This document shows, in pieces, positions 1 through 64,000 of a stretch of DNA of 64,000 bases. The stretch lies in sequence record PV764601.1, one strand, 5' to 3'. How positions within the stretch are numbered: the first letter of the stretch is position 1; every line of letters begins with the position of its first letter. The notes below the pieces were generated by a model. It saw nothing but the letters and a program-made list of their open reading frames with translations, did not search any database and was not told the DNA's origin. Position numbers and translations under genes: made by a program.

Positions 1-144
1 GCCCAACTCCTGAGTAAGGATTGGGTACGCCACACTCTGTTCGACGTGTTGAGGGCCCCAGTGTTCGTGCAGGTCAACGCATTTGAGCACACGATTACCA
101 CTCGCCTGACTAAGTTGCTCGACAACGACCGCTACCCGAACTAA
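1..144 (+). CDS. 3' end of a hypothetical protein (truncated by window edge)
   Basis: Open frame 1 ending TAA at 142-144, just before the next ATG. Confidence 0.5.
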   Translation, partial: AQLLSKDWVRHTLFDVLRAPVFVQVNAFEHTITTRLTKLLDNDRYPN

Positions 145-147
145 GCA

Positions 148-996
148 ATGGCTCGCATTGGAATTGTAGGGGGCCTTGGCGTGGGTAAAGCTCACGCCAT
201 CGCTGCCTTGAATCTCGGACATACGCTGTCCTTTGTCGTAGACGTGGACCCCAAGGCTAGTGAAGTCTACAGCAGATCGGTGCTGGTTAATCAATGGGGT
301 TCGTTCTATGAAGAAGCTGTGCTGGAGCGTCAGGTTCCAGTATACAAAACACTGACTGGCGCAATGATGAGTACGTGGAATGCTCCGGACCTCATTATCA
401 TCGCCACGCCAGATAGCACTCATGACCTGTTAGTGAGGCAAGCGGTACAATGCTTCCCTGAGTCTCGCGTGCTGTGTGAGAAGCCGTATAAGTCAGACGT
501 GATTGATGATCGTGTGCTTGTTTCCGCCGAATGGATTTACCATTCCAAGCTGGCAGGCGTGCACGACCCCATCACGGCGCTGGCTATGTACCACAACAAC
601 ATGCCTACCGATGGTTCTCCGTGGAACCACGTAATCAAGTACGACCTAGGCTTCCACCTGATGAGCATCATCGGATGGCAGCGTGGCTTCGACGTGGCTG
701 CAAAGGTAGATCATGCTGCAACCACTCCAGTAAATTGGGGTGGTGAAGTTCAAGTGCTAGGGTTCGATGATGTGATCGAAGTAGCCGCAATGTACAATCC
801 GAATGCAGCAGGCGTAACAGAGTTGATAGGTGCGCCCCTGATAGAGGATGCGGAAATAATCGTCCGTCATGGCGATACCACTACGTACTTGGATTGGGAA
901 GCCCCGTTGTTTGAACGGCAGATTTCCTCAGTCCTACGTGGCGTGCACCCGGTCACTAGCAAGGTGGCTGTGGGCATCGACTTCAAACTAGGCTGA
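148..996 (+). CDS. Gfo/Idh/MocA-family NAD(P)-dependent oxidoreductase
   Basis: N-terminal Rossmann IGIVGGLGVGKAH, IIIATPDSTH and VLCEKP motifs. Confidence 0.75.
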   Translation: MARIGIVGGLGVGKAHAIAALNLGHTLSFVVDVDPKASEVYSRSVLVNQWGSFYEEAVLERQVPVYKTLTGAMMSTWNAPDLIIIATPDSTHDLLVRQAVQCFPESRVLCEKPYKSDVIDDRVLVSAEWIYHSKLAGVHDPITALAMYHNNMPTDGSPWNHVIKYDLGFHLMSIIGWQRGFDVAAKVDHAATTPVNWGGEVQVLGFDDVIEVAAMYNPNAAGVTELIGAPLIEDAEIIVRHGDTTTYLDWEAPLFERQISSVLRGVHPVTSKVAVGIDFKLG

Positions 997-1001
997 ATTT
1001 A

Positions 1002-1040
1002 GGGGCTGCCGGGAGCGATCTTGGTGGCCCCTTTTCGTTT
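1002..1040 (+). terminator. Rho-independent terminator
   Basis: GGGGCTGCC/GGTGGCCCC stem followed by TTTTCGTTT, right after the stop codon. Confidence 0.75.
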
Positions 1041-1048
1041 CCCGAATG

Positions 1049-1197
1049 GGTCGATTTTTTCAAAGGGTGCTCGAACTGAACCTGAACGGCAGCTGAACGG
1101 GAATCAGGGGTGGCCGCACACCGAGAAGATTTGTGCTATACTGTAGTTGTGAGAAAGTCTGCCTGTCGTCTAGAGCAGGCCAAACACACTTTGAAAA
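1049..1197 (+). promoter_or_regulatory. Repeated promoter module, copy 1
   Basis: CTGAACG at 1082 and 1093; TG-n-TATACT -10 at 1137; imperfect terminal inverted repeat 1057-1069/1185-1197; similar to 10527-10680 and 25160-25309. Confidence 0.75.
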
Positions 1198-1219
1198 TAA
1201 CGCACTCATCGGAGCTAGC

Positions 1220-1618
1220 ATGTCCCTTAGCAATATTGTCATTCGCACCACCCGAGTCCTCGCTGAACCAACTGGCAAGAGCCGCACGGAAAAGCTGGCC
1301 GGCAAGCTTGGCAAGGTGCGCAAGCATAAGCGCGCATGGGTGGAACCGAGCGACGCAACCATGATCCTGCCGATGCACTTCAACGTGGTATCTCCCAAGC
1401 ACGGGATTCACTACGCAGAAATGTCGTTGGAGATTCCAATGGCGGGTGGGTTCGACTACTACACTGTGGTTCGGGGCGGTAAGACGCGACACGATGCGTT
1501 GCTCCTTGTCATCAAGGAGATTGAGAACTCGGAGTGGTTCCATATCTTCAAGAAGCAAGGCGTCTATTTCTATGTTACGGGCGGCGAAATGGAAAACCTG
1601 TACCGGGGTTACCTGTGA
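1220..1618 (+). CDS. hypothetical protein
   Basis: ORF with GGAG SD before ATG 1220, first gene after module 1. Confidence 0.65.
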   Translation: MSLSNIVIRTTRVLAEPTGKSRTEKLAGKLGKVRKHKRAWVEPSDATMILPMHFNVVSPKHGIHYAEMSLEIPMAGGFDYYTVVRGGKTRHDALLLVIKEIENSEWFHIFKKQGVYFYVTGGEMENLYRGYL

Positions 1619-1857
1619 AGCGACTGACAACTGCGCTTGCATACTTGCAAGGCATCCACAAATTCGGAGCGGGTGGCTTTTGGTCCACTGAAAACCCCAA
1701 GTCACCCGCAAGCAATTCGGAGTTGAGGCGATGGATGAACAATGGCGCTGTGCATATCAACGGCGCAGCGGTTGAACCAACGGACCTGATCGACCTCAAC
1801 AACCTCCACTCGGTAGTGCTGCACCCCAAGGGCAAGCGGCGCACCACCATCCTCTAA
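1615..1857 (+). CDS. Stand-alone S4-like RNA-binding protein
   Basis: SNSELRRWMNNGAVHINGAAV resembles the S4 motif; GTG start overlaps the previous stop. Confidence 0.5.
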   Translation: MKRLTTALAYLQGIHKFGAGGFWSTENPKSPASNSELRRWMNNGAVHINGAAVEPTDLIDLNNLHSVVLHPKGKRRTTIL

Positions 1858-1867
1858 GGAAAGAAAC

Positions 1868-2089
1868 ATGAACTACGTTCTGTATTGGCGTTCGGGCACG
1901 CATGAACTGGTCGAGGGTGAAACGATTGAAGACGCCTTCACCAACGCAGGTTACGGAGCAGGTGCGGTGCGGGCGCTCGACTTCTACATGATCCACTATC
2001 CGGGCCAGCCGCTTGGCTACGAGTGGAACCCAGGAACGAAGGGGTGGGACAAGCTGCCTGAGCCGACGGAGGCCGAGGACAATGGCTAA
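1868..2089 (+). CDS. hypothetical protein
   Basis: ORF with AAGGA SD. Confidence 0.7.
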   Translation: MNYVLYWRSGTHELVEGETIEDAFTNAGYGAGAVRALDFYMIHYPGQPLGYEWNPGTKGWDKLPEPTEAEDNG

Positions 2090-2252
2090 GGAATACGTGC
2101 TGCACAGTGAACTGTGTGGCTGCGAGCGATGCGCCGCGCTCGCTGACAGCGAGAATCCTCGGCCTGCTGGTGAGTGGGTTGAGAATCCGGACCTGCGCCC
2201 CTGCGGCTACTGCTACGTGTGGTCCACCTGCACCTGTGATGACGGAGATTGA
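2082..2252 (+). CDS. small Cys-rich hypothetical protein
   Basis: GAGG SD; CGCERC and CGYC..CTC motifs. Confidence 0.55.
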   Translation: MAKEYVLHSELCGCERCAALADSENPRPAGEWVENPDLRPCGYCYVWSTCTCDDGD

Positions 2253-2530
2253 TGATGAAGATGAAGCCGGAACATTACACTCAGCTGCGCGATGCGCTGA
2301 CTACCATCCTCCCCAAGCTCAAGCTGTCCGAAGCTCTCTATCAAAACAATGGCCTGACGCCGATGCGTTTCCGATGGGACGCGCTATGGGCTACCCAGCT
2401 CCGAGCGGGTGACAGCGCAGGCATGCAGACGGGGTGGCCGGTGTACGATTACCTCAACGACGAACACATCGACACGGCCTTGCGCCAAGCGATGGCCGAG
2501 TTCAAGCTGGAATGGGCGGCGACCAAATGA
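2252..2530 (+). CDS. hypothetical protein
   Basis: ORF in coupled gene run. Confidence 0.65.
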   Translation: MMKMKPEHYTQLRDALTTILPKLKLSEALYQNNGLTPMRFRWDALWATQLRAGDSAGMQTGWPVYDYLNDEHIDTALRQAMAEFKLEWAATK

Positions 2531-2967
2531 CCATTGAAGTAGGAATCGAGTGGTCTTCGGGATACGATCACCTCATTTTGGTGAATGTCAAAGAGTGGCC
2601 ACGCCGCATCATCACCACATTCGGTGCCTCTGTGCCAGAGGCACTTGCCAAAGTCGCAGAGAATCCCGAGTGGATTCTGACCAAAGAAAACCCTTACCCG
2701 GGCCACGTGCCCAAGGAAACGAACATGAGCAAGAACACTGAGCAGACTTCGGAGCGCTTCGCACGCGCCCATGCCCTCCAGAAGGAAGGCTACTACATCG
2801 GTCCGCGCGACCCCAAGCGCAACACGGTCTTCAAGGGCGCATGGATGGTGTGCGCCAATGTGGACTACGAAAGCGCGACCCTCGATGCAAGTGAAGGCGG
2901 CTACTGCGTTGTCGGTGACAACCTCGATGAACTGATCGACGACGCTTTCAACAACCTGCTGGACTGA
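2527..2967 (+). CDS. hypothetical protein
   Basis: ATGA overlap with the previous gene. Confidence 0.6.
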   Translation: MTIEVGIEWSSGYDHLILVNVKEWPRRIITTFGASVPEALAKVAENPEWILTKENPYPGHVPKETNMSKNTEQTSERFARAHALQKEGYYIGPRDPKRNTVFKGAWMVCANVDYESATLDASEGGYCVVGDNLDELIDDAFNNLLD

Positions 2968-3767
2968 TGCACAACCCTTCCCAAGAAGAGACGATGACGA
3001 TGACCCTGAACGGCAAGCCTTACATTCCTTCCAAGCGCGAACTGCGCGGCCCGGCCCACCTGAGCGACCTCGCTGGCGTCATCGGCGAGTTGGTCCAGAG
3101 CGATCGGGACGCTACGTTGTTCCTCACCACCATTGAGGAACCGGGCGCACACATTCCCACCGTACTCGCCAAGTGCGAGAACATGCTGGCGGTCATGCAG
3201 CAGATGTTCGGGTGGGAAAGCAAGCTCAACGTGCGCGCCAATGACATTGACGTTGAAGTCCGCCTGACCCGTGACGAGGCAGAGCGCATTATCAACCATC
3301 GGCCCTCCCCTGCCGTCACCAAATGGGAAAGCAGGTTCCACGAACTGTGCGAAGAACGTAGCCGGGAGTACAGGGAAACGGATGCGTACAAGCAGGCGGA
3401 AGCTGTCCGGGTCAAACTTGCGCAACTTGACCAAGTCCAGATTGATCGCCTGATCCAAATATTCCCCGCCGACGGCTACGAGAGCGATTTGCTCCAGTGG
3501 ATCGGGGACTTCGCTGCCATCAACGACAACAACCGCCTGCACTTCGATCATGAGTTCGTTGCGAAACTTCTGATCGCGGAAGGTTACGTTCGCAACGACA
3601 GCGTACTGACCCGCGAACAGATCGACGCGGGTGAGCAACTTCCCGAAAGCCTGCACGGCCGCTGGCTTATCGGGCAGGCTATCGACCACCTCATGCGCGG
3701 CATGCCGATCCATCCGGCCATTGGCGAACGCGCCGCTGCCCTCACCACTCGACAGGTAACTTACTGA
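2967..3767 (+). CDS. hypothetical protein
   Basis: 266-aa ORF, TGATG coupling. Confidence 0.7.
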   Translation: MHNPSQEETMTMTLNGKPYIPSKRELRGPAHLSDLAGVIGELVQSDRDATLFLTTIEEPGAHIPTVLAKCENMLAVMQQMFGWESKLNVRANDIDVEVRLTRDEAERIINHRPSPAVTKWESRFHELCEERSREYRETDAYKQAEAVRVKLAQLDQVQIDRLIQIFPADGYESDLLQWIGDFAAINDNNRLHFDHEFVAKLLIAEGYVRNDSVLTREQIDAGEQLPESLHGRWLIGQAIDHLMRGMPIHPAIGERAAALTTRQVTY

Positions 3768-4201
3768 TGAAAATGCTGATCGGTATTGCGCTGCTCGCTT
3801 TCTCCGCCGTAGCCTCCGCCACCTCGTACTCCCAGGAAGATCGTGCGAGCATGTGGGCGCGCAGTGGCAATCTGACCACGGGCGATAATGCTGCAACGTT
3901 CGCGCAGGTGGAAGTGGACTGGATCGAGGCGGGTGCCTTCGATGATCCCAACGGCCCCAAGGTGGCAGGCATTTCCTCCTGCATCGCACGCCAGTATCCG
4001 CGACTGGCCAGCCAAATGGCGCAGGGGAAGTGGAAGCCGGATGCGACCAAGGGTGCACCTGCCATCACCCTTGAACGCTACGTCTTCATGACGTGTTCGT
4101 ATCCGTTCTTCAAGAACGAGATTCGCGTCAACCCTGCTTACCACCCGGCAGTGGAGAACGTGGTTGTTCCCTACAATGAGTTCATCGGGGGCCTGCGGTA
4201 A
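3767..4201 (+). CDS. hypothetical exported protein
   Basis: Signal-peptide-like MKMLIGIALLAFSAVASA. Confidence 0.65.
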   Translation: MKMLIGIALLAFSAVASATSYSQEDRASMWARSGNLTTGDNAATFAQVEVDWIEAGAFDDPNGPKVAGISSCIARQYPRLASQMAQGKWKPDATKGAPAITLERYVFMTCSYPFFKNEIRVNPAYHPAVENVVVPYNEFIGGLR

Positions 4202-4452
4202 TGAAATATCTTGTGGGTGAATTGAATGCCAAGTACGGGTCTGTACTTGGAGCGATCATCTTCCCTGAGTACATGGAGCATGATCGAATGACCGGGGCGT
4301 TCGTTGGACGCTCACCGGAAAGCGGTGGATTCGTGCGACTCAATGCAGACGGTGAACCCTGCGCATACGGCGAATCTGTTTCGCTCGACCTGAAAAGCAA
4401 CCCGGAACGTGACAACAAGTTATTGAAGCGCCTCCTGACAACTACCTACTGA
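4201..4452 (+). CDS. hypothetical protein
   Basis: TAATG coupling. Confidence 0.65.
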   Translation: MKYLVGELNAKYGSVLGAIIFPEYMEHDRMTGAFVGRSPESGGFVRLNADGEPCAYGESVSLDLKSNPERDNKLLKRLLTTTY

Positions 4453-4467
4453 TCCGAGGACACTACG

Positions 4468-4959
4468 ATGGCCCTGCTCAACAAGGAAGAAATCGTAAGC
4501 CACTCCCACGTTGATTCGCTGGTATTGATGAACGAACGCGGCGGAGATTGGCTCGGTCATATCCATGACTGGATTCAGCGCCGCTGCCGTAACGGCGAAC
4601 GCGTCACATGGGGTAGCGAGGACGTGCTGACCATGCCCACGATGACGGTACGCGATATGGAATACCTCGCAGCCGGTATCGCTGAGGATGCCATCGCAGA
4701 AGCGCGGCGCGACCTTCGCAGCTTCCTTGAGAGCATGCGGACCTCGGGGCTGTACCACGACAAGCTGTTCGGTCAGCCCATGCTGGTCACTCCTGTGGTG
4801 ACCGACGCCAACAGTGAGTTGAACCACAACCACTGCATCGGCGCCTATTCGTGGATGACGGGCGGCCTTGTCTATGGACAGGGCAAGTTCACTGGCTACG
4901 GCCAGTGGGAACACGGATGCGTCAAGTGCAATCACGCACATGACTTGAACAGCGATTGA
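4468..4959 (+). CDS. hypothetical protein
   Basis: GAGGA SD; C-terminal CVKC. Confidence 0.7.
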   Translation: MALLNKEEIVSHSHVDSLVLMNERGGDWLGHIHDWIQRRCRNGERVTWGSEDVLTMPTMTVRDMEYLAAGIAEDAIAEARRDLRSFLESMRTSGLYHDKLFGQPMLVTPVVTDANSELNHNHCIGAYSWMTGGLVYGQGKFTGYGQWEHGCVKCNHAHDLNSD

Positions 4960-4972
4960 TCCAACCACCTCC

Positions 4973-4980
4973 TGTAAATA
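4973..4980 (+). promoter_or_regulatory. TGTAAATA phage promoter motif
   Basis: Recurrent sense-oriented intergenic octamer. Confidence 0.6.
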
Positions 4981-4994
4981 ACCTAGACGAGACG

Positions 4995-5975
4995 ATGACG
5001 ATGACCACCAACTACCGTACCCGCAAGAGCAACACCTCGCCGAAGCATCGCGTGATTCGCCAGCGTGACCGCTGGGATCACGGCTGGGGCTACGACAAGA
5101 CGGGGTTCGATATACCTTCCTTGTCGGACAAGGCACTGCGCAAGTTGCGCCTTGGCGATCACCTGTTCCGTGCAGTCATCATGGAGGACGGCATCAGTGT
5201 CGATCACATGATCGTCCTCGGTCCGGTTCGTCCCATGAACCAGTTCGGTTGGCGTAGCAAGAAGTGGTACGAGAAGCTGGAGGAAACCAGCAAGATCGTG
5301 CACGGCATGATGCACGAAAACAAGGAAGACGCGCCGCCGTTCAAGAAGGCTACCCCGAAGCTCATGATGCCGTTGCAGTCAATCGGGTACATGTGGGCAG
5401 AGCGTGGACGACGCGCCACTTCGGTGAGCATCCACTACCAGCGCACTGATGGTAGGCACGGCGGTCCGAGGGTAGTGCAGCGTTCACTGCGCCAGTTGGA
5501 ATCGAACATCGAGTACGATTCCCCGTCGGGTACCATCGACTACACCCAAGGCAAGCTGCACTACTTCGACAGTATGCGTGGCCGCAGTGGTTTCGTCTTC
5601 TGCACTTCATCGCGGAGTGCGATGGAAAGCATCCTCCGTCGTCTGCTGTCCAGCAACTACATCAACTACCGCTTCGAGGAACGTAGGCGCGAGCAGGAGT
5701 ACAACGATTCAATGTCGGACTGGGCGGAAGACCTCGACCGCGAATATGACGATACGCTGGACGAACCGAACCACGACCAGCTGGAGCGTGATCGGGAACT
5801 GTGGTCGCGCGAAGAAGAACGCGAACAAGATGCGCAATTCACCGAATCGGTTCGCATCTACGAAGAAGAGAAGCGCCAGCGTGAGGAAGACACAGCCGAA
5901 GACTTCCCGCTGGATGCCCACATGACCACGCGTGAGGCTGATGCGTGGGAGCGCGAAGCTAGTCGGGGTTCGTGA
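4995..5975 (+). CDS. hypothetical protein with acidic C-terminus
   Basis: Long ORF downstream of TGTAAATA. Confidence 0.7.
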   Translation: MTMTTNYRTRKSNTSPKHRVIRQRDRWDHGWGYDKTGFDIPSLSDKALRKLRLGDHLFRAVIMEDGISVDHMIVLGPVRPMNQFGWRSKKWYEKLEETSKIVHGMMHENKEDAPPFKKATPKLMMPLQSIGYMWAERGRRATSVSIHYQRTDGRHGGPRVVQRSLRQLESNIEYDSPSGTIDYTQGKLHYFDSMRGRSGFVFCTSSRSAMESILRRLLSSNYINYRFEERRREQEYNDSMSDWAEDLDREYDDTLDEPNHDQLERDRELWSREEEREQDAQFTESVRIYEEEKRQREEDTAEDFPLDAHMTTREADAWEREASRGS

Positions 5976-6199
5976 TGGACTTCGATGACGACGATTTGAT
6001 GACGGCTCCGAGTGAGCCGTCGTTTGAGCAGGCACGCGTGGCCTACTTGAATCTTCCCAAGGCCACCCGCGAAGTTGAGCGCCTGCGCAAGTATCAGGGG
6101 CGCGGTGCAGGTGTGCAGGATGACCTCAAACGAAATCGGGACCTCATGTTCTACTATGAGGAAACCCTCCGCAACTACTTCAAGAAGGAGAAAGTCTGA
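5972..6199 (+). CDS. hypothetical protein
   Basis: Coupled ORF. Confidence 0.6.
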   Translation: MMDFDDDDLMTAPSEPSFEQARVAYLNLPKATREVERLRKYQGRGAGVQDDLKRNRDLMFYYEETLRNYFKKEKV

Positions 6200-6396
6200 T
6201 GCGCCGTTTCACCATGCAGGATCGTTCGGAGCCCTCGGCTGCTGAAAGCACCACGCGCAACGACCTCACGTTGCAGCAGGTGTTCAACATGACGGACTAC
6301 AGCGATGAAGAGTTCGACGCCATCGCCGATTTGCAGCCGGGTCAGAGTCTGCTGATTGGCAGCGACAAGGACATTTACGTGGGGCGTACCTCGTAA
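6199..6396 (+). CDS. hypothetical protein
   Basis: AGGAG SD, TGATG coupling. Confidence 0.6.
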   Translation: MRRFTMQDRSEPSAAESTTRNDLTLQQVFNMTDYSDEEFDAIADLQPGQSLLIGSDKDIYVGRTS

Positions 6397-6785
6397 TGGC
6401 AACAGGTCAGCGTAAGAAGAAACTGTGGGCGATCAAGCGAGCCGAGAACGCTGCAAAGCGTGAGGCAGAGATTGAGGCTAACACTGCGAAGAAGAGACCG
6501 AAGAAACAGTTCACTGAGTTGAAGCCCCGCGAAAGCAAGTACGTCATCACTGACGCCATGAAGAAAGCTGCCTCGGGACCATCGGCGACGATGCGTGCGC
6601 CTAGCACGGTCAAGCATGTGGTACGTGAGGTGACCCCTGAATGGGCTGCCCGTGAAAAAGCAGCGCGTGAGGAAATCGAGCGAAAGAAAATGCGTATCGC
6701 GCCCATCTGCAACAAGGCCGGTTACACCTACATCGACCCAAACGCACCGCCTGAGATTATTCAGGCGCTCGGGAGAAAGCTGTGA
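6396..6785 (+). CDS. hypothetical basic protein
   Basis: TAATG coupling. Confidence 0.65.
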   Translation: MATGQRKKKLWAIKRAENAAKREAEIEANTAKKRPKKQFTELKPRESKYVITDAMKKAASGPSATMRAPSTVKHVVREVTPEWAAREKAAREEIERKKMRIAPICNKAGYTYIDPNAPPEIIQALGRKL

Positions 6786-7087
6786 GCAACAAGGCAATCA
6801 ACGAAGCAATCATTGCGAAGGTCAAGGCGGACAAGCACGAACTGGACTCGGCGCACGACTTGCTCATCAACATCCTTGACCACTTCGACATTGATCCGGA
6901 CACCTACTTGAACCCTGCGGTGGTGGATGCGTTCTTTGCCACCCTGCAAGATGATGAAATGGCCGAAATCTACCGTTGGAGCATGGGCGATACCTGCGTG
7001 CGCGACAGCATCTACGTCCGGTTCACTGAGACGATGGATACGATGCCGGAAAGCATCATGCAGGTCTACAGGCAGCATCATTCCTAG
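6782..7087 (+). CDS. hypothetical protein
   Basis: GTGA coupling. Confidence 0.65.
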   Translation: MSNKAINEAIIAKVKADKHELDSAHDLLINILDHFDIDPDTYLNPAVVDAFFATLQDDEMAEIYRWSMGDTCVRDSIYVRFTETMDTMPESIMQVYRQHHS

Positions 7088-7096
7088 GAAGTCACC

Positions 7097-7549
7097 ATGT
7101 CAAACATGCTGAATCTGGAAGGGCAACGTTTCGGGATGATGCAAGTCCTAGAGCGTTGCGGTGGAACGAAATGGCGGTGCCTATGCGACTGCGGCATCTA
7201 CAAGATCGTTACCACAACCAACTTGAGGTCCGGCGACGTTCGCAGTTGCGGCTGCAAGCAGGGGCTCAAGTCAGAGTACGATCCGAACATGCAGGTGTGC
7301 GTAGAGTATCAAGGGAGGAAGATAACCCTTCGGCAACTGGCGGAGGAAACAGGGATCAAGTACATGACGCTTTACATGCGTCTGCGTCGGGGCTGGAGCG
7401 TGGAGCGCGCGATAGGCGTAGCCACAATCAGCCCGAAGGTACGGGGCACCATGACCTACAGGTGCTCGCCACCCCTCGCCCAACGGGTAGGACGGGACAC
7501 AGTTCGTGTCTCTGAACGCGAAGGCATTTCACTGGAGAAGAAACGATGA
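7097..7549 (+). CDS. HNH-homing-endonuclease-derived DNA-binding protein lacking the HNH core
   Basis: N-terminal GQRFG..WRCLCDCG..LRSGDVRSCGC and C-terminal TLRQLAEETGI..TLYMRLRRGWSVERA, with no catalytic segment between them. Confidence 0.6.
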   Translation: MSNMLNLEGQRFGMMQVLERCGGTKWRCLCDCGIYKIVTTTNLRSGDVRSCGCKQGLKSEYDPNMQVCVEYQGRKITLRQLAEETGIKYMTLYMRLRRGWSVERAIGVATISPKVRGTMTYRCSPPLAQRVGRDTVRVSEREGISLEKKR

Positions 7550-7971
7550 GTAGACAAGGACGCTGGTGGTATCTGGACACCAAGGAAAAGCATCATGAAA
7601 TTCCGATCATGACCCTGACCACCCCTGATGGGAAGCAGTCGCGTATCCACATCATCGGGGAAGTGTCGGCGAATTATCTTGCGCATGACCTCAACGATCA
7701 AGCTGATCGCATCAAGAATCTTGAGCAGCGACTGGCTCAAGTGCAGCAGGTCGCGGCTCGCTGGGAGGCGTTCCAGAAGTTCTTCAAGATGGATCACGTT
7801 CGTTACCACGTGTTACATGAACACGACGTGACCGAAATGGATGAACTGCGGCTCAACGACCCACGCCGCGACGTGACCGGACTGGACCTTCTCATGGACT
7901 GGTGCATCAAGCACGGCAAGACCCCGACGGAAGCTTTCTTTGACAAGAACGAGGCAGAAGACGATGAGTGA
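7546..7971 (+). CDS. hypothetical protein
   Basis: ATGA coupling. Confidence 0.65.
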   Translation: MSRQGRWWYLDTKEKHHEIPIMTLTTPDGKQSRIHIIGEVSANYLAHDLNDQADRIKNLEQRLAQVQQVAARWEAFQKFFKMDHVRYHVLHEHDVTEMDELRLNDPRRDVTGLDLLMDWCIKHGKTPTEAFFDKNEAEDDE

Positions 7972-8446
7972 TATGAAGCCGAACCTGATTGAGTTCCCTG
8001 ACCGCACCCACCTGATCGAAGACCATCCCGGCATCAAGGAAGTGCGTGGCCTCTTCCAGAACCTCGACGTTCGGGCGATCATGGAAGGCAGACCACGCCA
8101 AGGCATCGACGCACGCGCCTACATCAATCCGGTGAATCTGTGTGAGCCAAGCCACACCCGTGCTGGCCTCGACTATCTCGGTCTCTACTACAACGGTGTC
8201 GTGCACTTCCACGGGTTCGAGCCTGCCCACCTCATTTCCATCGGCTACTACGAAGTGACCGAGTATGATGCAGAGTTGCATGGGGCAACGGTGCACCAAC
8301 TCGAATACTTCGCCCTTACTGACTACGACACTGCCATCCGTGCATTCGTGCAGCGGGCACTGAGTGGCCGTCCCATCAAGGCAAGCAACATCGGCCAAGA
8401 GTTCCGCAACCTCGTCACCCCGAAGCCGCTCTACGCGGTCAAGTAA
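7964..8446 (+). CDS. hypothetical protein
   Basis: ORF overlapping the previous stop. Confidence 0.65.
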   Translation: MSDMKPNLIEFPDRTHLIEDHPGIKEVRGLFQNLDVRAIMEGRPRQGIDARAYINPVNLCEPSHTRAGLDYLGLYYNGVVHFHGFEPAHLISIGYYEVTEYDAELHGATVHQLEYFALTDYDTAIRAFVQRALSGRPIKASNIGQEFRNLVTPKPLYAVK

Positions 8447-8449
8447 ATA
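8442..8449 (+). promoter_or_regulatory. AGTAAATA variant of the phage promoter motif
   Basis: One mismatch to TGTAAATA, at a gene junction. Confidence 0.4.
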
Positions 8450-8475
8450 ACCACACCCATTACAAAGGAATCACC

Positions 8476-9429
8476 ATGAACGATACCACCGCCACCGACA
8501 CCAAGCCGGTCAAGCTCAAGCACTACCTGTCCAACGACCAGCAGGAGGCACTGATCCAGCAAGTGCGTGAGGCCGAAGTCGATATGCACAACGGCGACAT
8601 TCACACGCGCTACTTCCTCATCAAGTCGGGCGACGTGCTCAAGAACATGCTGGCTACCCACAAGGCCCAGCAGGACTTCATGAAGGGCGCCTACAAGTTG
8701 GTGAAGGATTCCAGCTTCGGTCAGCACGTGGCAGGCATGAGCCTCTCAGGCGAGGCGATTCCAAGCAACCTGCGCTTCCGCTTGACCAACACCGTGCGCG
8801 ATCTTGCGCTGGTGCGCGTCAAGGGTGTACGGGACATGGTGTATCAGCTGCGCAAGGACAAGACCTCACCCGAAGGTGAAGCACTTCTGACCGCGCTGAC
8901 CGCCCTGTCCAAGGAAGTCGCCCCGAAGACCAAGGGCAAGAGCAAGTCGCTGGAGAAGCAGCTGGGTGTCAGCTTCGGCTTCCCCTACTTCGCACGTCAG
9001 GCTGCGTCCTATCGGGTGCTGCCGCTGAGTGGCGTCATCGCTGTCTCGATTCCGTGGGCCAATGTTCCGAAGGCCGCGCTCAAGGCTTACAAGAAGCTGG
9101 AGAAGATTGGCGTCTATAGCTCGGGTGACCTTGAATTGCTCACCCGCTTCAAGGAGCACAAGTCCCTGATCGAAGTCCGGCAGTCCAAGTACATCGAAGC
9201 TTTCGAGAAGGAACAGGACAAGCGCGAAAAGGCCCACAAGAAGTCGATGGCCAAGAAGGCCAAGGCCGAAAAGAAATTGCTCAAGCAAGCCAACAAGGCG
9301 GCGAAGCCGAAGGCCGGCAAGCGCAAGGAAGCTGCACCTGCCACGATGGGTAAGCCCTACGGCAAGAAGGGCGCCAAGAAATCCACCAAGAAGTCGGCCA
9401 GCGTCACCGCCACCGCTCCCCTGATCTAA
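8476..9429 (+). CDS. hypothetical protein with Lys/Ala-rich C-terminus
   Basis: AAGGA SD; 317 aa. Confidence 0.75.
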   Translation: MNDTTATDTKPVKLKHYLSNDQQEALIQQVREAEVDMHNGDIHTRYFLIKSGDVLKNMLATHKAQQDFMKGAYKLVKDSSFGQHVAGMSLSGEAIPSNLRFRLTNTVRDLALVRVKGVRDMVYQLRKDKTSPEGEALLTALTALSKEVAPKTKGKSKSLEKQLGVSFGFPYFARQAASYRVLPLSGVIAVSIPWANVPKAALKAYKKLEKIGVYSSGDLELLTRFKEHKSLIEVRQSKYIEAFEKEQDKREKAHKKSMAKKAKAEKKLLKQANKAAKPKAGKRKEAAPATMGKPYGKKGAKKSTKKSASVTATAPLI

Positions 9430-9439
9430 GGAAGTCTCC

Positions 9440-9712
9440 ATGTACTCTATCCGAACCAACGTTCTGTCCCCTGTCCTCATCAAGGATGCTGTCTATCAGG
9501 TTGTGGAAGACACCACCGTCATCCTGTCCAACCGCGTGTCGTCCGATCAGGTTGTCCTGCGTCGCGGCGAGTTCATCGTCTACCGTGGCACCACTGGCAT
9601 GAAGGCCGACGACAAGGTGATCGGCTTCCAGTTCTATCACGTGGACGGTGCGCAGTTCGTCAACGTTTCAACGGAGTTGCTGCCCCAAATCCTCACCGGC
9701 CATGAAGAATGA
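9440..9712 (+). CDS. hypothetical protein
   Basis: AAGGA SD. Confidence 0.65.
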   Translation: MYSIRTNVLSPVLIKDAVYQVVEDTTVILSNRVSSDQVVLRRGEFIVYRGTTGMKADDKVIGFQFYHVDGAQFVNVSTELLPQILTGHEE

Positions 9713-10140
9713 TGGAACGCGACCGAGAAATCGACGTGGAAACGCTTGAGATAATCAAGCGGCAGATGATGGAATCGGCTCCCGATCTTGAGGTGATGCG
9801 GGGCGGCAAGTCGCGCATGGCGCGCACAATGAGCATGTACACACTCGGTAGTGTACTGAACCTCATTGCCACGGATGTACGAGTAGCAGATGCGCTGCTG
9901 GAACATCCGGACGTGATCGGCGATATGGTGCTGCCTCTTGACGATCCGCGTATCCAATTGCTTCACGACCAACCCATTAACACCAAGGGTCTGATGGAAG
10001 CTATCCGTAAGCATGAGTACGATGACATGGTGATGGAGCCCTGCTTTGATGGTGGCCCTAATCCGAATGGCAATCGTGCAGAGCGTCGAGCGTGGAAGGC
10101 CATCGAACGTCGGAAGAGCAAGAAGCGAGGTAAAGCATGA
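9709..10140 (+). CDS. hypothetical protein
   Basis: Coupled ORF. Confidence 0.65.
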   Translation: MMERDREIDVETLEIIKRQMMESAPDLEVMRGGKSRMARTMSMYTLGSVLNLIATDVRVADALLEHPDVIGDMVLPLDDPRIQLLHDQPINTKGLMEAIRKHEYDDMVMEPCFDGGPNPNGNRAERRAWKAIERRKSKKRGKA

Positions 10141-10499
10141 GCCTGTCAATGGCAGAGCAGTTGGCTGCCCTCACTGGACGTAAGGTACCGGAAGCACCAA
10201 AGCCGCAGCCTAAACCAAAGCAGCACCACGTAGGAACCAGCAAGCTGTCGTCTCTCCACACCCTGACCACGCTCTACATGATCGGTCAGGCGTTTGAGCA
10301 GGCAACACTCAAGCCGGTACGCTTGGAGCCTTCGGCGGCGTCCAAGGCGGCGGAGAACATCCGAGTGCCTTTCGCCATCTTCCAAAAGGCAGCGCGTGAA
10401 GTAGGTGTCAAGGTAGTTGCGTCCACTCAGATGACGGTGGATCAAATCATCTTGACGTGCCACCACCTCGGGATTGAGGTGCGGCAGGTAGCGCAGTAA
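10137..10499 (+). CDS. hypothetical protein
   Basis: ATGA coupling. Confidence 0.65.
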   Translation: MSLSMAEQLAALTGRKVPEAPKPQPKPKQHHVGTSKLSSLHTLTTLYMIGQAFEQATLKPVRLEPSAASKAAENIRVPFAIFQKAAREVGVKVVASTQMTVDQIILTCHHLGIEVRQVAQ

Positions 10500-10526
10500 C
10501 ACGTGAGGGGTCAGAACACCGACCCC

Positions 10527-10680
10527 TCGATTTTTCAAAGGATGCTCGAAATGACCACCCTCGGAACCTGAACGGCAGCTGAACGAAAGTCAGGAGTGGT
10601 AGTCACCCGACTTGACTTGTGTTATGATAGGGGTGTGGGAGTGTGCCTGTCGCTTATGGCATACCAAACACACTTTGAAA
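10527..10680 (+). promoter_or_regulatory. Repeated promoter module, copy 2
   Basis: CTGAACG at 10568 and 10579; TG-n-TATGAT at 10623; imperfect terminal inverted repeat 10533-10544/10669-10680. Confidence 0.75.
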
Positions 10681-10720
10681 TCTCACGCCTTCGGGCATCT
10701 ATTGAATCAAGGAAGCCATC

Positions 10721-11446
10721 ATGAAAGACATTAACTCCAGCACCTTCAACGCTCTCGCCAACGTCATCTTCGGCATCATCAGTTCGACCGCACGCAAGGT
10801 CGGCCTCAGCACCTCCTACGAGAATGGCATCCTGACGGTGTTCTTCACCGAGGTTCAGGTGAAGCAAGGTGAGGAGAACGTGGCAGCCCGTCCGGTGCTG
10901 TCGTTCCAGTATTTCGTGGAAGGTGGCTTGCTGTGCACGCCGGAACTGCTTGAGTCCAAGTACAGCGAGGAAATGTGGACTGGCAACATGGACCTCCGCG
11001 AGAAGGAACTGCGCAACGAGATTGCAAAGCTCGGCCGCACCTTCGGCATCGACACCTACCACATGGTCGCGTTCCTTGAAGCGGTGAATGCGGAGTACGT
11101 GCGCGAGTGGGCAGAGAACCTGGAGCGCAAGGTCAAGAGCGGCGCCTTCCAGAAGCCGGAGCCGAAGAAGGGTGCAGTGTACGTGTCCAAGGGGCCGGGC
11201 CCCAAGATCGTGTATGATGCCAAGCGCACTGGCATCAAGGTCGGGAGCAAGGTGTCGTTCGCTGCCAACGGCCCGGCAGCGCGTGAAGGTGGTTACAAGG
11301 GCAAGATCATCACCGGGCGGGTTGCCTACGTGGAAGGCAACCAGTGTGGCATCAAGTGGAGCAGCGCGAGCAAGCAGCGCTATCCGAATGCGATGCACTC
11401 CTGCGTCATGAGCAAGCGCGAACTGCGTTTGCACGGCGGCAAGTAA
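10721..11446 (+). CDS. hypothetical protein
   Basis: AAGGA SD; first gene after module 2. Confidence 0.75.
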   Translation: MKDINSSTFNALANVIFGIISSTARKVGLSTSYENGILTVFFTEVQVKQGEENVAARPVLSFQYFVEGGLLCTPELLESKYSEEMWTGNMDLREKELRNEIAKLGRTFGIDTYHMVAFLEAVNAEYVREWAENLERKVKSGAFQKPEPKKGAVYVSKGPGPKIVYDAKRTGIKVGSKVSFAANGPAAREGGYKGKIITGRVAYVEGNQCGIKWSSASKQRYPNAMHSCVMSKRELRLHGGK

Positions 11447-11453
11447 ACATGAT

Positions 11454-11479
11454 GCGAGCCCTTCGGGGCTCGCTTTCTT
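11454..11479 (+). terminator. Rho-independent terminator
   Basis: GCGAGCCC-TTCG-GGGCTCGC-TTTCTT. Confidence 0.8.
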
Positions 11480-11497
11480 AGGTTCAAGGGAACGTTT

Positions 11498-11806
11498 ATG
11501 GATCACCTTCGGAAGATGCTCAAGGGAGCCACCGTTGAAGGGGCGGTAAAAATTCGGGGACGTAATGGCAAGCTAGTCAACGTCCCTTTGAACGGAACCC
11601 TTCGGGAGGTACGTCAACGTTTCTGGCGACTCCACAGGAAGTACCACTTCCGTAAGCTCAATGTGTCAGGCGTCAATTTCAAATACGTTGAGCCACGGAT
11701 TCAGATTCGTACTAAGACGGGAATGATGTTCGGGCACTTCAAAGGCAATGCAGGCTTGCCTGCCTTTGTGGTGTGGCTGCGAAGCATCAACACTTATTTC
11801 AATTGA
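11498..11806 (+). CDS. hypothetical basic protein
   Basis: 102-aa ORF between terminator and ligase. Confidence 0.55.
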   Translation: MDHLRKMLKGATVEGAVKIRGRNGKLVNVPLNGTLREVRQRFWRLHRKYHFRKLNVSGVNFKYVEPRIQIRTKTGMMFGHFKGNAGLPAFVVWLRSINTYFN

Positions 11807-11826
11807 AACACACCGAGGACTTATTC

Positions 11827-13596
11827 ATGTTCAAGAAACCTTTTGACGCAAAGAAGACCCTGACCCTGTTGCAGAAAGCGGACACCGCTTACTTCAACGC
11901 CGATGGGAAGAAGATCAAGCCCATCATGACGGATGCTGAATACGACAAGCTGCGCGACGCCTTGGAGAAAGCCAAGGTCGGTGACAAGAAGCTCGCAGCA
12001 GCGGTCAAGAAGTATCTGGCGGGCACTGGCGCGAAGGAGACCGGGGGTGAGAAAGTCAAGCTCCCATTCTACCTGCCGTCGCTCGACAAGCTCAAGACCG
12101 ACGAACCCAAGTGGTTCGACAAGTACATCGAACGCACGGCCAAGGTCGGTGCGAAGCAATATGTGGTGGGACCGAAGTTCGATGGCACTTCTTTCCTCAT
12201 CAAGATCGTGAATCAGATTCCGGTTGCGGCCTACACGCGCGGTAGTGGTAGCGTAGGGCGCAACGTCACCAAGCATCTGCGCAAGATGATCGAACTCGGT
12301 GTCGTGCCTGCCAAGGTCGCCAAGATCAAGGGCACCAATCCGAACTCGCCCATCTACGTTCGCTGCGAACTGTGCATCACTCGCAAGGCGTTCAAGAAGT
12401 GGTCGGGCAAGAAGGTGGATGGACGCACCTACGGCGAAGCGCGCAACTCGGTCAACGGCATCCTGACTGGCACTCGCTTCCATGATGCGTTCGTGAAGGA
12501 TTGCTCGGTGGTCGCGTTTGAACTGATGGACGCGAACGGCAATGCGGTAATGGACACCAAACTGGCAGCGGTCAAGTGGCTCGCCGATCAAGGCTTCTCG
12601 GACATGTTCGCTAAGACGGTCAAGCTGGTGTCGGGTGACAAGATCAAGCCCACGCTGGACGCAATGCTCGCCAAGGTCAGCGCTTCGGATTACATGATCG
12701 AGTGCGACGGCGTGGTGATCGAAGCGAACAAGGCTTCGGTGCGGGGCGCTCTGCGTGACCAGCGTGGTCCCGACAAGCGTCCATACTACGCTATGGCGTA
12801 CAAGTACGGCGTGACCGAAGACGCCACCGCGCAGATTACTCAGGTCACGGAGTTCTTCTGGACGGCAGGCGCAGACGGTGCTCGTATCCCCAACGTTTCA
12901 TACGCGCCCATCAAGGTTGGCAATACCACGATGACGAATGCTTCGGCACACAATGCCAAGAACGTCATGGCCCTGAACCTCAACCTCGGGGCCAAGATCA
13001 AGGTGGTGCGCAGCGGTGGTGTCATCCCTCATGTGGTGGAAGTCATCAAGCCGGGCAAGAAGGCAGGACTGCCTGCTGTGTGTTCGTGTGGCGCCAAGCT
13101 CAAGATGGGCGATGCGCATCTGTACTGCTCCAAGCCGGATACGTGCGCTGAGACGCTGCGTGCTCGGTTCGAGAAGGCGCTCAAGTTTGTCAACTTTGAC
13201 GGCATGGGCGGCGTGGGTATGGTCAAGGTGTACGATGCGGGGCTGAACACCTTTGCCAAGCTGATCGCAGCAAGCGCTCCGAAGCTGCAAAAGCTGCTGG
13301 GTAACGCGGCGGGTGCAAAGGTGCACAAGTCGATCTCCGCCAAGGTTGCAAAGTTCAACGCTGTGGATTGGATGGTGGTTAGCGGCGCTTTCATCCGTCC
13401 GGGTATGTCGATGGCAGATGCCAAGCTGAGTTTGGTATACGATGCCCTCGGAAAGAAGCTGTATAGCTACGGCGCGAAACCCAAGGCACTTCGGAAGGCA
13501 CTGTCCGCTGTGGACGGCCTTGGCGAAGAGAGCATTGACCTGTTCGTGGCCGGCTATCCCAAGTTCCTGAAATTCTACAATTCTGTGAAAGGCTAA
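11827..13596 (+). CDS. ligA: NAD-dependent DNA ligase (no BRCT domain)
   Basis: MTDAEYDKL (domain Ia), KFDG adenylation motif, YTRG, DGVVI, RSGGVIP (OB fold), C4 zinc finger, HhH C-terminus. Confidence 0.92.
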   Translation: MFKKPFDAKKTLTLLQKADTAYFNADGKKIKPIMTDAEYDKLRDALEKAKVGDKKLAAAVKKYLAGTGAKETGGEKVKLPFYLPSLDKLKTDEPKWFDKYIERTAKVGAKQYVVGPKFDGTSFLIKIVNQIPVAAYTRGSGSVGRNVTKHLRKMIELGVVPAKVAKIKGTNPNSPIYVRCELCITRKAFKKWSGKKVDGRTYGEARNSVNGILTGTRFHDAFVKDCSVVAFELMDANGNAVMDTKLAAVKWLADQGFSDMFAKTVKLVSGDKIKPTLDAMLAKVSASDYMIECDGVVIEANKASVRGALRDQRGPDKRPYYAMAYKYGVTEDATAQITQVTEFFWTAGADGARIPNVSYAPIKVGNTTMTNASAHNAKNVMALNLNLGAKIKVVRSGGVIPHVVEVIKPGKKAGLPAVCSCGAKLKMGDAHLYCSKPDTCAETLRARFEKALKFVNFDGMGGVGMVKVYDAGLNTFAKLIAASAPKLQKLLGNAAGAKVHKSISAKVAKFNAVDWMVVSGAFIRPGMSMADAKLSLVYDALGKKLYSYGAKPKALRKALSAVDGLGEESIDLFVAGYPKFLKFYNSVKG

Positions 13597-13601
13597 CCGT
13601 C

Positions 13602-14147
13602 ATGGACACCAACCAGTCTATCGGCGTCGGGGATTATCCCAATCCCCCTAAGCGCCAAGGTGTAACGCTGAGTCCCACACGGGCTCAGCAACATCCCAAC
13701 AACATCAAGTGTGCGTTCTACATCCTTCGGGGCCTGCCGGGTGAGCCCTTGGATGAGGCTGCCCAAGAAATTGCGGCAACTGCGCTGGCGAACGGGGTCA
13801 AGACCGTGGCCATCCTGTCCTCCGAGGACTTCCTCAAGGACGACAAGGGACGCTACAAGTTCAACGGGTACGAGTTGCAGAATGCGCATCGCCGCAACTA
13901 CGAGCGTGCTTGTATGCACTTCATGCTCGGGACCGAGGTGGTCATCTTGGTCAATCCGAACGTGCGCCGGTCGCACTTTTACCATTACGCCACCTCCGCT
14001 GGGTTCTACTATTACTACATCGAAGAACGGATCGTCGGCGATCCCTTCAATGTGGACGCGGAGAAGATTCGGGCCCTCCACAAGGCCAGTGCCAGCAGGG
14101 TGCCGGAGCACATCATCAGCCGCTACAGCCTTGAATTTGAGCGCTAG
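13602..14147 (+). CDS. AAA_33/polynucleotide-kinase-like protein with degenerate Walker A
   Basis: YILRGLPG(EPLD), SSEDF, YKF..LQNAH, VILVNPN and RVPEHIISRY match the family layout, but GKS/T is missing. Confidence 0.6.
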   Translation: MDTNQSIGVGDYPNPPKRQGVTLSPTRAQQHPNNIKCAFYILRGLPGEPLDEAAQEIAATALANGVKTVAILSSEDFLKDDKGRYKFNGYELQNAHRRNYERACMHFMLGTEVVILVNPNVRRSHFYHYATSAGFYYYYIEERIVGDPFNVDAEKIRALHKASASRVPEHIISRYSLEFER

Positions 14148-14155
14148 GGCGATAC

Positions 14156-14163
14156 TGTAAATA
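14156..14163 (+). promoter_or_regulatory. TGTAAATA phage promoter motif
   Basis: Intergenic octamer upstream of 14203. Confidence 0.65.
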
Positions 14164-14202
14164 AAGGATAAGCAAGTTAGCCGTCCCCGTCCGAGGTACT
14201 AA

Positions 14203-14976
14203 ATGAGCAAAACCAAGCCTGCGCCTACCAAGACCAAGAAGGCTGTGCCGGAAAAGGTCAAGACCAAGAAAAAGTTGGAAAAGGCAAAGGCCCACAAGAA
14301 GCCGGTCAAGAAGATTCCCTTTACTGTAACCATTCAGCATCCGGGAATCGTTGAAGTCTACGGTGAGGTGATTAGCCGTAGTGACGTTCACATTACCCTG
14401 CGTCGCCGCATCCATCGGTCCCGTGGCAAGTTTGAAGACGTGACCTACCCGCTGTCAGCAGTCAAGGCAGCGTTCTACATCAACGAACCCCAGGCAACCC
14501 TGTTGATTGATGACCCGAACCATGAGTATGACGTGTTTGAGGTCAGCGACTTTGAAGTCCAGGGTGGCATGTACGTACTGACTGATGAAGAAGACGGTGC
14601 AATTCATTTGTGCCATCCTAGCATCACCAGTGTTGTGCAGATTCGTAGTGCGGAAGATATTCCCGAGCGGACGTACAAGAAACGCCGCGAGGAAGAGGAT
14701 GAGGATGAAGAGGAAGAACGTCCGGTACGCAAGAAGAAGGTAGCGCCGCCTGCACCTCCTGTTGAGGAAGAGGACGATACCGAGGACGAGGAAGAAGATG
14801 ATGCGCCTCCCTTCCCTACCAAGCCAGTACAGAAGGTAGTGAAGCCCGCCAAGCCGTTGCCGCCCGTATATGACGATGACGAAGACGAAGAGGATGAAGA
14901 AGACGAAGAAGAATCCGAACAGGAAGTGGAAGTGGAAGAGCATGACGAAGATGAAGACGAATACGAAGACGAGTGA
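14203..14976 (+). CDS. hypothetical protein with Lys-rich N-terminus and Glu/Asp-rich C-terminus
   Basis: GAGG SD; low-complexity charge blocks. Confidence 0.75.
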   Translation: MSKTKPAPTKTKKAVPEKVKTKKKLEKAKAHKKPVKKIPFTVTIQHPGIVEVYGEVISRSDVHITLRRRIHRSRGKFEDVTYPLSAVKAAFYINEPQATLLIDDPNHEYDVFEVSDFEVQGGMYVLTDEEDGAIHLCHPSITSVVQIRSAEDIPERTYKKRREEEDEDEEEERPVRKKKVAPPAPPVEEEDDTEDEEEDDAPPFPTKPVQKVVKPAKPLPPVYDDDEDEEDEEDEEESEQEVEVEEHDEDEDEYEDE

Positions 14977-15027
14977 GTCTTCGCTACAGAAATCGGAGGG
15001 GCGTGTCCCCTCCACGAAGACAGGTGA

Positions 15028-15699
15028 ATGAACATGGCAAAGACCAAGGCATCAACCAAGGTAGCAACCCAGGAAGATCGTCCTCGACTCAAGAAGCGCA
15101 AGGCGGAACCCGCTGCCAAGGCACTACACGATTCTGCGATCACGGTAGCGCTGACTGAGGCGCTAGTGGACAAGCAGCTACGTAAAGCTGAGGAAGTCTC
15201 CAACGCGGATGCAGATGAGTACGAGGACGAAGGTACCGAAGTCGTTCTGCCTATCAAGCCGCGAGTTACTGGTCGGGAGATTCCTGTCGAGGTGGTCGGC
15301 ACTACGCCTTCCTTCACCTCGCAAGTCATCCCGGATGAGGACGACGTTGATGAAGTCCCCATCGAGATTGATGACTCGGCCAAGAATCTTCTCATCATGG
15401 ACAAGCCGTGGTGCTTCAAGTGCACTCACTTGGTGAGTACGGATCAGAAGCGTTCGGAGCAACTCAAGGCGTACAAGGAATGCCACTACATGAGTGGCAA
15501 CAAGAACTGCCCAGCGCGCACGACGCGACTGGTTCGGGGCCTCCCCATCGAAGAAACGGCGCTCGCCTTGTTTGAGGCAACGCGTCGGGGTGATCTTGAG
15601 CAAGACCTCAAGATTCGCCGCAAGCTCGCCACCTTTGACGAAACCATGCAGGGCCTCGTCAACCGGCGTTTCTTGGAACTCATTCGTTCCTCCAATTGA
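15028..15699 (+). CDS. hypothetical protein, possible Zn-binding C-terminal domain
   Basis: CFKC...CH...C spacing. Confidence 0.7.
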   Translation: MNMAKTKASTKVATQEDRPRLKKRKAEPAAKALHDSAITVALTEALVDKQLRKAEEVSNADADEYEDEGTEVVLPIKPRVTGREIPVEVVGTTPSFTSQVIPDEDDVDEVPIEIDDSAKNLLIMDKPWCFKCTHLVSTDQKRSEQLKAYKECHYMSGNKNCPARTTRLVRGLPIEETALALFEATRRGDLEQDLKIRRKLATFDETMQGLVNRRFLELIRSSN

Positions 15700-15725
15700 T
15701 CCAACCCAACCTCTGAGGTATCACA

Positions 15726-16166
15726 ATGTCGAAGCAGATTTATACCGCCACCCTGTACGGGCCGGCCATCCGCACCATCGAAGGCACCGTGGTCGCGGAA
15801 GACGCGAATCAGATCACCGTCCACTACAAGCGCCCGCGTTCGTCCAAGTTTGAGCAGGCTGTCATCCCGCGCACCAACGTGCAGTACGCCGCTGTTGGTG
15901 AAGACGGTTCGGTGGAAATCGCGGTCGTGAATCCGCGTGCGGAACTGGCCAACATCAAGGTGGCACCGGACACCATCGAAGTGAAGGGCAACTTCACCAC
16001 GTTCGTGGCCGAGAACGGTGATACCTACGTCGTCGCCAACACGAACGTTTCGTTCGTGGGTGAGGCCGAAGAGGCTGCCAAGAAGAAGTCGAAGGGCGGC
16101 AAGGCTGAGAAGCCGGAGAAGGGCGAGAAGAAGAAGGGCAAGAAGGGCAAGAAGAAGGTCAAGTAA
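15726..16166 (+). CDS. hypothetical protein with poly-Lys tail
   Basis: GAGG SD; ends KGEKKKGKKGKKKVK. Confidence 0.75.
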   Translation: MSKQIYTATLYGPAIRTIEGTVVAEDANQITVHYKRPRSSKFEQAVIPRTNVQYAAVGEDGSVEIAVVNPRAELANIKVAPDTIEVKGNFTTFVAENGDTYVVANTNVSFVGEAEEAAKKKSKGGKAEKPEKGEKKKGKKGKKKVK

Positions 16167-16182
16167 GTTCGGCAGTAATCTC

Positions 16183-16206
16183 GCAGGGAGGAATGATCCT
16201 CCCTGC
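16183..16206 (+). promoter_or_regulatory. Perfect 10-bp hairpin in the Ubl leader, flanked by GGCAGTAA direct repeats
   Basis: GCAGGGAGGA-ATGA-TCCTCCCTGC; GGCAGTAA at 16171 and 16214. Confidence 0.55.
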
Positions 16207-16251
16207 TACGTCAGGCAGTAACCAATCCCTGTATCTCAAGGAATCGAAACG

Positions 16252-16674
16252 ATGAACACCAATGAAAAGAACGTCCAGAACAACGAAGAAGCCACCAACG
16301 TCGCTGCCGAAGGTAGTGTCACCGTTGGAACCAATTCGGAAACCAGCACCGCGACTGATGGAAACGTCAGTGTCCCGGCAGCAGGTAGTGAAGGTCAGGC
16401 AGAAGCTACCGCAACTGCCAGTCCGACCACGGAAGTGACGGACGTTCCGGCGGAAGTGGCAGTCGCCACCTACACCGTGCAGGTCACTGGCAAGCTGACC
16501 GTCACCGGCTCCGCCGCCGCAGGCTCGACCGTGCGTTCGGCCATCAAGGCTGGCGGCGGTACTGGCTACGAGAACTTCAAGTATCAGGACGACAAGGGTA
16601 AGCCGGTTGCGCTTGACCGCAAGCTGTCGGAAAACCTCAAGCTGACCGCTATCGCCAAGGCGAGCGGCGGCTAA
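16252..16674 (+). CDS. Ubiquitin-like (beta-grasp) protein with C-terminal GG and a disordered N-terminal extension
   Basis: Ends AKASGG*; last ~68 aa follow the beta-beta-alpha-beta-beta pattern (YTVQV, GSTVRSAIKA, GKPVALDRKL, LKLTAI); lies upstream of E2- and E1-like genes. Confidence 0.75.
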   Translation: MNTNEKNVQNNEEATNVAAEGSVTVGTNSETSTATDGNVSVPAAGSEGQAEATATASPTTEVTDVPAEVAVATYTVQVTGKLTVTGSAAAGSTVRSAIKAGGGTGYENFKYQDDKGKPVALDRKLSENLKLTAIAKASGG

Positions 16675-16691
16675 AGCTACACGTACCACCT

Positions 16692-16725
16692 AGGCTCGGG
16701 CGTCGAAAGACGCTCGGGCCTTTCG
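16692..16725 (+). terminator. 13-bp GAAA-loop hairpin (attenuator or processing site) after the Ubl gene
   Basis: AGGCTCGGGCGTC-GAAA-GACGCTCGGGCCT followed by a short T run. Confidence 0.6.
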
Positions 16726-16753
16726 TACATTCAGGACTACCGAAAAGGCGACG

Positions 16754-19432
16754 ATGATGAGTAACGGAAGGTTCCCCAAAGCAGCAGCGAAGCAGAAGGT
16801 TGTTCAGTTGTGGGACTACTGCGATGATGACGAGTGCATGTGCTGCACCTCCGATTGCGACTGCGAGTGCCACGACACCGAGAACAGGTACTCTGAGAAC
16901 GTTCGGTGCCGAGATTGCTGCAAGGGTGTCTCTCTTGACGTAGCGGCCGAAGACGTGCCTTTGCTAGAAAGGCCCTACATCAAGGTGCAGGATACCGCCA
17001 CGCTTCGCGCCTGCATTCTTTTCATCGTGGACTCCCTGCGGGAGAACATGGCGACTTTGTTCCGTAATCGCCGCTCTCCTGAAATGCAGGAGATATTCTA
17101 CAAGTACCTCGGGATGGCTGTGCCAACAGTGGCTGCCTACCTCAAGGACTCCCCTGATCTATACCCAGCATTCAACCAGCCTGCTGTCATTCCTAGCTCT
17201 TGGGTGATTGCAAAGGAAGCGGCAGGCCATGAGCGCATCATGCCGAACACGGTTCGCTCTGCCTACATGTCGGGTTCTAACGCACACGAATACAATTCGG
17301 TAACTGAGTTCAGTACAGGTCACATCACGAACGACCTTGGCGTAGCCGCCCGAGCCATGACTGAGCAGTGCTTCGGTAACGACGTATTCCCCGTGCAAGA
17401 TTGCAAGTGGGATTTGATGGATTCCAACACGTTCCCTGACGTGTACCATGTGTGGGCGTTCTTCTTCATCTTGCTGTCCCAAGACCGTGCCCGCGACGAT
17501 GATCCGGACAACTACAAGTCCACCCGTGAGCAGGCGTTCGTGAATGGCAACACAGACTCCATTCCACTATACGAGATTGACTTCCGCAATCTGCAAAGCG
17601 CCTTGGCAAACGACGTGTTCAGTCGGCGGGCTGCAACAAGCCAAATTCATTTTAGCGTCGAACAGGTAATGATGAAGGAGGATCAAGTCCACATGTACGC
17701 GATGGCGTGCGTCGGACGCATGCCGCTGGTCATTCCTCTGGAGGCTATGGAGAACGAGACACAACTCATCAACTGGATGGAACGCCTCAGTTTCGACACA
17801 GGGCGCAGCCAGCGCGAGTTTGAGGCCGATCGTAAAGAACAAGAGCGTCGCATAGCAGTGCGCAGGACGTTCGGCTTCCAAGTGACAGAGCCTACACAAT
17901 ACAGGCTGTATGGACCCGCTCATATCGAGGGCATCCACTTCAATGTCACTCCTGAGACGAAAGCCAAGGCTGAATCCATGCTGGTCAACCTTGGATGGAA
18001 GGCCATCGCGGAAGTCTTCGATTCTGCGTTAGACCCATACGAGGATCGCTTCCTTGGTTACATATCGGGCTATCCTGACACACGTGACTTTCCCAGCCGC
18101 GTGATGAAGTGGGAACGCTTCCGTAAGGGCACCGCACCTACGGTGGTGCGGGTAGGTAATATCTTCCTGTCGGCTTCTCCTGCCCTCACGTATCATGCCC
18201 TGCTTAACTCGCTGACTACGGACGTTGTATCCACTCAGGATTCCTTGGTTACAGGGATTCAGATTAAGCGGGCGACGGCGCTCCTGCATGATTACGAGGA
18301 CGTGGAACGGGACTTGACGGAAACCACAAAGTCGCTGCTGGCTTTGCGTGCACGTAAGGCCGAGTTGCAGGAGCAGATTCGTCGCATCTGTTCTTTCACT
18401 GCGGAGGACGTGAACCTCGCGCTGGCAGAACTCAATAGCTACACGTGGATTGAGCATGTGGAGTTGCTGCCCTCGGGCACGGTCATCGTCCAAACGAATG
18501 ACCTGTACTACCAGCCGCCGGAAGTGTCAGGTTTTGACGATGAGGACGAAACGGATAACCGGGCGGTGCCAAGCCAGTTCTACATTGGCCAGTATCAGAT
18601 TGCACTGTCTCTAGTCAATACCGACCTCGCCATTCGCAACATTGCAGCACCGCTTGCCTACGAATTGGAATACTCTGAGCCCCGGCTGCGTATACGCATC
18701 CATCCACACATGGCTGTCCCGAGCAGCCAAGAGTCGCATGGCTCCCTGTGCTTAGGTTCGTTCCATAGCGAGTTGGAAGATCACATTTCCACCGCTTCCA
18801 ATTCGGTTGTAGGTAACTTGCGTTACAGGTTGCAGCTGCTTTACGACTTCTTGGCTACGCCGGATCGCAACGACCTGTACGTGAGGGCATGGGCCAAGAC
18901 GTATGGAGACAAGCCCGACGCTGAGTACATGGCGGTTTCTCCGTGGAAAGACCTCATCGGAAACATGGCGCCCTCCCTGTCACCAATTGGTACACGCAGG
19001 AGGTCGAAGGGTTCCCATCAAAACATGGGAGCATCAGGCTCGAAGTTGCTTGCGTTGAAGAGTCAGACTAGCAATCCGAAGTTCGACAACATCGTTGCAC
19101 AGGTGTCCAATGCGGAACTAGACTGGCACAGGATTCCTGTTACTCGGGAGACAGTGCTGAGGCTTGAAGAGTTGGTCCATGTAACCGAAGGTTATTTCAA
19201 GTTGAACAACATCAGCAACGAAAGTTGCCCCGGCTGTAACATGCTGCAACACAAGTGCGTATGTTGCAAACATGAGCCGAGCGAAGAATGTGGCTGTTGT
19301 GGTACGTGCAAGCGTACTCGGTGCAGTTGCTGCTCGGACTGTGAGTCCTCTCCCTGCAAGTGTTGCAACCGCTGCTTGTGCACTCCAGAAGATTGCGAGT
19401 GCGACGATGATATTGAGGATGATGAACTTTAA
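16754..19432 (+). CDS. Large multidomain protein with coiled coil, prokaryotic E2/UBC-like domain and Cys-rich termini
   Basis: HPH (aa 650-652)...GSLCLG (Cys666)...LYDFLATPDRNDLY is an E2-like signature; CxCC repeats at both ends. Confidence 0.65.
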   Translation: MMSNGRFPKAAAKQKVVQLWDYCDDDECMCCTSDCDCECHDTENRYSENVRCRDCCKGVSLDVAAEDVPLLERPYIKVQDTATLRACILFIVDSLRENMATLFRNRRSPEMQEIFYKYLGMAVPTVAAYLKDSPDLYPAFNQPAVIPSSWVIAKEAAGHERIMPNTVRSAYMSGSNAHEYNSVTEFSTGHITNDLGVAARAMTEQCFGNDVFPVQDCKWDLMDSNTFPDVYHVWAFFFILLSQDRARDDDPDNYKSTREQAFVNGNTDSIPLYEIDFRNLQSALANDVFSRRAATSQIHFSVEQVMMKEDQVHMYAMACVGRMPLVIPLEAMENETQLINWMERLSFDTGRSQREFEADRKEQERRIAVRRTFGFQVTEPTQYRLYGPAHIEGIHFNVTPETKAKAESMLVNLGWKAIAEVFDSALDPYEDRFLGYISGYPDTRDFPSRVMKWERFRKGTAPTVVRVGNIFLSASPALTYHALLNSLTTDVVSTQDSLVTGIQIKRATALLHDYEDVERDLTETTKSLLALRARKAELQEQIRRICSFTAEDVNLALAELNSYTWIEHVELLPSGTVIVQTNDLYYQPPEVSGFDDEDETDNRAVPSQFYIGQYQIALSLVNTDLAIRNIAAPLAYELEYSEPRLRIRIHPHMAVPSSQESHGSLCLGSFHSELEDHISTASNSVVGNLRYRLQLLYDFLATPDRNDLYVRAWAKTYGDKPDAEYMAVSPWKDLIGNMAPSLSPIGTRRRSKGSHQNMGASGSKLLALKSQTSNPKFDNIVAQVSNAELDWHRIPVTRETVLRLEELVHVTEGYFKLNNISNESCPGCNMLQHKCVCCKHEPSEECGCCGTCKRTRCSCCSDCESSPCKCCNRCLCTPEDCECDDDIEDDEL

Positions 19433-19444
19433 GGAGCACTAACG

Positions 19445-20128
19445 ATGGATCAAATTCGATTGACCGGTATCTTCGACCTGAGCAAGAGTAAGGCCACTGA
19501 GCGCACGCCTGCGGTGGTTGTCGGGGCAGGGGCCTTGGGCAGCGCGGTAGCGTTGCAGTTGTCAAAGATCGGTGTACCGTTCGTTGTCTATGATGATGAC
19601 GTGGTGGAATCCCACAACCTGCCGAACCAATGCCTGTACGGTCCCGATGACGTGGGGACGAACAAGGCTGTTGCCTTGGTGGATCGCCTGCGTCAAGTTT
19701 CGGACACGCGAGTGGGCGCGTGTCCTCGCCGCCTCAATAAGCCCAGGTTTGAGGCCACTCCATATGTGTTCGTATGCGTGGACAACATGGCATCGCGCCG
19801 TGCCTTCGCGGAGAACTACTTGCCGTGTGAGGGTGGTGCGTTTCTGGATGGACGCATGGGAGCCCGGGATGCAATCTCGTTCCTGCTTGATCGCAGCAAG
19901 GAATGGCAACGCACTAATTACATTGGTGGCCTGTTCGATGACGACGACGCCAATGTAGAACGCGCGGCTTGTGGGGCAACCCTCAGTGTCGGAGCTACGG
20001 CGCAGATTGTCGCGTCACAGATGATCTGGCAGTTCATGAATTTCGTCATGGGCCGCCCGACACCTAACACGGTGGTGACAAGCGTGGGTGAAGAATGGGG
20101 AATGCACAGCGTAACATGGCAGGAGTAA
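19445..20128 (+). CDS. ThiF/MoeB/E1-family adenylyltransferase
   Basis: VVGAGALGS, DDDVVESHNLPNQ, GTNKA, CVDN, DGRMG and candidate catalytic Cys176 (ERAACGA). Confidence 0.9.
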   Translation: MDQIRLTGIFDLSKSKATERTPAVVVGAGALGSAVALQLSKIGVPFVVYDDDVVESHNLPNQCLYGPDDVGTNKAVALVDRLRQVSDTRVGACPRRLNKPRFEATPYVFVCVDNMASRRAFAENYLPCEGGAFLDGRMGARDAISFLLDRSKEWQRTNYIGGLFDDDDANVERAACGATLSVGATAQIVASQMIWQFMNFVMGRPTPNTVVTSVGEEWGMHSVTWQE

Positions 20129-20307
20129 CATGGGAGATTGTCACCGAACAGGTGGCGCCGCACAACGGCAAGAGCTACGTCATCAAGAAGCGTGACGTAG
20201 ACGGCCGAACAGAGTACCAGCTGTGGGTCAACAAGCTGCTGATGGAGCAGACGTTCGACACCGACAAGCTGCGTGAACGCATTGAGCACACTGCACAACT
20301 ACGATAA
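20116..20307 (+). CDS. hypothetical protein
   Basis: Small ORF overlapping the E1 stop. Confidence 0.5.
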   Translation: MAGVTWEIVTEQVAPHNGKSYVIKKRDVDGRTEYQLWVNKLLMEQTFDTDKLRERIEHTAQLR

Positions 20308-20317
20308 AGGAATTGAA

Positions 20318-21004
20318 ATGCTCGTTACTCCGAAGCTCATCACCTATACCGCCGAATGGTTGCATGGTCTGCGTGACCAGTACCCCATCGGTGCCAATCC
20401 CCACAACGAAAGTTTCCATGAGCATCTGGATCAGTTCCAGAAGCTGGAGGATGGTTCCTACCGTGCCCCATTCGTGTACGAGCACGCAACGCTGCCGGGT
20501 GTGTTCACGGGCGACCTCAACTTCGATCATGAAATCAACCGCTCCAAGCAGGACGGCAAGCGCAAGTTCGATCTTGACTATCCAGAGTTCCCTGAGCACA
20601 ACGCGGGCATCTACGACGACTTGGGCGAGGATGGCGAACCGAAGAAGCGCTACCTCAACTGCTATGGCGTAGTGGACACCCCGGAACAGCTGTTTGAACT
20701 GTTCCCCATTATCGACGCTCTGGAGAATCGGTACTTCTGCGTCAGCATGGTTGAAATGCGCAGGGACGAGCAGGAGCCGAATGGCGGTTGGCGCTGGCAC
20801 AAGTGGGGCGCGTACCTTGGTACCCGTGAACCGCAGTTCGAGTATCTCTATGACGAGACGGCGGAGAACCGTTCGGATGGCAAGGCCATCGACGCGGTGT
20901 GGGTGTACCATATCTACGAACTTGTGGAAGGGGATATGGTGCATCCCGTAATCGTGGAACGGCAGAAGTGGCTGCGTCGCCAGCAGGGGAACGCAGCGGA
21001 GTAA
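20318..21004 (+). CDS. conserved-looking phage hypothetical protein
   Basis: AAGGA SD; YGVVD and GGWRWHKWGAYLG motifs. Confidence 0.7.
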   Translation: MLVTPKLITYTAEWLHGLRDQYPIGANPHNESFHEHLDQFQKLEDGSYRAPFVYEHATLPGVFTGDLNFDHEINRSKQDGKRKFDLDYPEFPEHNAGIYDDLGEDGEPKKRYLNCYGVVDTPEQLFELFPIIDALENRYFCVSMVEMRRDEQEPNGGWRWHKWGAYLGTREPQFEYLYDETAENRSDGKAIDAVWVYHIYELVEGDMVHPVIVERQKWLRRQQGNAAE

Positions 21005-21013
21005 GACCGGAAG

Positions 21014-21041
21014 AGCCCTGTGAGAAATCGCAGGGCTTTCT
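21014..21041 (+). terminator. Rho-independent terminator
   Basis: AGCCCTGTGA-GAAA-TCGCAGGGCT-TTCT. Confidence 0.7.
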
Positions 21042-21057
21042 GCACATTGAGGCATCC

Positions 21058-21065
21058 TGTAAATA
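21058..21065 (+). promoter_or_regulatory. TGTAAATA phage promoter motif
   Basis: Between terminator and topoisomerase start. Confidence 0.7.
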
Positions 21066-21097
21066 TAGGGTATGACGTTCAACCAAGAGGAACCGAC

Positions 21098-22990
21098 GTG
21101 GCGAAAGCCAGCTATTCAGAGAAGCAAGTAAAAGTCCTGATTGGCTTGAAAGCCGTTCAGGCCAAAGCCGGTATGTATATCGGCCTTACAGATTCAACGG
21201 GTATCGGCACCATCGGCCGCGAGCCGCTGGACAACATCGTTGACGAATTCAAGGCAGGCCGTGGCGCTTCTGTTACCCTGTTGATCGACACGAAGGCGTG
21301 GAAATTCTGGACCATTGACTCGGCAGGTGGTATGCCAGTCAAGCCGCACACGCTGGAAATCGAAGGCCGCAAGGTCAAGGAGTCGGCACTCAAGTCGCTG
21401 GTCAGTCGCCTGCATGCAGGCGCAAAGTTTGACAAGGGTGCTTACGAGAACGCGGGTGGTACGCACGGCGTTGGCCTCAAGGCTACCAATGCGCTGTCGA
21501 AGCACTTTGAGGTTCACACCTTCCGAGACAAGGTGTGGTGGCACACTCAGTACGCCGATGGCGTGGAGAAGAAGCCGGTCAAGAAGGCGACTGCCCCCAA
21601 GTTGCCGTTCGGGGTCAAGGTCAAGAAGGGCACGGCGATCCACTGGATTCCGGACCTCAAGTATTTCGACAAGGGCTCGAAGATTCCGATCGACTACTTC
21701 GAGCAGTGGTGTGAACTCGCTGCTTACCTCAACGCCGGGCTGGAAGTCACGCTCATCGTTGATGGCAAGAAGAAGCAGTGGAAGTTCAAGGATGGCGTCA
21801 AGGACTTCCTCGGTGCGCAGTGCAAGAAGCTCAAGGCTACTGTCACTGGCAAGCCGTTCGTCCTGACCGAGAAGGGGTTCCCTGCTGAGATTGCGCTGGC
21901 GTTCACAGATGCCGAAGGCGACAACATCGAGGCATACACCAACTCGATCCACAACAAGAATGGCGGTCTGCATGTAGACATTCTGAAACAGTGTCTCTAC
22001 AATGCCATCGTCAAGTACGCCAACAGCAAGCAGTCCTTCCGAAAGGACGACGTGCTCGAAGGTGCAGTAGGCATCATCAACGCCAAACTCGATGCTCCCC
22101 GATTCAGCAGTCAGGACAAGGCACAGCTGGTTGACGGCCGGGTCAACGACATGCTGCCCACGCCGTTGCAGAAGAAGCTGGATGAGTTCTTCGCACAAAA
22201 CAAGACTCTGGCCAAGACGCTGTGCGAGAAGGCAGCGGCTGTGCGTGGAGCTAAGGCGGAATTCACTGCCTCAAAGAAGGCCATCGCTGCGCTGAACTCG
22301 GGCAAGAAGAAGGGCAACAACATGCCTGCCAAGTTCGTCAGCGCCAACTGCGCTCCGCATAAGCGTGAGACGTTCTTGGTGGAAGGTGACTCGGCAGGTG
22401 GTACGGCGAAGAAGGCCCGAGACAAAACGCATCAGGAAATCTTGCCGCTACGAGGCAAGATTCTGAACGTCATGAAGCAGAAGGACATTAACGCGGCCTT
22501 CAACAGTGACGAAGTGTTGTTCATCCTGCGTGCGCTGGGCTTCGATCCGACCAAGAAGAATCCGCTTGACCACCTGCGTACTGGCAAGATGATTATGCTG
22601 ACCGACGCGGACGTTGACGGTCGCCACATCGAAACGCTTGTGATCGCCCTGCTGGTCAAGTACGTGCCGGGTGTGTTTGAGCGTGGCCTGATCTACACGG
22701 TGGACAGTCCGGAGTACACTTACTACGACGCCAAGACCAGGACCTATTACATGGCGAAGTCGCGTAAGGAACTGTGGGCCAAGATGCCGAAGGGTGCAGA
22801 CCGCAACAAGGTCAACCACCTCAAGGGGTGGGGTGAGGCAGCTCCAGAAATGCTGCGTGAGGCAGCGTTCGATGCCACCACCCGTAAGCTCAAGCGCATC
22901 ACGCTCAAGGATGCAAAGTCGCTGTCCAAGTTCACGCTGCTGATGGCCGACGACGTGACGGCACGCAAGAAGCTGCTGGGGATTCCGTGA
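21098..22990 (+). CDS. Type IIA DNA topoisomerase subunit B (GyrB/ParE-like)
   Basis: GHKL motifs (EPLDNIVDE, DSAGGMP, GGTHGVG); TOPRIM EGDSA, PLRGKILNV, TDADVDG. Confidence 0.95.
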   Translation: MAKASYSEKQVKVLIGLKAVQAKAGMYIGLTDSTGIGTIGREPLDNIVDEFKAGRGASVTLLIDTKAWKFWTIDSAGGMPVKPHTLEIEGRKVKESALKSLVSRLHAGAKFDKGAYENAGGTHGVGLKATNALSKHFEVHTFRDKVWWHTQYADGVEKKPVKKATAPKLPFGVKVKKGTAIHWIPDLKYFDKGSKIPIDYFEQWCELAAYLNAGLEVTLIVDGKKKQWKFKDGVKDFLGAQCKKLKATVTGKPFVLTEKGFPAEIALAFTDAEGDNIEAYTNSIHNKNGGLHVDILKQCLYNAIVKYANSKQSFRKDDVLEGAVGIINAKLDAPRFSSQDKAQLVDGRVNDMLPTPLQKKLDEFFAQNKTLAKTLCEKAAAVRGAKAEFTASKKAIAALNSGKKKGNNMPAKFVSANCAPHKRETFLVEGDSAGGTAKKARDKTHQEILPLRGKILNVMKQKDINAAFNSDEVLFILRALGFDPTKKNPLDHLRTGKMIMLTDADVDGRHIETLVIALLVKYVPGVFERGLIYTVDSPEYTYYDAKTRTYYMAKSRKELWAKMPKGADRNKVNHLKGWGEAAPEMLREAAFDATTRKLKRITLKDAKSLSKFTLLMADDVTARKKLLGIP

Positions 22991-23193
22991 TGGACATTCA
23001 AGCACTGCTGGCAGGCAAGACGATTGCCAAGGCGGAAGAGTTTCGGGAGGACGGCGAGCTAAAAGCTATCCAACTGACCTTCACTGATGGCAGCGAGTTC
23101 CGAGTCAACGGGGCTTGCATGTATCACGAGACGGAGGGATACCCATTCGGGTATCTCGCCATGAGCCATTTGGGAGCACGTAACGATGGCTAA
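22987..23193 (+). CDS. small hypothetical protein between the topoisomerase subunits
   Basis: Overlaps both neighbours. Confidence 0.55.
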   Translation: MMDIQALLAGKTIAKAEEFREDGELKAIQLTFTDGSEFRVNGACMYHETEGYPFGYLAMSHLGARNDG

Positions 23194-24700
23194 GGTAGCC
23201 AAGAAAGTGAAAGGCAAGAAAGTGAAGTCGGGTAAGGTCAAGACCAAGGCTTCGGGCAACAACGTGGTAGTCGATATTGACTTGGCCACTCATGGCGACG
23301 AGTGCATGTTCACCTATGGCCGTGCGGTCATTGAGGATCGTGCCTTCCCTGACTACCGCGATGGCCTGCTGCCTGTGCAGCGCCGCATCCTCTACGCGGC
23401 GTACAAGATGGGCATGGCTCCGAGTGGTGGCACCAAGAAGTCTGCTCGACTCGTGGGTGACGTGATCGGTAAGTACCATCCGCACGGTGACACCGCAGCC
23501 TATGGTTCTGTCGTGCAGATGGTGAACGCTTCGGAACCGTACTTCATTGGCCAAGGCAACTTTGGCTCGATGACTGACGAAGCGGCGGCGATGCGATACA
23601 CCGAGTTGAAGTTGAGTAAGTATGGCTACAACGTCTTCTTCTCGGCCGACCACCTTGAAGTTTCGGACATGGTGCCGAACTATGATGGTAAGGATCAAGA
23701 GCCAATGATCCTCCCGTCGCTGCTGCCGAACCTGCTGTTGAATGGTAGTTCGGGCAACATCGCGGTAGGTACGGCGGGTTGGGTTCCTGCCTTTGGCATG
23801 AAGGGCGTCATCGAACTGACGAAGAAGGCACTTCGGAAGCAGCCTATCGACGTGAAGGATTGCAGCAAGGCACTCAAGATCAACTACGCCCGACACGGCT
23901 CCACTCCCTGCACCCTGAACAAGGGCAGCAACGAGCAGAAGGAAATCCGGAAGGAGTGGCGTCAGCTGCTGTCCACTGGTGCTGGCCGTGCCATCGTCAC
24001 TTCGGACTACACCATCGACGCCAAGAATCGGACGATCAACATCACGTCCATTCCTCCGCAGACTGACGTGGAGAAGCTGATCGGGCGAGTCGCTGAGGAT
24101 GATCGTGTCAAGTCCTGTACGGATGAGACGAGTCGGAAAGACCCCTTCCTGATTCAAGTGGTTCTCAAGCAGGACATTGGTGTTCGGATGGTTGAGGCCA
24201 AGGCGCTTGAAGTGATCGAGAAGCACTTCTCCAAGCGATGCAGCTTCCGAATCAACGCCATCGAAAAGAGCTTCGACTACGAGACCGAAACGCCGTCAGC
24301 TGAACTGTTGCAGACCAGCGTGCTGGACTTCTTCAAGAAGTGGACCAAGTGGCGCATCGACCTTGAGGTCAAGGCCCTGAATTATCGGAAGGGCAAGACG
24401 CAAGAGCAGTTGGCGTTGCAGGAACTGATGCTGCTGGCATGCAAGAACATCGACTTGATCGTCAAGGCGCTGAAAGCGAAGAACACCGAAGAGGTGTTGA
24501 TGAAGGGCCTCAAGATCACGGCCGAGCAGGTGGACACGATCCTGAGTCGTCAGATTCGCAGCTTGAAGGCTCTGGAAGCCGAGAAGCTTGTGGAGAAGAT
24601 CAAGGAGACGAAGGCATTCCTGACTCAGCTGGATAAGTGGCTCAAGAAGCCAGCCGACAAGATCGTGGCTGACATTGATACAATGGTGGCCTCAATCTGA
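23186..24700 (+). CDS. Type IIA DNA topoisomerase subunit A (GyrA/ParC-like, no C-terminal pinwheel)
   Basis: RAFPDYRDGLLPVQRRIL, GKYHPHGD and AAAMRYTE (catalytic Tyr). Confidence 0.95.
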   Translation: MAKVAKKVKGKKVKSGKVKTKASGNNVVVDIDLATHGDECMFTYGRAVIEDRAFPDYRDGLLPVQRRILYAAYKMGMAPSGGTKKSARLVGDVIGKYHPHGDTAAYGSVVQMVNASEPYFIGQGNFGSMTDEAAAMRYTELKLSKYGYNVFFSADHLEVSDMVPNYDGKDQEPMILPSLLPNLLLNGSSGNIAVGTAGWVPAFGMKGVIELTKKALRKQPIDVKDCSKALKINYARHGSTPCTLNKGSNEQKEIRKEWRQLLSTGAGRAIVTSDYTIDAKNRTINITSIPPQTDVEKLIGRVAEDDRVKSCTDETSRKDPFLIQVVLKQDIGVRMVEAKALEVIEKHFSKRCSFRINAIEKSFDYETETPSAELLQTSVLDFFKKWTKWRIDLEVKALNYRKGKTQEQLALQELMLLACKNIDLIVKALKAKNTEEVLMKGLKITAEQVDTILSRQIRSLKALEAEKLVEKIKETKAFLTQLDKWLKKPADKIVADIDTMVASI

Positions 24701-24723
24701 GGCCACTACCTAGGGGAACCGAA

Positions 24724-25155
24724 ATGGAATTGTCTACTCAGTACGTTCTGTTTGGCTTGTGGTTTGGCTATCCGAGTTGCTGCGTGCGTGCATTCAGTCG
24801 CATGGAGGGCTGGTGCGAAACGGAGCAGATTCCAGAAGAGTTCGTGGGTACAGGATTCCGACCATGCCAGAATTGCGTTGAGACAATGCCTGCGACTGTG
24901 CTACTTGACCACATCAATCGCACCCGGATTTGCCCGCTGCCATTCGACGCCGGAATCAATCTCACGGCAAGGCAGCTGGCAGGCAAGTCAGCCAAGTCGT
25001 CCCAGGGATTCCACCAATGGGTCAACTCGCTGCCTGTGCCTTACGGGTGTGGTGCTAACGAGGTGGCACGAATGAGGCTAGGCCACTGGTCGCACTCCCT
25101 GACCCTCCGCCCGAAGACGTGGCAGGAACGCCTAGAAATGGAGATTGCGGAATAA
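24724..25155 (+). CDS. hypothetical protein
   Basis: GYPSCC and RPCQNC motifs. Confidence 0.65.
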   Translation: MELSTQYVLFGLWFGYPSCCVRAFSRMEGWCETEQIPEEFVGTGFRPCQNCVETMPATVLLDHINRTRICPLPFDAGINLTARQLAGKSAKSSQGFHQWVNSLPVPYGCGANEVARMRLGHWSHSLTLRPKTWQERLEMEIAE

Positions 25156-25159
25156 GAGA

Positions 25160-25309
25160 TTCTGCCAAGTGTGCCCAAATCGAACCTGAACGGAACCTGA
25201 ACGGCTGACAGGGGTGGTTTGACACCCGGCTAGGGGTGGTGTATGATAGTGGTGTAGAGTCATGCCCTGTGCCTGCACGCTACGCCAGATTCGCCAAGCA
25301 CACTTGGCA
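25160..25309 (+). promoter_or_regulatory. Repeated promoter module, copy 3
   Basis: TTGACA(25219)-17-TATGAT(25242); CTGAACG at 25186 and 25197; perfect 12-bp terminal inverted repeat 25163-25174/25298-25309. Confidence 0.8.
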
Positions 25310-25346
25310 AATTTCCCGGAACACTCCGACCAACGAAGGATCACAC

Positions 25347-26327
25347 ATGAGCAACGCAATCACCGGCTTCAATCACACCTTCATCAAGTCCGACCTGTGC
25401 GAGGCTTTCCACCTGCCGTTGAAGGGCGTCCGACAGACCACCAACCACAAGGAGGGTACGGTCACGCTGACCTTCCCGAACACCACGGTGACTGATCCCA
25501 AGGCGGTCCGCAAAACGGTGCTGAGTGTCATGCGTCGTCGCAAGGAGAAGGTCAAGAAGGTGTCGGTGTACGTGGCCGAATCCACCGTCGGGTTCAAGGT
25601 GGAGTTCACCCTGCACCCTGAGCAGATGCCGACCCAATCGGCCACGGTCGCCAAGACTCCCCTGACCCCTTCGGAGAAGTTCATCAAGGAGTGGAGGCGG
25701 ACCGGCAAGGAAATGCTCCATGACACCACGCCGGTGATTCGTCGTATCTCGGACGCCATCAATCTCCTCCGGTGCAACGGCTCCTTCGCGGTCATCCTCG
25801 ACTCGCGCCGCGAGGCTCGCATCGGAGGTGTCGTATGTCACCAAGTTGGCACGCTGGATGAATCGGCCCCTGACGTGGATTACGTCACTGCCTACATTGC
25901 GGCAGACGTGGTAGGCGACCTGCTTGAGGACACCGATCACTTTGAGGTGCGCAAGCCCGGCACCAAGCACTTCAATGCTGACTACCTTGTGCACCAGTCC
26001 AACACGGCCTTCAAGATGAACAATGTGAAGGTCAACAGGGGCTATCCGGTCGGTGTCAAGTTTGCGGACGTGCGGCCGGGCTGTGTGGTGGAGGTCAAGT
26101 GGACGGACAGCAGTGCCAACACACGAGCCCTTGTGGTCGAGGCTGTCCGGGGCGTCATGACGCAAGGCAGGATTGTCCGGTGGGACAACTTCGAGATCAT
26201 GTACGAAGTGCGGCGGAATCGCCAAGGTAATCCGGTGTTCGCCACCTCCCTCATCCAGCAGGACCAGTTGGTCCGGGTAATCCGCAACGCCAACCTCACG
26301 GATCTCTTCGAGAGCTTGGACGACTGA
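25347..26327 (+). CDS. hypothetical protein
   Basis: AAGGA SD; first gene after module 3. Confidence 0.75.
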   Translation: MSNAITGFNHTFIKSDLCEAFHLPLKGVRQTTNHKEGTVTLTFPNTTVTDPKAVRKTVLSVMRRRKEKVKKVSVYVAESTVGFKVEFTLHPEQMPTQSATVAKTPLTPSEKFIKEWRRTGKEMLHDTTPVIRRISDAINLLRCNGSFAVILDSRREARIGGVVCHQVGTLDESAPDVDYVTAYIAADVVGDLLEDTDHFEVRKPGTKHFNADYLVHQSNTAFKMNNVKVNRGYPVGVKFADVRPGCVVEVKWTDSSANTRALVVEAVRGVMTQGRIVRWDNFEIMYEVRRNRQGNPVFATSLIQQDQLVRVIRNANLTDLFESLDD

Positions 26328-26343
26328 CCCCACTTGGGGCAAC

Positions 26344-26367
26344 TTGAGGTGGCTCCGGCCACCTCAA
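26344..26367 (+). terminator. 10-bp hairpin (probable terminator)
   Basis: TTGAGGTGGC-TCCG-GCCACCTCAA; weak U-tract. Confidence 0.5.
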
Positions 26368-26370
26368 TAC

Positions 26371-26378
26371 TGTAAATA
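26371..26378 (+). promoter_or_regulatory. TGTAAATA phage promoter motif
   Basis: Upstream of the ACP gene. Confidence 0.65.
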
Positions 26379-26403
26379 CTGACACATCCACAGGACGGTA
26401 CTG

Positions 26404-26673
26404 ATGAGCATCGAACAAAGTCCCCTTTACCCCACCCTGCATAAGCGGGTGACCGACGCGGTAGTGGAGTTCCTCGGCGTCAAGCCGGAAGAGGTTCTCC
26501 CCACCGCCAGCCTTGTCTCTGACCTCGGGGCAGATTCGCTCGACTTGATCGAACTGCTGATGGAACTGGAGGAAACCTTCCAGATCGAAGTGCCGGACGA
26601 GGACGCTGAGAAGTGGGTGACCATCGGCGACGTTGAAGCGTACCTGTTCCAGCGAAAGTACGCTGGCGAGTAA
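26404..26673 (+). CDS. acpP: Acyl carrier protein
   Basis: [31 protein letters not shown], with the canonical DSL phosphopantetheinyl Ser. Confidence 0.9.
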
Positions 26674-26676
26674 TCC

Positions 26677-26684
26677 TGTAAATA
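26677..26684 (+). promoter_or_regulatory. TGTAAATA phage promoter motif
   Basis: Immediately after the ACP stop. Confidence 0.65.
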
Positions 26685-26816
26685 AGGGATATGCAGCGGC
26701 GAGCTAGGCCGGACGGCGCTGCACACTTTAGCGAATTCGGGCATGGACGAGTTCGCCGAACGGCCAACCATGTACGTACTACCCAACCATTCATCCTTAT
26801 AAGGAAACTGTTTCAC

Positions 26817-28223
26817 ATGGCTACCACCAAGAAGACCACCAAGACCGCCGCCACCAAGACCAAGGCTGCTGCCAAGGGCAAATCGGAAAAGACCACCGTG
26901 AAGAAGACCGCTGCGAAGAAGGCTCCGGCCACCAAGGCCACCAAGGCTGCGCCGAAGGCTGCCGCCAAGAAGCCGGCCGTGAAGAAGACTGCTGCGAAGA
27001 CCACCAAGGCTGCTCCGGCCAAGAAGGCTGCCGCCAAGACCACCAAGGCTGCGCCGAAGGCTGCTGCGAAGAAGCCGGTCGCCAAGAAGACCGCAGCCAA
27101 GGCTGCTCCGAAGAAGGACGCCAAGGCCACCACCAAGAAGACGGCCAAGGTCGTGAGCAAGAAGTCGAGCGCCAAGGCTCCAGCCAAGGGTAAGGGCGGC
27201 AAGGGTAAGCCGGCTGCGAAGGGTAAGGGCAAGTCCGCTCCGGCCAAGGCCGCTGCCAAGAAGGACACCAAGGCCGCTGCTGGCCGCGCCGTCTTCAATG
27301 GCCTGCAAATCGCGGACATCCAGAAGGAAGCCAAGAAGCTGACCGACAAGCAGGCCAAGGCCATCGCTGTCGCTCATAACAAGTGGGCCTCGGAAATCTA
27401 CGAGGACGGCGACATTGACGTGAAGAAGCACAGCAACGGTGCTGCCATCGCCAAGCTGCTGCCGACGCTGGATCCGATCAACAGCAAGGATGGCCTCAAG
27501 GGCTTCCTGACCTATCTGGCCGACGAGGGCATCTACACCTTTGGCGGTGACGCCGAGGAAGAGAAGCCGGCCAAGGGTGGCAAGAAGGCCGCTGCCAAGA
27601 AGCCGGCCAAGGGTGGCAAGAAGTCGGTGAAGGGTGACGACGAAGACGAAGAGTACGAAGACGAGGAAGAGGAAGAGGAAGACGACGAGGAAGAGGAAGA
27701 GGAAGACGACGAGGAAGAGGAAGAAGAAGAAGAAGAGGAAGAAGAGAAGCCGGCCAAGGGTGGCAAGAAGGCAGCCAAGGCTGCGCCGAAGGCCGCTGCC
27801 AAGGGTAAGGGCAAGAAGTCGGAACTGTCTCTGGAGTCGCTGCAAGCGCAGATCGACGAAATCAAGGAGCAGATCGCGGAGCTGATGAACGCCGAGGAAG
27901 AGGACGAGGAAGACGAGGAGGAAGAGAAGCCGGCCAAGGGTGGCAAGAAGGCTGCTGGCAAGAAGTCCAAGAAGGATGAGGAAGAGGAAGAAGACGAAGA
28001 AGAAGAGGAAGAGGAAGAAGACGAGGAAGAGGAAGAAGACGAAGAAGAGGAAGAGGAAGAAGAAGAGGAAGAAGAGGAAGAAGAGGAAGAAGACGAAGAA
28101 GAGGAAGAAGACGAAGAAGAGGAAGAGGAAGAGGAAGAAGACGAGGAAGAAGACGAGGAAGAAGACGAGGAAGAAGACGAGGAAGAGGAAGACGAAGAAG
28201 ATGAAGAGGACGACGAAGAGTAA
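26817..28223 (+). CDS. Histone-H1-like Lys/Ala-rich protein with long Glu/Asp tracts
   Basis: N-terminal AAKK/KAAP repeats, recurring EEKPAKGGKK units, about 80-aa pure E/D C-terminus; AAGGA SD. Confidence 0.8.
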   Translation: MATTKKTTKTAATKTKAAAKGKSEKTTVKKTAAKKAPATKATKAAPKAAAKKPAVKKTAAKTTKAAPAKKAAAKTTKAAPKAAAKKPVAKKTAAKAAPKKDAKATTKKTAKVVSKKSSAKAPAKGKGGKGKPAAKGKGKSAPAKAAAKKDTKAAAGRAVFNGLQIADIQKEAKKLTDKQAKAIAVAHNKWASEIYEDGDIDVKKHSNGAAIAKLLPTLDPINSKDGLKGFLTYLADEGIYTFGGDAEEEKPAKGGKKAAAKKPAKGGKKSVKGDDEDEEYEDEEEEEEDDEEEEEEDDEEEEEEEEEEEEKPAKGGKKAAKAAPKAAAKGKGKKSELSLESLQAQIDEIKEQIAELMNAEEEDEEDEEEEKPAKGGKKAAGKKSKKDEEEEEDEEEEEEEEDEEEEEDEEEEEEEEEEEEEEEEEDEEEEEDEEEEEEEEEDEEEDEEEDEEEDEEEEDEEDEEDDEE

Positions 28224-28248
28224 TCTTCTGGACTCTAAGGGCAAGACG

Positions 28249-28770
28249 ATGCGCAAGCGCATTGAGTTCCGTCCCTACCGGCGCACTGGCTACAAGGTCA
28301 GTGCGTGCGGTAAAGTCCTCGGGCTACGCGGCAGGGTGCTTCGCCCTGCCGCTACAGGCTCGGGTCATTTAGGGGTTGACTTGCAGCTGGTGTCTGGACC
28401 GAAAACGGTAAAGGTACACTCTATGGTGGCAGAGGTGTGGATTGGCAAGCGTCCTAAAGGGCAGGTAGTCAACCACAAAGACGGAATCAAGGCTCACAAT
28501 CACGTGAGCAACCTTGAGTACGTCACGCCCTCGGCCAACGTAGTGCACGCGTTTGACAATGATCTACGTGCTATAGGTGAAGACCGGAGCGATGTGGTCA
28601 TGACTAACAAACTTGCGTACAAGATTGCAAAGCGACTTCAAGCTGGCCATAGGAATTGTGAAATAGCCCAGGAGTTTAACGTGAGTAGGTTCAACGTTAC
28701 TGATATTAAACTTGGTCGGACGTTTCGCAGGGTTCTCGAATCCAAAGGCGTCAAGTATCCTATTGCTTAA
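28249..28770 (+). CDS. HNH homing endonuclease (NUMOD4/HNH_3 type)
   Basis: YKVS..GKV, VHSMVAEVWIG, VNHKDGIKAHNHVSNLEYVT. Confidence 0.88.
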   Translation: MRKRIEFRPYRRTGYKVSACGKVLGLRGRVLRPAATGSGHLGVDLQLVSGPKTVKVHSMVAEVWIGKRPKGQVVNHKDGIKAHNHVSNLEYVTPSANVVHAFDNDLRAIGEDRSDVVMTNKLAYKIAKRLQAGHRNCEIAQEFNVSRFNVTDIKLGRTFRRVLESKGVKYPIA

Positions 28771-28777
28771 CGAGACA

Positions 28778-28812
28778 GGTGGGAGGGACTTCGGTCCCTC
28801 CTGCCTTTTCGT
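28778..28812 (+). terminator. Rho-independent terminator
   Basis: GGTGGGAGGGAC-TTCG-GTCCCTCCTGCC-TTTT. Confidence 0.8.
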
Positions 28813-28859
28813 GTTTCTCAAGGCCCGAAAAGGATGCGCACAAATGGAGAACTGTTTAC

Positions 28860-29168
28860 ATGTCGGAAGAGCTAGTCTCGGTATTGGAGTTTGAGCGTCA
28901 AGTGCTCCGTGCCGAGGGCATCAAGATCATCGTGCGCGCACCTGCCAAAACGCAGGTGAAGCGATACGAGGCGCTGCCCAACGCCTCCCGAAATTCGCTG
29001 TGGGTCGAACGCTTTGTGCGTGGCCACCTGCGTCCCCAACTCAACGGGCTAACCGTTGAAGTGATTGCACCAAGCGGCAAAACCATCTTTGGTAAAGTGC
29101 CGCTGTCGGAAGTCCGCGTCAAGAACGAATCGTCTTCGGCCCGCTCTAACAAAGGTAATGCACAATGA
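28860..29168 (+). CDS. hypothetical protein
   Basis: GGAG SD; coupled to the next gene. Confidence 0.65.
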   Translation: MSEELVSVLEFERQVLRAEGIKIIVRAPAKTQVKRYEALPNASRNSLWVERFVRGHLRPQLNGLTVEVIAPSGKTIFGKVPLSEVRVKNESSSARSNKGNAQ

Positions 29169-30022
29169 GCACCTTGCAAGAAATCGCTACCACCCTAAGC
29201 GCTCTGCGCCACGCCGTACCTGCGCCGAAGGCCGGCGACCTGATTAGCGCAGGCAGCTTGCACCATCAAGCGCTGGCATCTATGGTCCCGAGCCTGCGCG
29301 CGGTCGAAAGTCAATTCTCCAAGGCTGCACCGTCGGCGATGCCGAACGCTTCGGGTAAGACCAGCGTGGTCACCAGCATCAACATCGCCACCTCGCTGAT
29401 GGATGGCATGGAATCGGGTGACGTGGAACTGTCGGACGTGCAGGAAGGCGTGACGATGCTGACCGCCTCGCTGGACGAAGCCATCGCCACCGTGAATCGC
29501 TTCGCGCTCAAGAAGGAGCAGGCTTCGATGCGTGCCCATGATCCAGACGGCACCCAAGTCAACGAGCGCCTGTTCGGCAAGACCAGCAAGTACGCTTCCA
29601 CTCTACCCAAGGACGCCAAGGCCAAGGACGATCCCTTCATCATCCGTCACCTTCCGATCGTTCCTCAGTTTGAAGGTGTGGTCACCACCGAGCAGCTTGC
29701 CAAGGCAGGCTTCCGCATCGAAGGTCAGTCGGGCTTCTACACCGTGCTGGGCAACCAGCTGGTGATCGGTATCAACCTCAAGCATGAAGACCTGCCTGCC
29801 AACCTGACCCACTACGCCAAGCAGATCGCTGCCATTGTCGGGCAGAAGAGCAACGAGCGTTACTCGATCATGGGCGACGAGTTGGTGCTGGGTGCAGGCC
29901 GTCGCGTCGCTTCGAGCAAGGGTTACGTGTATTTCTGGGCTGTACCGCACGCGCTGTTGAATCGCATGAACCGACTGATCGGCGAAGCTGTCCTCAACGA
30001 CTGGGGCTTCCCTTTCCGCTAA
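29165..30022 (+). CDS. hypothetical protein
   Basis: 285-aa ORF with strong phage codon usage. Confidence 0.75.
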   Translation: MSTLQEIATTLSALRHAVPAPKAGDLISAGSLHHQALASMVPSLRAVESQFSKAAPSAMPNASGKTSVVTSINIATSLMDGMESGDVELSDVQEGVTMLTASLDEAIATVNRFALKKEQASMRAHDPDGTQVNERLFGKTSKYASTLPKDAKAKDDPFIIRHLPIVPQFEGVVTTEQLAKAGFRIEGQSGFYTVLGNQLVIGINLKHEDLPANLTHYAKQIAAIVGQKSNERYSIMGDELVLGAGRRVASSKGYVYFWAVPHALLNRMNRLIGEAVLNDWGFPFR

Positions 30023-30023
30023 C

Positions 30024-30503
30024 ATGAGTAAACAGCTTGTACTGACGCCGGGCTATATCAATGATGGGCCATGCTTTGTGTGTGGCACTCAGTCCAGCTT
30101 GGAACTGCATCACATCATTCCATGCGCTTATGGTGGCGTGGATGGTCCGCAAGTTTCGCTGTGCGCTATTGACCATAGCCTTGTGCACACTCTGAGTTAC
30201 CAGCTAGGCAAGGGAAGAGTAGTCCCTACGATGCTGGCCGAGGATGATCGCATTCGCGCTCTACCTGTAGCCAAAGCAAAGAGGGCTATCTCTGTTGCGC
30301 TTTACCTTGCCGGGCGCATTAAAGCCGCGCGCGAGTTGACTGAGAATGATCCTAACAAGAAGGTCAAGTTCCACACGAACTTTACCAAGGATACCAGCGA
30401 CAAGCTAAAGGATTTGCGCGACTATTGGGGATACCGGAATCAGGAACAAGCATTGGTCCACGCGATACATGAGTTGCACGCCCGTTATTTATCACGACTT
30501 TAG
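30024..30503 (+). CDS. HNH endonuclease
   Basis: CFVCG..LELHHIIP..YGG....VSLCAIDHSLVH. Confidence 0.8.
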   Translation: MSKQLVLTPGYINDGPCFVCGTQSSLELHHIIPCAYGGVDGPQVSLCAIDHSLVHTLSYQLGKGRVVPTMLAEDDRIRALPVAKAKRAISVALYLAGRIKAARELTENDPNKKVKFHTNFTKDTSDKLKDLRDYWGYRNQEQALVHAIHELHARYLSRL

Positions 30504-30514
30504 GAGTACCTTCG

Positions 30515-31414
30515 ATGCCGACCAATTCTAAGGCAGTCACGCCAGTCCATTCCAACAAGCTCGCCATTGGCCTCAAGTGCAGTGAGTGCTTGCATTTCAA
30601 AGGACCGGCTAGTCCGCACTATGCTGACAAGTGCAGCAAGACGGGCGTTCTGCCTTTTGCGAAGGCTTGCAAGTTCTACACCCCTGACTTGACGCGCATC
30701 AAGCAGGCGGATGGCAGTACCGAGTTGTTTGCTGCACTGGCGAATGCTGCAAAAGGGATGGAGGGTGCAAGTCTGCGCATCCTCGCTTACTCCCTGCTGC
30801 GACAGGAGCCGCTAAAGAAAGTCGGCCTGCGTTTGGGGCAACCGCTGTATGTCTATCTTCCTCCGACGCTCGGCATGCCGCGTGAGATTCGGACGCAGAT
30901 GGAAAAGTATGACCTGCATTACATCGACCAATACTACAAGGGGTACGTGATCGGTGCTGTGAATCATGGCGACAGCATCGAAGTGTATATCAGTCCAAGT
31001 GAACCGGGCAAGGCTGATCCCTACACCATTTCCCTGACTGCTAAGGAGGGCGGTAGGCTGCCGGAGTACGTAGTCGGCGGCAAGAACTTCCGCAAGCGTC
31101 GGACGCGCTTGGAAGCGGAAGGCAAGACCAAGATGCCGAAGGAGACTCGCAAGGCGATTGCTGCTCTGCTGGAACGCCCGTGGAGAGCACGCCCCCTTAT
31201 CGATGATGACGTGCCCACCATCGATACGGTTCCGAAGGAATGGTTTGAACGCGGCATCGAGGATGAAGGCATTATCTTCCATTCTCGCAAGAAGAAAAAG
31301 AAGAAGGGGTCGGAAATGTCTGTACGCGAAACAAAGGAATTGCTGGAACGCAAGGCGAAGAAATCGAACATCAAGAAGGGGGCAGGTGGGCGACTCATCC
31401 TGAACGAAGTCTAA
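30515..31414 (+). CDS. hypothetical protein with Cys-rich N-terminus
   Basis: CSECLHF..C..C; AGGAG SD. Confidence 0.7.
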   Translation: MPTNSKAVTPVHSNKLAIGLKCSECLHFKGPASPHYADKCSKTGVLPFAKACKFYTPDLTRIKQADGSTELFAALANAAKGMEGASLRILAYSLLRQEPLKKVGLRLGQPLYVYLPPTLGMPREIRTQMEKYDLHYIDQYYKGYVIGAVNHGDSIEVYISPSEPGKADPYTISLTAKEGGRLPEYVVGGKNFRKRRTRLEAEGKTKMPKETRKAIAALLERPWRARPLIDDDVPTIDTVPKEWFERGIEDEGIIFHSRKKKKKKGSEMSVRETKELLERKAKKSNIKKGAGGRLILNEV

Positions 31415-31429
31415 GGAGGGGACTTCGGG

Positions 31430-32476
31430 ATGATTATCACTGAACTATTGAGTACGCATTTTCCGGAGACTTACTTGTCCCTCAACAAGAGGGACAAGTG
31501 TGCAGCGGTCGAGACGACGCTGCTCTATGCGTTCAACGGAATGAACGTGAGTGAGTTCACCAAGATAATGCGACCGCTTGCTGGGGAACGCATCATTGAC
31601 TATCGCATGGCGTTGCAGAGTACCGGACGCATGTACCAAGCCAAGACGTTCCTCTTCCGAGCCTACGCCAAGGGCAACCTTGATCGTGTTTTCGCTGAAA
31701 GCGATTTGCGTGTGCGTGACGTAAAACTGAAACGATGGGTCCGCCGCCGAGACTCATTATCCGAAGTGTTCGAGGGCTTCCTTGACCAAGGCTACTTGCC
31801 GGTGTCGTGGGGTAAGCTTCAACGAGCCATTGTGTCAAACCTGCCGCATGCCAAGAAGTATGCAGCGTACAAGGTCGGTAAGGACTTGGCGTTCGTGGTA
31901 TCGGCAGGACAAAGCCAGCGTGATGAGTTGATTGATGAGCTAGTCCTTTCCGCGATTCAGGGAGTCTACAAGACCTACCCTCGGATCGAAAACGCCAAGC
32001 ACATGCTCAACATCATGAAGCGGACCATCACCAACGCGTGTACGAACCTGCAATACCATCACACCACGGCTAGCCGGAAGGCGATGCACGAAGAACGCGA
32101 CACCGATGGGCAGATCGTATATCGCAACGTGATTCAGAAAATCGACTTGGTGAAGACCGAGCACCCCAACATGATCGTGCGCGATACTCCAGAGACGGGG
32201 TTCGCCCTGTCGCAACTGCGAGAGCGATATGCGGGTAAGCGCTTGTACTACATCGACTTGATTACTGGCAAGTTCGATGCCGACTTCTCGAACTGGCTTG
32301 CACAGCGAGGGTACAACCATACCAACGACGTGCTGCTGGACGAGTTGCTTGCCTCGGGCAACGTCACTGAATACTGCAACCTTGCTGGCTTGTTCTTGAA
32401 GCTGCCCGAAGGAGGCAGTGGGTTCAACGAACGTCTCAGACAAGACATGGGAGGGAAGACCCTTGCAGCAAATTGA
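31430..32476 (+). CDS. Putative divergent sigma70-family factor
   Basis: AIVSNLPHAKKYAAYK..RDELIDELVLSAIQGVYKTYP..MKRTITNACTN aligns by eye with sigma region 2.1-2.4. Confidence 0.45.
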   Translation: MIITELLSTHFPETYLSLNKRDKCAAVETTLLYAFNGMNVSEFTKIMRPLAGERIIDYRMALQSTGRMYQAKTFLFRAYAKGNLDRVFAESDLRVRDVKLKRWVRRRDSLSEVFEGFLDQGYLPVSWGKLQRAIVSNLPHAKKYAAYKVGKDLAFVVSAGQSQRDELIDELVLSAIQGVYKTYPRIENAKHMLNIMKRTITNACTNLQYHHTTASRKAMHEERDTDGQIVYRNVIQKIDLVKTEHPNMIVRDTPETGFALSQLRERYAGKRLYYIDLITGKFDADFSNWLAQRGYNHTNDVLLDELLASGNVTEYCNLAGLFLKLPEGGSGFNERLRQDMGGKTLAAN

Positions 32477-33023
32477 CGCACTCCAGCAAACCATCTTTGG
32501 TGTACGCATCGTCATCAACGACACGCGCATGCCCAAGAAAGCTGTGCGTCCCCGCAAGTGGCACGAGGGGCGTTGTTACGCCCCTCGGGTCAACAAGAAG
32601 TGGCTCAAGAAACATGGCACCACGCCGCTGATTGGGGATGGGCAGTTCTATCGCATGCACGGCGATAGCGTCATCATGGTCAACTCGCAGACGTGGAAGG
32701 ATTTGAAGGAGCGGCTACCCGAGGGTAGGAGCGAACCTCCTGCTGAGGCTGCGCTTCGGGTGCAGGCTGCGGTGGAATCTGTTGCAAGGTTCGCACCTGT
32801 AGTACCTCAGTTCTCTCCGGTTGGTCCTAGCGCAGAGCGTCTACTGCGTGCAAAGACGCCGGAGTCTGTCGTGGAGAATATTCTGCGCGTGCGCGCTGAG
32901 ATACTCGGCCACGAAGCGAAGTACGGCAAGCAACGGCATCACAGCCCCTTCATGCTAACCCAAGCTGCTCCGATGCAAGTACCCACCAAGTACAACGGGA
33001 TCATCAACATTCAAGGAGCCTAA
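32463..33023 (+). CDS. hypothetical protein
   Basis: Probable TTG start after GGAGGG. Confidence 0.6.
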   Translation: MQQIDALQQTIFGVRIVINDTRMPKKAVRPRKWHEGRCYAPRVNKKWLKKHGTTPLIGDGQFYRMHGDSVIMVNSQTWKDLKERLPEGRSEPPAEAALRVQAAVESVARFAPVVPQFSPVGPSAERLLRAKTPESVVENILRVRAEILGHEAKYGKQRHHSPFMLTQAAPMQVPTKYNGIINIQGA

Positions 33024-33024
33024 T

Positions 33025-33708
33025 ATGGCTAAGGAAATCGCACACCGGGAATACCATCTACCTGCATCACGTCTGCACTGCGTAGAGAATGAGGCGTGGT
33101 TCAAGCGTCTCGTTCCGAAACCCAAAACCTACACGCGTACGATTCCTCGTGCACGACGGGGTTCCGGCAGTGTCCTAATGTGGTGCGTGGAAGGTCCGAT
33201 CCTTGCCAAGGTGTTCGCTGCACTCAACAAGAAGATCGCGGAACTCGATACGGCCATCGCTGCTTCCAAGACAGCCGCTGGCCTTGGTGGCATAGCGCTA
33301 CCGCACTTGCAGAACAAGTGGCGCAAGTTGCACAGCCTGCGCACAGCCATCGTCAAGTCGGTGGACCTCGCAAGTCGTCCCGCGGTATTGGGTGTGCAGG
33401 GCCCGATGGTAAACAAGGCCAAGGCTCTCCCTGACTACGCCACGTACACGGTGTTCATCCACACCATTGATGGCGTCCCTGTGGTGTTCCTTGGTGATCG
33501 CTTCGGTACGCCGGACCAGTGCGCTGGCAGCAAGACCACCAAGTACGAAACCCCGACCAACCTCAACGTGCTCAAGGCCCAGCTGCGGACTGTCCTCAAG
33601 GCCATGCGTGAGCGCAACGACCCGGACTATCAACGTGTCCATCTGCGTTGGAGTTGGGTCAGCTTCAAGATCAAGGGAGCGCAGGTGTGCAAGGAGGATG
33701 CGAAATGA
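33025..33708 (+). CDS. hypothetical protein
   Basis: GGAG SD; 227 aa. Confidence 0.7.
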   Translation: MAKEIAHREYHLPASRLHCVENEAWFKRLVPKPKTYTRTIPRARRGSGSVLMWCVEGPILAKVFAALNKKIAELDTAIAASKTAAGLGGIALPHLQNKWRKLHSLRTAIVKSVDLASRPAVLGVQGPMVNKAKALPDYATYTVFIHTIDGVPVVFLGDRFGTPDQCAGSKTTKYETPTNLNVLKAQLRTVLKAMRERNDPDYQRVHLRWSWVSFKIKGAQVCKEDAK

Positions 33709-34532
33709 AGTTCCTGTACGAAACCGCTCCGGGTTCTGTAATGGAACTGCCATTGGACGTAGGGCAGGCCATGAAGGTTGTGCAGAAGATGCAGAATCGG
33801 GGCCACGCTCTAGGGCAAGTCACGCTGACCGATACCTCGCACAGTTTCAGCTTTGAGAATCGTGGCTTGAACTGGCCGGAGTTCCACGGCTGGATGGGCA
33901 ACGTTCTCGAAGAAGAGGGCCTTGGTGCCTTCGATGATGACGAACAGAATCTTCGGGAAGAGTGGATGCGTGAAGTGAACTATCGCATTCAAGTGGTGTC
34001 TCGGATGCGGCGGGTTCGCATGCCGCTGATAAACGTTGACGTGGATGGCGTCATGGCTGACTTTGATACGGGATTCCCTTTGATCTTTGGTGTCCACCAT
34101 GACACGATTACCGAAGACGAAAAGTGGGCGATGGTTCGTGGCCACGAGAACTTCTTCGGTGCCCTGCCCAAGATGCCCCACGCGCAGGACTTGCTGCACG
34201 CCCTGCGCCACACGCCATACCACTTCTTGACCGGCTGCCCCAAGTCGAACTACATCCCGACGGCTATCCAGAAGCGTGGTTGGTTGAATGCCTCGGTGAC
34301 CATGCGCCCTGACACGATGATTATTCCAGTGCCGGGTGGCAGTACCAAATGCGTCATGATGCACGCGCCGCTGGACTTGCTGATTGATGACCACACCAAG
34401 AATTGCGCGGCATGGGTGGAGGCGGGCGGTATCGCCATCAAGCACAACGACGTGACCGAAACTCTGACCAAGCTGCATCAGCACTTGGGCACTCTGATTG
34501 AAGGGGAGGAACAGCATGCGCGGATTCTCTAA
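33705..34532 (+). CDS. HAD-family 5'(3')-deoxyribonucleotidase with N-terminal extension
   Basis: VDVDGVMADF (motif I), FFGALP, FLTG, LLIDDHTKN..W..AGG. Confidence 0.85.
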   Translation: MKFLYETAPGSVMELPLDVGQAMKVVQKMQNRGHALGQVTLTDTSHSFSFENRGLNWPEFHGWMGNVLEEEGLGAFDDDEQNLREEWMREVNYRIQVVSRMRRVRMPLINVDVDGVMADFDTGFPLIFGVHHDTITEDEKWAMVRGHENFFGALPKMPHAQDLLHALRHTPYHFLTGCPKSNYIPTAIQKRGWLNASVTMRPDTMIIPVPGGSTKCVMMHAPLDLLIDDHTKNCAAWVEAGGIAIKHNDVTETLTKLHQHLGTLIEGEEQHARIL

Positions 34533-34878
34533 GCTTGCAGCATGGCTACGCACCACCTACACCGAGCACCTCGAAGTGAAGGCGCTCAAGAAGCGCCGCA
34601 AGAAAGCCCTACATGAGTTCGGGTGGGACTTCCGTTGCAAGTGCGGCAAGTACGGCTTTGCCGACGGCCATGCAAAGTTTGCGATGGAGCATGAGAATGC
34701 GTGGGTGTACGAGAACGCTTGTGGCTGCATCGTGATCTTCGGTCTGCATGGCCCTCATCCACTACCGATTCCTGAACAGTGCCCCGAGTGGCGTGACCGC
34801 GTGGTGCAAGCCTACGCGGATTGGAAGGAACAACATCGGGAGGAGGCTAATGGCCTTGTCACGCAAGTTGCAGCGTAG
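34516..34878 (+). CDS. hypothetical protein
   Basis: GAGGA SD; CKCG..CGC. Confidence 0.6.
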   Translation: MRGFSKLAAWLRTTYTEHLEVKALKKRRKKALHEFGWDFRCKCGKYGFADGHAKFAMEHENAWVYENACGCIVIFGLHGPHPLPIPEQCPEWRDRVVQAYADWKEQHREEANGLVTQVAA

Positions 34879-35029
34879 TTTGGTTGCGTTGGCTCTTGCC
34901 TCGCATGTCGCTGCACCCACTTCCTATTCAGAGGAACCCCGCAAAGCCAAACCTCCTTCGCGCATGTCGTTGGAGCGTAAGCAGAAGCGGATGGAAAAGA
35001 AAGCCCGCCGGGAACTCGGCATACGTTAA
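34850..35029 (+). CDS. small basic hypothetical protein
   Basis: GGAGG SD. Confidence 0.5.
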   Translation: MALSRKLQRSLVALALASHVAAPTSYSEEPRKAKPPSRMSLERKQKRMEKKARRELGIR

Positions 35030-35041
35030 TTGAGGAACGCC

Positions 35042-35278
35042 ATGAACAAGCCATGTGATAGCTGCGGTATCGAAGTAGACGGGATGGACTACGAAGATCA
35101 GGCCGGATTGTGCGACGCCTGCTTGGACGATCCCTACTCCACGGATGACGAGCTTGATGACAACGAGCACTGCGCCGACTGCGGTGATCCGATTACGCAA
35201 GCTGAGTTCGACACCAACTTTGGTGTCTGCGACGACTGCTCGGACACCGTTGACGGGGATGAAGGGGAAGACGAATGA
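35042..35278 (+). CDS. small acidic protein with four CxxC motifs
   Basis: CDSC, CDAC, CADC, CDDC; GAGG SD. Confidence 0.65.
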   Translation: MNKPCDSCGIEVDGMDYEDQAGLCDACLDDPYSTDDELDDNEHCADCGDPITQAEFDTNFGVCDDCSDTVDGDEGEDE

Positions 35279-35754
35279 GCGCGAAGCCTCATACTGTCGT
35301 TCTCGGTGATGACTTGCGCGTCCGCTCTCAAGGTGTATCCCGACTTCAAGGTGGTGGCTATCTCATCAACGTGTCCGACATTGAAGACGACGATGGGCTG
35401 ACTTCAAAGGAGCGCAACTCAAAGCTGGAGCACGCCATCGAGCTTGGCTCCTTGGTAGAACTGAGTTCGGGTGTGCGCGCATTCGTTGTCCACTGCGGAC
35501 GCGACTGCGACAAAACTCCGCTCTACTGGATCAGCCTCTCACCCCAACCCCTGTTCTTTAAGGGTTCGATCTACAACGATCGGGGCATCACTCATGAATG
35601 CTTGTGGGGCAAGCTTGATGGAGGCTACTCCGAAGGTAGTGTCACCTTCATCGCAGGGCCCGAGCGTGCTTACGCAGAGCTTGAAGAGGACGGGTGGTAC
35701 AAGAATGGCAAGTGGGTTGAAAGCCCCTACTACGGATATGAGGTAAAGGAATGA
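35275..35754 (+). CDS. hypothetical protein
   Basis: ATGA coupling. Confidence 0.65.
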   Translation: MSAKPHTVVLGDDLRVRSQGVSRLQGGGYLINVSDIEDDDGLTSKERNSKLEHAIELGSLVELSSGVRAFVVHCGRDCDKTPLYWISLSPQPLFFKGSIYNDRGITHECLWGKLDGGYSEGSVTFIAGPERAYAELEEDGWYKNGKWVESPYYGYEVKE

Positions 35755-36704
35755 GCAGGCTCTACCGCGATGATCGTAACTATGCGTTCCCGAATGACTC
35801 TAATATGGATGGCCTGCTTTCGCGCAGGGAGGCCGCACGGATTATCAACCTGCTGACCAAGGCTGCCGAAGAAGAAGGCACTAACTTCTGGACGTGGAAC
35901 GACAACCCTCAAGTGATGATTGTGTGCCGCATGCACGGGCGTTACATACAGGAGCTTGCTGCGTCGCTGCGTCACCATATTTCCAACGAGGTTGGTCCAC
36001 TAGAAGGTGCTCACTGCCGGGCTCCTAGCGTAGGCTTGCTGCGTGCAACTGCCACCAAGGCAGACCGTGAGGCAGCACTGCGCAAGCAGATCGTACTTGT
36101 CCATCCGGACATGGCCACCGGCTTCCGGCTTCCCTTCCTTCGCGTCATCCTGTTCGTAGGTGGCCAGCCCACTAAGGATCGCACAGTGGCACAGACGCTT
36201 GGTAGGGCGGGATGCAATGGGCCGAACGTGGTTTCCTACACGTCCTACCCAGCACCGTTCATCGAGTATGGGATCACGTTGAAAGACAGTGGTGACCCCA
36301 ACTTCTACAAGCTTGGTGACAACACATGGTCGGCTCTGATCGCACGCATGGGCGGCGCTACACGACAAGACCCCACGGTCAAGTCACCCGACGAGCAGGT
36401 TGCTGAGTTGGAACAGCAAGTGCGTAGGTTGCATGACGAACTCGAAGCAATGGTTGTCGCTCACCGGAAGAAGGAGAACGCTTTGAGGGATCGTATCGCA
36501 GCCCTTGGCTGTCCAGTGGTGCCGGGCTACTATCGCATGGCCTGCATGGAGAACAACGAACACTACGAGTTGGTCAAGGTGTTCCCGGAGGCTGGTATTC
36601 TCAAAGTCGAGTGCCCTGACCTTGGCATCTTGGCATTGAGTGATTACCACAACGGCCTGACCGATCCGAAGTGGCGTTGGGAGTCTGCCCTCCTGAACGA
36701 CTAA
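35751..36704 (+). CDS. hypothetical protein with coiled coil
   Basis: AAGGA SD; last + strand gene. Confidence 0.7.
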   Translation: MSRLYRDDRNYAFPNDSNMDGLLSRREAARIINLLTKAAEEEGTNFWTWNDNPQVMIVCRMHGRYIQELAASLRHHISNEVGPLEGAHCRAPSVGLLRATATKADREAALRKQIVLVHPDMATGFRLPFLRVILFVGGQPTKDRTVAQTLGRAGCNGPNVVSYTSYPAPFIEYGITLKDSGDPNFYKLGDNTWSALIARMGGATRQDPTVKSPDEQVAELEQQVRRLHDELEAMVVAHRKKENALRDRIAALGCPVVPGYYRMACMENNEHYELVKVFPEAGILKVECPDLGILALSDYHNGLTDPKWRWESALLND

Positions 36705-36716
36705 ATCCCAGAAACG

Positions 36717-36745
36717 AGAAAAGGCGCCTAGGCGCCTTTTCTTTT
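36717..36745 (+). terminator. Palindromic (bidirectional) terminator
   Basis: AGAAAAGGCGCC-TA-GGCGCCTTTTCT perfect palindrome followed by TTT. Confidence 0.8.
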
Positions 36746-36882
36746 GCTCGGAATCCGGCAATTTTCTGCCAAGTTTGCTTGACAGCACCCCTACCACGTA
36801 CCCTGAAATTTGGGCTCAAATCCTTGCGTCTACAGGCCCTCCCGTTGCACCAAAGTGGCTTGTTGGAGCCCCTATTTTGGGC

Positions 36883-36908
36883 AAAAAGAAAGGGCCCGAA
36901 GGCCCTTT
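36883..36908 (-). terminator. Rho-independent terminator of the primase transcript
   Basis: Minus strand AAAGGGCC-TTCG-GGCCCTTT-CTTTTT. Confidence 0.8.
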
Positions 36909-36915
36909 ATTCGTA

Positions 36916-37944
36916 TCACTCATCACTTTCTGATACCCGCTCATACATCTTGCGCAGGCGTTCTAGGACTTCCTCTGGCATGTTGCCTGGGTCCATCTTC
37001 TTCCACTTCAACCTCTTGCGCCACTTGTTGAGGTTGAACACGTACACGTCAAAGTACCCGATCAGGTCAGGCTTGATCTTCTTGATCGCCTCGTTACCAG
37101 CCTTGTCACCATCCATACACAGGATGATACGTTCAACCCCAGCTTCCAGCAGCAGATCGCGCTTCTGCTTCGTCCAGTTGGTGACGCCTAGAATACTTAC
37201 GCCGGGAAGACCATCTTGGTACAACCGCAGGCCATCGCGTGGACCTTCTCCCAAAATAATCGTTGCCCCATCGCCGAGTTCCAGCGACTCATCCAGCAGG
37301 AACAGGCCCTTACGCTTTGTCCATTTGCCGGGGCTGTTGATATAGCTAGGGCTGCCGTCCTGCGGCTTCCACCGCGCCTTGACTGCCCCGACCAAATCTC
37401 CCTGCACATTGACTGGCAGGATCACCGCCTGATCTTCGGTCTCTTCGTCAAGACCATAGTGCGCCCCGATGCTTATCAATGTCTTCGACTTGATGCCGCG
37501 CCACTTGATACCCTTCTGCCACCCGAGGTGGAAAGGGATTCGCATTTGAGGACACAGGTGGTCAAGAGATTCGCCATCATCTTCCGCGAACATGCGATCA
37601 CTGAGCTTGTCGAAGTCCGGCTTCACTGCCCAAATGTCAGCGTCATCGCCTTCGCCATATCTCTCTAGTCCATACTTTGCTGCAATGTCATTCCAGTTCT
37701 TAGTCTTGCCGCAAGAGAAGCAATGACCAAATCCGACAGGGAATCTTTCGCCAGCAGCAAGGTTGAGCATGAAGGAGGGGTTGCCTACCATGCGTTCATT
37801 CGGGTCACCGTGGAACGGACACCAAATGTTGATCGTACCCTTGCTCTGATATTTCTTAGGCCCAGGCACCTTCGGCAAATTGCGCATGATGACTTCTGCT
37901 GCAACCGAATTCGGTGTGTCCTGTTCCTTCAATGGCTTCGCCAT
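36916..37944 (-). CDS. DNA primase (Zn finger plus TOPRIM)
   Basis: WCPFH..NPS..HCFSCG zinc-binding domain; GEGPRD and MDGDKAG TOPRIM motifs. Confidence 0.88.
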   Translation of the reverse strand: MAKPLKEQDTPNSVAAEVIMRNLPKVPGPKKYQSKGTINIWCPFHGDPNERMVGNPSFMLNLAAGERFPVGFGHCFSCGKTKNWNDIAAKYGLERYGEGDDADIWAVKPDFDKLSDRMFAEDDGESLDHLCPQMRIPFHLGWQKGIKWRGIKSKTLISIGAHYGLDEETEDQAVILPVNVQGDLVGAVKARWKPQDGSPSYINSPGKWTKRKGLFLLDESLELGDGATIILGEGPRDGLRLYQDGLPGVSILGVTNWTKQKRDLLLEAGVERIILCMDGDKAGNEAIKKIKPDLIGYFDVYVFNLNKWRKRLKWKKMDPGNMPEEVLERLRKMYERVSESDE

Positions 37945-37972
37945 CGTCAACTCTCCAAACGTACTCGCATAG

Positions 37973-37980
37973 TATTTACA
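37973..37980 (-). promoter_or_regulatory. TGTAAATA phage promoter motif
   Basis: Minus strand, upstream of primase. Confidence 0.65.
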
Positions 37981-38007
37981 GGAAGGCCATCCTTGGCCGG
38001 GTTTCCA

Positions 38008-39141
38008 TTAGAAATCTACGGCGATGATTTCGTCCTCGGGCATCACGAAGCGAAGCATGTTGACCTTGTACTGGCCGTTCTTCTCTTCCTGCAATGCCTT
38101 CTGAGTCTTGCCCATGTTGAGCCACTTGATTAGCCACGGCATCGGCATCTTGCGGGGAACAACGAAGTCAGGCTTGAGGCCAAACGTCGCGTAAGCATCG
38201 CCCGCAAAGTAACGCACCTGACTGCGCAGGTTGTCACCGTTGACACCAACGATCGGATCTTCATCAATGCCAGTGTAGGCGATCCAACTCATTTCACTTT
38301 CTACTGCCTCGTCCAGCAGGGCCTGAACCTTGTGCCCGCAACGCTGCATGAAAGCCTGACCACACGGCAGGGACAGTTCATGCTTGATGACGTACTTGTC
38401 AAACTGGACATGTACTTCATGCTCATCCTGACAAATCTTCTGCACCGCCGTAGCGATGGGGACGAACATGCCCGCCTTACCAAACGCGAAGGTGATGACG
38501 AACGAACTCATGAACGCAATTCGTTCCATCGCCAGCATCGCGGCCATAAACATCATGGCAGCATCGTAAGCCTCATCCGAGTTGCGGTCGATCATGCCAA
38601 GGGCAACCTTGTGGCTGACCACGTAGCTTTCTTCCATCACGTTAGTGATAGTGGTCAAGCGGCGCATGGCTTCCATGTTATCGACCACGCTCTGCATCAC
38701 TTCGGTGGGATCATCGAACGAGAAGTTGACGATCTCCGAGTAGGTAGCAGCGTGCAGGTGCTCGTTGTCGAGAATGCGACCAAGCAGACGCGCGGCGGTG
38801 GAGTCCGTGATGAACGGTGCCAGCACTGCGAACGCCATCTTGGCTGCGACGCTATCCGCTTCCCACTGCCACGCCAGCGTATCCTTCATCATGTTGGACA
38901 GGCGACGTGGGTAACGCTTGAACTCTGCGTTGCAGGGAAGGAACTCAAACTCCGTTTCCTTCCAGTCGATACTGCGCAGGTGGACGAACAGCTTTTGCAG
39001 GGTCGGGTGCTTCTTGTGCAGCGTGTCGAACAGGCCAGCGTCCTGACCTTTGAAGATACTGGTCTTCTCTGCGTAATCAACTTTGGAGAAGTTGAAAATC
39101 TTGCTGCCAGCAACGGACTGATTGATTTCGGTACTCATCAT
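38008..39141 (-). CDS. nrdB: Ribonucleotide reductase class Ia beta subunit
   Basis: WEAD, DNEHLHAATYS, ERIAFMSSF and QDEHEVH di-iron ligands; C-terminal Tyr. Confidence 0.9.
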   Translation of the reverse strand: MMSTEINQSVAGSKIFNFSKVDYAEKTSIFKGQDAGLFDTLHKKHPTLQKLFVHLRSIDWKETEFEFLPCNAEFKRYPRRLSNMMKDTLAWQWEADSVAAKMAFAVLAPFITDSTAARLLGRILDNEHLHAATYSEIVNFSFDDPTEVMQSVVDNMEAMRRLTTITNVMEESYVVSHKVALGMIDRNSDEAYDAAMMFMAAMLAMERIAFMSSFVITFAFGKAGMFVPIATAVQKICQDEHEVHVQFDKYVIKHELSLPCGQAFMQRCGHKVQALLDEAVESEMSWIAYTGIDEDPIVGVNGDNLRSQVRYFAGDAYATFGLKPDFVVPRKMPMPWLIKWLNMGKTQKALQEEKNGQYKVNMLRFVMPEDEIIAVDF

Positions 39142-39148
39142 GTTCTCC

Positions 39149-41743
39149 TTAAACGTCGCACGCGCCGCTGGTGCAGGCGTTCTCTTTTTCGGTTTCGACC
39201 AGCGTAACTTCGCCGTCGTCACCAACGATGGAGGTCATGCTGTTGAAGTAGTACCGAGTCTTCATGCCGTAGCGAGTCATATCAATCATGTGTTGCAGCA
39301 GATCACGATCCGTAATGGATGCGTCTGCCTCCAGCTTGAGCCACATATCAGCACTGATGGCCTGATCGCAGAACTTCTGGAAGATGCCGTACACCTTGAC
39401 CATATCCGACATGGGAATATCCCACGCCAGCTGGTAGTGACGACGCAGCTTCACGTCATCGTTTGCCACCCACTCAAGTGCCGAACCACGATCCGTCTTG
39501 GACAGGTCAAGCCCACGAACAGGGTACAGCGAGTTGGGACCACCGGAAGCTTTCGAGGAACTCTCCACAGGCATGTGCGCGCACACGACCGAGTGGCGAA
39601 TACCACCATTGGCAATCACTTCTGCACGCAGGCTTTCCCAATCCTGTTCCAGCGGGAAGTCAGCGTACTCATCGATCCGATGGTTGTAGGTGTCGATGGG
39701 CATCCAACCCTGCGGCCACTTGGTACGGTGCATCCACGGTGCGTTTCCGAGTTCCTTACCGAGGCGCAGCGAAGCCTTGATGAGGGCATACATGTGACGC
39801 TCGGCCAGTCGATGCAGTTCACGCATACCTTCCGGCGAGTTGAACTTGAGCTTCTTGCGAGCCATGTAGTACGCAACACCCGTCATACCAACGCCAGCAG
39901 ACAGGCGTTGACGGCTGCTCCATGCAACGTGAGGCAGCGGATGATCCGACAGGTGGATAGCCTTGTCGATCATCTTGAGGGCGTAGTAAGCAGCGTCCTC
40001 GTACTCTTCCTGGGAATGGATGTTGTGCACGCACAGCGCAGCCAGCGAGCACATTGCGACTTCCGGTTCTTTCTTGAGCTTGACAATCTTGTAGACCGTC
40101 TGCGGTTCATCCCACGTCCGCTGCTCAATGCGCCCATCCCGCATACGCATTTCAAGCGTCTGCCCCTCCAGAATAATGTCGCCATCCTGGATTTCCTGTG
40201 CGGCAATGAAAATGTCCTGAATGCTTTCAATGAACGGCCCCGGGATAAGGTGGCCCTTCTCATCCCGATACGAGACAAGCTTGCCGGGGTGTTCGTGACG
40301 TGCGTACTTGCGGACCGAGCGGCGGACCTTGACCTTACTAGGTGCAGTAAGGGTCAGATCGCAGTTGGTCATTTCCAGTTCGACGTAGCCAACCGGGCCA
40401 TTGGTATACAGGTCAGGCATCGACTCGTAACCGTAGGTCGGTTCAGTGATTTCAGCGCACAGGTTGCTGCTGTAGATGGAGTCGTTGAACGGAGTGTGGA
40501 TGTTCACCTCGTCGCTGTTGAACAGGTACAGGCGACCCGTCTCTAGGCCAACGTTGATGACATTCACCGCCAGCTTACGAGCGCTGACGTACTTCTTGAC
40601 GAACGAATCGTCGGCCTCGTACTTGGCGTACAGGGACTCGAACAATTCGGGGTTACCTTGGAACTGCGCCTCCCACAGATCAGGAGCCGACTTGATGTTG
40701 AACAGGAACACCTGCTTATTCAGCGCAGCTTGACGCACGAAGAACCGATTGAAGATGACGTTGTAGTCAATGTCAAGGTTCTGTTTCTCTTCCGGGGTAA
40801 GCGGGTGCTTGAGGCGAATCAGCACTTCAATCTCAGGGTCGTAGACCGAGAAGTAAGTAGTGCACGCACCACCGCGACCGTTCTGCAAGCTGGACTTCAC
40901 AGCGCCAGCCAGTGCAGTGTAGTAGGGCAGCTTACCCTGATGCTCGATCAAACCACCACGCACCTTGTCGCTCAGGCTCCGGCTCTGGATGATGCCGCCG
41001 ATGCCTGCACTCTGCGCCGTCATGGCGCGCGCGATATGGTCGCCCACTTCCAACGAGGGTTCCGTGTCCAGCGTGGTATACAGACAGCACGACGCGTAAC
41101 CACGATGCGACGTACCGAGGTTGACCCAATTAGGGGTCGGAGCGTTGATGCGGTTGTACGAGAAGTGGTCGTACCACTTCCGGGTGTGCTCAAGGCGAGT
41201 TGCCTTGGGTTCATCGTGCGCAAGCGAACTCGCCATGCGCATAAAGGTGAACTGCGGAGTTTCGTACTCCTTACCTGCAACGCGGTCGCGCAGCGAATAC
41301 TTCCTGCGGATGTGATCCGTCTGGAAGTACGCATAGCCAAAGTCTCGGTCATGGTCAATCATGCCCTCGATCTTTTCCCAATCAGCATCGGTGTAGTCAT
41401 AACGTTCGACCACATCACCGAGGTGTTCAGCCATACGCTCTTGCAGTTCGCGGTAGGTCGGAACCTTACCGTCGAACAGTTGCTTGCGACGCAGTGCGGT
41501 GTAGAGACGTCCCGCCATACGATTGTGTGCCCAATCCGCTTGGTCCAGACAGGCTTGGATGAGCGCCAGTTGCAGCTTCTCACTATCGCAGTATTCAGGC
41601 AGACCCGCCACAGCAGTCATCACAACGCCGGACCAATCTACGTAACCGCCTAGGGATTGCGCTGCCCACACGCCCCATCCATTGATCTTCTCCGGGCTAA
41701 AATCTTCTACTCGCCCGTCCCGCTTGATAATCGTCTTAATCAT
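39149..41743 (-). CDS. nrdA: Ribonucleotide reductase class Ia alpha subunit with ATP cone and ~110-aa insertion
   Basis: KRDG ATP cone, PTP, ASCCL, SNLCAEI, AMCSL, MPVESSS, KTRYY and C-terminal CTSGAC. Confidence 0.95.
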   Translation of the reverse strand: MIKTIIKRDGRVEDFSPEKINGWGVWAAQSLGGYVDWSGVVMTAVAGLPEYCDSEKLQLALIQACLDQADWAHNRMAGRLYTALRRKQLFDGKVPTYRELQERMAEHLGDVVERYDYTDADWEKIEGMIDHDRDFGYAYFQTDHIRRKYSLRDRVAGKEYETPQFTFMRMASSLAHDEPKATRLEHTRKWYDHFSYNRINAPTPNWVNLGTSHRGYASCCLYTTLDTEPSLEVGDHIARAMTAQSAGIGGIIQSRSLSDKVRGGLIEHQGKLPYYTALAGAVKSSLQNGRGGACTTYFSVYDPEIEVLIRLKHPLTPEEKQNLDIDYNVIFNRFFVRQAALNKQVFLFNIKSAPDLWEAQFQGNPELFESLYAKYEADDSFVKKYVSARKLAVNVINVGLETGRLYLFNSDEVNIHTPFNDSIYSSNLCAEITEPTYGYESMPDLYTNGPVGYVELEMTNCDLTLTAPSKVKVRRSVRKYARHEHPGKLVSYRDEKGHLIPGPFIESIQDIFIAAQEIQDGDIILEGQTLEMRMRDGRIEQRTWDEPQTVYKIVKLKKEPEVAMCSLAALCVHNIHSQEEYEDAAYYALKMIDKAIHLSDHPLPHVAWSSRQRLSAGVGMTGVAYYMARKKLKFNSPEGMRELHRLAERHMYALIKASLRLGKELGNAPWMHRTKWPQGWMPIDTYNHRIDEYADFPLEQDWESLRAEVIANGGIRHSVVCAHMPVESSSKASGGPNSLYPVRGLDLSKTDRGSALEWVANDDVKLRRHYQLAWDIPMSDMVKVYGIFQKFCDQAISADMWLKLEADASITDRDLLQHMIDMTRYGMKTRYYFNSMTSIVGDDGEVTLVETEKENACTSGACDV

Positions 41744-41818
41744 GGTTCACCTGCAACCGCCGACGTAGTTGGGTGTCAGCCCTGTACGCCCTTGGTCTAT
41801 TAGTTGGATTTAATTCAC

Positions 41819-42160
41819 TTACGCTTCACAGCTGGACAGCAGATGCTGGTCAACTGCACTGATGAAAGGCACCGCGCCAGTAAAGCTGTTGAGACGGTAC
41901 ACTTCGTCCCCATACCGATACAGCAGAGTGGTAGGGGCTGCACGTGCTACAGTGATGAATTCATCACGGCCGATCTTCTCCAACTTGACGTTAGCAACAA
42001 CCACCTCAGTGTACTCCGCCTTGCTACGCATGTTCTGCAAGGTAATATCCAGAGCGTTGCAGCCGGGGCAGTTGTCCTTACCGAACTTGGCGATCACCAG
42101 CGGGTTGCTGGCGACCACTTCATCCAGATGGTCAAGTGATTCAATGGAGATTTCTTTCAT
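41819..42160 (-). CDS. Thioredoxin/glutaredoxin-like RNR reductant
   Basis: CPGC active site, cis-Pro region APTT; next to nrdA. Confidence 0.85.
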   Translation of the reverse strand: MKEISIESLDHLDEVVASNPLVIAKFGKDNCPGCNALDITLQNMRSKAEYTEVVVANVKLEKIGRDEFITVARAAPTTLLYRYGDEVYRLNSFTGAVPFISAVDQHLLSSCEA

Positions 42161-42220
42161 GGTCAGTAGTCCGATGAGTTTGGGAATGCCCTCAGAGGGG
42201 CAAGATGAAATTGCAAAATT

Positions 42221-43054
42221 TCATTCCTTCAACCGCTTCTCTTTCTGGCGGGTGTCATACAGTTCTTTGACCGTCTTTTGAACCACATGATACTTGCCAA
42301 GTTTGCGGACAACACTCATCGTATACCGGAGGTCAAACACAGCCACTCCGTACTTCGCACTCAACTTCTTGTAGCTCACCGCCTTACCCGCTTCCGTCCT
42401 GCTCAGGACTTCGCGGAATGCCTCGCGTGCCTTGTCCATTGGCGTCATGGCTTCGACCAACTTGGCAAGTGCGGCGGGAACCTTCTTGTAGTTACCGTCT
42501 TCCATGATCTTGGATTGCAGCGCACTGACAGGAGCGTCAGAGAACAACCATGTGTATACCAGCTTCTGATAGTGCTGCCTGTTGTCAGGGTCACGCACAG
42601 AATGCAGGAACGTCATGATCGGATTCAGGATGCTGGTAAGCTGCTGGTTCATCAAACGCGGAGCGACTTCAATTCGCTCCCACTCAATGTCAACAGACTT
42701 TGCCCCGAACGCCTTGTCCAGTTCTTCACTGACCAATCCCTGAGTCAGCTTACGGAACGCACACTTGTAGCTAGGACGCTGATACTCAATGTCCAGATGC
42801 GTTGCCGGTTGGATCATCGTGCACTGGAGCGGGGCGTCAAACACAATCACCACCGACTTCATCTTGGCCAACTTCTCCCGTGCGCTATACAGCATGGAGG
42901 AAGCGGGCAGCAACAGCACGTCTGCGTCACGCAGCTTTTCTCCGAAGCCAATCAATTCGACTTTCGGTTTCTTTGGATGACCCTCAGCCCATCGGTTGAC
43001 GAGCTTGAGGGTATCCGCGATGCAATTGTTGGAAACAGTCAGTACAGCCTTCAT
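42221..43054 (-). CDS. hypothetical protein
   Basis: 277-aa ORF, TAATG coupling. Confidence 0.7.
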   Translation of the reverse strand: MKAVLTVSNNCIADTLKLVNRWAEGHPKKPKVELIGFGEKLRDADVLLLPASSMLYSAREKLAKMKSVVIVFDAPLQCTMIQPATHLDIEYQRPSYKCAFRKLTQGLVSEELDKAFGAKSVDIEWERIEVAPRLMNQQLTSILNPIMTFLHSVRDPDNRQHYQKLVYTWLFSDAPVSALQSKIMEDGNYKKVPAALAKLVEAMTPMDKAREAFREVLSRTEAGKAVSYKKLSAKYGVAVFDLRYTMSVVRKLGKYHVVQKTVKELYDTRQKEKRLKE

Positions 43055-43863
43055 TACTTGGAAGCGAGGAGTTCAAAGATGGGTGCGTCTTCCGGCAAGG
43101 GCTGGAAGCGCGGCTCGAAGAAGTTGCTGGACTTGAGGAACTTACCAGCAGGGTAGTCCTTGCCATCAGTGCCCTTCTGATCCTTGGCCGACTTGAGGAC
43201 AAAGTATTCCACGTCGTTGATGGTGTTCGGGAAGATTTCCACTTCGACACCAACGGTACGCCAGTAGCGACCGACGCCTTCCTCAGCCACACTGCGGTCG
43301 GTGTCGAACTTGCTCATGTTCGACTCGTACACGGCCTGCTGATCGGCAGCAATGTCAACACCGAACATGGAAGACAGTAGGTAGGCAGAGCGGCGCAGTA
43401 TATCACAGCTGGCAATGGTATCCTTGATCCAAGCTTCGTTGGCCTGTTCCTTCGTGGAAGTGTGGTTCTTGAATGCCATGCCGTCCAATTGATCCTGGGT
43501 CAGGCCACCGACGACAGCAAGGAAGTTGATCTGAGCGTTGATCTGCTCCAGTACGATACTCAGCAGGGAAGGTGCGCTCTTGACCTCGTACACTGCGGAA
43601 ACATCCGCAGCAGCCTTTGCCACTTCTTCCAGATCGGCACCATCGATGCCGAGACGATGGTACATGCCGTCGGTGGTAACGATCACGTCGCTCAGACCGT
43701 CACGAACTTCGGTAATGTCCTTGGCCAGAATAGCAGCCATCAACTCTTCCGCTTCCTGCTTGATGATCCGACCCTGCGAGGTCAAAATGCGCAGCAGCGG
43801 GTGGGCGTTCGGGGTATTGCCTACGAGGTTATTGACGTTGGCATTGAGTTGCTGATGAGACAT
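43054..43863 (-). CDS. MazG/PRA-PH-like NTP pyrophosphohydrolase
   Basis: IKQEAEEL..EVRDGLSDV..G, VYESNMSK and GKFLKS..FFEP motifs. Confidence 0.75.
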   Translation of the reverse strand: MSHQQLNANVNNLVGNTPNAHPLLRILTSQGRIIKQEAEELMAAILAKDITEVRDGLSDVIVTTDGMYHRLGIDGADLEEVAKAAADVSAVYEVKSAPSLLSIVLEQINAQINFLAVVGGLTQDQLDGMAFKNHTSTKEQANEAWIKDTIASCDILRRSAYLLSSMFGVDIAADQQAVYESNMSKFDTDRSVAEEGVGRYWRTVGVEVEIFPNTINDVEYFVLKSAKDQKGTDGKDYPAGKFLKSSNFFEPRFQPLPEDAPIFELLASK

Positions 43864-43922
43864 GGAAACTCCGATTGGGAAATGAAAAATGAGCGGCATG
43901 CCGGAGCATACCACCCATAGGT

Positions 43923-43930
43923 TATTTACA
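43923..43930 (-). promoter_or_regulatory. TGTAAATA phage promoter motif
   Basis: Minus strand, overlapping the upstream stop. Confidence 0.6.
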
Positions 43931-44504
43931 CTATTGAAACTGCGGTAATGTCCTGCGTTTCCTTGTACTGCTGGAGGGCCTTTACGTACCACTTTGGAGC
44001 AGGGCGTGCTCGACTCCACCTAGCAAAGCTAGACTTGTCGGCCACGTAGAAACGGCGATACGTCTCCACTGCACAATCCGTGATGCACTCAGGCACCTTG
44101 TTCACAGCCAGCACAAAGTCCTCCGGTTCCCCCTCAACGTCCTGCACCCTTTCCATAGTAGGCAAGCGGCGCAACGCGGGTAGCATTTGGATCACGTTTG
44201 CGTACTTGCCATCCTTCAAGCCGTCGTACCGATAGTCGTACTCTTTGAGCATCGCTCTGAGCAGGCGGTAGCCCCAAGCGTAGTTCCGAGGGTCTTCCAT
44301 CAGCCATACCGTGCAGGGATGCTTTGCGTGCGATGCGTTGAGCTTGAACGGGATGTTGCGCTCTACCCACTTCTTCCTCTTGTTCCGAAGGTGGTGGACA
44401 AAGCACAGCATCTGTGCTTGCTCAACGATCATTTTGGTGACGTGTTGGTCACACATCATCCGAGCAGCGATGGTTGGCTTGTGGTGCAGGACAAAGATAT
44501 TCAT
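43926..44504 (-). CDS. Pyrimidine-dimer DNA glycosylase/endonuclease V-like protein
   Basis: MNIFVL..AA...CDQHVTKMIVEQAQML, HAKHPCTVW, NYAW, YRRFY..DK..FARW. Confidence 0.8.
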   Translation of the reverse strand: MNIFVLHHKPTIAARMMCDQHVTKMIVEQAQMLCFVHHLRNKRKKWVERNIPFKLNASHAKHPCTVWLMEDPRNYAWGYRLLRAMLKEYDYRYDGLKDGKYANVIQMLPALRRLPTMERVQDVEGEPEDFVLAVNKVPECITDCAVETYRRFYVADKSSFARWSRARPAPKWYVKALQQYKETQDITAVSIV

Positions 44505-44767
44505 GGGGTGTTACCGAACCATACCTTTGATTTGTGGTACCGAGGTTCAACCTCTACGCCGTCCTTCATGCAGAAGGTGCGTGGTGGGTATCGCTGGAAC
44601 GTTAGGTGGCCACCACGTTCTTCACACCATTCCGTGTTGATTGCATCCTGCTTGCTGTCCAAGTTCTTCCCGATCACGTAGGTGCGGTTGACAAAGACTG
44701 CAAGCAGGAGAACACACGCGACGTACAGGGCACCGAACAGGAGCTTACGCTGCTGGCGTTTCATCAT
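44501..44767 (-). CDS. small membrane-anchored protein
   Basis: N-terminal hydrophobic helix. Confidence 0.6.
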   Translation of the reverse strand: MMKRQQRKLLFGALYVACVLLLAVFVNRTYVIGKNLDSKQDAINTEWCEERGGHLTFQRYPPRTFCMKDGVEVEPRYHKSKVWFGNTP

Positions 44768-44951
44768 CCATTTCCTTGAGGGTCCGGTTGATGTGGGCCT
44801 CCTGCTGTTCCTTGGTAGGGATCACAGTGAGGTGTCGGAGGTCAGGGCGTTGCATGAGCCCTTCCTCAACCGCGATGATGCGTCGGGCTTGCTCAAGATC
44901 GTTCGCGCCAGTCAGGAATACCAGTGGGTCCAGCTTATGGGTAAGAAGCAT
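44745..44951 (-). CDS. hypothetical protein
   Basis: TAATG coupling. Confidence 0.55.
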   Translation of the reverse strand: MLLTHKLDPLVFLTGANDLEQARRIIAVEEGLMQRPDLRHLTVIPTKEQQEAHINRTLKEMDDETPAA

Positions 44952-45373
44952 TAGCGTCCTCGTTGCAGAAGTCGAGCGTTACGGAGTGCCTGCAAATCAC
45001 GTGAGCCCACGTTGTAGCGACCCAGCTCTTTGAGGTCGATCCATTGTGCATCGTGATGCTTGGCAGGTTCAATGTTGTGGATGGGATACATTTCGTCTAC
45101 CTGTACCAGGTAGTACAGAATGAGTGTGTGCTTGGATGGCACACCCAGCTTGGGCGAGGCAAACCAACAGGGTTGCATATCCATGCTGATATAGCCCAGC
45201 GAAAGCAAGTCGATGCCCGTCTCTTCCTTGAGTTCACGAATCGCTGTCATGACAGGCAACTCGTTGTGGTCAGGCTTACCGCCCGGGATCACCCACTTGT
45301 TGTTATCGCGGCGATGGATCATCGCCACGTGCGTGTTGCGAAACATCAATATCGGACCAGCCACAAAGTCCAT
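44951..45373 (-). CDS. Nudix hydrolase
   Basis: PGGKPDHNELPVMTAIRELKEETGI Nudix box. Confidence 0.92.
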   Translation of the reverse strand: MDFVAGPILMFRNTHVAMIHRRDNNKWVIPGGKPDHNELPVMTAIRELKEETGIDLLSLGYISMDMQPCWFASPKLGVPSKHTLILYYLVQVDEMYPIHNIEPAKHHDAQWIDLKELGRYNVGSRDLQALRNARLLQRGR

Positions 45374-45642
45374 TAGGCGTTCACCTTCTCCAGCGCCTTG
45401 AGGGTAGCTACCGCGAACTCCTGAGCACTCTCCCGATTGCCCGCGTGGATATGAATGCTCACGCGTTGACCACCATAGGTGGCAGGCGTGGTGTCGTCGG
45501 GATGAATCAGGACAACGTTCTCTGGCGTAATCGCAGCGACATAGCCCGCATAGCGCGCCTCGTCAACCTGCTGTATTCTCATGCCTCGGGTGTGTGGCCC
45601 GAAGCTGACCATCTTGCTAACTGACTGCCATTTAAGCTTCAT
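45373..45642 (-). CDS. hypothetical protein
   Basis: Coupled ORF. Confidence 0.6.
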   Translation of the reverse strand: MKLKWQSVSKMVSFGPHTRGMRIQQVDEARYAGYVAAITPENVVLIHPDDTTPATYGGQRVSIHIHAGNRESAQEFAVATLKALEKVNA

Positions 45643-45955
45643 CGCTTTTCTCGTTAGGGTCAGGTTCCCACGGATACTGCCGCATGGACAAACGAATGCG
45701 CTTCACTTGACTATCATCAACCCGATTGGGTTCTCCCTTGCGGTCAACGTTGGCATACCAGCCCGAACCGTTGGGGCGATACTCAGTGAGGACACGACCG
45801 TCCTTGAGTTCAATGTCGTGCGCCATCTTGAGCCGATTCTTGTGGTTGCCTTCGTAGTCTATCCATTGCGTGATGTAGGGCAGGAAGTCCGGGTCACGAC
45901 TAACCAAGATGGCTTGGAATTGCTCGCGGCGTTCTGAGTATACACTTCTTGTCAT
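45632..45955 (-). CDS. hypothetical protein
   Basis: GGAG SD. Confidence 0.65.
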   Translation of the reverse strand: MTRSVYSERREQFQAILVSRDPDFLPYITQWIDYEGNHKNRLKMAHDIELKDGRVLTEYRPNGSGWYANVDRKGEPNRVDDSQVKRIRLSMRQYPWEPDPNEKSDEA

Positions 45956-45965
45956 GACAGCTCCG

Positions 45966-46919
45966 TTACTTGTTGACTTCGCGTGGACCTAGGAACGCAA
46001 CGCGGGCTCCATTGGAAATGATGACGCCTTCGGTGGTGGACGAAATCATGCACTGGCCTTGCGCTTCAAAGCGCCCGGTCCACACTGGATCGTTGTCTGC
46101 ATCCACACCCTCTCGCGTAGGGAAGTGATTCCAGTTTGGTTCCGGCTCCTGCATCAGCAGGATGACGCCGTTGTGACCATTATGCTCCTGCGCGCAAGTA
46201 ACCGTACCGAACAGGCGACGACCTTCGGAACCAAATATGGAGTCAAGGTCAACGCTGACTTCGGTGCCTTCGATCATGGTGGGCAGCCAGTCCTGCATGA
46301 CAAGCTTGATGTATTCCTCCAGCTTCTCCTGACTGTCGAACTCGAACCAGCTATCTTCGCCAATGGCACCAAGGTCGATAGCACGTTCGTGCACGATGTC
46401 CGAGAACATGCGGTCGAGGCCATCCTTGTGATCCCCATCAATGGGAGCACGTTCGGCACGGCGACTCTGCATCAGGGTCAGCAGATTGGCCTTGGCTTCG
46501 CTTTGATCGTCGGTGACCAGCTGCTCGCGCTTCAACGAATTAAGGTGTTCCGACAGGGCACGATGTTCGTCAGGCGTGGTGGGTTCCACGATCAGGCGTG
46601 GGATAGAACCTGCTGGCTTTGCGTAGGCACCCAGCTTGAACCGAAGGTCGGTAGGCAGACCCGGTAGTTGTGCAGGGTCCACGTGCTCCATGACTTCGTT
46701 CAAAGTGCGCAGGCGCGATGCTAGTGCAGCCAACAGGGCTCGACCCGTACCACCAATACCATGCGGCACCAACACGCCGTCAAGGTCCATTGCAATCAAG
46801 GATTCAACCGATGCGATCAGACGGGCATCGTCACCTTGGAAGGTGTCTTGCAGATGCGGCTGCAACTCTGCTTGCTTGCGTGCTCGGAATTCCTCAAACG
46901 TTTCTTTCTGTTCGGTCAC
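45966..46919 (-). CDS. hypothetical protein
   Basis: Probable GTG start after GAGGA. Confidence 0.7.
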   Translation of the reverse strand: MTEQKETFEEFRARKQAELQPHLQDTFQGDDARLIASVESLIAMDLDGVLVPHGIGGTGRALLAALASRLRTLNEVMEHVDPAQLPGLPTDLRFKLGAYAKPAGSIPRLIVEPTTPDEHRALSEHLNSLKREQLVTDDQSEAKANLLTLMQSRRAERAPIDGDHKDGLDRMFSDIVHERAIDLGAIGEDSWFEFDSQEKLEEYIKLVMQDWLPTMIEGTEVSVDLDSIFGSEGRRLFGTVTCAQEHNGHNGVILLMQEPEPNWNHFPTREGVDADNDPVWTGRFEAQGQCMISSTTEGVIISNGARVAFLGPREVNK

Positions 46920-47149
46920 GACTTCATCCTCTTCTTTTTGAGTTTCTCGACAAGCTCGCACAATGCAGTAGCTTGCTTCCTCTTGCCTTTGCTGAACTCC
47001 CAGCCTGCCAGCGCGAGGATACTTATCTCGGGAACCTCAGATGGTTCGGCACAGTAGCGCGCGATAGTCCGCTTCCCCAAGTCCAGTTCCTTTGCCCCTT
47101 GGATTAGCGTCAAGTTGTTCCGTGTGAGCCAATCCTTGAAGACGTTCAT
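46916..47149 (-). CDS. HTH DNA-binding protein
   Basis: WL..NNLTLIQGAKELDLGKRTIARY (Cro/Xre-like). Confidence 0.6.
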   Translation of the reverse strand: MNVFKDWLTRNNLTLIQGAKELDLGKRTIARYCAEPSEVPEISILALAGWEFSKGKRKQATALCELVEKLKKKRMKS

Positions 47150-47586
47150 GCACTACTATTCGCCAGTGAACTACGGAGGTGACGTTCGATGGATTCAAGT
47201 TCTTTCCGCGAACCGTCGGTGAGTGCTACGCCATCAAGGTACAGAACATGCGTTGAACACGCACACGTTTCCATGTGGCACGGATGCACATGCTCAAACT
47301 CTTTGATTTCTATGCGTTGCTGTGCGGCTGCAACTTTCATCAGCGCCCGAGTGGTCAGCTTCTTGGCAATCTCTATTGGATGATCGCGCAGGAAGTCAAT
47401 CTCGCTGTCCTGCAACTCACCATCGTCCCGATACAACAGTGGACTGCCTGCGTAGCTGGCCAGTAGCTCCCGAAGGATCATTTCCTGCTGAGTAGGATTA
47501 GGCTTGCAGCAAGGTGTATCGTGGTCTACCGTGGAATCCGGCACGTGACATTTGCATTTGCACTCGTATTGATAAGGCGTATACAT
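47146..47586 (-). CDS. hypothetical protein
   Basis: AAGGA SD; CKCKCH N-terminus. Confidence 0.65.
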   Translation of the reverse strand: MYTPYQYECKCKCHVPDSTVDHDTPCCKPNPTQQEMILRELLASYAGSPLLYRDDGELQDSEIDFLRDHPIEIAKKLTTRALMKVAAAQQRIEIKEFEHVHPCHMETCACSTHVLYLDGVALTDGSRKELESIERHLRSSLANSSA

Positions 47587-47595
47587 GTGCGTTCC

Positions 47596-48003
47596 TTAGC
47601 AGGATGGATACTCGGATTCCCACGCTCGGTTAGGGTGGCGAGCAAGGGGACGTGCTAGACGTTTTGCATGCGCCTCAATCTCCGCCTCAAACTCAGCAAT
47701 CCCGCTAATCAGCAGTGAGTGCAATTGTGGGTTGCGTTCCTGACACGCAGCCTGACACAACTCGGCCAGCGTATTGAAACCCTCGATGGGTTGCTTGAGG
47801 CCATACGACAGAACATGCGAGGTTGCGATTTGATGGTGTACCGAAGGGCAGTTGGCGAGGATGGCGTTAACCGTTTCGATTACGTCCATCTGTTTCATCG
47901 TCGGCAGGGTCTTGCCACTCTGCCACATGGCTATGGTTCGGGAGGTGACACCTGTAATGGCACGCACGTACTCAAGGTTAAGCCCAGGAATTTTAACGTC
48001 CAT
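47596..48003 (-). CDS. HTH-containing protein
   Basis: VRAITGVTSRTIAMWQSGKTLP (Xre-like HTH). Confidence 0.55.
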   Translation of the reverse strand: MDVKIPGLNLEYVRAITGVTSRTIAMWQSGKTLPTMKQMDVIETVNAILANCPSVHHQIATSHVLSYGLKQPIEGFNTLAELCQAACQERNPQLHSLLISGIAEFEAEIEAHAKRLARPLARHPNRAWESEYPSC

Positions 48004-48508
48004 CCTCAGCCTCCATTTCCTGTTTCAACAGGCGGTAGATATTGGCGTCGGGGTTAGCACGTACCAAGCGTGCGAGGTCTTCGTTGTAACAGCAGCGGTA
48101 CTTGGTGACTTCCTTGCCAAGCCATTCCGGCAAGGCAAACTCTTCGTCTTCGCTTTTGAGTTCAAGCTCGACCATGACAAAGCCTTGCAGGGGCCCGTGG
48201 AAAACGTCAACCTCAAAGGTGTGACCACCATAGGGGACAAGGTGACGGGTCTTGCTAACGATGAGGCTGCACATGTTCATCAGTGCGTCTGCGTCTTCGG
48301 CAGGGATTCGGTATTCAAATTCCTGCCGTGACACGCCTGCGTTTCTTGACTTGATGCACACCTGTGCACCCTTGTCTCCGTTACGCACCCGAACAGTCGC
48401 GTCGGCAGACATTGCCAAGTAGCCCTGCACGATAGAGTAGTGCATAGTGGATTGCTTCTCCCATTCCTGGGATTTCACAAACCACTTGCGTTCGATTTCA
48501 ACGGCCAT
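47993..48508 (-). CDS. CYTH-domain (class IV adenylate cyclase/triphosphatase-like) protein
   Basis: MAVEIERKW (ExExK), VRVR, RQEFEY, KTRH, FEVDVF, VELEL. Confidence 0.9.
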   Translation of the reverse strand: MAVEIERKWFVKSQEWEKQSTMHYSIVQGYLAMSADATVRVRNGDKGAQVCIKSRNAGVSRQEFEYRIPAEDADALMNMCSLIVSKTRHLVPYGGHTFEVDVFHGPLQGFVMVELELKSEDEEFALPEWLGKEVTKYRCCYNEDLARLVRANPDANIYRLLKQEMEAEDGR

Positions 48509-48529
48509 GAAGACTCCAATAATCGAGGG

Positions 48530-48559
48530 TGCCATTTTGGCACCGTTGCCATTTTGGCA
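48530..48559. promoter_or_regulatory. Tandem TGCCATTTTGGCA operator-like palindromes
   Basis: Copies at 48530-48542 and 48547-48559, upstream of the CYTH gene. Confidence 0.6.
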
Positions 48560-48569
48560 CCCTATGCAA

Positions 48570-49088
48570 TCAGGGCGTCTTGGCGGTAAGGTCGGTGGTG
48601 AAGATGACAGCGTAAGAGTCTGCCAGATCAACGGGATTCAGATCGCGTGGGGCAATCTTGCGGCGTGCGTTGCGTGGATAGTGAGGGTACTCCCACCAGC
48701 ATTCTGAGCGCAGCGCACGTGCTACGACAAATGTGCTCTCCGGGTGGAGCTTCTTGAGTGCCTTCGCCGACACCACTGCGAATCGCGCCAGTGAATACTC
48801 GACTGTCGGCGGAGTGAGGTTGCCCGGATCGCGGCGCAGAACAACGTAGCGGCCTTTGGATGGGTAGGTCAGAATCAGCCGTGTGTTGGCCGGCATCTTC
48901 TTTTCGCGTGTCAGGAACGGAGCGTCCGCCGGGTAGGTCTTGTGACCTCGCTTCTGATACCACTCACGCAGTTCTTGTGCACACACTTGAAACAGCTTGC
49001 TGCTCAAGGTCGGGCCAACATTGTTGAAGCCCATATCATCTTTCAGTTCTTCTACTGCGGGCAAGGTGCCCGTCATCGGATCGATCAT
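48570..49088 (-). CDS. hypothetical protein
   Basis: 172-aa ORF. Confidence 0.65.
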   Translation of the reverse strand: MIDPMTGTLPAVEELKDDMGFNNVGPTLSSKLFQVCAQELREWYQKRGHKTYPADAPFLTREKKMPANTRLILTYPSKGRYVVLRRDPGNLTPPTVEYSLARFAVVSAKALKKLHPESTFVVARALRSECWWEYPHYPRNARRKIAPRDLNPVDLADSYAVIFTTDLTAKTP

Positions 49089-49089
49089 T

Positions 49090-49659
49090 TCAATTCACCT
49101 GTGCCATAGAGAAGTTGGAACCACCTACGTAACGGCAGCCTACACCGTGCATAACCTCAAGCAGCGTAGGGCCACCGATGCGGCGCACCTTCGACCGTAT
49201 CCGATACGTCATGACGTGCACTAGACTAGAGCGCGTGCTCTTGGTGTAATTCCGCTCCTTACCATTGCGTGTGGGCAGCGACTCCAGCAAATTCAAGAGT
49301 TCGCCGTTACTCACTACCCGATTAGCTTCCATCAGGCAATGCAACAACACGCTCTCAGCGTGCGTAAGCTGAATCGGTACCTGCTGATCGCCCAAGGTTA
49401 CATAGAGGATGCGATCTAGGTTAAAGTCCGGAGGGAACAGGTAGCGATTGAGCGCCTGCATACGGACGCCTAGATGGTCTCGGTACTCATGTGCATTCAT
49501 CCACTGAGGTACGTCATCCATACCGATGACGATCGGGAAGCGCATCTTGTTTACTTCATCGACAGAGAACAGGGACCGATGGTTGGCCATCAAAGCTTCC
49601 TTGTCCTGCACGTAGTAGGTGACGACGAAAGGGTCGTATAGCCTGATCGGGGCAGTCAT
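49090..49659 (-). CDS. Orphan OmpR/PhoB-type winged-helix transcription regulator
   Basis: QLTHAESVLLHCLM...VVSNGELL...VHVMTYRIRSKV...LLEVMHGVGCRY matches Trans_reg_C; no clear receiver domain. Confidence 0.75.
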   Translation of the reverse strand: MTAPIRLYDPFVVTYYVQDKEALMANHRSLFSVDEVNKMRFPIVIGMDDVPQWMNAHEYRDHLGVRMQALNRYLFPPDFNLDRILYVTLGDQQVPIQLTHAESVLLHCLMEANRVVSNGELLNLLESLPTRNGKERNYTKSTRSSLVHVMTYRIRSKVRRIGGPTLLEVMHGVGCRYVGGSNFSMAQVN

Positions 49660-49686
49660 GACAGTCCTAGTGTGTTAGGTATCTGA

Positions 49687-49711
49687 TATTTACAGAGTTG
49701 CCAAAATGGCA
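49687..49711 (-). promoter_or_regulatory. TGTAAATA promoter with adjacent TGCCA-N3-TGGCA operator
   Basis: TATTTACA 49687-49694; TGCCAAAATGGCA 49699-49711. Confidence 0.65.
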
Positions 49712-49713
49712 CC

Positions 49714-50133
49714 CTATACCGTGATTTGATAAGTCCACTTGTGCAAGGTGGGCGGGGCCACAGTGGTGTTTCGTATCCGAGCTTCCATGACTACCTCGTC
49801 CAGTCCAGCGCCTCTTGAATTCTGTAGCACCCCGGTTCGCTTGAACCCCAAGCTGCTGTAGAATTTCAGCGCCACCTCGTTGTCGTGGTCTACCTTGAAG
49901 CTGATAGTCTTGTCAGGATCACGGAGGTAGGTTGCGATCCCCTCTAGCAGCATCCTACCCATCTTCATCCTACGGAACGGCTCATGCACCAGCACATTGA
50001 ACACCCACGCGCCACGGTCGTCTGCGTAAAAATTGGCACGGGCGATTTGCTGGGAGCCACCTTCACTGAGAAGTTGAATGAGGAGCCTTCCTTCTAGCTC
50101 GCGCTGGATTAGAAAGATGCCGGGCTTAGTCAT
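49714..50133 (-). CDS. GNAT acetyltransferase
   Basis: VLVHEPFRRMKMGRMLL (motif A) and NEVALKFYSSLGF (motif B). Confidence 0.88.
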   Translation of the reverse strand: MTKPGIFLIQRELEGRLLIQLLSEGGSQQIARANFYADDRGAWVFNVLVHEPFRRMKMGRMLLEGIATYLRDPDKTISFKVDHDNEVALKFYSSLGFKRTGVLQNSRGAGLDEVVMEARIRNTTVAPPTLHKWTYQITV

Positions 50134-50668
50134 AGAGGTAGTCCGAAGGGTCACGATCAAAGTAAGCAACAGCCACTCGCCCCATCATGCAGCCGTCGAG
50201 CACCACCGGGTAGCCTTGACCTTCTTCATACCTGCCCACAAAGCGGCGCATGTTGGATAGAACAGGGTACTCCTTTTCGATCCAATCATTGAGGGTCTTC
50301 TTTACGTCCTGCGGCATAACCGTTATAGGCTTGGCATGCACCAAGGACAATTCCGGGTCGATCCAGTTGATCTTGAATCCTTCCGTAGTCGGGTTGCCAG
50401 CACGCATCTTGAAACAGGTCAGGCATACCTCACCCGAGTCGATGTACTTGTTGCGCGCATCTACCCAATTGTGCAGACACTCCGCCTTGTACGTCATGGA
50501 GCGATGCCAATCACTAAGCGGGCGACTCCACACCCTACCGTTGTCACCTTCGTACACGACGGTCGGAGGGTACTTCGGATTCTCTGAATGCTGGTTAGCG
50601 ATCAGCAGGACAGTGTAGTCCCTCCCGTTTGTGTGGGTCCAAACTTCACGCGGCTGCGGCGGTCGCAT
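50126..50668 (-). CDS. hypothetical protein with DUF1653-like N-terminus
   Basis: WTHTNGRDYTV..VVYE..GRVWSRPLSDW. Confidence 0.6.
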   Translation of the reverse strand: MRPPQPREVWTHTNGRDYTVLLIANQHSENPKYPPTVVYEGDNGRVWSRPLSDWHRSMTYKAECLHNWVDARNKYIDSGEVCLTCFKMRAGNPTTEGFKINWIDPELSLVHAKPITVMPQDVKKTLNDWIEKEYPVLSNMRRFVGRYEEGQGYPVVLDGCMMGRVAVAYFDRDPSDYLYD

Positions 50669-50873
50669 ACGTCACTACCTCCCAAGTTCCAACGGCACGT
50701 TCGGCGATGAATTCAGCAATGCCCTGTGCATTGATTTCCGAAGCGAACTGAGTGGCCTTGGCCAGATCACCTTCGGACCACGCGGCACCGCCTCGATCAA
50801 TGGTGGTGAAATACAGCGACTTCGTTCCCAGCTTCTGTTGCACTACAAAGCTATCACTCATTTGAACGGCCAC
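50646..50873 (-). CDS. hypothetical protein
   Basis: Small ORF; start and end uncertain. Confidence 0.45.
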   Translation of the reverse strand: MAVQMSDSFVVQQKLGTKSLYFTTIDRGGAAWSEGDLAKATQFASEINAQGIAEFIAERAVGTWEVVTYATAAAA

Positions 50874-51103
50874 TCCGGGGAGATTGTGTTGGGGTCTACA
50901 CCGCCGTAGTGCACAGCACCACGCACGTAGTAGAGCATTTCAGTGAAGCCGACCTTGCCCTTGCATTCAGTGCACGTGTACTTCTCCAACGGCGAACGTT
51001 TCTCACGTTCGATCTTCGGCCACTTGTGGCCCTTGCACGCTTGCAGTCGGTCTAGGTTCTCACGCACTTCGCGCATGATTTCCTGTACGTCGATCTTGCT
51101 CAT
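50858..51103 (-). CDS. hypothetical protein (CxxC)
   Basis: GAGG SD; YTCTECKG. Confidence 0.6.
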   Translation of the reverse strand: MSKIDVQEIMREVRENLDRLQACKGHKWPKIEREKRSPLEKYTCTECKGKVGFTEMLYYVRGAVHYGGVDPNTISPEWPFK

Positions 51104-51519
51104 ACCGTGGCCTCGGAATGTAGGTAGTCGGCGATCTTGCCTGCCTTGAACACGCACACTTGTTTCTTAATCGGGAGATTCTTGCCCTTGTGCCTGCCTT
51201 GGCGAACAACCATCGGAACCATCGCAAGCGCAAAGGTGAAGTAGTCTTCTGCCACGATCAGATGGCCTGTCCCGGTTGCAGTACCGTCGCCATTGCTGAC
51301 CACGTTAATAGCGCGCAGGTAGGACTCTGCGTTGAGGTACTTGGAATGCTTCTCAATATCCTCGGGATCGTCGCTGGGGAAGATGCCACGCTTGCCGTTG
51401 AATTCCAGAATGTGAGTGAAGCTACCGTTCGCTTCCTTTACCAATCGCCACACAATCTGGCGACCGTTCATTGCTCGGTAGTCGTTGTAACTCAGTCCTA
51501 CGCCGTTTTCAATTCCCAT
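51100..51519 (-). CDS. hypothetical protein
   Basis: GAGG SD. Confidence 0.65.
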   Translation of the reverse strand: MGIENGVGLSYNDYRAMNGRQIVWRLVKEANGSFTHILEFNGKRGIFPSDDPEDIEKHSKYLNAESYLRAINVVSNGDGTATGTGHLIVAEDYFTFALAMVPMVVRQGRHKGKNLPIKKQVCVFKAGKIADYLHSEATV

Positions 51520-51835
51520 TGCGATCCCTCTTAGCTTGGAGCGTGATTGCATCGAGCAGTGCAAGATGCGCAGGCTTGTACCTTCCGTTGTATGTCCGAG
51601 GCGGTTGCCAGAAAATACACAGCAGGTAGTTGGACGCTTCGGCCATTGTAGTAGCATAGGCTTCCACAGGAGTCGCAGCGCTGAACACGAAAGAAGGGCA
51701 GTCCTTTGGGTGGTACCCGTTAGTTGGTTTCCATGTGGCCTTCCATTTGCCGTCCTCTTGGGAGAGGTGAATCTTGGTGAGCCACTTTGTACTGCTACTG
51801 ATTAGCATAGGTCCGCAGCCGCCTATATATTGCAT
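51509..51835 (-). CDS. hypothetical protein
   Basis: GAGG SD. Confidence 0.6.
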   Translation of the reverse strand: MQYIGGCGPMLISSSTKWLTKIHLSQEDGKWKATWKPTNGYHPKDCPSFVFSAATPVEAYATTMAEASNYLLCIFWQPPRTYNGRYKPAHLALLDAITLQAKRDRNGN

Positions 51836-51878
51836 GGTATGTCCCTCAATGGAATGGGGCCCGAAGGCCCCCTTTCGA

Positions 51879-52334
51879 TTACTTGCCTCCCCAAGAGTAG
51901 AAGCAAACCTCGCCATGCTGGATGGCAACTTGGGTCAGAATCTTGGTGACCTTGATTTCGCGTTCGTTCACGTCGATGCCGCCCGAAGCGTCGCGCGTCA
52001 GCTTGGCGTAGAAGCGGTCCATATAGGACCCGACGCCGTGGCCAACTTCCTCTTCCATAGCAGCGAAGCCAAGGTGCGTGGTGAACGCGAGCAGCGGAGA
52101 CACCGAGAGACGATTGCGCAGGCGCTCGGAAGCAATGCGACGGCCTTCCACCTTGTTGTAACGATCCCGGTGATCACACAGGGCCAGTGCTACGTTGGCG
52201 AACAGGTGGGAGACGCCGGTCGGGTCCTTGGTGGTCCACAGTTCGTAGGCCACAGTGATGCCGCCGAAGTGTTCACCCGTTTCTTGCAGGTACGGGATTA
52301 CCGGGGAGCGCAGGTGGATATAGCGAATGGTCAT
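51879..52334 (-). CDS. hypothetical protein
   Basis: GGITVAY..LCDHRDRYNKVEGRRIA, a phage-type motif. Confidence 0.7.
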   Translation of the reverse strand: MTIRYIHLRSPVIPYLQETGEHFGGITVAYELWTTKDPTGVSHLFANVALALCDHRDRYNKVEGRRIASERLRNRLSVSPLLAFTTHLGFAAMEEEVGHGVGSYMDRFYAKLTRDASGGIDVNEREIKVTKILTQVAIQHGEVCFYSWGGK

Positions 52335-52336
52335 AG

Positions 52337-52720
52337 TCAGTCTCGATCCGAAGTGTCGTCAGAAGAATTGAAGTTGAGGAGCAGGGGATTGGCGTAACGC
52401 ACTGGAGCGTAGCCAAGGTGGGTCGTCCACTTGCGCAGACGTGCGGGCTTGTTGTCAAGCACTTGGACAAGGCGCTGGCGATCTACCAACCCGGCAGCGA
52501 TTGCCTCGTCGATCAGCGTGAGGACGTCCGCAATTTCCTCAGTGAACTTTTCCTTGAACGTGAGTGCTTCACCAGTCGCAATGAATGGCAAACCGCAACG
52601 CTCGATCTTGCTGCATTCCTTCGCAAGCTCTACGCATTCTTCCGCGAGAATCTTTGAGGCTTCGGACTGCAACGGAGTAAGCGGATAAATCATTATGCCG
52701 CTATGGCCTAACTCTTTCAT
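52337..52720 (-). CDS. MazG-like nucleotide pyrophosphohydrolase
   Basis: ILAEECVELAKECSK..EEIADVL. Confidence 0.7.
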   Translation of the reverse strand: MKELGHSGIMIYPLTPLQSEASKILAEECVELAKECSKIERCGLPFIATGEALTFKEKFTEEIADVLTLIDEAIAAGLVDRQRLVQVLDNKPARLRKWTTHLGYAPVRYANPLLLNFNSSDDTSDRD

Positions 52721-52723
52721 GGT

Positions 52724-53002
52724 TTAGTCCCAATAGTCGTGATAGTTCTCGCTAGTGATTTGTGCTACTTGCTGATTGAGTTCCCGAATCTTGCGATCAC
52801 GTGCGCTGGCAGCCAACTCACGTTCGGATGCCTCCTTCAAGACAGTGTAGATGCTGTCAAGGGAAGTGGGCGTCGTCTCTTCGGTGTAACGCTTGCGGTA
52901 TTCAATCCAGTAGACGTGCAAGATTGCCTGCCACTTGATCTTGTCGTGGATGAAGTACCGCATCAACTGGACGAACAAGTAGCGTTTGATTTTCTCGAAC
53001 AT
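52724..53002 (-). CDS. hypothetical protein
   Basis: GAGGA SD. Confidence 0.6.
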   Translation of the reverse strand: MFEKIKRYLFVQLMRYFIHDKIKWQAILHVYWIEYRKRYTEETTPTSLDSIYTVLKEASERELAASARDRKIRELNQQVAQITSENYHDYWD

Positions 53003-53010
53003 GACGATCC

Positions 53011-53463
53011 TCAGCTAAACCAAAACACAAGTCGGTCGATACCCTTATCTGGCAGGGAACGAATCTCGGCCACGCGCTCCGGACCGAGGTATTCTTCAAG
53101 GGTCATCGTCTCGCCCTGACCCGGCTCGCACGTTAAAGTCCCTGAGCGTAGATGCGTGCCATCCCATCTACGGTTCTCAACCAACTGCTGATAGTCGATG
53201 GCAAGCAGTTCCTCCACGGTGACATAACTAGGGGAACTAGCGTCGTAGCAGTGATCGTATTCAACCTCGGCCTCCTTGGATACGTCGGCAGGTAGGCCAC
53301 GTCGTTCGGCAACCGAGGACACAGCTGCATAGTTGCGCACACCACCAAGCCATCCGAAGTATTCGTAGCACTGATAGTCCAGCAGCCACGGCAGGTGAAT
53401 CTCTACAACCTCCCAGCCCGAGTCAGTCTTTCGCTCGGCGCATCCACCAATGTAAGTTCCCAT
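53011..53463 (-). CDS. hypothetical protein
   Basis: YFGWLGGVRN..RRGLPAD motif. Confidence 0.65.
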   Translation of the reverse strand: MGTYIGGCAERKTDSGWEVVEIHLPWLLDYQCYEYFGWLGGVRNYAAVSSVAERRGLPADVSKEAEVEYDHCYDASSPSYVTVEELLAIDYQQLVENRRWDGTHLRSGTLTCEPGQGETMTLEEYLGPERVAEIRSLPDKGIDRLVFWFS

Positions 53464-53473
53464 ACGCGGCCCC

Positions 53474-53779
53474 TTAGATGAGTGGAGCCGGGATGGGCTG
53501 GCTGTTGATGCACTCGATTTTGAACGCACGCCAGTCGCGCTTGTCTTCCCCCGGAGGCTTGCCGTCGTACAGGTCTTTGGTTTCGTTTGAAGTCTCGGCA
53601 TTCAGCAGCTTGAGCAGCGCAGTGTCGGTACGAACCTTGATGAGGGTTAGTTCCATGTTCGGCTTGATCTGAATGGCCACGTCGCAGTTTTCAAGAATGC
53701 GCAGCGGCATCATTGTGTCTGTGAAGTGGAAGTAGCAGTTGCTGAAAGCAACGAGGTAACGGGCTTCCGGAAGCAGCAT
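53474..53779 (-). CDS. hypothetical protein
   Basis: AAGGA SD. Confidence 0.65.
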   Translation of the reverse strand: MLLPEARYLVAFSNCYFHFTDTMMPLRILENCDVAIQIKPNMELTLIKVRTDTALLKLLNAETSNETKDLYDGKPPGEDKRDWRAFKIECINSQPIPAPLI

Positions 53780-53789
53780 GGTTTGTCCT

Positions 53790-54038
53790 TTAGATTTCGT
53801 CGCCTTCCCAAACGTAGCCTACGCATTGGCCGTCGAGAAGAACGTATTGATTGTTGGTACCGAGGCGCTTGTCAAAGCCTGCATCCTCGAATGTGATTTG
53901 CGAAGGGCCCACCACCTGACCGAGTATCTGAGTCAGGTGTGCAGCAATACCCTCGGGGGTGTTACGTACTCGCACAGTCTCAGCGTAGCTAGTTTGAAAG
54001 TCGCCACGCTGCGGCCGGAACAACACTGAGTAGCTCAC
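53790..54038 (-). CDS. hypothetical protein
   Basis: Probable GTG start after GGAG. Confidence 0.55.
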   Translation of the reverse strand: MSYSVLFRPQRGDFQTSYAETVRVRNTPEGIAAHLTQILGQVVGPSQITFEDAGFDKRLGTNNQYVLLDGQCVGYVWEGDEI

Positions 54039-54039
54039 G

Positions 54040-54285
54040 TCAAACTCCAATCGACACGGTGCTATCAGGCGGCAGGATGACAGCGGTATCATTCAGGAGG
54101 AGGATGGACGTTTGCCCGTTGACCATAGAAGTCAGGGCTTCGGGTTTGAACTTGGCAACGTCATCGGGGAAATAGTGCTTGAGGTTGCGCACAATGTTGA
54201 CTACGGCAGACTGCCTATCTGTCGCAACCGTCAGCATGTGAGTGCCGGGGCCTTGGATGTACGGTCGGTAGATGTATGTGTTCAT
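54040..54285 (-). CDS. hypothetical protein
   Basis: ATGA coupling. Confidence 0.6.
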   Translation of the reverse strand: MNTYIYRPYIQGPGTHMLTVATDRQSAVVNIVRNLKHYFPDDVAKFKPEALTSMVNGQTSILLLNDTAVILPPDSTVSIGV

Positions 54286-54449
54286 GGCTTGGGAGGTCCG
54301 AGGCGCGCTGCGATAGCACGCGCCAGTTCTTGAATGTCAATGATCTGTCCATTCATCAGGGTGATCGTAGGCAAGTCCGTACCGATCTGCTCACGGATGG
54401 ACTGTGCGATACGGGCTGTAACGCTTGTGGTTTCAGGCGCGCTAGTCAT
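54282..54449 (-). CDS. hypothetical protein
   Basis: TAATG coupling, GGAG SD. Confidence 0.55.
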   Translation of the reverse strand: MTSAPETTSVTARIAQSIREQIGTDLPTITLMNGQIIDIQELARAIAARLGPPKP

Positions 54450-54610
54450 TAGAACTCCACGAATCCGCCGCCGGTAGGGCGCAGGTTGGCACCACACAGG
54501 AAGCCAAGGCAGCGTTCCGTATTGGGCATGTTGTAGTAGCCGCAGTAGCTACACTTGATTGCGTCCTTGGGCATGAACAACGGTCGATGCAGAAGCTCAC
54601 ATAGATTCAT
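54449..54610 (-). CDS. small Zn-ribbon-like protein (not in ORF track)
   Basis: MNLCELLHRPLFMPKDAIKCSYCGYYNMPNTERCLGFLCGANLRPTGGGFVEF; fills the gap with coupled ends. Confidence 0.55.
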   Translation of the reverse strand: MNLCELLHRPLFMPKDAIKCSYCGYYNMPNTERCLGFLCGANLRPTGGGFVEF

Positions 54611-54980
54611 TGGATTCTACCTGTACTTGGGTGGGCCTGCGGCTCTTGGCTGCATACGCTGCCTCCCGAAGGTTGCTAAGGTACTTCACTGCATCAGCGC
54701 GACTCCACGCGTGAACCATATGCGGGTCCTTGGTGGTGTCGTCCTCGGTGATGATGCCGCTGTGCATAGCGCTATCCCACTCAATCGAGATAACGCGCTT
54801 GCGCCAACCGATGCGAACACCACCGAAGTCAGTGCCTACGACGAACCAAGGACTTTCGGCTCGCAGCTGTTCGTACAGGGAGGTGCGAGGCCAATAGTCG
54901 TTCGGAATCTCAGTGATGCTGGTGACCTTGAAACCTGCAAGGTCGAACATCGTATACGCGGTCAGTAGATCGAATTTCAT
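54597..54980 (-). CDS. hypothetical protein
   Basis: GGAG SD, ATGA coupling. Confidence 0.65.
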   Translation of the reverse strand: MKFDLLTAYTMFDLAGFKVTSITEIPNDYWPRTSLYEQLRAESPWFVVGTDFGGVRIGWRKRVISIEWDSAMHSGIITEDDTTKDPHMVHAWSRADAVKYLSNLREAAYAAKSRRPTQVQVESNESM

Positions 54981-55177
54981 TTCAGCTTCTCCGCAGCCTT
55001 GTCCATGATCTTGAGTTCTTTGCGCTGCTCGGCCTTGCAAATCTTGATGATCTTGTCCAGTGCCGGGTGGACCCGTCCACCGTAGAAGCAACCGCTTTCG
55101 CACAGGGACTGGATCGCACCAAACATGGTCAGGTTGGTATGAGCCTCAGCGTGCTGGGTCAACAGGGTCTTGCTCAT
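54977..55177 (-). CDS. hypothetical protein
   Basis: Coupled ORF. Confidence 0.6.
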   Translation of the reverse strand: MSKTLLTQHAEAHTNLTMFGAIQSLCESGCFYGGRVHPALDKIIKICKAEQRKELKIMDKAAEKLK

Positions 55178-55344
55178 TTGCGCTTCCCCTTCTTTCGGGT
55201 GTACTTACTCTTGCCCCGCCTGCGCGGCTCGGGCTTGCTGTGAGTGTGGATGCGATGCCCTTCCCATGTAAACATTCCATCAGAGGGATACGTTCGGGGC
55301 CGTGGCACAGGGAACTCTGTGATGGTATCAGTAGGTCCTAGCAT
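55174..55344 (-). CDS. small basic protein (not in ORF track)
   Basis: 56 aa ending RRRGKSKYTRKKGKRK; coupled at both ends. Confidence 0.55.
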   Translation of the reverse strand: MLGPTDTITEFPVPRPRTYPSDGMFTWEGHRIHTHSKPEPRRRGKSKYTRKKGKRK

Positions 55345-55661
55345 CAGAAAGGAATATCCTCGTCATTGAGTGGAACGCTGTGATCCTCGTAATCATGATG
55401 ATCCGGCTGCGGCTTAGGCGCACGCTTCGCACGTGCCTCTTCCTGCACAGGGTTGCCCGGTCGCCACTCGTTGACACAGACGTAATGATGACCCGAGCCC
55501 TTGGATGCCAACACGTTGAGGCGTACCACGTCGGACTTCTGCTCGCGTAGGAATGCAATGAATTCCTCAACGTCGAGGGTCAGTGCCGTAACGGCGTGTC
55601 GGGGTGCGTGCATCGGTGGACGATAGGCCCGCATGCCCTGCGGGAATTTGATCTTGCTCAT
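55344..55661 (-). CDS. Putative ssDNA-binding protein with SSB-like acidic tail
   Basis: Ends LNDEDIPF, like the SSB C-terminal DDIPF. Confidence 0.55.
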   Translation of the reverse strand: MSKIKFPQGMRAYRPPMHAPRHAVTALTLDVEEFIAFLREQKSDVVRLNVLASKGSGHHYVCVNEWRPGNPVQEEARAKRAPKPQPDHHDYEDHSVPLNDEDIPF

Positions 55662-55984
55662 GGTTGGTTCCATTCAATGTCAACAGGGACGGCTCCCACA
55701 GAGCCCATGTACGGTTCGTAGTTCAGGTCGGCGCGCAGAGTGTATCGACCCTCCCAGCAAATGCAGCCCTTGATCGTCAGGTAGATGGGTTGGTCCTGTT
55801 CGTCACGTGCGACAATGTTGCCTACGTGAGCGCTTACAGTCATTTGCTCCACGGTGCCTTTCAGGTAGAAGGGAACTTCGCCTATTCGGGCTACTTCGCG
55901 TATCGTACGTGCATCCCAAATCTCAGCGGTCTTGCCCACAAGCTGATCGGCTATTCGGTTGAGTTCATCCTCATTGAAAATCAT
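55658..55984 (-). CDS. hypothetical protein
   Basis: Coupled ORF. Confidence 0.65.
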   Translation of the reverse strand: MIFNEDELNRIADQLVGKTAEIWDARTIREVARIGEVPFYLKGTVEQMTVSAHVGNIVARDEQDQPIYLTIKGCICWEGRYTLRADLNYEPYMGSVGAVPVDIEWNQP

Positions 55985-56331
55985 TGCACGCCGTCTCCGA
56001 AGATGTTTGACAGGTCGTTGTGGTAGTTGATGTGATCGAACTGTTCGGCCAATGTCTTGTGTCCCTTGGCAACTAACCGTTCGTCAATCAGGTCGAGGGC
56101 AGCACGGTAGGAACCGTATACCTTTTGGTAGGCTTCACGCTCAGGGTCCACCACGTTGAGGGGTACCGGCTCCCCGAACAGGTGTAGGCAGAATTCAGAA
56201 CACAGGTCTTCGATGATCCAACGATGACCGTCGCTTTGCTCAATGCGGATGCCAAGTTGGTTGGCTGCAAGCATACGAAGGGCGAGCAGTTCCCAGTCAA
56301 TAACCATTGCTTTACTCCAATCGGTACTCAT
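55981..56331 (-). CDS. hypothetical protein
   Basis: ATGA coupling. Confidence 0.65.
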   Translation of the reverse strand: MSTDWSKAMVIDWELLALRMLAANQLGIRIEQSDGHRWIIEDLCSEFCLHLFGEPVPLNVVDPEREAYQKVYGSYRAALDLIDERLVAKGHKTLAEQFDHINYHNDLSNIFGDGVQ

Positions 56332-56720
56332 GCGTATGGATCCGTGTCTTGAAGGTGTAGGCACCACACGTCTTCGGTGACGCCTGCGTCGGAGGGATGC
56401 GGGTCCCACGCCAACTGTCCATCCTTGTAGATGACAGTGTGATGCCCTCGGCCTCTTACCGTGGGACCGCTTACGAGATACACACCCTGTTTGTGCTTGG
56501 TGGTGTACTTGATGTAGAGCCCGTGCTCAACCAAGAAGCTTTCAACGCTCTCCCAAAAGTCAGATGCGTCGTCTTCGCTACGGTTGAATTCGGGAACGGC
56601 GCTTAGGGGAATTTGCAGCAGGGTGGCAATAGCCGCCTCAGTGCAGTTACCTGTCTTCGAGTTGGGGCCCACGAACTTGGTTTGGCGCACTGCTTTGGAC
56701 AGGTCAAAGTCTGGGATCAT
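56328..56720 (-). CDS. Putative papain-like (C39-like) cysteine hydrolase
   Basis: GNCTEAAIATLL..GHHTVIYKDG..WDPHP gives a Cys-His-Asp order; GGAGG SD. Confidence 0.5.
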   Translation of the reverse strand: MIPDFDLSKAVRQTKFVGPNSKTGNCTEAAIATLLQIPLSAVPEFNRSEDDASDFWESVESFLVEHGLYIKYTTKHKQGVYLVSGPTVRGRGHHTVIYKDGQLAWDPHPSDAGVTEDVWCLHLQDTDPYA

Positions 56721-56740
56721 ATCGTCCTCCTTGTATCCTA

Positions 56741-56765
56741 TATTTACAGGATTGCCATTTTGGCA
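56741..56765 (-). promoter_or_regulatory. TGTAAATA promoter with adjacent TGCCA-N3-TGGCA operator
   Basis: TATTTACA 56741-56748; TGCCATTTTGGCA 56753-56765. Confidence 0.65.
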
Positions 56766-56786
56766 ACCTCTCATTATTTCCGGCAA

Positions 56787-56816
56787 AAGAAAAGGCCCCA
56801 ATTGGGGCCTTTTCTT
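56787..56816 (-). terminator. Palindromic terminator
   Basis: Perfect 30-bp palindrome AAGAAAAGGCCCCAA/TTGGGGCCTTTTCTT. Confidence 0.75.
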
Positions 56817-57136
56817 CAACGCATCAAATCGCCATAGCCGTCAGACTTGGTTTCAACGATGTCCAGGATCACGCTGATTGCATTGCACACTGCCAGCACA
56901 GGAGCAGCAACCACAGCGAACATCACCAGCTTGGACGCCTCACCGCCGTTGTCACCGCCAGAAATCAGGACAGACAGCATGGCAGTCACGGGGATAATCA
57001 GGATGCTGACCACGGTGGCCAAGAACTGGAGGCCACCCTTCTTCAAATGTCCTGCGTAGAAGTTGTGGAACCCCAGCATGCCCGTGAGCAGCGCGATGAT
57101 GATGTAGAGGCCACGATTACGGGTAGAGTATGGCAT
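56816..57136 (-). CDS. TM2-domain membrane protein
   Basis: YIIIALLTGMLGFHNFYAGHLKKG. Confidence 0.75.
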   Translation of the reverse strand: MPYSTRNRGLYIIIALLTGMLGFHNFYAGHLKKGGLQFLATVVSILIIPVTAMLSVLISGGDNGGEASKLVMFAVVAAPVLAVCNAISVILDIVETKSDGYGDLMR

Positions 57137-57146
57137 GAGTCTTTCC

Positions 57147-57449
57147 TTATGGTTTGATTGAATTGAGCACGCGACCAGCAAACGGAACCAAGCAGAGATT
57201 GCCGTCGATCACAGTGGTCATTTGTTCCAGTGCATCATCGCCTAACGAAGTGTTGGGCGATTCGTAGTAGCCGCCGTCCATCACGTCTTCGGTCTTGTTC
57301 TGTAGCACATGATCCATTGCCTCGGCGAGGTCACGTGGGTGCAGCGTCCTGCTGGCCTTCTCTAGCTCGTCAGCTACTTCGGTCTTACCTGCACGGCGCA
57401 GTACATTGAGCGCCATCGTGAAAGCTCCCGAATCTACAATGTGCATCAT
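57147..57449 (-). CDS. hypothetical protein
   Basis: Coupled ORF. Confidence 0.6.
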   Translation of the reverse strand: MMHIVDSGAFTMALNVLRRAGKTEVADELEKASRTLHPRDLAEAMDHVLQNKTEDVMDGGYYESPNTSLGDDALEQMTTVIDGNLCLVPFAGRVLNSIKP

Positions 57450-57691
57450 GGCGCCTTGAGTTCCTCTTCGGTGAAGTATTCGATGCTCTTGACGCACTTG
57501 ACGTTACCGGAACCTGCTTCGATCAGCACGCCGTTGTGTCGAGGGCACCATTCTTTAGCGTGACGATTGGACTTGATCGTAAGCACGTTGATCCATACAA
57601 TCATGCCGACAACGAACGTAACGCACACCACTATGGCAGCACGGCCGATGAACAACCACCAATCATCTACGATCCTAAGTAGCTTCTTCAT
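57446..57691 (-). CDS. small membrane protein
   Basis: Hydrophobic helix followed by C..C. Confidence 0.6.
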   Translation of the reverse strand: MKKLLRIVDDWWLFIGRAAIVVCVTFVVGMIVWINVLTIKSNRHAKEWCPRHNGVLIEAGSGNVKCVKSIEYFTEEELKAP

Positions 57692-58038
57692 AGGTCAATC
57701 CCATAGACTGCAAACAGCAAAGCCACTGCTTTGTTGTTGTCGATCTTTCGGTCCACCACGTCCTGTAGAATCTGGCGCGTCTGCTCTTGCTGGGAAACGG
57801 TAGGACCGTTCACAGAGTCGGCGCAGATTTGTGCCATCGGAAGGAAGTGGAAACGGACGGGTTTGCCGTCATCATCCACTACAACGTGGTCGGTGTTCTC
57901 AACCGTCCACCACTCTTCGAGCAACGTCCTCTTGCCTCCCGAACCAAACTTGGTGCGCTTGTTGTAGAGGGGACGGAACTTGGTGGTCTGTTCTTTGAGC
58001 CAGTGTTCCTGCGGCTTCGGTGCGACAATGTGTGTCAT
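57688..58038 (-). CDS. hypothetical protein
   Basis: AGGA SD. Confidence 0.65.
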   Translation of the reverse strand: MTHIVAPKPQEHWLKEQTTKFRPLYNKRTKFGSGGKRTLLEEWWTVENTDHVVVDDDGKPVRFHFLPMAQICADSVNGPTVSQQEQTRQILQDVVDRKIDNNKAVALLFAVYGIDL

Positions 58039-58445
58039 TTTCGATTCCTGTTAACGGCGTAATCAACGCTGAGTTGCCATACGTTGTCACCGGGAGCGTA
58101 TCCACTCAAAGGCCCTTGGATCAGGAAGGTGCCCTCTAGGGAAACACCTTCTACCAGTCGGTTCTTCTTGAACGTGCGTGGGTGCAGCGGACGCTTGACC
58201 TCGGTCCTAGCACGTTCAAACTCAGCTACCATATCCTCTGGACCGAACGCAATCAGCGCAGAGGTTTGAACTACGAGGGTCCAATCGGTGTTGAGGATTT
58301 CGTCTCTACTGAGGGGCTTACTCATCGGTAAGTGGTTGCCCTCAAGGAGGCGATCTATCGAAAGAATCAAAGGGTAGGGCTTACCGTACAACTCGGACAG
58401 TGTCACCACGCGTGGACGTGGAGGGCCAAGGCCAGTACCATTCAT
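58035..58445 (-). CDS. hypothetical protein
   Basis: GGAG SD before ATG 58445. Confidence 0.6.
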   Translation of the reverse strand: MNGTGLGPPRPRVVTLSELYGKPYPLILSIDRLLEGNHLPMSKPLSRDEILNTDWTLVVQTSALIAFGPEDMVAEFERARTEVKRPLHPRTFKKNRLVEGVSLEGTFLIQGPLSGYAPGDNVWQLSVDYAVNRNRK

Positions 58446-58573
58446 GCGGTCTTCTCCACACGTTGAGGAAAGACGATTGCTCCATGCGCGAACAGGAGCG
58501 GCGTTACACTCGGGTCGCCGTACCAAAATTCCTCGCTCTTGATCGAGGCACCCAGCATGGTGCGTAGCGAACG

Positions 58574-58771
58574 TCACAATGGATAATACCCTGTGTTCAA
58601 AATCGTACCGTCGGTCAGTTCGTACAGGTAGATAGGCTTGACAACAGGCTTGCATCCCAAGTCTCGGTACATCTTGGAAGGGTGGCGTACCCGCTCTAGC
58701 AAGATTGCTTTGTACTCGGCTATGGTCGTGCCATGCACTACCTGCATCTTGTCAATCCATTTGCCCATCAT
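58574..58771 (-). CDS. hypothetical protein
   Basis: AAGGAG SD. Confidence 0.55.
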   Translation of the reverse strand: MMGKWIDKMQVVHGTTIAEYKAILLERVRHPSKMYRDLGCKPVVKPIYLYELTDGTILNTGYYPL

Positions 58772-59078
58772 TTCTCTCCTTGCGTTCGGGCAGCCGTTTC
58801 AGCGACCGCATCATTTCGTCCACTGCCTCCCACGATTCGCAGTTGGCAAGGTAGCACCATTCGGTGCTCCACACGTGCACGACGATGCCGCCCTTCGGAT
58901 ACTCGCCGTCGATAAACGGCGTCTTGGTGTAGACCGCTCGGTACTTGCGGCCGTTCTCCAACTCGTACTCACGCGGCTCTGTGCTACACTGGCACTTGTG
59001 CCACTTTCGGTCGCATAGACCGCAGGTATCTGGACAGATGCAGTCCATACACGAATACGATCCACAGTGGCAAGTCAT
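58752..59078 (-). CDS. hypothetical protein with Cys-rich N-terminus
   Basis: CHCGSYSCMDCICPDTCGLCDRKWHKCQC. Confidence 0.65.
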   Translation of the reverse strand: MTCHCGSYSCMDCICPDTCGLCDRKWHKCQCSTEPREYELENGRKYRAVYTKTPFIDGEYPKGGIVVHVWSTEWCYLANCESWEAVDEMMRSLKRLPERKERNDGQMD

Positions 59079-59093
59079 CGTCGGTCTCCTTGG

Positions 59094-59507
59094 TTACAGG
59101 AACTTGCTGGGGTCGAAGCTCACGTTGAGCAACGTGAATTGAGGACCAGCCACGAACATGCCAACCTCTGCACCAATGCGAATGTCCGGATTGGTGAACA
59201 CAATGATTGCACTCTCATCACCCTCAGCAATACTCTTCATGACCGTACTGACAAGATCGGCCGCACCTTCGTAGGCGTGGGGTGGGCAGATGAGCGAGAC
59301 AACACCGGCGCGACGGTAGGGACTCGGGTTGAGGAACCCTGCGCTTTCCAGCGCAGTCATCACGTCATCCAGATTGTAGTTGCCTGCGTCGTACTCTTCC
59401 AGAATCGGACGCGTGAGATTGAACAAGCGGTCGGTGATACGGGGCACGTCTGCTGCATCTGCGGCAGGAGCATCGCTGGGCCAACGGATTTGCAAAATGA
59501 TTTTCAT
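59094..59507 (-). CDS. hypothetical protein
   Basis: ATGA coupling. Confidence 0.65.
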   Translation of the reverse strand: MKIILQIRWPSDAPAADAADVPRITDRLFNLTRPILEEYDAGNYNLDDVMTALESAGFLNPSPYRRAGVVSLICPPHAYEGAADLVSTVMKSIAEGDESAIIVFTNPDIRIGAEVGMFVAGPQFTLLNVSFDPSKFL

Positions 59508-60283
59508 GGGTATGCCTCAAAGGTAAAGTCAGTCAGCTGCCGCGACAAAGCGTAAGCTGGATTGGATGAATGACACTCGGTAACAAACTCGTTGGGATCA
59601 AGCGGCGACGTACTAAGCATCACCACCTTGTTTGATTCCCGTAACCGCGCAGGGCTTCGCACCAACACACCTCCATTGAACCCAACCTCCGCTACGGGTA
59701 GCTGGGGCACGTCATCAATGAAGTTGAAAGCCACGATCCCGTCGTCGGTCAACACACTACGTAGCTCCCGCAGGAACTCGGTTGAAAAGAACTGCTGGCC
59801 CATCGTGTTGTTCTCGAAGGGGTAGCAGTCCACCAGCACGAAATCAAGGTACCCAGCTTCGGTACGCTTGACCACTTGCACTGCATCGCCCTTAATGACT
59901 GGTCCGACGTCAGGCCACAGCTTTGCCACCGCGATCATTTCGGGACTTGCTTCGACAGACACTAGGGCTACATCGGGCCACGTGTAGCGAATGTAACGCG
60001 AGGCATTGCCGCCACCTAAACCCAGCACCAGCGCACGCCTATTGCTTTGACGGCGGCACAGCATCCACAAACCGGACATGGCTGAGTACAGGTATGGGAA
60101 CGACAGGTAAGACGGAAGGTGCGTGTGCACCCCTGTGTGCAGCGAACAACTGGACGCCTCAACTTGCTGACCAATCTGTAGCTCTATGGCGCAGGTTACG
60201 ATGTACTCAACATCGGGAGTGCTCTCATCCACTGCAATGTAGACAGCTGAACTCCCGGTGCCGTACTTGGCTAAAATCCTCAT
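59504..60283 (-). CDS. Spermidine-synthase-like class I SAM-dependent transferase
   Basis: RALVLGLGGG, VSVEASPEM, IKGDA, DFVLVDCY, FFSTEFL..L..DGIVAFN. Confidence 0.8.
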   Translation of the reverse strand: MRILAKYGTGSSAVYIAVDESTPDVEYIVTCAIELQIGQQVEASSCSLHTGVHTHLPSYLSFPYLYSAMSGLWMLCRRQSNRRALVLGLGGGNASRYIRYTWPDVALVSVEASPEMIAVAKLWPDVGPVIKGDAVQVVKRTEAGYLDFVLVDCYPFENNTMGQQFFSTEFLRELRSVLTDDGIVAFNFIDDVPQLPVAEVGFNGGVLVRSPARLRESNKVVMLSTSPLDPNEFVTECHSSNPAYALSRQLTDFTFEAYP

Positions 60284-60678
60284 TCGCCCACCGGACCGTA
60301 GCGAATGATTTTGTCGAGCGTATCTTGGATCATGGTCTTGCTGCTACCGTCTGGAAGGTGGACAACCCATTCACCATACGACCGAATGTCCATAGTCCAC
60401 CCACCTACCAACGTCGGGCTCCTACGTATCCGCAGGCGAGTGTTGCGCTTGGGCTCGATCAGGTACTGGGTTTGATCGTCGCTAATGGCCTCAAGGTATT
60501 CGTAACCTGGGTACTTGCGGTAGCGAGGATCGTCCACTGGCATCTTGCCCGTAAGATGCACAGCTTTGTTGGGGCCGAGGTCAGGCAGGTGGCCTTCACG
60601 GAACACAGGTTCGCCATCTTGTGTCATCCACAACGTGTGCCCATCGGCCTTGGTCCATCCTGTGAGCTTGACGGTCAT
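60280..60678 (-). CDS. hypothetical protein
   Basis: GGAGG SD, ATGA coupling. Confidence 0.65.
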   Translation of the reverse strand: MTVKLTGWTKADGHTLWMTQDGEPVFREGHLPDLGPNKAVHLTGKMPVDDPRYRKYPGYEYLEAISDDQTQYLIEPKRNTRLRIRRSPTLVGGWTMDIRSYGEWVVHLPDGSSKTMIQDTLDKIIRYGPVGE

Positions 60679-60830
60679 GCGGTAGCCTCCTTGTTGGGCA
60701 GCAGCTTCATGATCTTCTGGACCAACGCGCTAGACAGCCACACCTTCTTGCCGGTCTTTACGTCGGTGGCCACCACGGGACCGTATGGGCAGGTGGGTCG
60801 AGTTGCTTTGCACAGCGGGCAATCATTCAT
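60675..60830 (-). CDS. small Cys-containing protein
   Basis: MNDCPLCKATRPTC; GGAGG SD. Confidence 0.55.
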   Translation of the reverse strand: MNDCPLCKATRPTCPYGPVVATDVKTGKKVWLSSALVQKIMKLLPNKEATA

Positions 60831-61341
60831 CGTGGGCCTCCCTACACTCTGCCTGTTCTGCCTCACGCTTGGCCCGGATGACCCACGCGGCTTTGTGTTG
60901 TGGATGCAGCTGACTCCAGTAAGCAGGGCGGTTCTCTCGCTTGACTGCGTTGTGCTGGTGTTCGCACCACAGTTCGTAGGCACGATCCCCATACTGCAAA
61001 ATGTCGGTCTCCAACTGCAACCGCTCTGCCTCGCGTTCTTCGTTGCGGCGGCGCAGCTGCCGGGCCATGCGCAGACTGGCAATTTCGCTGGTCACCATAG
61101 CGACGGCCAACGCTTCCATGTCGTGACTGTCGGCTCCACGCTCAATAAAGTGGGTGAGCACTGGTTGGATCGCAGCATGCAACGCCGCGTCAAACTCTTG
61201 GCCCATGTCACTGAGGGTTTCAGCTGGGGTGTACAGTCGAGTGTACGTGTTGGCCTTCGGAATCTGCTGGAAGGCAGGCGCAGGCATAGTCACGGTTCCA
61301 GTGACCACACGTGGGGGTTTGCTCAGGTCAATTGTGTCCAT
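60823..61341 (-). CDS. hypothetical protein
   Basis: GGAGA SD. Confidence 0.7.
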   Translation of the reverse strand: MDTIDLSKPPRVVTGTVTMPAPAFQQIPKANTYTRLYTPAETLSDMGQEFDAALHAAIQPVLTHFIERGADSHDMEALAVAMVTSEIASLRMARQLRRRNEEREAERLQLETDILQYGDRAYELWCEHQHNAVKRENRPAYWSQLHPQHKAAWVIRAKREAEQAECREAHDE

Positions 61342-61383
61342 TGTCTCTCCACAGTGCGTCGGTGATTGCTTGTTCGTGGTTGG

Positions 61384-61515
61384 TCATACCAACATTTCCT
61401 TATCGCAATGATCGCACGTGACTACGGAACCTCGTTGATCGCCTTCGACCTCAAAGGTGTTGTCACAATACGGACAGTCTACGTGGGTGTATAACATGCT
61501 GACGGCTTCTTCCAT
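61384..61515 (-). CDS. small Zn-ribbon protein
   Basis: CPYC..CDHC. Confidence 0.55.
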   Translation of the reverse strand: MEEAVSMLYTHVDCPYCDNTFEVEGDQRGSVVTCDHCDKEMLV

Positions 61516-61781
61516 CAGAGCACACTCGGTACGTGGTGGATGATCCCGAACTGCTCGCCAGTGGGGAACGGCCACACTACCACGTCGTTGACCGCCAAGT
61601 GTTGGGCCTTGACGCTCAGGTAGCTGACGCTATGGCTGTGACGGTGGGGAACCACACGCAGCAACAGGTGGTCGGGATCGAGGCTGGCTTCGTACACCTT
61701 GGCGAAGCTAGGCGGGTGCAGCCAGCAGTTCCTTTCTTCGCTCCAACCCGAGATTGGTTGGATGGTCAGATCGAAGGTCAT
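61515..61781 (-). CDS. hypothetical protein
   Basis: GAGG SD, TGATG coupling. Confidence 0.6.
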   Translation of the reverse strand: MTFDLTIQPISGWSEERNCWLHPPSFAKVYEASLDPDHLLLRVVPHRHSHSVSYLSVKAQHLAVNDVVVWPFPTGEQFGIIHHVPSVL

Positions 61782-62044
61782 AGATCACCTCGGGCGCTCT
61801 TGCATTGGGTGGGACGGTCGGCCCCATCTTTGGTCAGTAGATGGAACACCGTAGCGCCTAGCAACGCAGGCCACGTGGCGCTGACGATCCCAGCTTCGGT
61901 GATGGTCAACATGCCACCGGCCTCACCGGGGCATTCCTTGGCGTACTGGCGCTCCACGATGCCGGTGATTAGACCACCTAGCATCAGGTAGATGCACAGC
62001 TTGGTGAAGAACTCGGTCTTGATGTTGAAGGTCTTGTTGGTCAT
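61778..62044 (-). CDS. small membrane protein
   Basis: Two hydrophobic segments. Confidence 0.6.
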   Translation of the reverse strand: MTNKTFNIKTEFFTKLCIYLMLGGLITGIVERQYAKECPGEAGGMLTITEAGIVSATWPALLGATVFHLLTKDGADRPTQCKSARGDL

Positions 62045-62226
62045 AGCCTTTCCAGTAGAAGGAAGATGCCAGTGTAGCAGGCACCGAAACCAAAGGCGCT
62101 GGCGAAGACAGGAGTGATGCCGGTACGTGCACGACCACGCCATGCACCACGTCCCAGCCACAGGAACACAAACGACAGCAGGACGAATACCACGATGAAG
62201 AGAATGCTGAGTGCGTCCAGGTTCAT
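62041..62226 (-). CDS. small membrane protein
   Basis: Two hydrophobic helices. Confidence 0.6.
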   Translation of the reverse strand: MNLDALSILFIVVFVLLSFVFLWLGRGAWRGRARTGITPVFASAFGFGACYTGIFLLLERL

Positions 62227-62981
62227 GGCTTGTCCCTCTTCGTAGGTACGGGCTTCTTGTGGTTCATCAATGCGTCGATGGCCTCGCGGAACTCAGGCGG
62301 TGGGCAGAAGCCATGATGCTCAATGTAGTGGACCAGCGTTTCCTTCCACGTCACGTTTACCTGACGGCCACGATACCACATGCCCTTGCCGGTACCAACA
62401 TGCAGATAGCGACCGCTGCCCAAGTCTCGGCACTGTGACATAGTGCAACGACTGGTTCCCTTGGTGGTCTCGCGGGAGACACGCAAGCGATCCTTCTCCA
62501 GCTTCTTGATACGGGCCAAGAACGCAAGGCGCACGGTGTTGGATACCCAACAGAGGCCCATCCGATCCTGCTCGGGATCAAGCTCGATCCAGTTTGCACC
62601 TAGGTGCGCGTTGACCTCGTTCTCGGTACCGCAGTCACAGGGCTCACCCGGATCAGCGTCGCACTCACGACACTGTGGTGCCTGTTCGGGAGTCCTACGC
62701 GGGCGTACCCCTGGGGAACGGGCCTGCGGGGCGGGAGCATCATCATCATCATCGGCTTCTTCCTCATCCTCCTCTACCTGCATGCGACGGTAGCCAGAGG
62801 TCAGCACACGCAGCTGCCGTACAAAGTCGTCATCGTCGGTGGACGTGATGGTGACCACGGCGTCACCCGAATGGGCGATGAGGATCAGTTTAGTGCGCGT
62901 CAGTTCAAGGGTAGTGCGCTCCCACCCCGAGGTGCGGAGGAACTCGGTGATGGCTTTGGTGACGGAGTTGGTGACGTTCAT
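62223..62981 (-). CDS. hypothetical protein
   Basis: Acidic linker, CxxC..CDC, C-terminal LVHYIEHH..PPPEF. Confidence 0.7.
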   Translation of the reverse strand: MNVTNSVTKAITEFLRTSGWERTTLELTRTKLILIAHSGDAVVTITSTDDDDFVRQLRVLTSGYRRMQVEEDEEEADDDDDAPAPQARSPGVRPRRTPEQAPQCRECDADPGEPCDCGTENEVNAHLGANWIELDPEQDRMGLCWVSNTVRLAFLARIKKLEKDRLRVSRETTKGTSRCTMSQCRDLGSGRYLHVGTGKGMWYRGRQVNVTWKETLVHYIEHHGFCPPPEFREAIDALMNHKKPVPTKRDKP

Positions 62982-63496
62982 TACTGGTCCTTGTGTTGGC
63001 AGATGCAGTTCGGTCCCACGTGGCAGTCCTCAGTTGGAGGGAAGCGCACTGGCAGCAGGCCCCGATCGTCGGCGCGGTCGATGATGATTTCCACGTCATC
63101 GATGGTTTTGTTTGTGCAGCCGTTCCCGAAGATGCCAGTGATGAGCAGGGTCGGTCGGTTGATGCACAGCCATTGCCAGCGTCGGGCCATTGCCGCCACG
63201 TCTTCCACGTCTTCCTCGGGATACTTGCCTGTCAGGAAGTGGTAGGTCTGCCTGTTGCCTCCTAGTGCAGCCAGCAGCGGATCAGGTTGGTCACTACCCG
63301 TAGATAGGGAGGTCGAGACCTCTCCGTACACTTCGGTTTCGTTGATCGCGTTGGTTAGCAGAGCACGCACGTGACCGGCCGGGTAGTTGAGGGTCAGTAC
63401 GGCACCTATGCTGCGGCCGGAGTCCAGTCGGATGCGGAAGATCGAAGTGACCAGTTCGGATATGGTGTCTTCGTCCAGCAGTTCGGATATCTTCAT
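62981..63496 (-). CDS. hypothetical protein
   Basis: GAGGA SD. Confidence 0.7.
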   Translation of the reverse strand: MKISELLDEDTISELVTSIFRIRLDSGRSIGAVLTLNYPAGHVRALLTNAINETEVYGEVSTSLSTGSDQPDPLLAALGGNRQTYHFLTGKYPEEDVEDVAAMARRWQWLCINRPTLLITGIFGNGCTNKTIDDVEIIIDRADDRGLLPVRFPPTEDCHVGPNCICQHKDQ

Positions 63497-63978
63497 TTGG
63501 CGTCCTCACAGTGGCGGCACGGCTCAACAGTACGGAAGTTCTCGTTGATGACCTTGCCGTCATCGCAGTGCGCGCACGGGTTACGTGCACCTTCCCCACG
63601 CTCGGTCATGGCCACCAGTTCTTGCAGCTGTCCGTACTCGGGTTGGTCGCTCATGTCCAGATGACCTATAGCAAACTTCAACGCCTCCCGGTACTTGGGA
63701 TTGAGAGCGGGTGCTGAATCTTGCGTGTCGCCAATCAGCGCGCGAATGTCGTCAACCGGGCTGCCCTTGTAGTCACGATCAGCTGCCCAACGGTCGGCCA
63801 GCTGACGCAGGGTGTTGACAGGAACCACGCTCGGATCAAGCACGCTGTCGATCAGGTCACGCAGGCGCATCAGGCTACCCCGATCGGTGGGCAGGCGGAA
63901 ACGAGGGCCTTCCGGGTCACCTTCGTAGGCAAACTTTATCGTGTGGGCAATCACGTCTTTCTGGAGGGTGACGATCAC
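63493..63978 (-). CDS. hypothetical protein with C-terminal CxxC/CxxC
   Basis: GTGA coupling; CAHC..CRHC. Confidence 0.65.
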   Translation of the reverse strand: MIVTLQKDVIAHTIKFAYEGDPEGPRFRLPTDRGSLMRLRDLIDSVLDPSVVPVNTLRQLADRWAADRDYKGSPVDDIRALIGDTQDSAPALNPKYREALKFAIGHLDMSDQPEYGQLQELVAMTERGEGARNPCAHCDDGKVINENFRTVEPCRHCEDAK

Positions 63979-64000
63979 AGCCGACTGCTGGTTGTGGGTG

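Follow-up and report, generated by a model that had tools for sequence, protein, structure and literature searches.

Three consecutive genes of PhiXhv-12 raise the question of whether a virus can run a ubiquitin-style tagging pathway of its own. To our knowledge, such systems have so far been known as bacterial antiviral defences and not as viral genes. PhiXhv-12 is a lytic jumbo phage of the plant bacterium Xanthomonas with a 227-kb genome (record PV764601.1), from which a stretch of 64,000 nucleotides (the window) was analysed. We consider it rather probable that the triad encodes a self-contained phage-borne conjugation cascade for a ubiquitin-like protein (Ubl), in which case the virus would apparently possess its own miniature ubiquitin-style set, made up of a tag, an enzyme that activates it and a probable carrier of giant size.

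Organization of the cassette

Both the translations and the CDS features of the GenBank record place three co-oriented ORFs exactly where the sequence-only reading had put them (Table 1). The products of ORF1 and ORF2 are named "hypothetical protein" in the record and that of ORF3 "thiamine biosynthesis protein". The cassette sits in the replication module of the phage.

Table 1. Features of the PhiXhv-12 cassette (positions are those of the window).
Feature	Coordinates	Strand	Residues	Basis or remark
ORF1, Ubl modifier, no precursor form	16252..16674	+	140 aa	ends ...AKASGG-stop
Ubl N-terminal tail, polyanionic, disordered	16252..16467	+	aa 1-72	composition script
Ubl beta-grasp domain with flexible C-terminal GG	16468..16671	+	aa 73-140	model, alignment A8; Gly139-Gly140-stop
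ORF2, very large E2-like protein, possibly an E2 or E2/E3 hybrid	16754..19432	+	892 aa	
ORF2 N-terminal Cys-rich cluster	16820..16921	+	aa 23-56	10 Cys within first 60 aa
ORF2 predicted coiled-coil and alpha-1 helices, N-terminal to core	18254..18439	+	aa 501-562	AF2
ORF2 conserved core, candidate UBC-like domain	18449..18961	+	aa 566-736	alignments A2, A4, A6
HPH...Gly-Ser-Leu-Cys666 motif, candidate active site	18701..18751	+		HPH at 650-652
ORF2 C-terminal Cys-rich cluster, acidic end	19217..19429	+	aa 822-892	20 Cys
ORF3, minimal E1/ThiF-family adenylyltransferase	19445..20128	+	227 aa	
E1 nucleotide-binding loop GAGALG	19523..19540	+	aa 27-32	invariant in 11 relatives
E1 Cys176, candidate thioester-forming residue	19970..19972	+		invariant column, A10

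The activating enzyme and the modifier

There is good support for ORF3 as an E1 and for ORF1 as a Ubl. As had been read from its motifs, ORF3 belongs to the ThiF/E1 family; it matches Pfam ThiF (PF00899) at 4.8e-21 with 75.4 bits against a cut-off of 28.1. Scripted numbering finds GAGALG at residues 27-32, Cys176, and the expected DxDxVExxNL element in the form DDDVVESHNL. In alignment A10 (11 E1s, 28-68% identity) the GxGxxG columns, the active-site Asp/Asn/Gln/Lys/Asp/Arg and Cys176 are invariant; ORF3 has an Asn before the conserved Gln, where Arg is usual. Its PDB sequence matches are headed by ThiF (1e-7), followed by MccB, Cap2 and Uba1, with MoeB also a close relative. PADLOC assigns E1-E2 and BilD models to its Rossmann part, its NCBIfam matches all lie under the equivalog cut-offs, and a scripted check for CxxC zinc sites found none. 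The E1s of the cassette family are closest to those of plasmid PRTRC systems and of the JAB-E1 blocks of crAss-like phages.

The C-terminal ~68 residues of ORF1 had been taken for a beta-grasp domain, and the prediction now points to that fold: the AF2 model of aa 68-140 shows bb-a-bb topology (pLDDT 73), and Foldseek matches it with probability 1.00 and TM 0.6-0.77 to MoaD (6jc0), the Bil Ubl (8tyx/8tyz), SUMO and ubiquitin. The terminal GG-stop is confirmed. Gly-Lys, Gly, Arg, Leu and Gly-Gly columns are invariant in alignment A8, and the homologues of ORF1 end in GG, GG, GG, GG, SG or GGC.

A feature absent from the sequence-only reading is the polyanionic disordered tail of the Ubl. It has a net charge of -10 and consists to 97% of T/A/E/P/N/S/G/V/Q/D, with hydrophobic residues almost absent. 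Acidic tails 56-128 aa long, with net charges between -10 and -18, are carried by the Ubls of five other phage-like lineages, one of the six further lineages having a helical tail instead; across lineages the tails are alike in kind, without sequence conservation.

Recurrence of the triad

A survey of gene neighbourhoods, reached via E1 relatives, recovered the triad in six further lineages, all on phage-like metagenomic contigs; because the trio recurs in this way it is more than a chance arrangement, and the cassette is a member of a small phage-borne family. The E1s of these lineages share 33-68% identity with ORF3, and the large proteins about 17-32% with ORF2. The Gly-Gly (or Gly) C-terminus of the Ubl, Pro651-His652 and Cys666 of ORF2, and Cys176 of the E1 are kept in each of the lineages examined. 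An ORF2-like gene adjoins the E1 gene in every related locus; the Ubl gene precedes ORF2 in some loci and follows the E1 gene in others, and flanking genes are common to PhiXhv-12 and its closest relative only.

The L011 locus encodes a Ubl ending in GGC; a JAMM/JAB peptidase gene (Pfam Prok-JAB, 2e-6, above cut-off) separates its ORF2-like gene from the E1 gene, and the locus also has a ParB-like gene. Judged by sequence, its content is the classical Ubl, E2, JAB and E1 set. In PhiXhv-12 itself a search for a JAB peptidase elsewhere in the genome, as the sequence-only reading had suggested, detected neither this enzyme nor any other deconjugating enzyme.

A giant protein with a candidate E2 core

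Relatives of the ORF2 product are very rare, its family having 5 representatives among 1.84 billion proteins. Sequence searches against Pfam, PHROG, PADLOC, NCBIfam and the PDB gave no match to the protein as a whole; the helical part gives weak Pfam matches of coiled-coil type (DivIC, Knl1_RWD_C). The motifs noted earlier are all in place: HPH at 650-652, Cys666 within GSLCLG (663-668), LYDFL at 696 and PDRNDLY at 703. The core comprises, in order, a beta-meander, an acidic insert (aa ~587-608), the HPH loop, the invariant Cys and 3-4 helices. Gly612, Ile616, Pro651, His652, Cys666 and Trp731 are invariant in alignments A2, A4 and A6 of the family, and Gly668 likewise in A2 and A4. The His-to-Cys spacing is 14 residues in ORF2, and the L004, L006 and L007 homologues have one of 8. 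Outside the core, the N-terminal Cys cluster is kept in the L002 and L004 homologues and missing from others, and the L011 homologue has a different Cys/His-rich tail.

The sequence-only reading had called this protein E2-like. The fold comparison leans that way, since 16 of the 30 best Foldseek matches of the core in the PDB are E2 or RWD chains, none of the matches being significant (best E-value 0.055, TM 0.3-0.46), and the AF2 topology runs helix, beta-meander, loop, Cys, helices, in a low-confidence model with a pLDDT of 64 and a minimum (44-59) around the proposed active site. The preceding helices (2-48 and 51-63 in model numbering) are predicted at pLDDT 74-90. Sequence profiles of UBC, RWD and Prok-E2 families in Pfam, the PDB and NCBIfam did not match ORF2. 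In an hhalign comparison with Prok-E2_D the best match is weak and falls exactly on the catalytic-Cys motif, with a probability of 2.5% and P=0.018, a level reached by 2 of 60 shuffles. A UBC-like Pro-His...Cys spacing, a helix-meander-Cys-helices order and an E2-dominated Foldseek list are what a divergent E2 is expected to give; we regard the predicted E2/UBC assignment as plausible and only moderately supported.

The same protein could be read differently. ORF3 might activate the Ubl and transfer it directly, like archaeal SAMP/UbaA-type systems, with ORF2 as main substrate, scaffold or E3-like adaptor whose Cys/His motif binds metal or has another catalytic role and carries no thioester. 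The E2 match of ORF2 never reached significance, the protein is large, has a coiled coil and is rich in Cys clusters of the kind typically found in metal-binding proteins, and Cys176 is invariant, so that the E1 could itself hold the thioester. Yet the invariant Pro-His...Cys spacing, the core topology and the E2-dominated Foldseek list fit a divergent E2, the core Cys is conserved across the family while the Cys clusters are not, and an E2-type gene occupies the position of ORF2 in the related PRTRC and L011 layouts. We therefore hold direct transfer to be unlikely, though it is the alternative that fares best.

Alternative readings: sulfur transfer and peptide-type adenylation

A second possibility is that ORF1 is a ThiS/MoaD/TtuB-like carrier, adenylated by ORF3 and thiocarboxylated, which would deliver sulfur to a nucleic-acid or cofactor modification of the phage, ORF2 being a relay or acceptor. 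The GenBank name of ORF3 suggests as much; ThiF and MoeB are its best solved-structure relatives, a minimal E1 of ~230-250 aa with a small GG-ended beta-grasp protein recalls the ThiS-ThiF and MoaD-MoeB pairs, and the ORF1 fold has MoaD as one of its best matches. The phage also has nucleobase-modification genes (FolE, QueE-like, QueD-like), and in L004 the triad has a QueE-like gene nearby; against this, we know of no need for a sulfur carrier in the 7-deazaguanine pathway. The earlier argument from lacking partner genes holds for the 227-kb genome, across which no ThiG, ThiH, MoaE, rhodanese, desulfurase or PP-loop thiolase is annotated. Moreover, ORF3 scores 54.6 bits against the 275-bit ThiF equivalog cut-off and lacks both a rhodanese domain and the CxxC zinc sites of those enzymes, polyanionic tails of 56-128 aa are not a known sulfur-carrier feature, what is conserved alongside the pair is a giant Cys protein, and both the JAB peptidase of L011 and the Ub/E2/JAB cassettes around the nearest plasmid E1s speak against this reading. 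The sulfur-carrier reading is thus disfavoured, and we consider it improbable. The PhiXhv-12 gene named "GTP 3',8-cyclase" is QueE-like.

Least probable is an MccB/PaaA-type adenylation, in which the ORF1 C-terminus would be activated so as to be cyclised or to receive a small-molecule-like modification, with ORF2 an unrelated enzyme such as a Cys/His hydrolase, for although both proteins are among the PDB sequence matches of ORF3 (3e-6 to 2e-4), the matches are confined to the Rossmann segment (aa 20-90), the substrate is a folded beta-grasp with GG and no short peptide, and an 8-residue His-to-Cys spacing seems unlike that of any Cys/His hydrolase dyad known to us.

Proposed pathway

In the conjugation cascade that we propose, ORF3, a homodimer-type minimal ThiF-family E1, would bind ATP and adenylate the exposed Gly-Gly of ORF1; because ORF1 is made in mature form, no processing protease should be needed. 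The acyl group would then move from the adenylate to Cys176 of the E1 and on to Cys666 of ORF2, whose conserved core may be a very divergent UBC-like domain on a coiled-coil mount. The non-catalytic parts of ORF2, that is, the ~500-aa N-terminal region and the Cys-rich ends of metal-binding type, might choose the substrate in the manner of an E2/E3 hybrid. Giant eukaryotic E2/E3 hybrids such as UBE2O and BIRC6 have a UBC-type core in a very large protein, other regions of which select substrates with no need of a separate E3, and by analogy they may serve as a working model for ORF2; the likeness would be architectural only, a sequence relationship not being detectable. The end product would be a target protein, presumably modified on lysine, bearing a beta-grasp domain with a 72-aa strongly acidic disordered tail. 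The sequence-only reading had suggested host defence or virion proteins as possible targets. In view of the neighbourhood, candidate targets include host proteins, DNA-binding or defence proteins among them, and phage replication proteins.

Comparison with known systems

Among plasmid-borne proteins, those nearest to the phage E1 (27-35% identity) are the ThiF proteins of PRTRC systems of conjugative plasmids and ICEs, which lie in cassettes with Prok_Ub, Prok-E2_D and JAB. Iyer, Burroughs and Aravind reportedly described in 2006 a class "6d" of operons with Prok_Ub, alpha-hel2, Prok-E2_D, DUF2016-JAB, ThiF and ParB. Both cassettes are borne by mobile elements and combine a minimal E1 with an E2-type protein that bears a Cys and with a small Ubl that ends in Gly; the profile of Prok-E2_D matches ORF2 best at the catalytic Cys motif, and the L011 relative has JAB and a ParB-like gene. 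In contrast, Pfam matches to Prok_Ub, alpha-hel2, Prok-E2_D, DUF2016 and JAB are all absent from the phage, its E1 scores 52 bits against the 145-bit PRTRC cut-off, its 892-aa ORF2 includes a large additional region as well as a coiled coil, and its Ubl has a long acidic tail.

Bil (BilABCD) is a host-encoded antiphage system (PMC11601603). It likewise has Ubl, E2 and E1 as separate proteins, and its solved Ubl (8tyx_A, 8tyz_B) matches the phage Ubl model; Bil and Bub Ubls may bear low-complexity N-terminal tails (PMC11601603). Unlike the phage cassette, Bil includes the JAB deubiquitinase BilC, for which no counterpart was detected in PhiXhv-12, and PADLOC gives a weak BilD match only (E1 Rossmann part) and none to BilA or BilB. 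Bub pathways (formerly 6E/DUF6527) of bacteria likewise join a divergent E1 and E2 to a Ubl, the Ubls being of varied architecture (PMC11601596, PMC11601603); the phage cassette is also a divergent trio, with a candidate E2, but its E1 and ORF2 both retain invariant cysteines and it has no peptidase. Of the type II CBASS Cap2 and 6A-MBL systems, Cap2 has models that match the Rossmann segment of ORF3 (PADLOC 3.6e-12; PDB 7tsq/7to3, 1e-5; NCBIfam cap2_3, 51 bits), whereas Cap2 is an E2-E1 fusion that conjugates CD-NTase and not a beta-grasp Ubl, and the phage cassette is without CD-NTase, effector and Cap3.

A further parallel among phages is an X-JAB-ThiF block found in crAss-like phages (Steigviridae) and in phages of Flavobacterium (Fipvunavirus), whose E1s are 27-30% identical to ORF3. 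A Gly-ended Ubl was not identified in the block, and it has the JAB that PhiXhv-12 lacks. The E1 is preceded by this JAMM peptidase and by X, a protein of ~400 aa with a His-x-His...Cys-x-Gly-Ser motif, which shows no significant homology to ORF2 (hhalign E 0.14). The block is located in the replication module, as is the PhiXhv-12 cassette.

Organization of the cassette in PhiXhv-12

PhiXhv-12 is a virulent jumbo phage of the myovirus type, isolated on Xanthomonas hortorum pv. vitians (PMC13340338); its record, PV764601.1, comprises 227,648 bp, with base 124001 corresponding to base 1 of the window. The sequence-only reading had proposed a phage-encoded conjugation cassette of three genes, for a ubiquitin-like protein (Ubl, ORF1), a giant E2-like protein (ORF2) and an E1/ThiF-family enzyme (ORF3), and translation with a residue-numbering script recovered all three ORFs with their lengths and every quoted motif in place. 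The genes are separated by 79 bases (ORF1-ORF2) and 12 bases (ORF2-ORF3), and they sit in a co-directional block with an NAD-dependent DNA ligase on one side and two type II topoisomerase subunits on the other. A promoter and terminator scan of the cassette found no site above shuffled expectation between the genes. PhiXhv-15, PhiXhv-16, Ep026 and Ep032 are ~98-99% identical to PhiXhv-12 in the region compared (window 14000-24000); Ep026 and Ep032 match it equally (each 97.9%, 17294 bits) despite being named for different host genera ('Xanthomonas phage' and 'Erwinia phage', respectively).

Two PHROG families of unknown function (1e-22 and 5e-17) match the 243-aa product of the gene that immediately follows the cassette; among the related loci, only L002, the closest relative, shares this protein. 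Further along, a gene annotated as acyl carrier protein directly precedes one for a hypothetical protein whose N-terminal half is rich in Lys, Ala and Thr, in the manner of histone H1, and whose remainder has very long poly-Glu/Asp stretches. This composition accounts for the AT skew (0.357) seen at 26-28 kb.

Features of the PhiXhv-12 locus, the rest of the phage genome and related contigs (window coordinates unless another record is named)
Feature	Position	Strand	Description
ORF1	16252-16674	+	Ubl, 140 aa, predicted beta-grasp, ends AKASGG-stop
ORF2	16754-19432	+	putative E2-like protein, 892 aa
ORF2 Cys cluster, first	16820-16921	+	CC, CxC, CxxC runs
ORF2 Cys cluster, second	19217-19429	+	CC, CxC, CxxC runs
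ORF3	19445-20128	+	E1/ThiF-family protein, 227 aa
Downstream gene	20273-21004	+	243 aa
Acyl carrier protein gene	~26405-26674		annotated
Hypothetical protein gene	26691-28223	+	histone-H1-like half, poly-Glu/Asp
FolE gene	PV764601.1 8706-9386		outside window
'GTP 3',8-cyclase' gene	PV764601.1 11391-12290		outside window
Leucyl/phenylalanyl-tRNA--protein transferase gene	PV764601.1 115739-116572 (= L021:15739-16572)		annotated, outside window
QueD-like gene	PV764601.1 211088-211546		outside window
ORF2 homologue of L002	L002:5144-7987		947 aa
Cassette of L011	L011:4991-12080		Ubl, ORF2-core protein, JAB, E1, ParB-like gene
X, JAB, ThiF block	L013:1274-4570		one example among L013-L018

The cassette recurs as a triad in six further lineages

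Relatives of ORF2 are very hard to find. A word-indexed search with ORF2, or with a 9-sequence profile, returned ORF2 itself only; tblastn of the GenBank phages hit five phages only, all near-identical; IMG/VR, GTDB genomes and JGI metagenomes returned none; and among 1.84 billion proteins an exhaustive HMMER search found 5 representatives. Access to the family came only through relatives of the E1 and then the contig neighbours of these. The ORF2 homologue of L002 is represented in its 90%-identity cluster by a protein of 53 aa, which probably explains why the large searches missed it.

Six more lineages carrying the triad were obtained in this way, all from metagenomic assemblies. Their contigs are phage-like, since neighbouring genes match phage families, including a QueE-like radical SAM enzyme, primase, SbcD and a Cas4-like nuclease. 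Flanking genes are common to the window and L002 only, and the triad is therefore the unit that is conserved.

Composition of the triad in PhiXhv-12 and six metagenomic lineages (lengths in aa)
Lineage	Ubl	Large protein	E1	Ubl end	Remark
PhiXhv-12	140	892	227	GG-stop
L002	162	947	228	GG-stop	ligase and topoisomerase synteny
L004	124	771	220	GG-stop
L006	142	695	221	GG-stop
L007	196	598	243	SG-stop	Ubl downstream of E1
L009	154	570	236	GG-stop	Ubl downstream of E1
L011	158	396	218	GGC	417-aa JAMM/JAB protein before E1

The JAB of L011 has a canonical JAMM motif and exceeds its Pfam threshold (2e-6, 28 bits against 25). In the textbook arrangement a peptidase matures and removes the Ubl, and by its sequence L011, with a JAB and a residue beyond the GG, has this arrangement. 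Alignment of this JAB with the ORF2 family by hhalign gave nothing. The sequence-only reading had suggested a search for a JAB peptidase elsewhere in the genome; an HMM of 8 phage JABs, run against all stop-to-stop segments of that genome, detected none, and matches to a loose JAMM-motif regular expression were judged to be chance. A Ubl synthesised directly in its mature form would agree with the lack of a detectable JAB.

ORF3, an E1/ThiF-family enzyme

Pfam ThiF (PF00899) matches ORF3 at 75.4 bits against a cut-off of 28.1, with aa 10-209 covering profile positions 10-210 of 238, and the GxGxxG loop (GAGALG, 27-32), the DDDVVESHNL motif and the residues of the ATP/Mg site are present, bearing out the assignment of ORF3 to the E1/ThiF family from its sequence. 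In an alignment of 11 relatives (28-68% identity), G27, G29, G32, D50, D52, E55, N58, Q62, K74, D113 and R118 are invariant; the single deviation among the ATP/Mg site residues is Asn61, at the position of an Arg in ThiF. Cys176, which lies after the adenylation core, is likewise invariant and is a candidate for the cysteine available for an acyl-thioester or persulfide.

The closest relatives of solved structure in a PDB sequence search are ThiF, MccB, Cap2, MoeB and Uba1. All NCBIfam matches fall far under their equivalog cut-offs: ThiF 54.6 bits against 275, PRTRC-ThiF 52.2 against 144.75, cap2_3 51 against 320, and the MoeB models 26-36 against 266-450. The E1-E2 (Cap2) and BilD models of PADLOC match the Rossmann segment only. 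ORF3 has five cysteines, and it lacks both CxxC zinc sites and a rhodanese domain. We rejected ORF3 as ThiF or MoeB proper on the sub-equivalog scores, the missing CxxC pairs and the lack of annotated pathway partners in the genome; in many phage genomes the label 'thiamine biosynthesis protein' on an E1 probably misleads.

ORF1, a predicted beta-grasp modifier with an acidic tail

The AlphaFold2 model of ORF1 aa 68-140, built on a shallow alignment of 3 sequences (pLDDT 73, pTM 0.58), has a strand-strand-helix-strand-strand topology with a floppy C-terminus. Foldseek matched it with probability 1.00 to UBX, MoaD, bacterial Bil Ubls (8tyx_A, 8tyz_B), SUMO and ubiquitin (TM 0.6-0.77, rmsd 2.4-3.5 A); the E-values, no better than ~3e-3, are in line with a domain as small as 70 residues. 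The predicted structure thus agrees with the beta-grasp fold read from the sequence alone, and the Gly-Gly end on which that reading also relied recurs in four of the six other lineages. ORF1 matched nothing in Pfam, NCBIfam or PDB sequences, and no profile places it in the Prok_Ub, ThiS, MoaD or ubiquitin family; hhalign against PRTRC-C (Prok_Ub) found nothing detectable.

The remainder of the protein, aa 1-72, is 97% T/A/E/P/N/S/G/V/Q/D, with almost no hydrophobic residues and a net charge of -10. Such an acidic tail is found in 6 of the 7 Ubls, with lengths of 56-128 aa, net charges of -10 to -18 and 97-99% of residues from the same ten; the six tails are unalignable yet identical in composition, and only the tail of the L011 Ubl is composed differently. 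That the Ubl bears an acidic tail suggests that modification has an outcome of a new kind.

ORF2, a giant protein with an E2-like core motif

The ORF2 family shares a common core (aa ~566-736 of ORF2) located C-terminal to a coiled coil. In ORF2 itself it contains HPH (650-652), Cys666 within GSLCLG, LYDFL (at 696) and PDRNDLY (at 703). Gly612, Ile616, Pro651, His652, Cys666 and Trp731 are invariant in the family alignments (17-38% identity), Pro651, His652 and Cys666 in all 9 sequences; Arg628, Asn629 and Gly668 are invariant in subsets. UBC enzymes carry an HPN-to-Cys signature. The Pro-His...Cys element of ORF2 resembles it in spacing (8 residues from His to Cys in L004, L006 and L007, 9-14 elsewhere) and in sequence context (Gly-x-hydrophobic-Cys-hydrophobic-Gly), with His rather than Asn in the third position.

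The 396-aa protein of L011 consists of a coiled coil, the core (hhalign against the ORF2 family, E=3e-5) and a Cys/His-rich tail, no more, which makes the N-terminal ~500 residues of ORF2 and both of its Cys clusters add-ons. The clusters hold 30 of its 36 cysteines; similar clusters lie at other positions in L002, L004 and L011 and are missing from the other homologues. They may be metal-binding or E3-like modules.

An AlphaFold2 model of ORF2 aa 500-760 (pLDDT 63.8, pTM 0.55) was obtained from a very shallow alignment of 5 sequences, four lineages not being included. Its elements are, in order, two helices (the first long, the second shorter), a beta-meander with a disordered acidic insert, the HPH loop, the Cys and 3-4 helices. 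The helices and the majority of the strands have a good confidence of 72-90, which drops to a poor 44-59 near the proposed active site. This predicted topology agrees with the UBC order of N-terminal helix, four-stranded meander, active-site loop and C-terminal helices. Against the PDB, Foldseek found no match at E<=0.001 (best 0.055, target-normalised TM 0.3-0.46); among the 30 best-ranked chains, none of them significant, 16 are E2 enzymes or an RWD domain, the E2s including UbcH7, UbcH5c, Cdc34, Ubc8, UbcH8, Ube2W and fungal and trypanosome enzymes. The viral predicted structures of BFVD gave nothing meaningful.

Profile searches of ORF2 in Pfam, PHROG, PADLOC, NCBIfam and PDB yielded no E2, RWD or JAB match, and ORF2 with 7 family members gave no UBC/E2 match in Pfam, NCBIfam or PDB even at E up to 10; weak matches to Knl1_RWD_C and Spc7 fall on the coiled coil and were discounted. 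When four PRTRC-B (Prok-E2_D) sequences were aligned with the ORF2 core by hhalign, the sole best match, a short one, joined the two catalytic-Cys motifs (score 22.6, P=0.018, probability 2.5%), a score reached by 2 of 60 column-shuffled controls; it lends weak support to the E2 reading. Of the E2-like character proposed from the sequence, the HPN-type motif and invariant Cys have held, while a profile match or a significant fold match did not follow. ORF2 is a plausible, putative E2, and the main rival to this assignment is conjugation by the E1 only, with ORF2 as a substrate or adaptor.

Proposed mechanism

We infer a relay from Cys176 of the E1 to Cys666 of ORF2 and on to target lysines, and give it somewhat better than even chances. 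In this relay ORF3 would adenylate the GG terminus of ORF1, a thioester would then form on Cys176, and ORF2 would take over the Ubl on Cys666, within its divergent UBC-like core, and pick the targets with its large additional regions; target lysines would end up carrying a beta-grasp domain with a polyanionic tail.

The evidence points away from a sulfur carrier system. The cofactor partners ThiG and MoaE, noted as lacking near the cassette in the sequence-only reading, are annotated nowhere in the 227,648-bp genome, nor are ThiH, a rhodanese or a desulfurase; the acidic Ubl tails, the JAB in a relative and the Ub/E2/JAB-type cousins also speak against it. A molybdopterin reading, suggested by the 'GTP 3',8-cyclase' annotation elsewhere in the genome, was rejected because this radical-SAM protein has QueE as its best match and groups with FolE and a QueD-like protein; by their sequences the three suggest a 7-deazaguanine pathway rather than molybdopterin synthesis. 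Peptide adenylation of the MccB type, for all the kinship of ORF3 with MccB, does not fit, being at odds with a folded substrate and with a conserved partner.

Comparison with known systems

Among plasmid proteins, those nearest to the E1 carry the name 'PRTRC system ThiF family' and come from megaplasmids of Cupriavidus, Ralstonia and Burkholderia. In pHG1 the PRTRC cassette runs ParB, E, C (Pfam Prok_Ub), F (alpha-hel2), B (Prok-E2_D), A (DUF2016 + Prok-JAB) and ThiF, and belongs to the '6d' operon class of Ub, JAB, E1 and E2 (Iyer et al. 2006, PMC1779556). The layout of L011, with its ParB-like gene, is reminiscent of it. The PhiXhv-12 cassette itself was rejected as a PRTRC system: only its E1 is related, at 52.2 bits against 144.75, the N-terminal region of ORF2 is unrelated to alpha-hel2 (PRTRC-F), and the phage has no detectable JAB.

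Nor is it a Bil system (BilABCD), which has four components including a JAB deubiquitinase; the only PADLOC match is a weak one of BilD to the E1 (7.8e-6), with none of BilA-D to ORF1 or ORF2. In type II CBASS, Cap2 is an E2-E1 fusion accompanied by a CD-NTase and an effector, whereas ORF3 is a stand-alone protein of 227 aa without a CD-NTase nearby.

Among GenBank phages, crAss-like Steigviridae and Flavobacterium Fipvunavirus have relatives of the E1 at 27-30% identity. L013-L018 share a conserved block, flanked by the primase and uracil-DNA glycosylase genes, that encodes X (370-434 aa, with YMHSH...C-x-G-S, i.e. His-x-His...Cys-x-Gly-Ser), a JAMM/JAB protein of ~400 aa and an E1 resembling ThiF, annotated merely as 'metalloprotease domain' and 'thiamine biosynthesis protein'. 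The block may be another phage Ubl-type system. Homology of X to ORF2 was not accepted (hhalign E 0.14, not significant) and is a lead only.

Novelty and possible role

Prokaryotic ubiquitin-like conjugation has been shown to work only recently, and eukaryotic viruses are known to exploit ubiquitin. In the examples characterised to date, bacterial Bil and type II CBASS, conjugation provides antiphage immunity for the cell, and Bub is suspected of the same role. No report of a bacteriophage Ubl, E2 and E1 cassette was found in open-access papers or bioRxiv; the only viral case in the literature searched is that of E1-like genes in Asgard-archaeal viruses. A Ubl, an E1 and a probable E2 encoded by a virulent phage would mean that bacterial viruses, too, practise covalent protein tagging. 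We regard ORF2 as a member of a new, very rare and putatively E2-like family, and ORF1 as an unusual modifier; the ORF2 family would widen the known E2-like sequence space.

A far-reaching scenario, which we consider unlikely, is that a lytic phage possesses a complete Ubl cascade of its own, with a giant, extremely divergent and hitherto unrecognised E2/E3-hybrid carrier that covalently grafts a polyanionic-tailed modifier onto proteins during infection. If true, the acidic, possibly nucleic-acid-mimicking tail would be placed on host proteins, such as DNA-binding defence or nucleoid proteins, or on phage replication proteins; conjugation of the Bil, Bub and CBASS type, an antiviral device of bacteria, would have become a weapon of the virus; and the X, JAB, ThiF blocks of the crAss-like and Flavobacterium phages would be remotely related to the cassette, so that tagging of proteins would be a widespread phage strategy that has gone unnoticed. 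PhiXhv-12 and its relatives are under development as biocontrol phages (PMC13340338), for which knowledge of their accessory systems is useful.

The PhiXhv-12 genome also carries, outside the window, a gene annotated as leucyl/phenylalanyl-tRNA--protein transferase, an N-degron-creating enzyme, which would be a second hint of protein-fate manipulation by this phage.

Follow-up and report, generated by a model that had tools for sequence, protein, structure and literature searches.

The 892-aa protein P0001 of PhiXhv-12, a Xanthomonas jumbo phage whose host is a plant bacterium, would on a somewhat better than even judgement be the E2-type enzyme of a three-gene cassette, composed of a GG-ended ubiquitin-like protein (Ubl), the giant E2-like protein itself and a ThiF-type E1. 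P0001 probably attaches the small ubiquitin-like tag to other proteins. A conjugating role is the best reading because a UBC/RWD-type domain is found together with a conserved E1 and GG-protein cassette (Table 1). PhiXhv-12 is the source of the window, which is the whole 64-kb stretch of DNA that was analysed, and its GenBank record labels the product XYR92829.1 as a 'hypothetical protein'.

Table 1. Positions in the 64-kb window of the cassette genes and of the regions and motifs of P0001
Feature	Position	Strand	Basis or content
Candidate ubiquitin-like modifier, 140 aa	16252..16674	+	GG-ended, beside P0001 gene
P0001, 892-aa protein	16754..19432	+	Open frame matching GenBank CDS XYR92829.1
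N-terminal Cys cluster, aa 23-56	16820..16921	+	10 Cys and His40, Asp/Glu-rich
N-terminal region, aa 60-375	16931..17878	+	Predicted mostly helical
Conserved region, aa 376-493	17879..18232	+	IEGIHFN (391-397), VVRVGxxFLSxSP (463-475)
Long helix/coiled coil, aa 494-546	18233..18391	+	AF2 single helix H494-546
UBC/RWD-type E2-like domain, aa 548-741	18395..18976	+	AF2 model and structural neighbours
HPH motif, aa 650-652	18701-18709	+	In E2-like domain
Candidate catalytic Cys666	18749-18751	+	In E2-like domain
C-terminal Cys-rich stretch, aa 825-883	19226..19402	+	20 Cys
Four 11-residue CxCC units	19256-19387	+	Inside C-terminal Cys-rich stretch
Acidic C-terminal tip DDDIEDDEL (last 9 residues)	19403..19429	+	
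Short ThiF-type E1 P0002, 227 aa	19445..20128	+	12 nt past giant gene

The E2-like domain was modelled by AF2 from 7 sequences with pLDDT 75.7 and pTM 0.73, its active-site loop (model residues 109-115) having a pLDDT below 50, and the elements of the model follow the order helix, beta-meander, HPH loop, Cys and three helices. The full-length model had a mean pLDDT of 37 and was therefore left out of the fold search. In VIA-align, UbcH7 matched the domain with Z 6.4 (rmsd 4.2, 127 of 151 residues), Cap2 with Z 5.8, the Knl1 RWD with Z 6.5 and GCN2 with Z 5.9; all of these values lie below 8, where by the tool's own caution a match may mean merely a common arrangement, and support for a UBC fold is therefore moderate. 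Of 970 Foldseek candidates, 121 reached a Z of at least 5, nearly all of those listed being E2s with 116-128 of about 150 residues aligned. The Foldseek scores themselves were middling, with E 0.04-0.3 and TM 0.2-0.3. The best 50 matches of an unbiased search through 48,161 chains were almost all UBC, RWD or UEV domains. RWD domains, which are non-catalytic, score on a par with E2s, the two folds being indistinguishable at this resolution.

Conservation within the family converges on the same region. Among the 9 invariant non-Met columns of the aligned full-length family (8 members), 8 fall inside the E2-like domain: G612, I616, R628, N629, P651, H652, C666 and W731. The Pro-His pair and Cys666 are hence kept in 8/8 members, Cys666 being the sole invariant cysteine, with a distance from HPH to Cys of 2-13 residues across the family and HPH-x7-C in three members. 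The E2 models of Pfam, PADLOC and NCBIfam (UQ_con, Prok-E2, BilB, Cap2) gave no match to P0001, a PDB profile search with P0001 returned no E2, and neither Pfam UQ_con nor RWD (PF05773) had a hit in the phage genome at E 10. With moderate confidence, we assign aa 548-741 to the UBC/RWD type, with Pro-His...Cys as its invariant signature, in agreement with the E2-like domain claimed by the initial annotation of this DNA.

Two further claims of that annotation, a coiled coil before the E2-like domain and an N-terminal half outside known families, also hold: AF2 predicts one helix in this zone, where a weak DivIC match lies at 511-544, and profile and sequence scans placed the N-terminal half in no family. 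The region aa 60-375 is homologous throughout the family, with FGxDxLP and YPSxxHxW blocks and an invariant P324; it has no match in Pfam, PHROG or PDB, and its AF2 confidence is below 50. We also considered whether aa 376-495 could be an internal duplicate of the E2-like domain, and hhalign found no duplication.

At the level of the whole protein, sequence searches of Pfam, PHROG, PADLOC, NCBIfam and PDB gave no match above chance for P0001, the family scans covering the whole protein, five pieces of it and family profiles, and the whole-phage profile searches covering the GenBank record of PhiXhv-12 (L001). A word-index protein search with P0001 and with alignment A1 found only P0001 itself. 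The gene is under purifying selection, the comparison with that of Ep026 showing 41 synonymous against 10 non-synonymous codon differences, and its environmental copies in four assemblies carry no indels and 34 variable sites. Contigs from 11 studies, RNA libraries among them, attest the presence of the phage rather than transcription of the gene.

The genes on both sides of P0001 give the domain its context. The candidate Ubl has a low-complexity N-terminal half followed by a domain of ~68 aa (16468-16671) ending in ...LDRKLSENLKLTAIAKASGG-stop, and it matched no PDB or Pfam sequence. Its orthologues lie directly before the giant gene in the lineages L007, L002, L003 and L004, all with a GG end and a common LDRKL, and that of L003 is a tandem double domain. 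In L013 a GG-ended small protein sits after the E1, so that such a protein adjoins in six lineages including the window; in L009 and L011 a GG-ended neighbour is absent. On the other side, P0002 matches Pfam ThiF (4.8e-21), ThiF, Uba1, MoeB, Cap2 and BubCD in PDB profile searches, and the PADLOC Cap2 'E1-E2' and BilD models over the adenylation core only (3.6e-12 to 7.8e-6). Across 74 aligned phage E1s, its GxGxxG, D50, D52, N58, N61, Q62, K74, D113, R118 and R137 are each kept in 73-74, the single exception being an alignment gap, and C111 and C176 are found in 74/74; as judged by these residues, the adenylation site is intact. A ThiF gene of 220-244 aa lies directly 3' of the E2-like gene in 9/9 relatives with context. 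In fact, all three cassette genes are mutually orthologous, with identities of ~45% for the E1, ~40% for the Ubl and ~25% for the E2-like protein. The cassette has no conserved E3 or JAB gene next to it, and Pfam Prok-JAB detected no deconjugating JAB in the phage.

The E2-like and E1 pair also extends beyond the long proteins. An exhaustive phmmer search with P0001 gave four distant relatives and no more, further relatives were reached by using the E1 as a hook, and scans of IMG/VR and JGI metagenomes with alignment A1 yielded no confirmed relative. A wider unannotated phage family, however, has E2-like proteins of 450-580 aa beside the same E1, and these short forms are homologous to the P0001 family (hhalign 95%, E 2e-8, 198 columns). 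Among them, 56 relatives carry [NH]PH-x5-C-x-G, and the pairing of E2-like protein and E1 occurs on at least 159 IMG/VR contigs. The small protein of the short-form cassettes ends in ...KADNA, not GG. Their ~310-aa protein was considered as a counterpart of the giant's N-terminal half and was rejected at a hhalign probability of 0.1%.

If the cassette functions as a conjugation pathway, the E1 would adenylate the C-terminal Gly of the Ubl, which would then pass, as a thioester on Cys176 of the E1 or directly from the adenylate, to Cys666 of the UBC-type domain and from there to a target. No conserved E3 gene lies close by. Binding or selection of the target would most likely fall to the coiled coil and the ~540 residues on the N-terminal side of the UBC-type domain, in the manner of large E2/E3 hybrids, and substrate choice by the protein's own N-terminal part is plausible. 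All chemical steps of the cassette, as well as its targets, are inferred.

The same genes could also be read as a sulfur-carrier pathway, in which the GG-protein would receive a ThiS/MoaD-like thiocarboxylate through the E1 for thio-modification of, for instance, nucleosides or cofactors, and P0001 would act as a persulfide relay or as a Fe-S/metal scaffold. ThiF and MoeB are indeed the best matches of the E1, its GenBank name is 'thiamine biosynthesis protein', it is a minimal enzyme with neither a UFD nor a separate Cys domain, and the GG end of the small protein is typical of sulfur carriers. We consider this reading unlikely. Sulfur-carrier pathways make no use of a UBC/RWD-type domain with an invariant Pro-His...Cys, which is the conserved partner of the E1 here, and the tandem double Ubl of L003 is a feature of protein modifiers; in addition, none of the cassettes has a conserved rhodanese, sulfurtransferase or cysteine desulfurase, and Cys-rich ends are lacking in most members of the family.

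The ends of P0001 are extreme in composition. The initial annotation had described cysteines crowded at the N-terminus, about 20 more at the C-terminus in repeats of roughly 11 residues and an acidic tip, and all three are there: of 36 cysteines in total, 10 lie in aa 23-56, 20 in aa 825-883 and 6 between, the 755 residues that separate the clusters having 0.8% Cys, and the last 9 residues are acidic. CxCC occurs at 28, 835, 846, 857 and 868, the four C-terminal copies with a period of exactly 11 residues. Apart from P0001, the stop-free frames of the 64-kb window contain at most 10 Cys per 60 aa, and 5/6 CxCC in the six-frame translation of the window fall within P0001. When the last 70 residues were shuffled, four or more equally spaced CxCC appeared in 0.35% of 200,000 trials. 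Recent repeat expansion was rejected as the origin of the units, the four 33-nt DNA copies sharing just 30-58% identity and Tandem Repeats Finder detecting no array. The 11-residue CxCC(xxC) unit fits no motif known to us.

The distribution of the ends among relatives is uneven. Both clusters are identical in protein between PhiXhv-12 and Ep026, and 0/34 of the variable gene sites in the four environmental assemblies fall within either of them. L007 shares the order of the 10 Cys and His at its N-terminus (C57...C84), kept at an overall identity to P0001 of just 29%, along with 5 C-terminal Cys, and P0004 has 8 N-terminal Cys in a partly matching order. The CxCC repeats, whose retention by homologues the initial annotation had proposed to check, are present in 0/9 relatives of the same gene order, the full N-terminal 10-Cys cluster being kept by L007 only; the C-terminal CxCC stretch is confined to the PhiXhv/Ep026 clade, and none of the 56 short-form relatives exceeds 4-5 Cys in the 80 aa at either end. 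Since most relatives lack Cys-rich ends, which the initial annotation had itself listed among the grounds for refuting it, the ends are a lineage-specific accessory rather than the substrate-selecting core of the family. They are real, but a recent addition of the PhiXhv lineage outside the core machine.

As to what the ends may do, aa 825-892 contain 20 Cys in 68 residues (29%) and no Phe, Trp or Tyr, and the ends have CxC, CC and CxxC motifs, a metallothionein-like composition. Like metallothioneins and the Zn3Cys9 CXC/pre-SET modules, they consist of 25-30% Cys with few hydrophobic residues; unlike metallothioneins, they are appended to an enzyme and match no family. The isolated termini matched no zinc-finger, RING, U-box or metallothionein family of Pfam at E 10, only 6/41 residues of aa 20-60 and 6/70 of aa 823-892 are hydrophobic, and AF2 gave them a pLDDT of 25-36 and no fold. 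Their composition suggests that they probably bind metal, and most likely they would fold round metal ions, with zinc-thiolate of the metallothionein/CXC type as our first guess. Such ends would stabilise, tether or regulate the enzyme.

Two proposals assign the ends a larger part. The initial annotation regarded P0001 as a self-contained E2-E3 hybrid whose zinc-rich termini would be RING-type E3 modules that select substrates. The E2 half of this proposal is supported by the predicted fold, the signature and the cassette, and the RING half is not supported. It is true that both ends are very Cys-rich and include CxxC and His (CPGC...H...C at 825-835), that an E3 gene is absent from the conserved neighbourhood and that L007 retains the N-terminal cluster. 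Nevertheless, the absence of a RING match, the model confidence and the number of hydrophobic residues, which is too small for a cross-brace core, all argue against RING modules, as does the lack of CxCC repeats in any relative and of any Cys-rich end in most of them, and we give the hybrid little probability. Alternatively, the tails might have a function of their own as a metal buffer (copper/zinc), a redox sensor or acceptor thiols that take the Ubl from Cys666. The metal-thiolate composition of the last 68 residues, a CxCC periodicity above chance and the identity of the tails in all sampled copies speak for this idea, which is in our opinion improbable all the same: metallothionein families are unmatched, the tails are part of an enzyme and not proteins on their own, and their restriction to one clade means that such a role is not family-wide.

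Very improbable, finally, is a non-catalytic domain forming a coiled-coil and RWD scaffold, as in Knl1 and FANCL, that binds the E1, the Ubl or another partner, for although RWD domains (Knl1, GCN2) are the best unbiased structural matches, a weak Pfam Knl1_RWD_C match spans 518-561 (E 0.15) and a coiled coil followed by an RWD is a Knl1-like layout, a scaffold would not be expected to keep Pro-His and Cys invariant at 17-31% identity and through the short forms, nor to lie strictly adjacent to an E1 with an intact adenylation site, and PF05773 itself has no match.

The preferred reading, an E2-type enzyme in a phage conjugation cassette, can be set against systems already described. In Bil (BilABCD), the genes of the E1, the E2 and a Ubl with a C-terminal Gly lie side by side with no E3, and the E2 has been proposed to pick its targets unaided (PMC10557695, PMC11601596). 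The phage cassette resembles it in its adjacent Ubl, E1 and E2-like genes and in having no E3. However, Bil is a host defence against phages whereas the cassette is encoded by PhiXhv-12; the E1 of Bil, BilD, comprises two domains, with a Zn site and a Cys domain that is mobile, whereas the phage E1 is a single adenylation domain of 227 aa; and Bil includes a JAB peptidase and its Ubl must be processed, whereas the phage Ubl is already GG-ended and Prok-JAB finds no match. BilB, moreover, is small and has a CEHH motif, in contrast to the 892 aa and HPH...C of P0001, which the PADLOC BilB model does not match. By the PADLOC models for E2, E1 and peptidase of the Bil, Bub and CBASS operons, P0001 is unmatched and matches are found for the E1 core only.

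Canonical E2s have the motif HPN-x7-C. The predicted fold of the P0001 domain is that of UbcH7, Ubc13, UbcH5 and Cap2 (Z 5.7-6.4 over 108-128 residues, within the range covered by the tool's caution), and P0001 also shows His-Pro-x, then Cys, then a helix, with His in place of the Asn of HPN. Canonical E2s are, however, only ~150 aa long and give no sequence-profile match, and Cap2 is fused to its own E1 whereas P0001 and its E1 are separate genes. UBE2O and BIRC6 combine E2 and E3 in one protein, the UBC being embedded after a coiled coil and substrate-binding regions. The UBC-type domain of P0001 is likewise placed within a large protein behind a coiled coil; yet these proteins are eukaryotic and have no Cys-rich ends, and the fungal Ube2O structure 9quf shares the UBC core only (Z 4.5), with no similarity outside it.

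To our knowledge, ubiquitin-like conjugation in prokaryotes has so far been known as a means by which bacteria fight phages (Bil, Bub, CBASS Cap2). In the full-text literature outside subscription journals, we found no description of a phage-encoded Ubl-E1-E2 cassette, and the PhiXhv paper does not mention one. PhiXhv-12, a phage, encodes every component, namely the modifier with its GG end ready for use, the minimal E1 and the giant E2-like protein, and the E2-like/E1 pair recurs on many contigs of uncultured large phages, whose proteins have no family annotation. If the cassette is active, the phage would write a protein tag in the infected cell, raising questions about targets, counter-defence and the minimal needs of an E1-E2 relay. 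Perhaps large phages more generally encode an undescribed Ubl conjugation, with a phage-specific E2-like superfamily and a minimal E1 that always accompanies it, which tags host or phage proteins during infection, for instance so as to disable defences or direct assembly, and the E2 of the PhiXhv clade has gained metal-thiolate clusters at its two ends that make this tagging responsive to metal or redox state; this is a speculative extension that we regard as doubtful. PhiXhv-12 is cultured and its host is tractable, so direct testing is possible. The Cys-rich ends, a smaller and separate curiosity, would be a rare example of an enzyme with metallothionein-like sequence attached.

The acidic end of P0001 has parallels of its own. 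The acidic tails of Cdc34, Rad6 and other class II E2s bind basic partners; the likeness to P0001, whose tail is interleaved with Cys, is one of composition only and the sequences cannot be aligned. Among the long-form members, 6/10 have an acidic C-terminal tail (P0001, L007, L003, L009, L011 and L013), and the acidic tip is thus commoner among relatives than the Cys-rich ends.

Searched whole or in pieces, the giant gave no match in any sequence library used, and exhaustive phmmer returned four distant relatives only (E 1e-13 to 5e-6); further relatives were reached by using the adjoining E1 as a hook. Nine long-form relatives, i.e. E2-like proteins of the giant type, were thus compared (L007, L002, L003, L004, the contigs of P0007, L009, L011 and L013), all nine with a ThiF-type gene of 220-244 aa directly 3' of the E2-like gene. 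An E1 of the cassette type was present on at least 159 IMG/VR contigs, of which 80 loci were fetched; 59 of the 80 carry, about 1 kb before the E1, an ORF of 450-580 aa with the signature [NH]PH-x5-C-x-G (the short form). At these loci a 75-79 aa protein ending in ...KADNA/KADSAF or similar lies upstream of the E2-like ORF, and a protein of about 310 aa with unknown function separates that ORF from the E1. This four-gene phage module (KADNA-type protein, E2-like protein, ~310 aa protein and short ThiF-type E1) is widespread, and its short forms are assigned to no Pfam or PHROG family. In hhalign the short forms align with the giant over 198 columns that cover both coiled coil and E2-like domain (95.4%, E 1.9e-8), and with the E2-like domain profile alone as query over 59 columns around the active site (92%, E 5e-7). 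This profile homology places the 892-aa protein, as the long form, in a widespread phage family of E2-like proteins that lacks annotation; we reject the view that the protein is an orphan. No description of a phage-encoded Ubl-E1-E2 cassette or of this protein family was found in the literature, where coverage of subscription journals was partial and an earlier account is possible.

A small ...LDRKL...GG-ended protein is encoded immediately upstream of the E2-like gene in the window, L007, L002, L003 and L004; in L003 this candidate modifier is a tandem double domain recalling the ISG15/BilA-type di-Ubls, and in L013 the GG-ended small protein is located 3' of the E1. No GG-ended protein precedes the E2-like gene in L009 (171-590) or L011 (3601-4137), the two most distant long-form cassettes. 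Across the cassettes compared, no conserved neighbours other than the E1 and the GG-ended protein were found, nor was a Prok-JAB protein found in the phage. The 146-aa protein with the Lys-rich tail is syntenic in L007 and matched no family. The 243-aa and 70-aa ORFs are conserved in L007 only and therefore probably lie outside the cassette.

Features of the E2-like cassette, its surroundings and its relatives
Feature	Coordinates	Strand	Remarks
146-aa protein, very Lys-rich tail (...KKKSKGGKAEKPEKGEKKKGKKGKKKVK)	15726-16166	+	two genes before the cassette
Giant E2-like protein	16754-19432	+	892 aa; 'hypothetical protein' in GenBank
ThiF-type E1	19445-20128	+	aligned with phage E1s, n=74
70-aa ORF overlapping the 243-aa gene	20095-20307	+	downstream of E1
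243-aa protein, phrog_12048/18298	20273-21004	+	unknown function; downstream of E1
Candidate tandem double Ubl	L003:5353-5910		two LDRKL-type domains, GG end
Four-gene module, example	L026:2148-5612		among L014-L092 IMG/VR loci
Four-gene module, example	L014:1953-5678		among L014-L092 IMG/VR loci

The AF2 model of the full-length giant was uninformative (pLDDT 37). Residues 548-741, modelled with seven homologues, reached pLDDT 75.7 and pTM 0.73, and the predicted elements follow the order helix, beta-meander, HPH loop, Cys and three helices. Foldseek against the PDB returned a top list made almost purely of E2s, yet with weak scores (E 0.04-0.3, TM 0.2-0.3). Realigned by VIA-align, this list gave Z 6.4 for UbcH7 (127/151 residues), 6.3 for UBE2S, 6.2 for Atg10 and 5.8 for Cap2, while among 48,161 representative chains the RWD domains of Knl1 (6.5) and GCN2 (5.9), Ubc13 (5.8) and Ube2O (4.5) were recovered, nearly all of the best 50 being UBC, RWD or UEV; as Z below 8 may, by the tool's own warning, reflect merely a common arrangement, we consider support for the predicted UBC/RWD-type fold moderate. 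That the hits are so uniform outweighs any individual structural score. The top viral structural neighbour in BFVD was A0A6J5NL39, a protein of 1146 aa from an uncultured Caudovirales phage (Foldseek prob 1.00, query-normalised TM 0.43, 206 columns) and a possible further giant of the family.

Conservation is a stronger argument for the E2-like domain than these scores. Across the full-length alignment of eight members, which share 17-31% identity with the window protein, just nine columns other than Met do not vary, and eight of these fall inside the domain (G612, I616, R628, N629, P651, H652, C666 and W731), C666 being the only invariant Cys. The canonical E2 motif is HPN-x7-C; the spacing after HPH is x7-C in three family members and x13 in the window protein. 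The domain could instead be a non-catalytic RWD scaffold, but the invariant Cys speaks against this, and we favour Cys666 as a candidate catalytic residue.

As for the E1, whose nearest solved relatives are ThiF, Uba1, MoeB, Cap2 and BubCD, the adenylation residues are kept in 73-74 of the 74 aligned phage proteins, the lone exception being an alignment gap, and Cys111 and Cys176 occur in all 74. The nucleotide-binding motif of the phage E1s is HNLxNQ with an invariant Asn, at which position ThiF, MoeB and Uba1 (SNLxRQ) have Arg. Most likely, the cassette works as a relay from E1 to Cys666: the Gly-Gly end of the Ubl would be adenylated by the E1, and the Ubl would pass, as a thioester via Cys176 or directly from the adenylate, to Cys666. 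Because no E3 is encoded, the target would be presented by the giant's large N-terminal portion together with its coiled coil. Such handling of the target within the E2 protein would resemble eukaryotic E2/E3 hybrids such as UBE2O. Similarly, in the bacterial Bil system the target is thought to be recognized by the E2 itself (PMC10557695, PMC11601596), as we propose for the giant. A ThiS/MoaD-type sulfur relay in place of protein tagging would leave the E2-like partner unexplained, and no sulfurtransferase is conserved in the cassettes.

The initial annotation had described Cys-rich ends with repeats of about 11 residues and an acidic C-terminal tip, and its counts were exact on recount: 10 Cys lie in aa 23-56 and 20 in aa 825-883, with only 6 in the intervening 755 residues, and CxCC recurs at 835, 846, 857 and 868 with a period of exactly 11. 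No other open frame in the window exceeds 10 Cys per 60 aa, and at least four equally spaced CxCC arose in 0.35% of shufflings of the last 70 residues; clustering and periodicity are far beyond chance. Recent DNA duplication as the source of the repeat is ruled out, the units being 30-58% identical in nucleotides. By composition both ends look like metal-thiolate clusters; metal binding is probable, as is a part in stabilising, tethering or regulating the enzyme. An autonomous metal or redox role of the tails is a less likely alternative. That they are RING-like E3 modules, as had been suggested, was not borne out, since searched alone at E 10 they matched no RING, zinc-finger or metallothionein model, hydrophobic residues are nearly absent from both (aromatic residues 0 in the last 68) and AF2 predicted no fold for either.

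Nor are the ends generally kept by homologues. L007, whose giant is 29% identical overall to that of the window (E1 68%), retains the N-terminal cluster, its 10 Cys and one His following one another in the same order, and the final 25 residues contain only 5 Cys; in P0004, another long-form relative, 8 N-terminal Cys are retained. Apart from these two, the Cys-rich ends are absent from the long-form relatives (nine examined), and none of 56 short forms exceeds 4-5 Cys in either terminal 80 aa. The CxCC repeats are thus confined to the PhiXhv clade and neither end is part of the family core, with the N-terminal cluster being somewhat older than the repeats. An Asp/Glu-rich C-terminal tail recurs in the window protein, L007, L003, L009, L011 and L013.

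The window gene is 100% identical to the copy in PhiXhv-12, a jumbo phage of Xanthomonas (PV764601.1, 227.6 kb), and is otherwise found, near-identical, in only four phages: PhiXhv-15, PhiXhv-16, Ep026 and Ep032. Codon differences from Ep026 (41 synonymous, 10 non-synonymous) show purifying selection, and both Cys clusters are the same. In four environmental assemblies the gene has 34 variable sites, 0 of them inside either Cys cluster, and 0 indels. Assembled contigs from 11 studies (honey, freshwater, drinking water, wastewater and sediment) contain near-identical copies of 16252-20128, showing the phage lineage to be widespread in the environment. A single 53-nt contig of run X9, at depth 4, links 16902 to 19318, omitting 2415 nt; as its shorter side has only 23 letters, this junction is most likely an assembly artefact.
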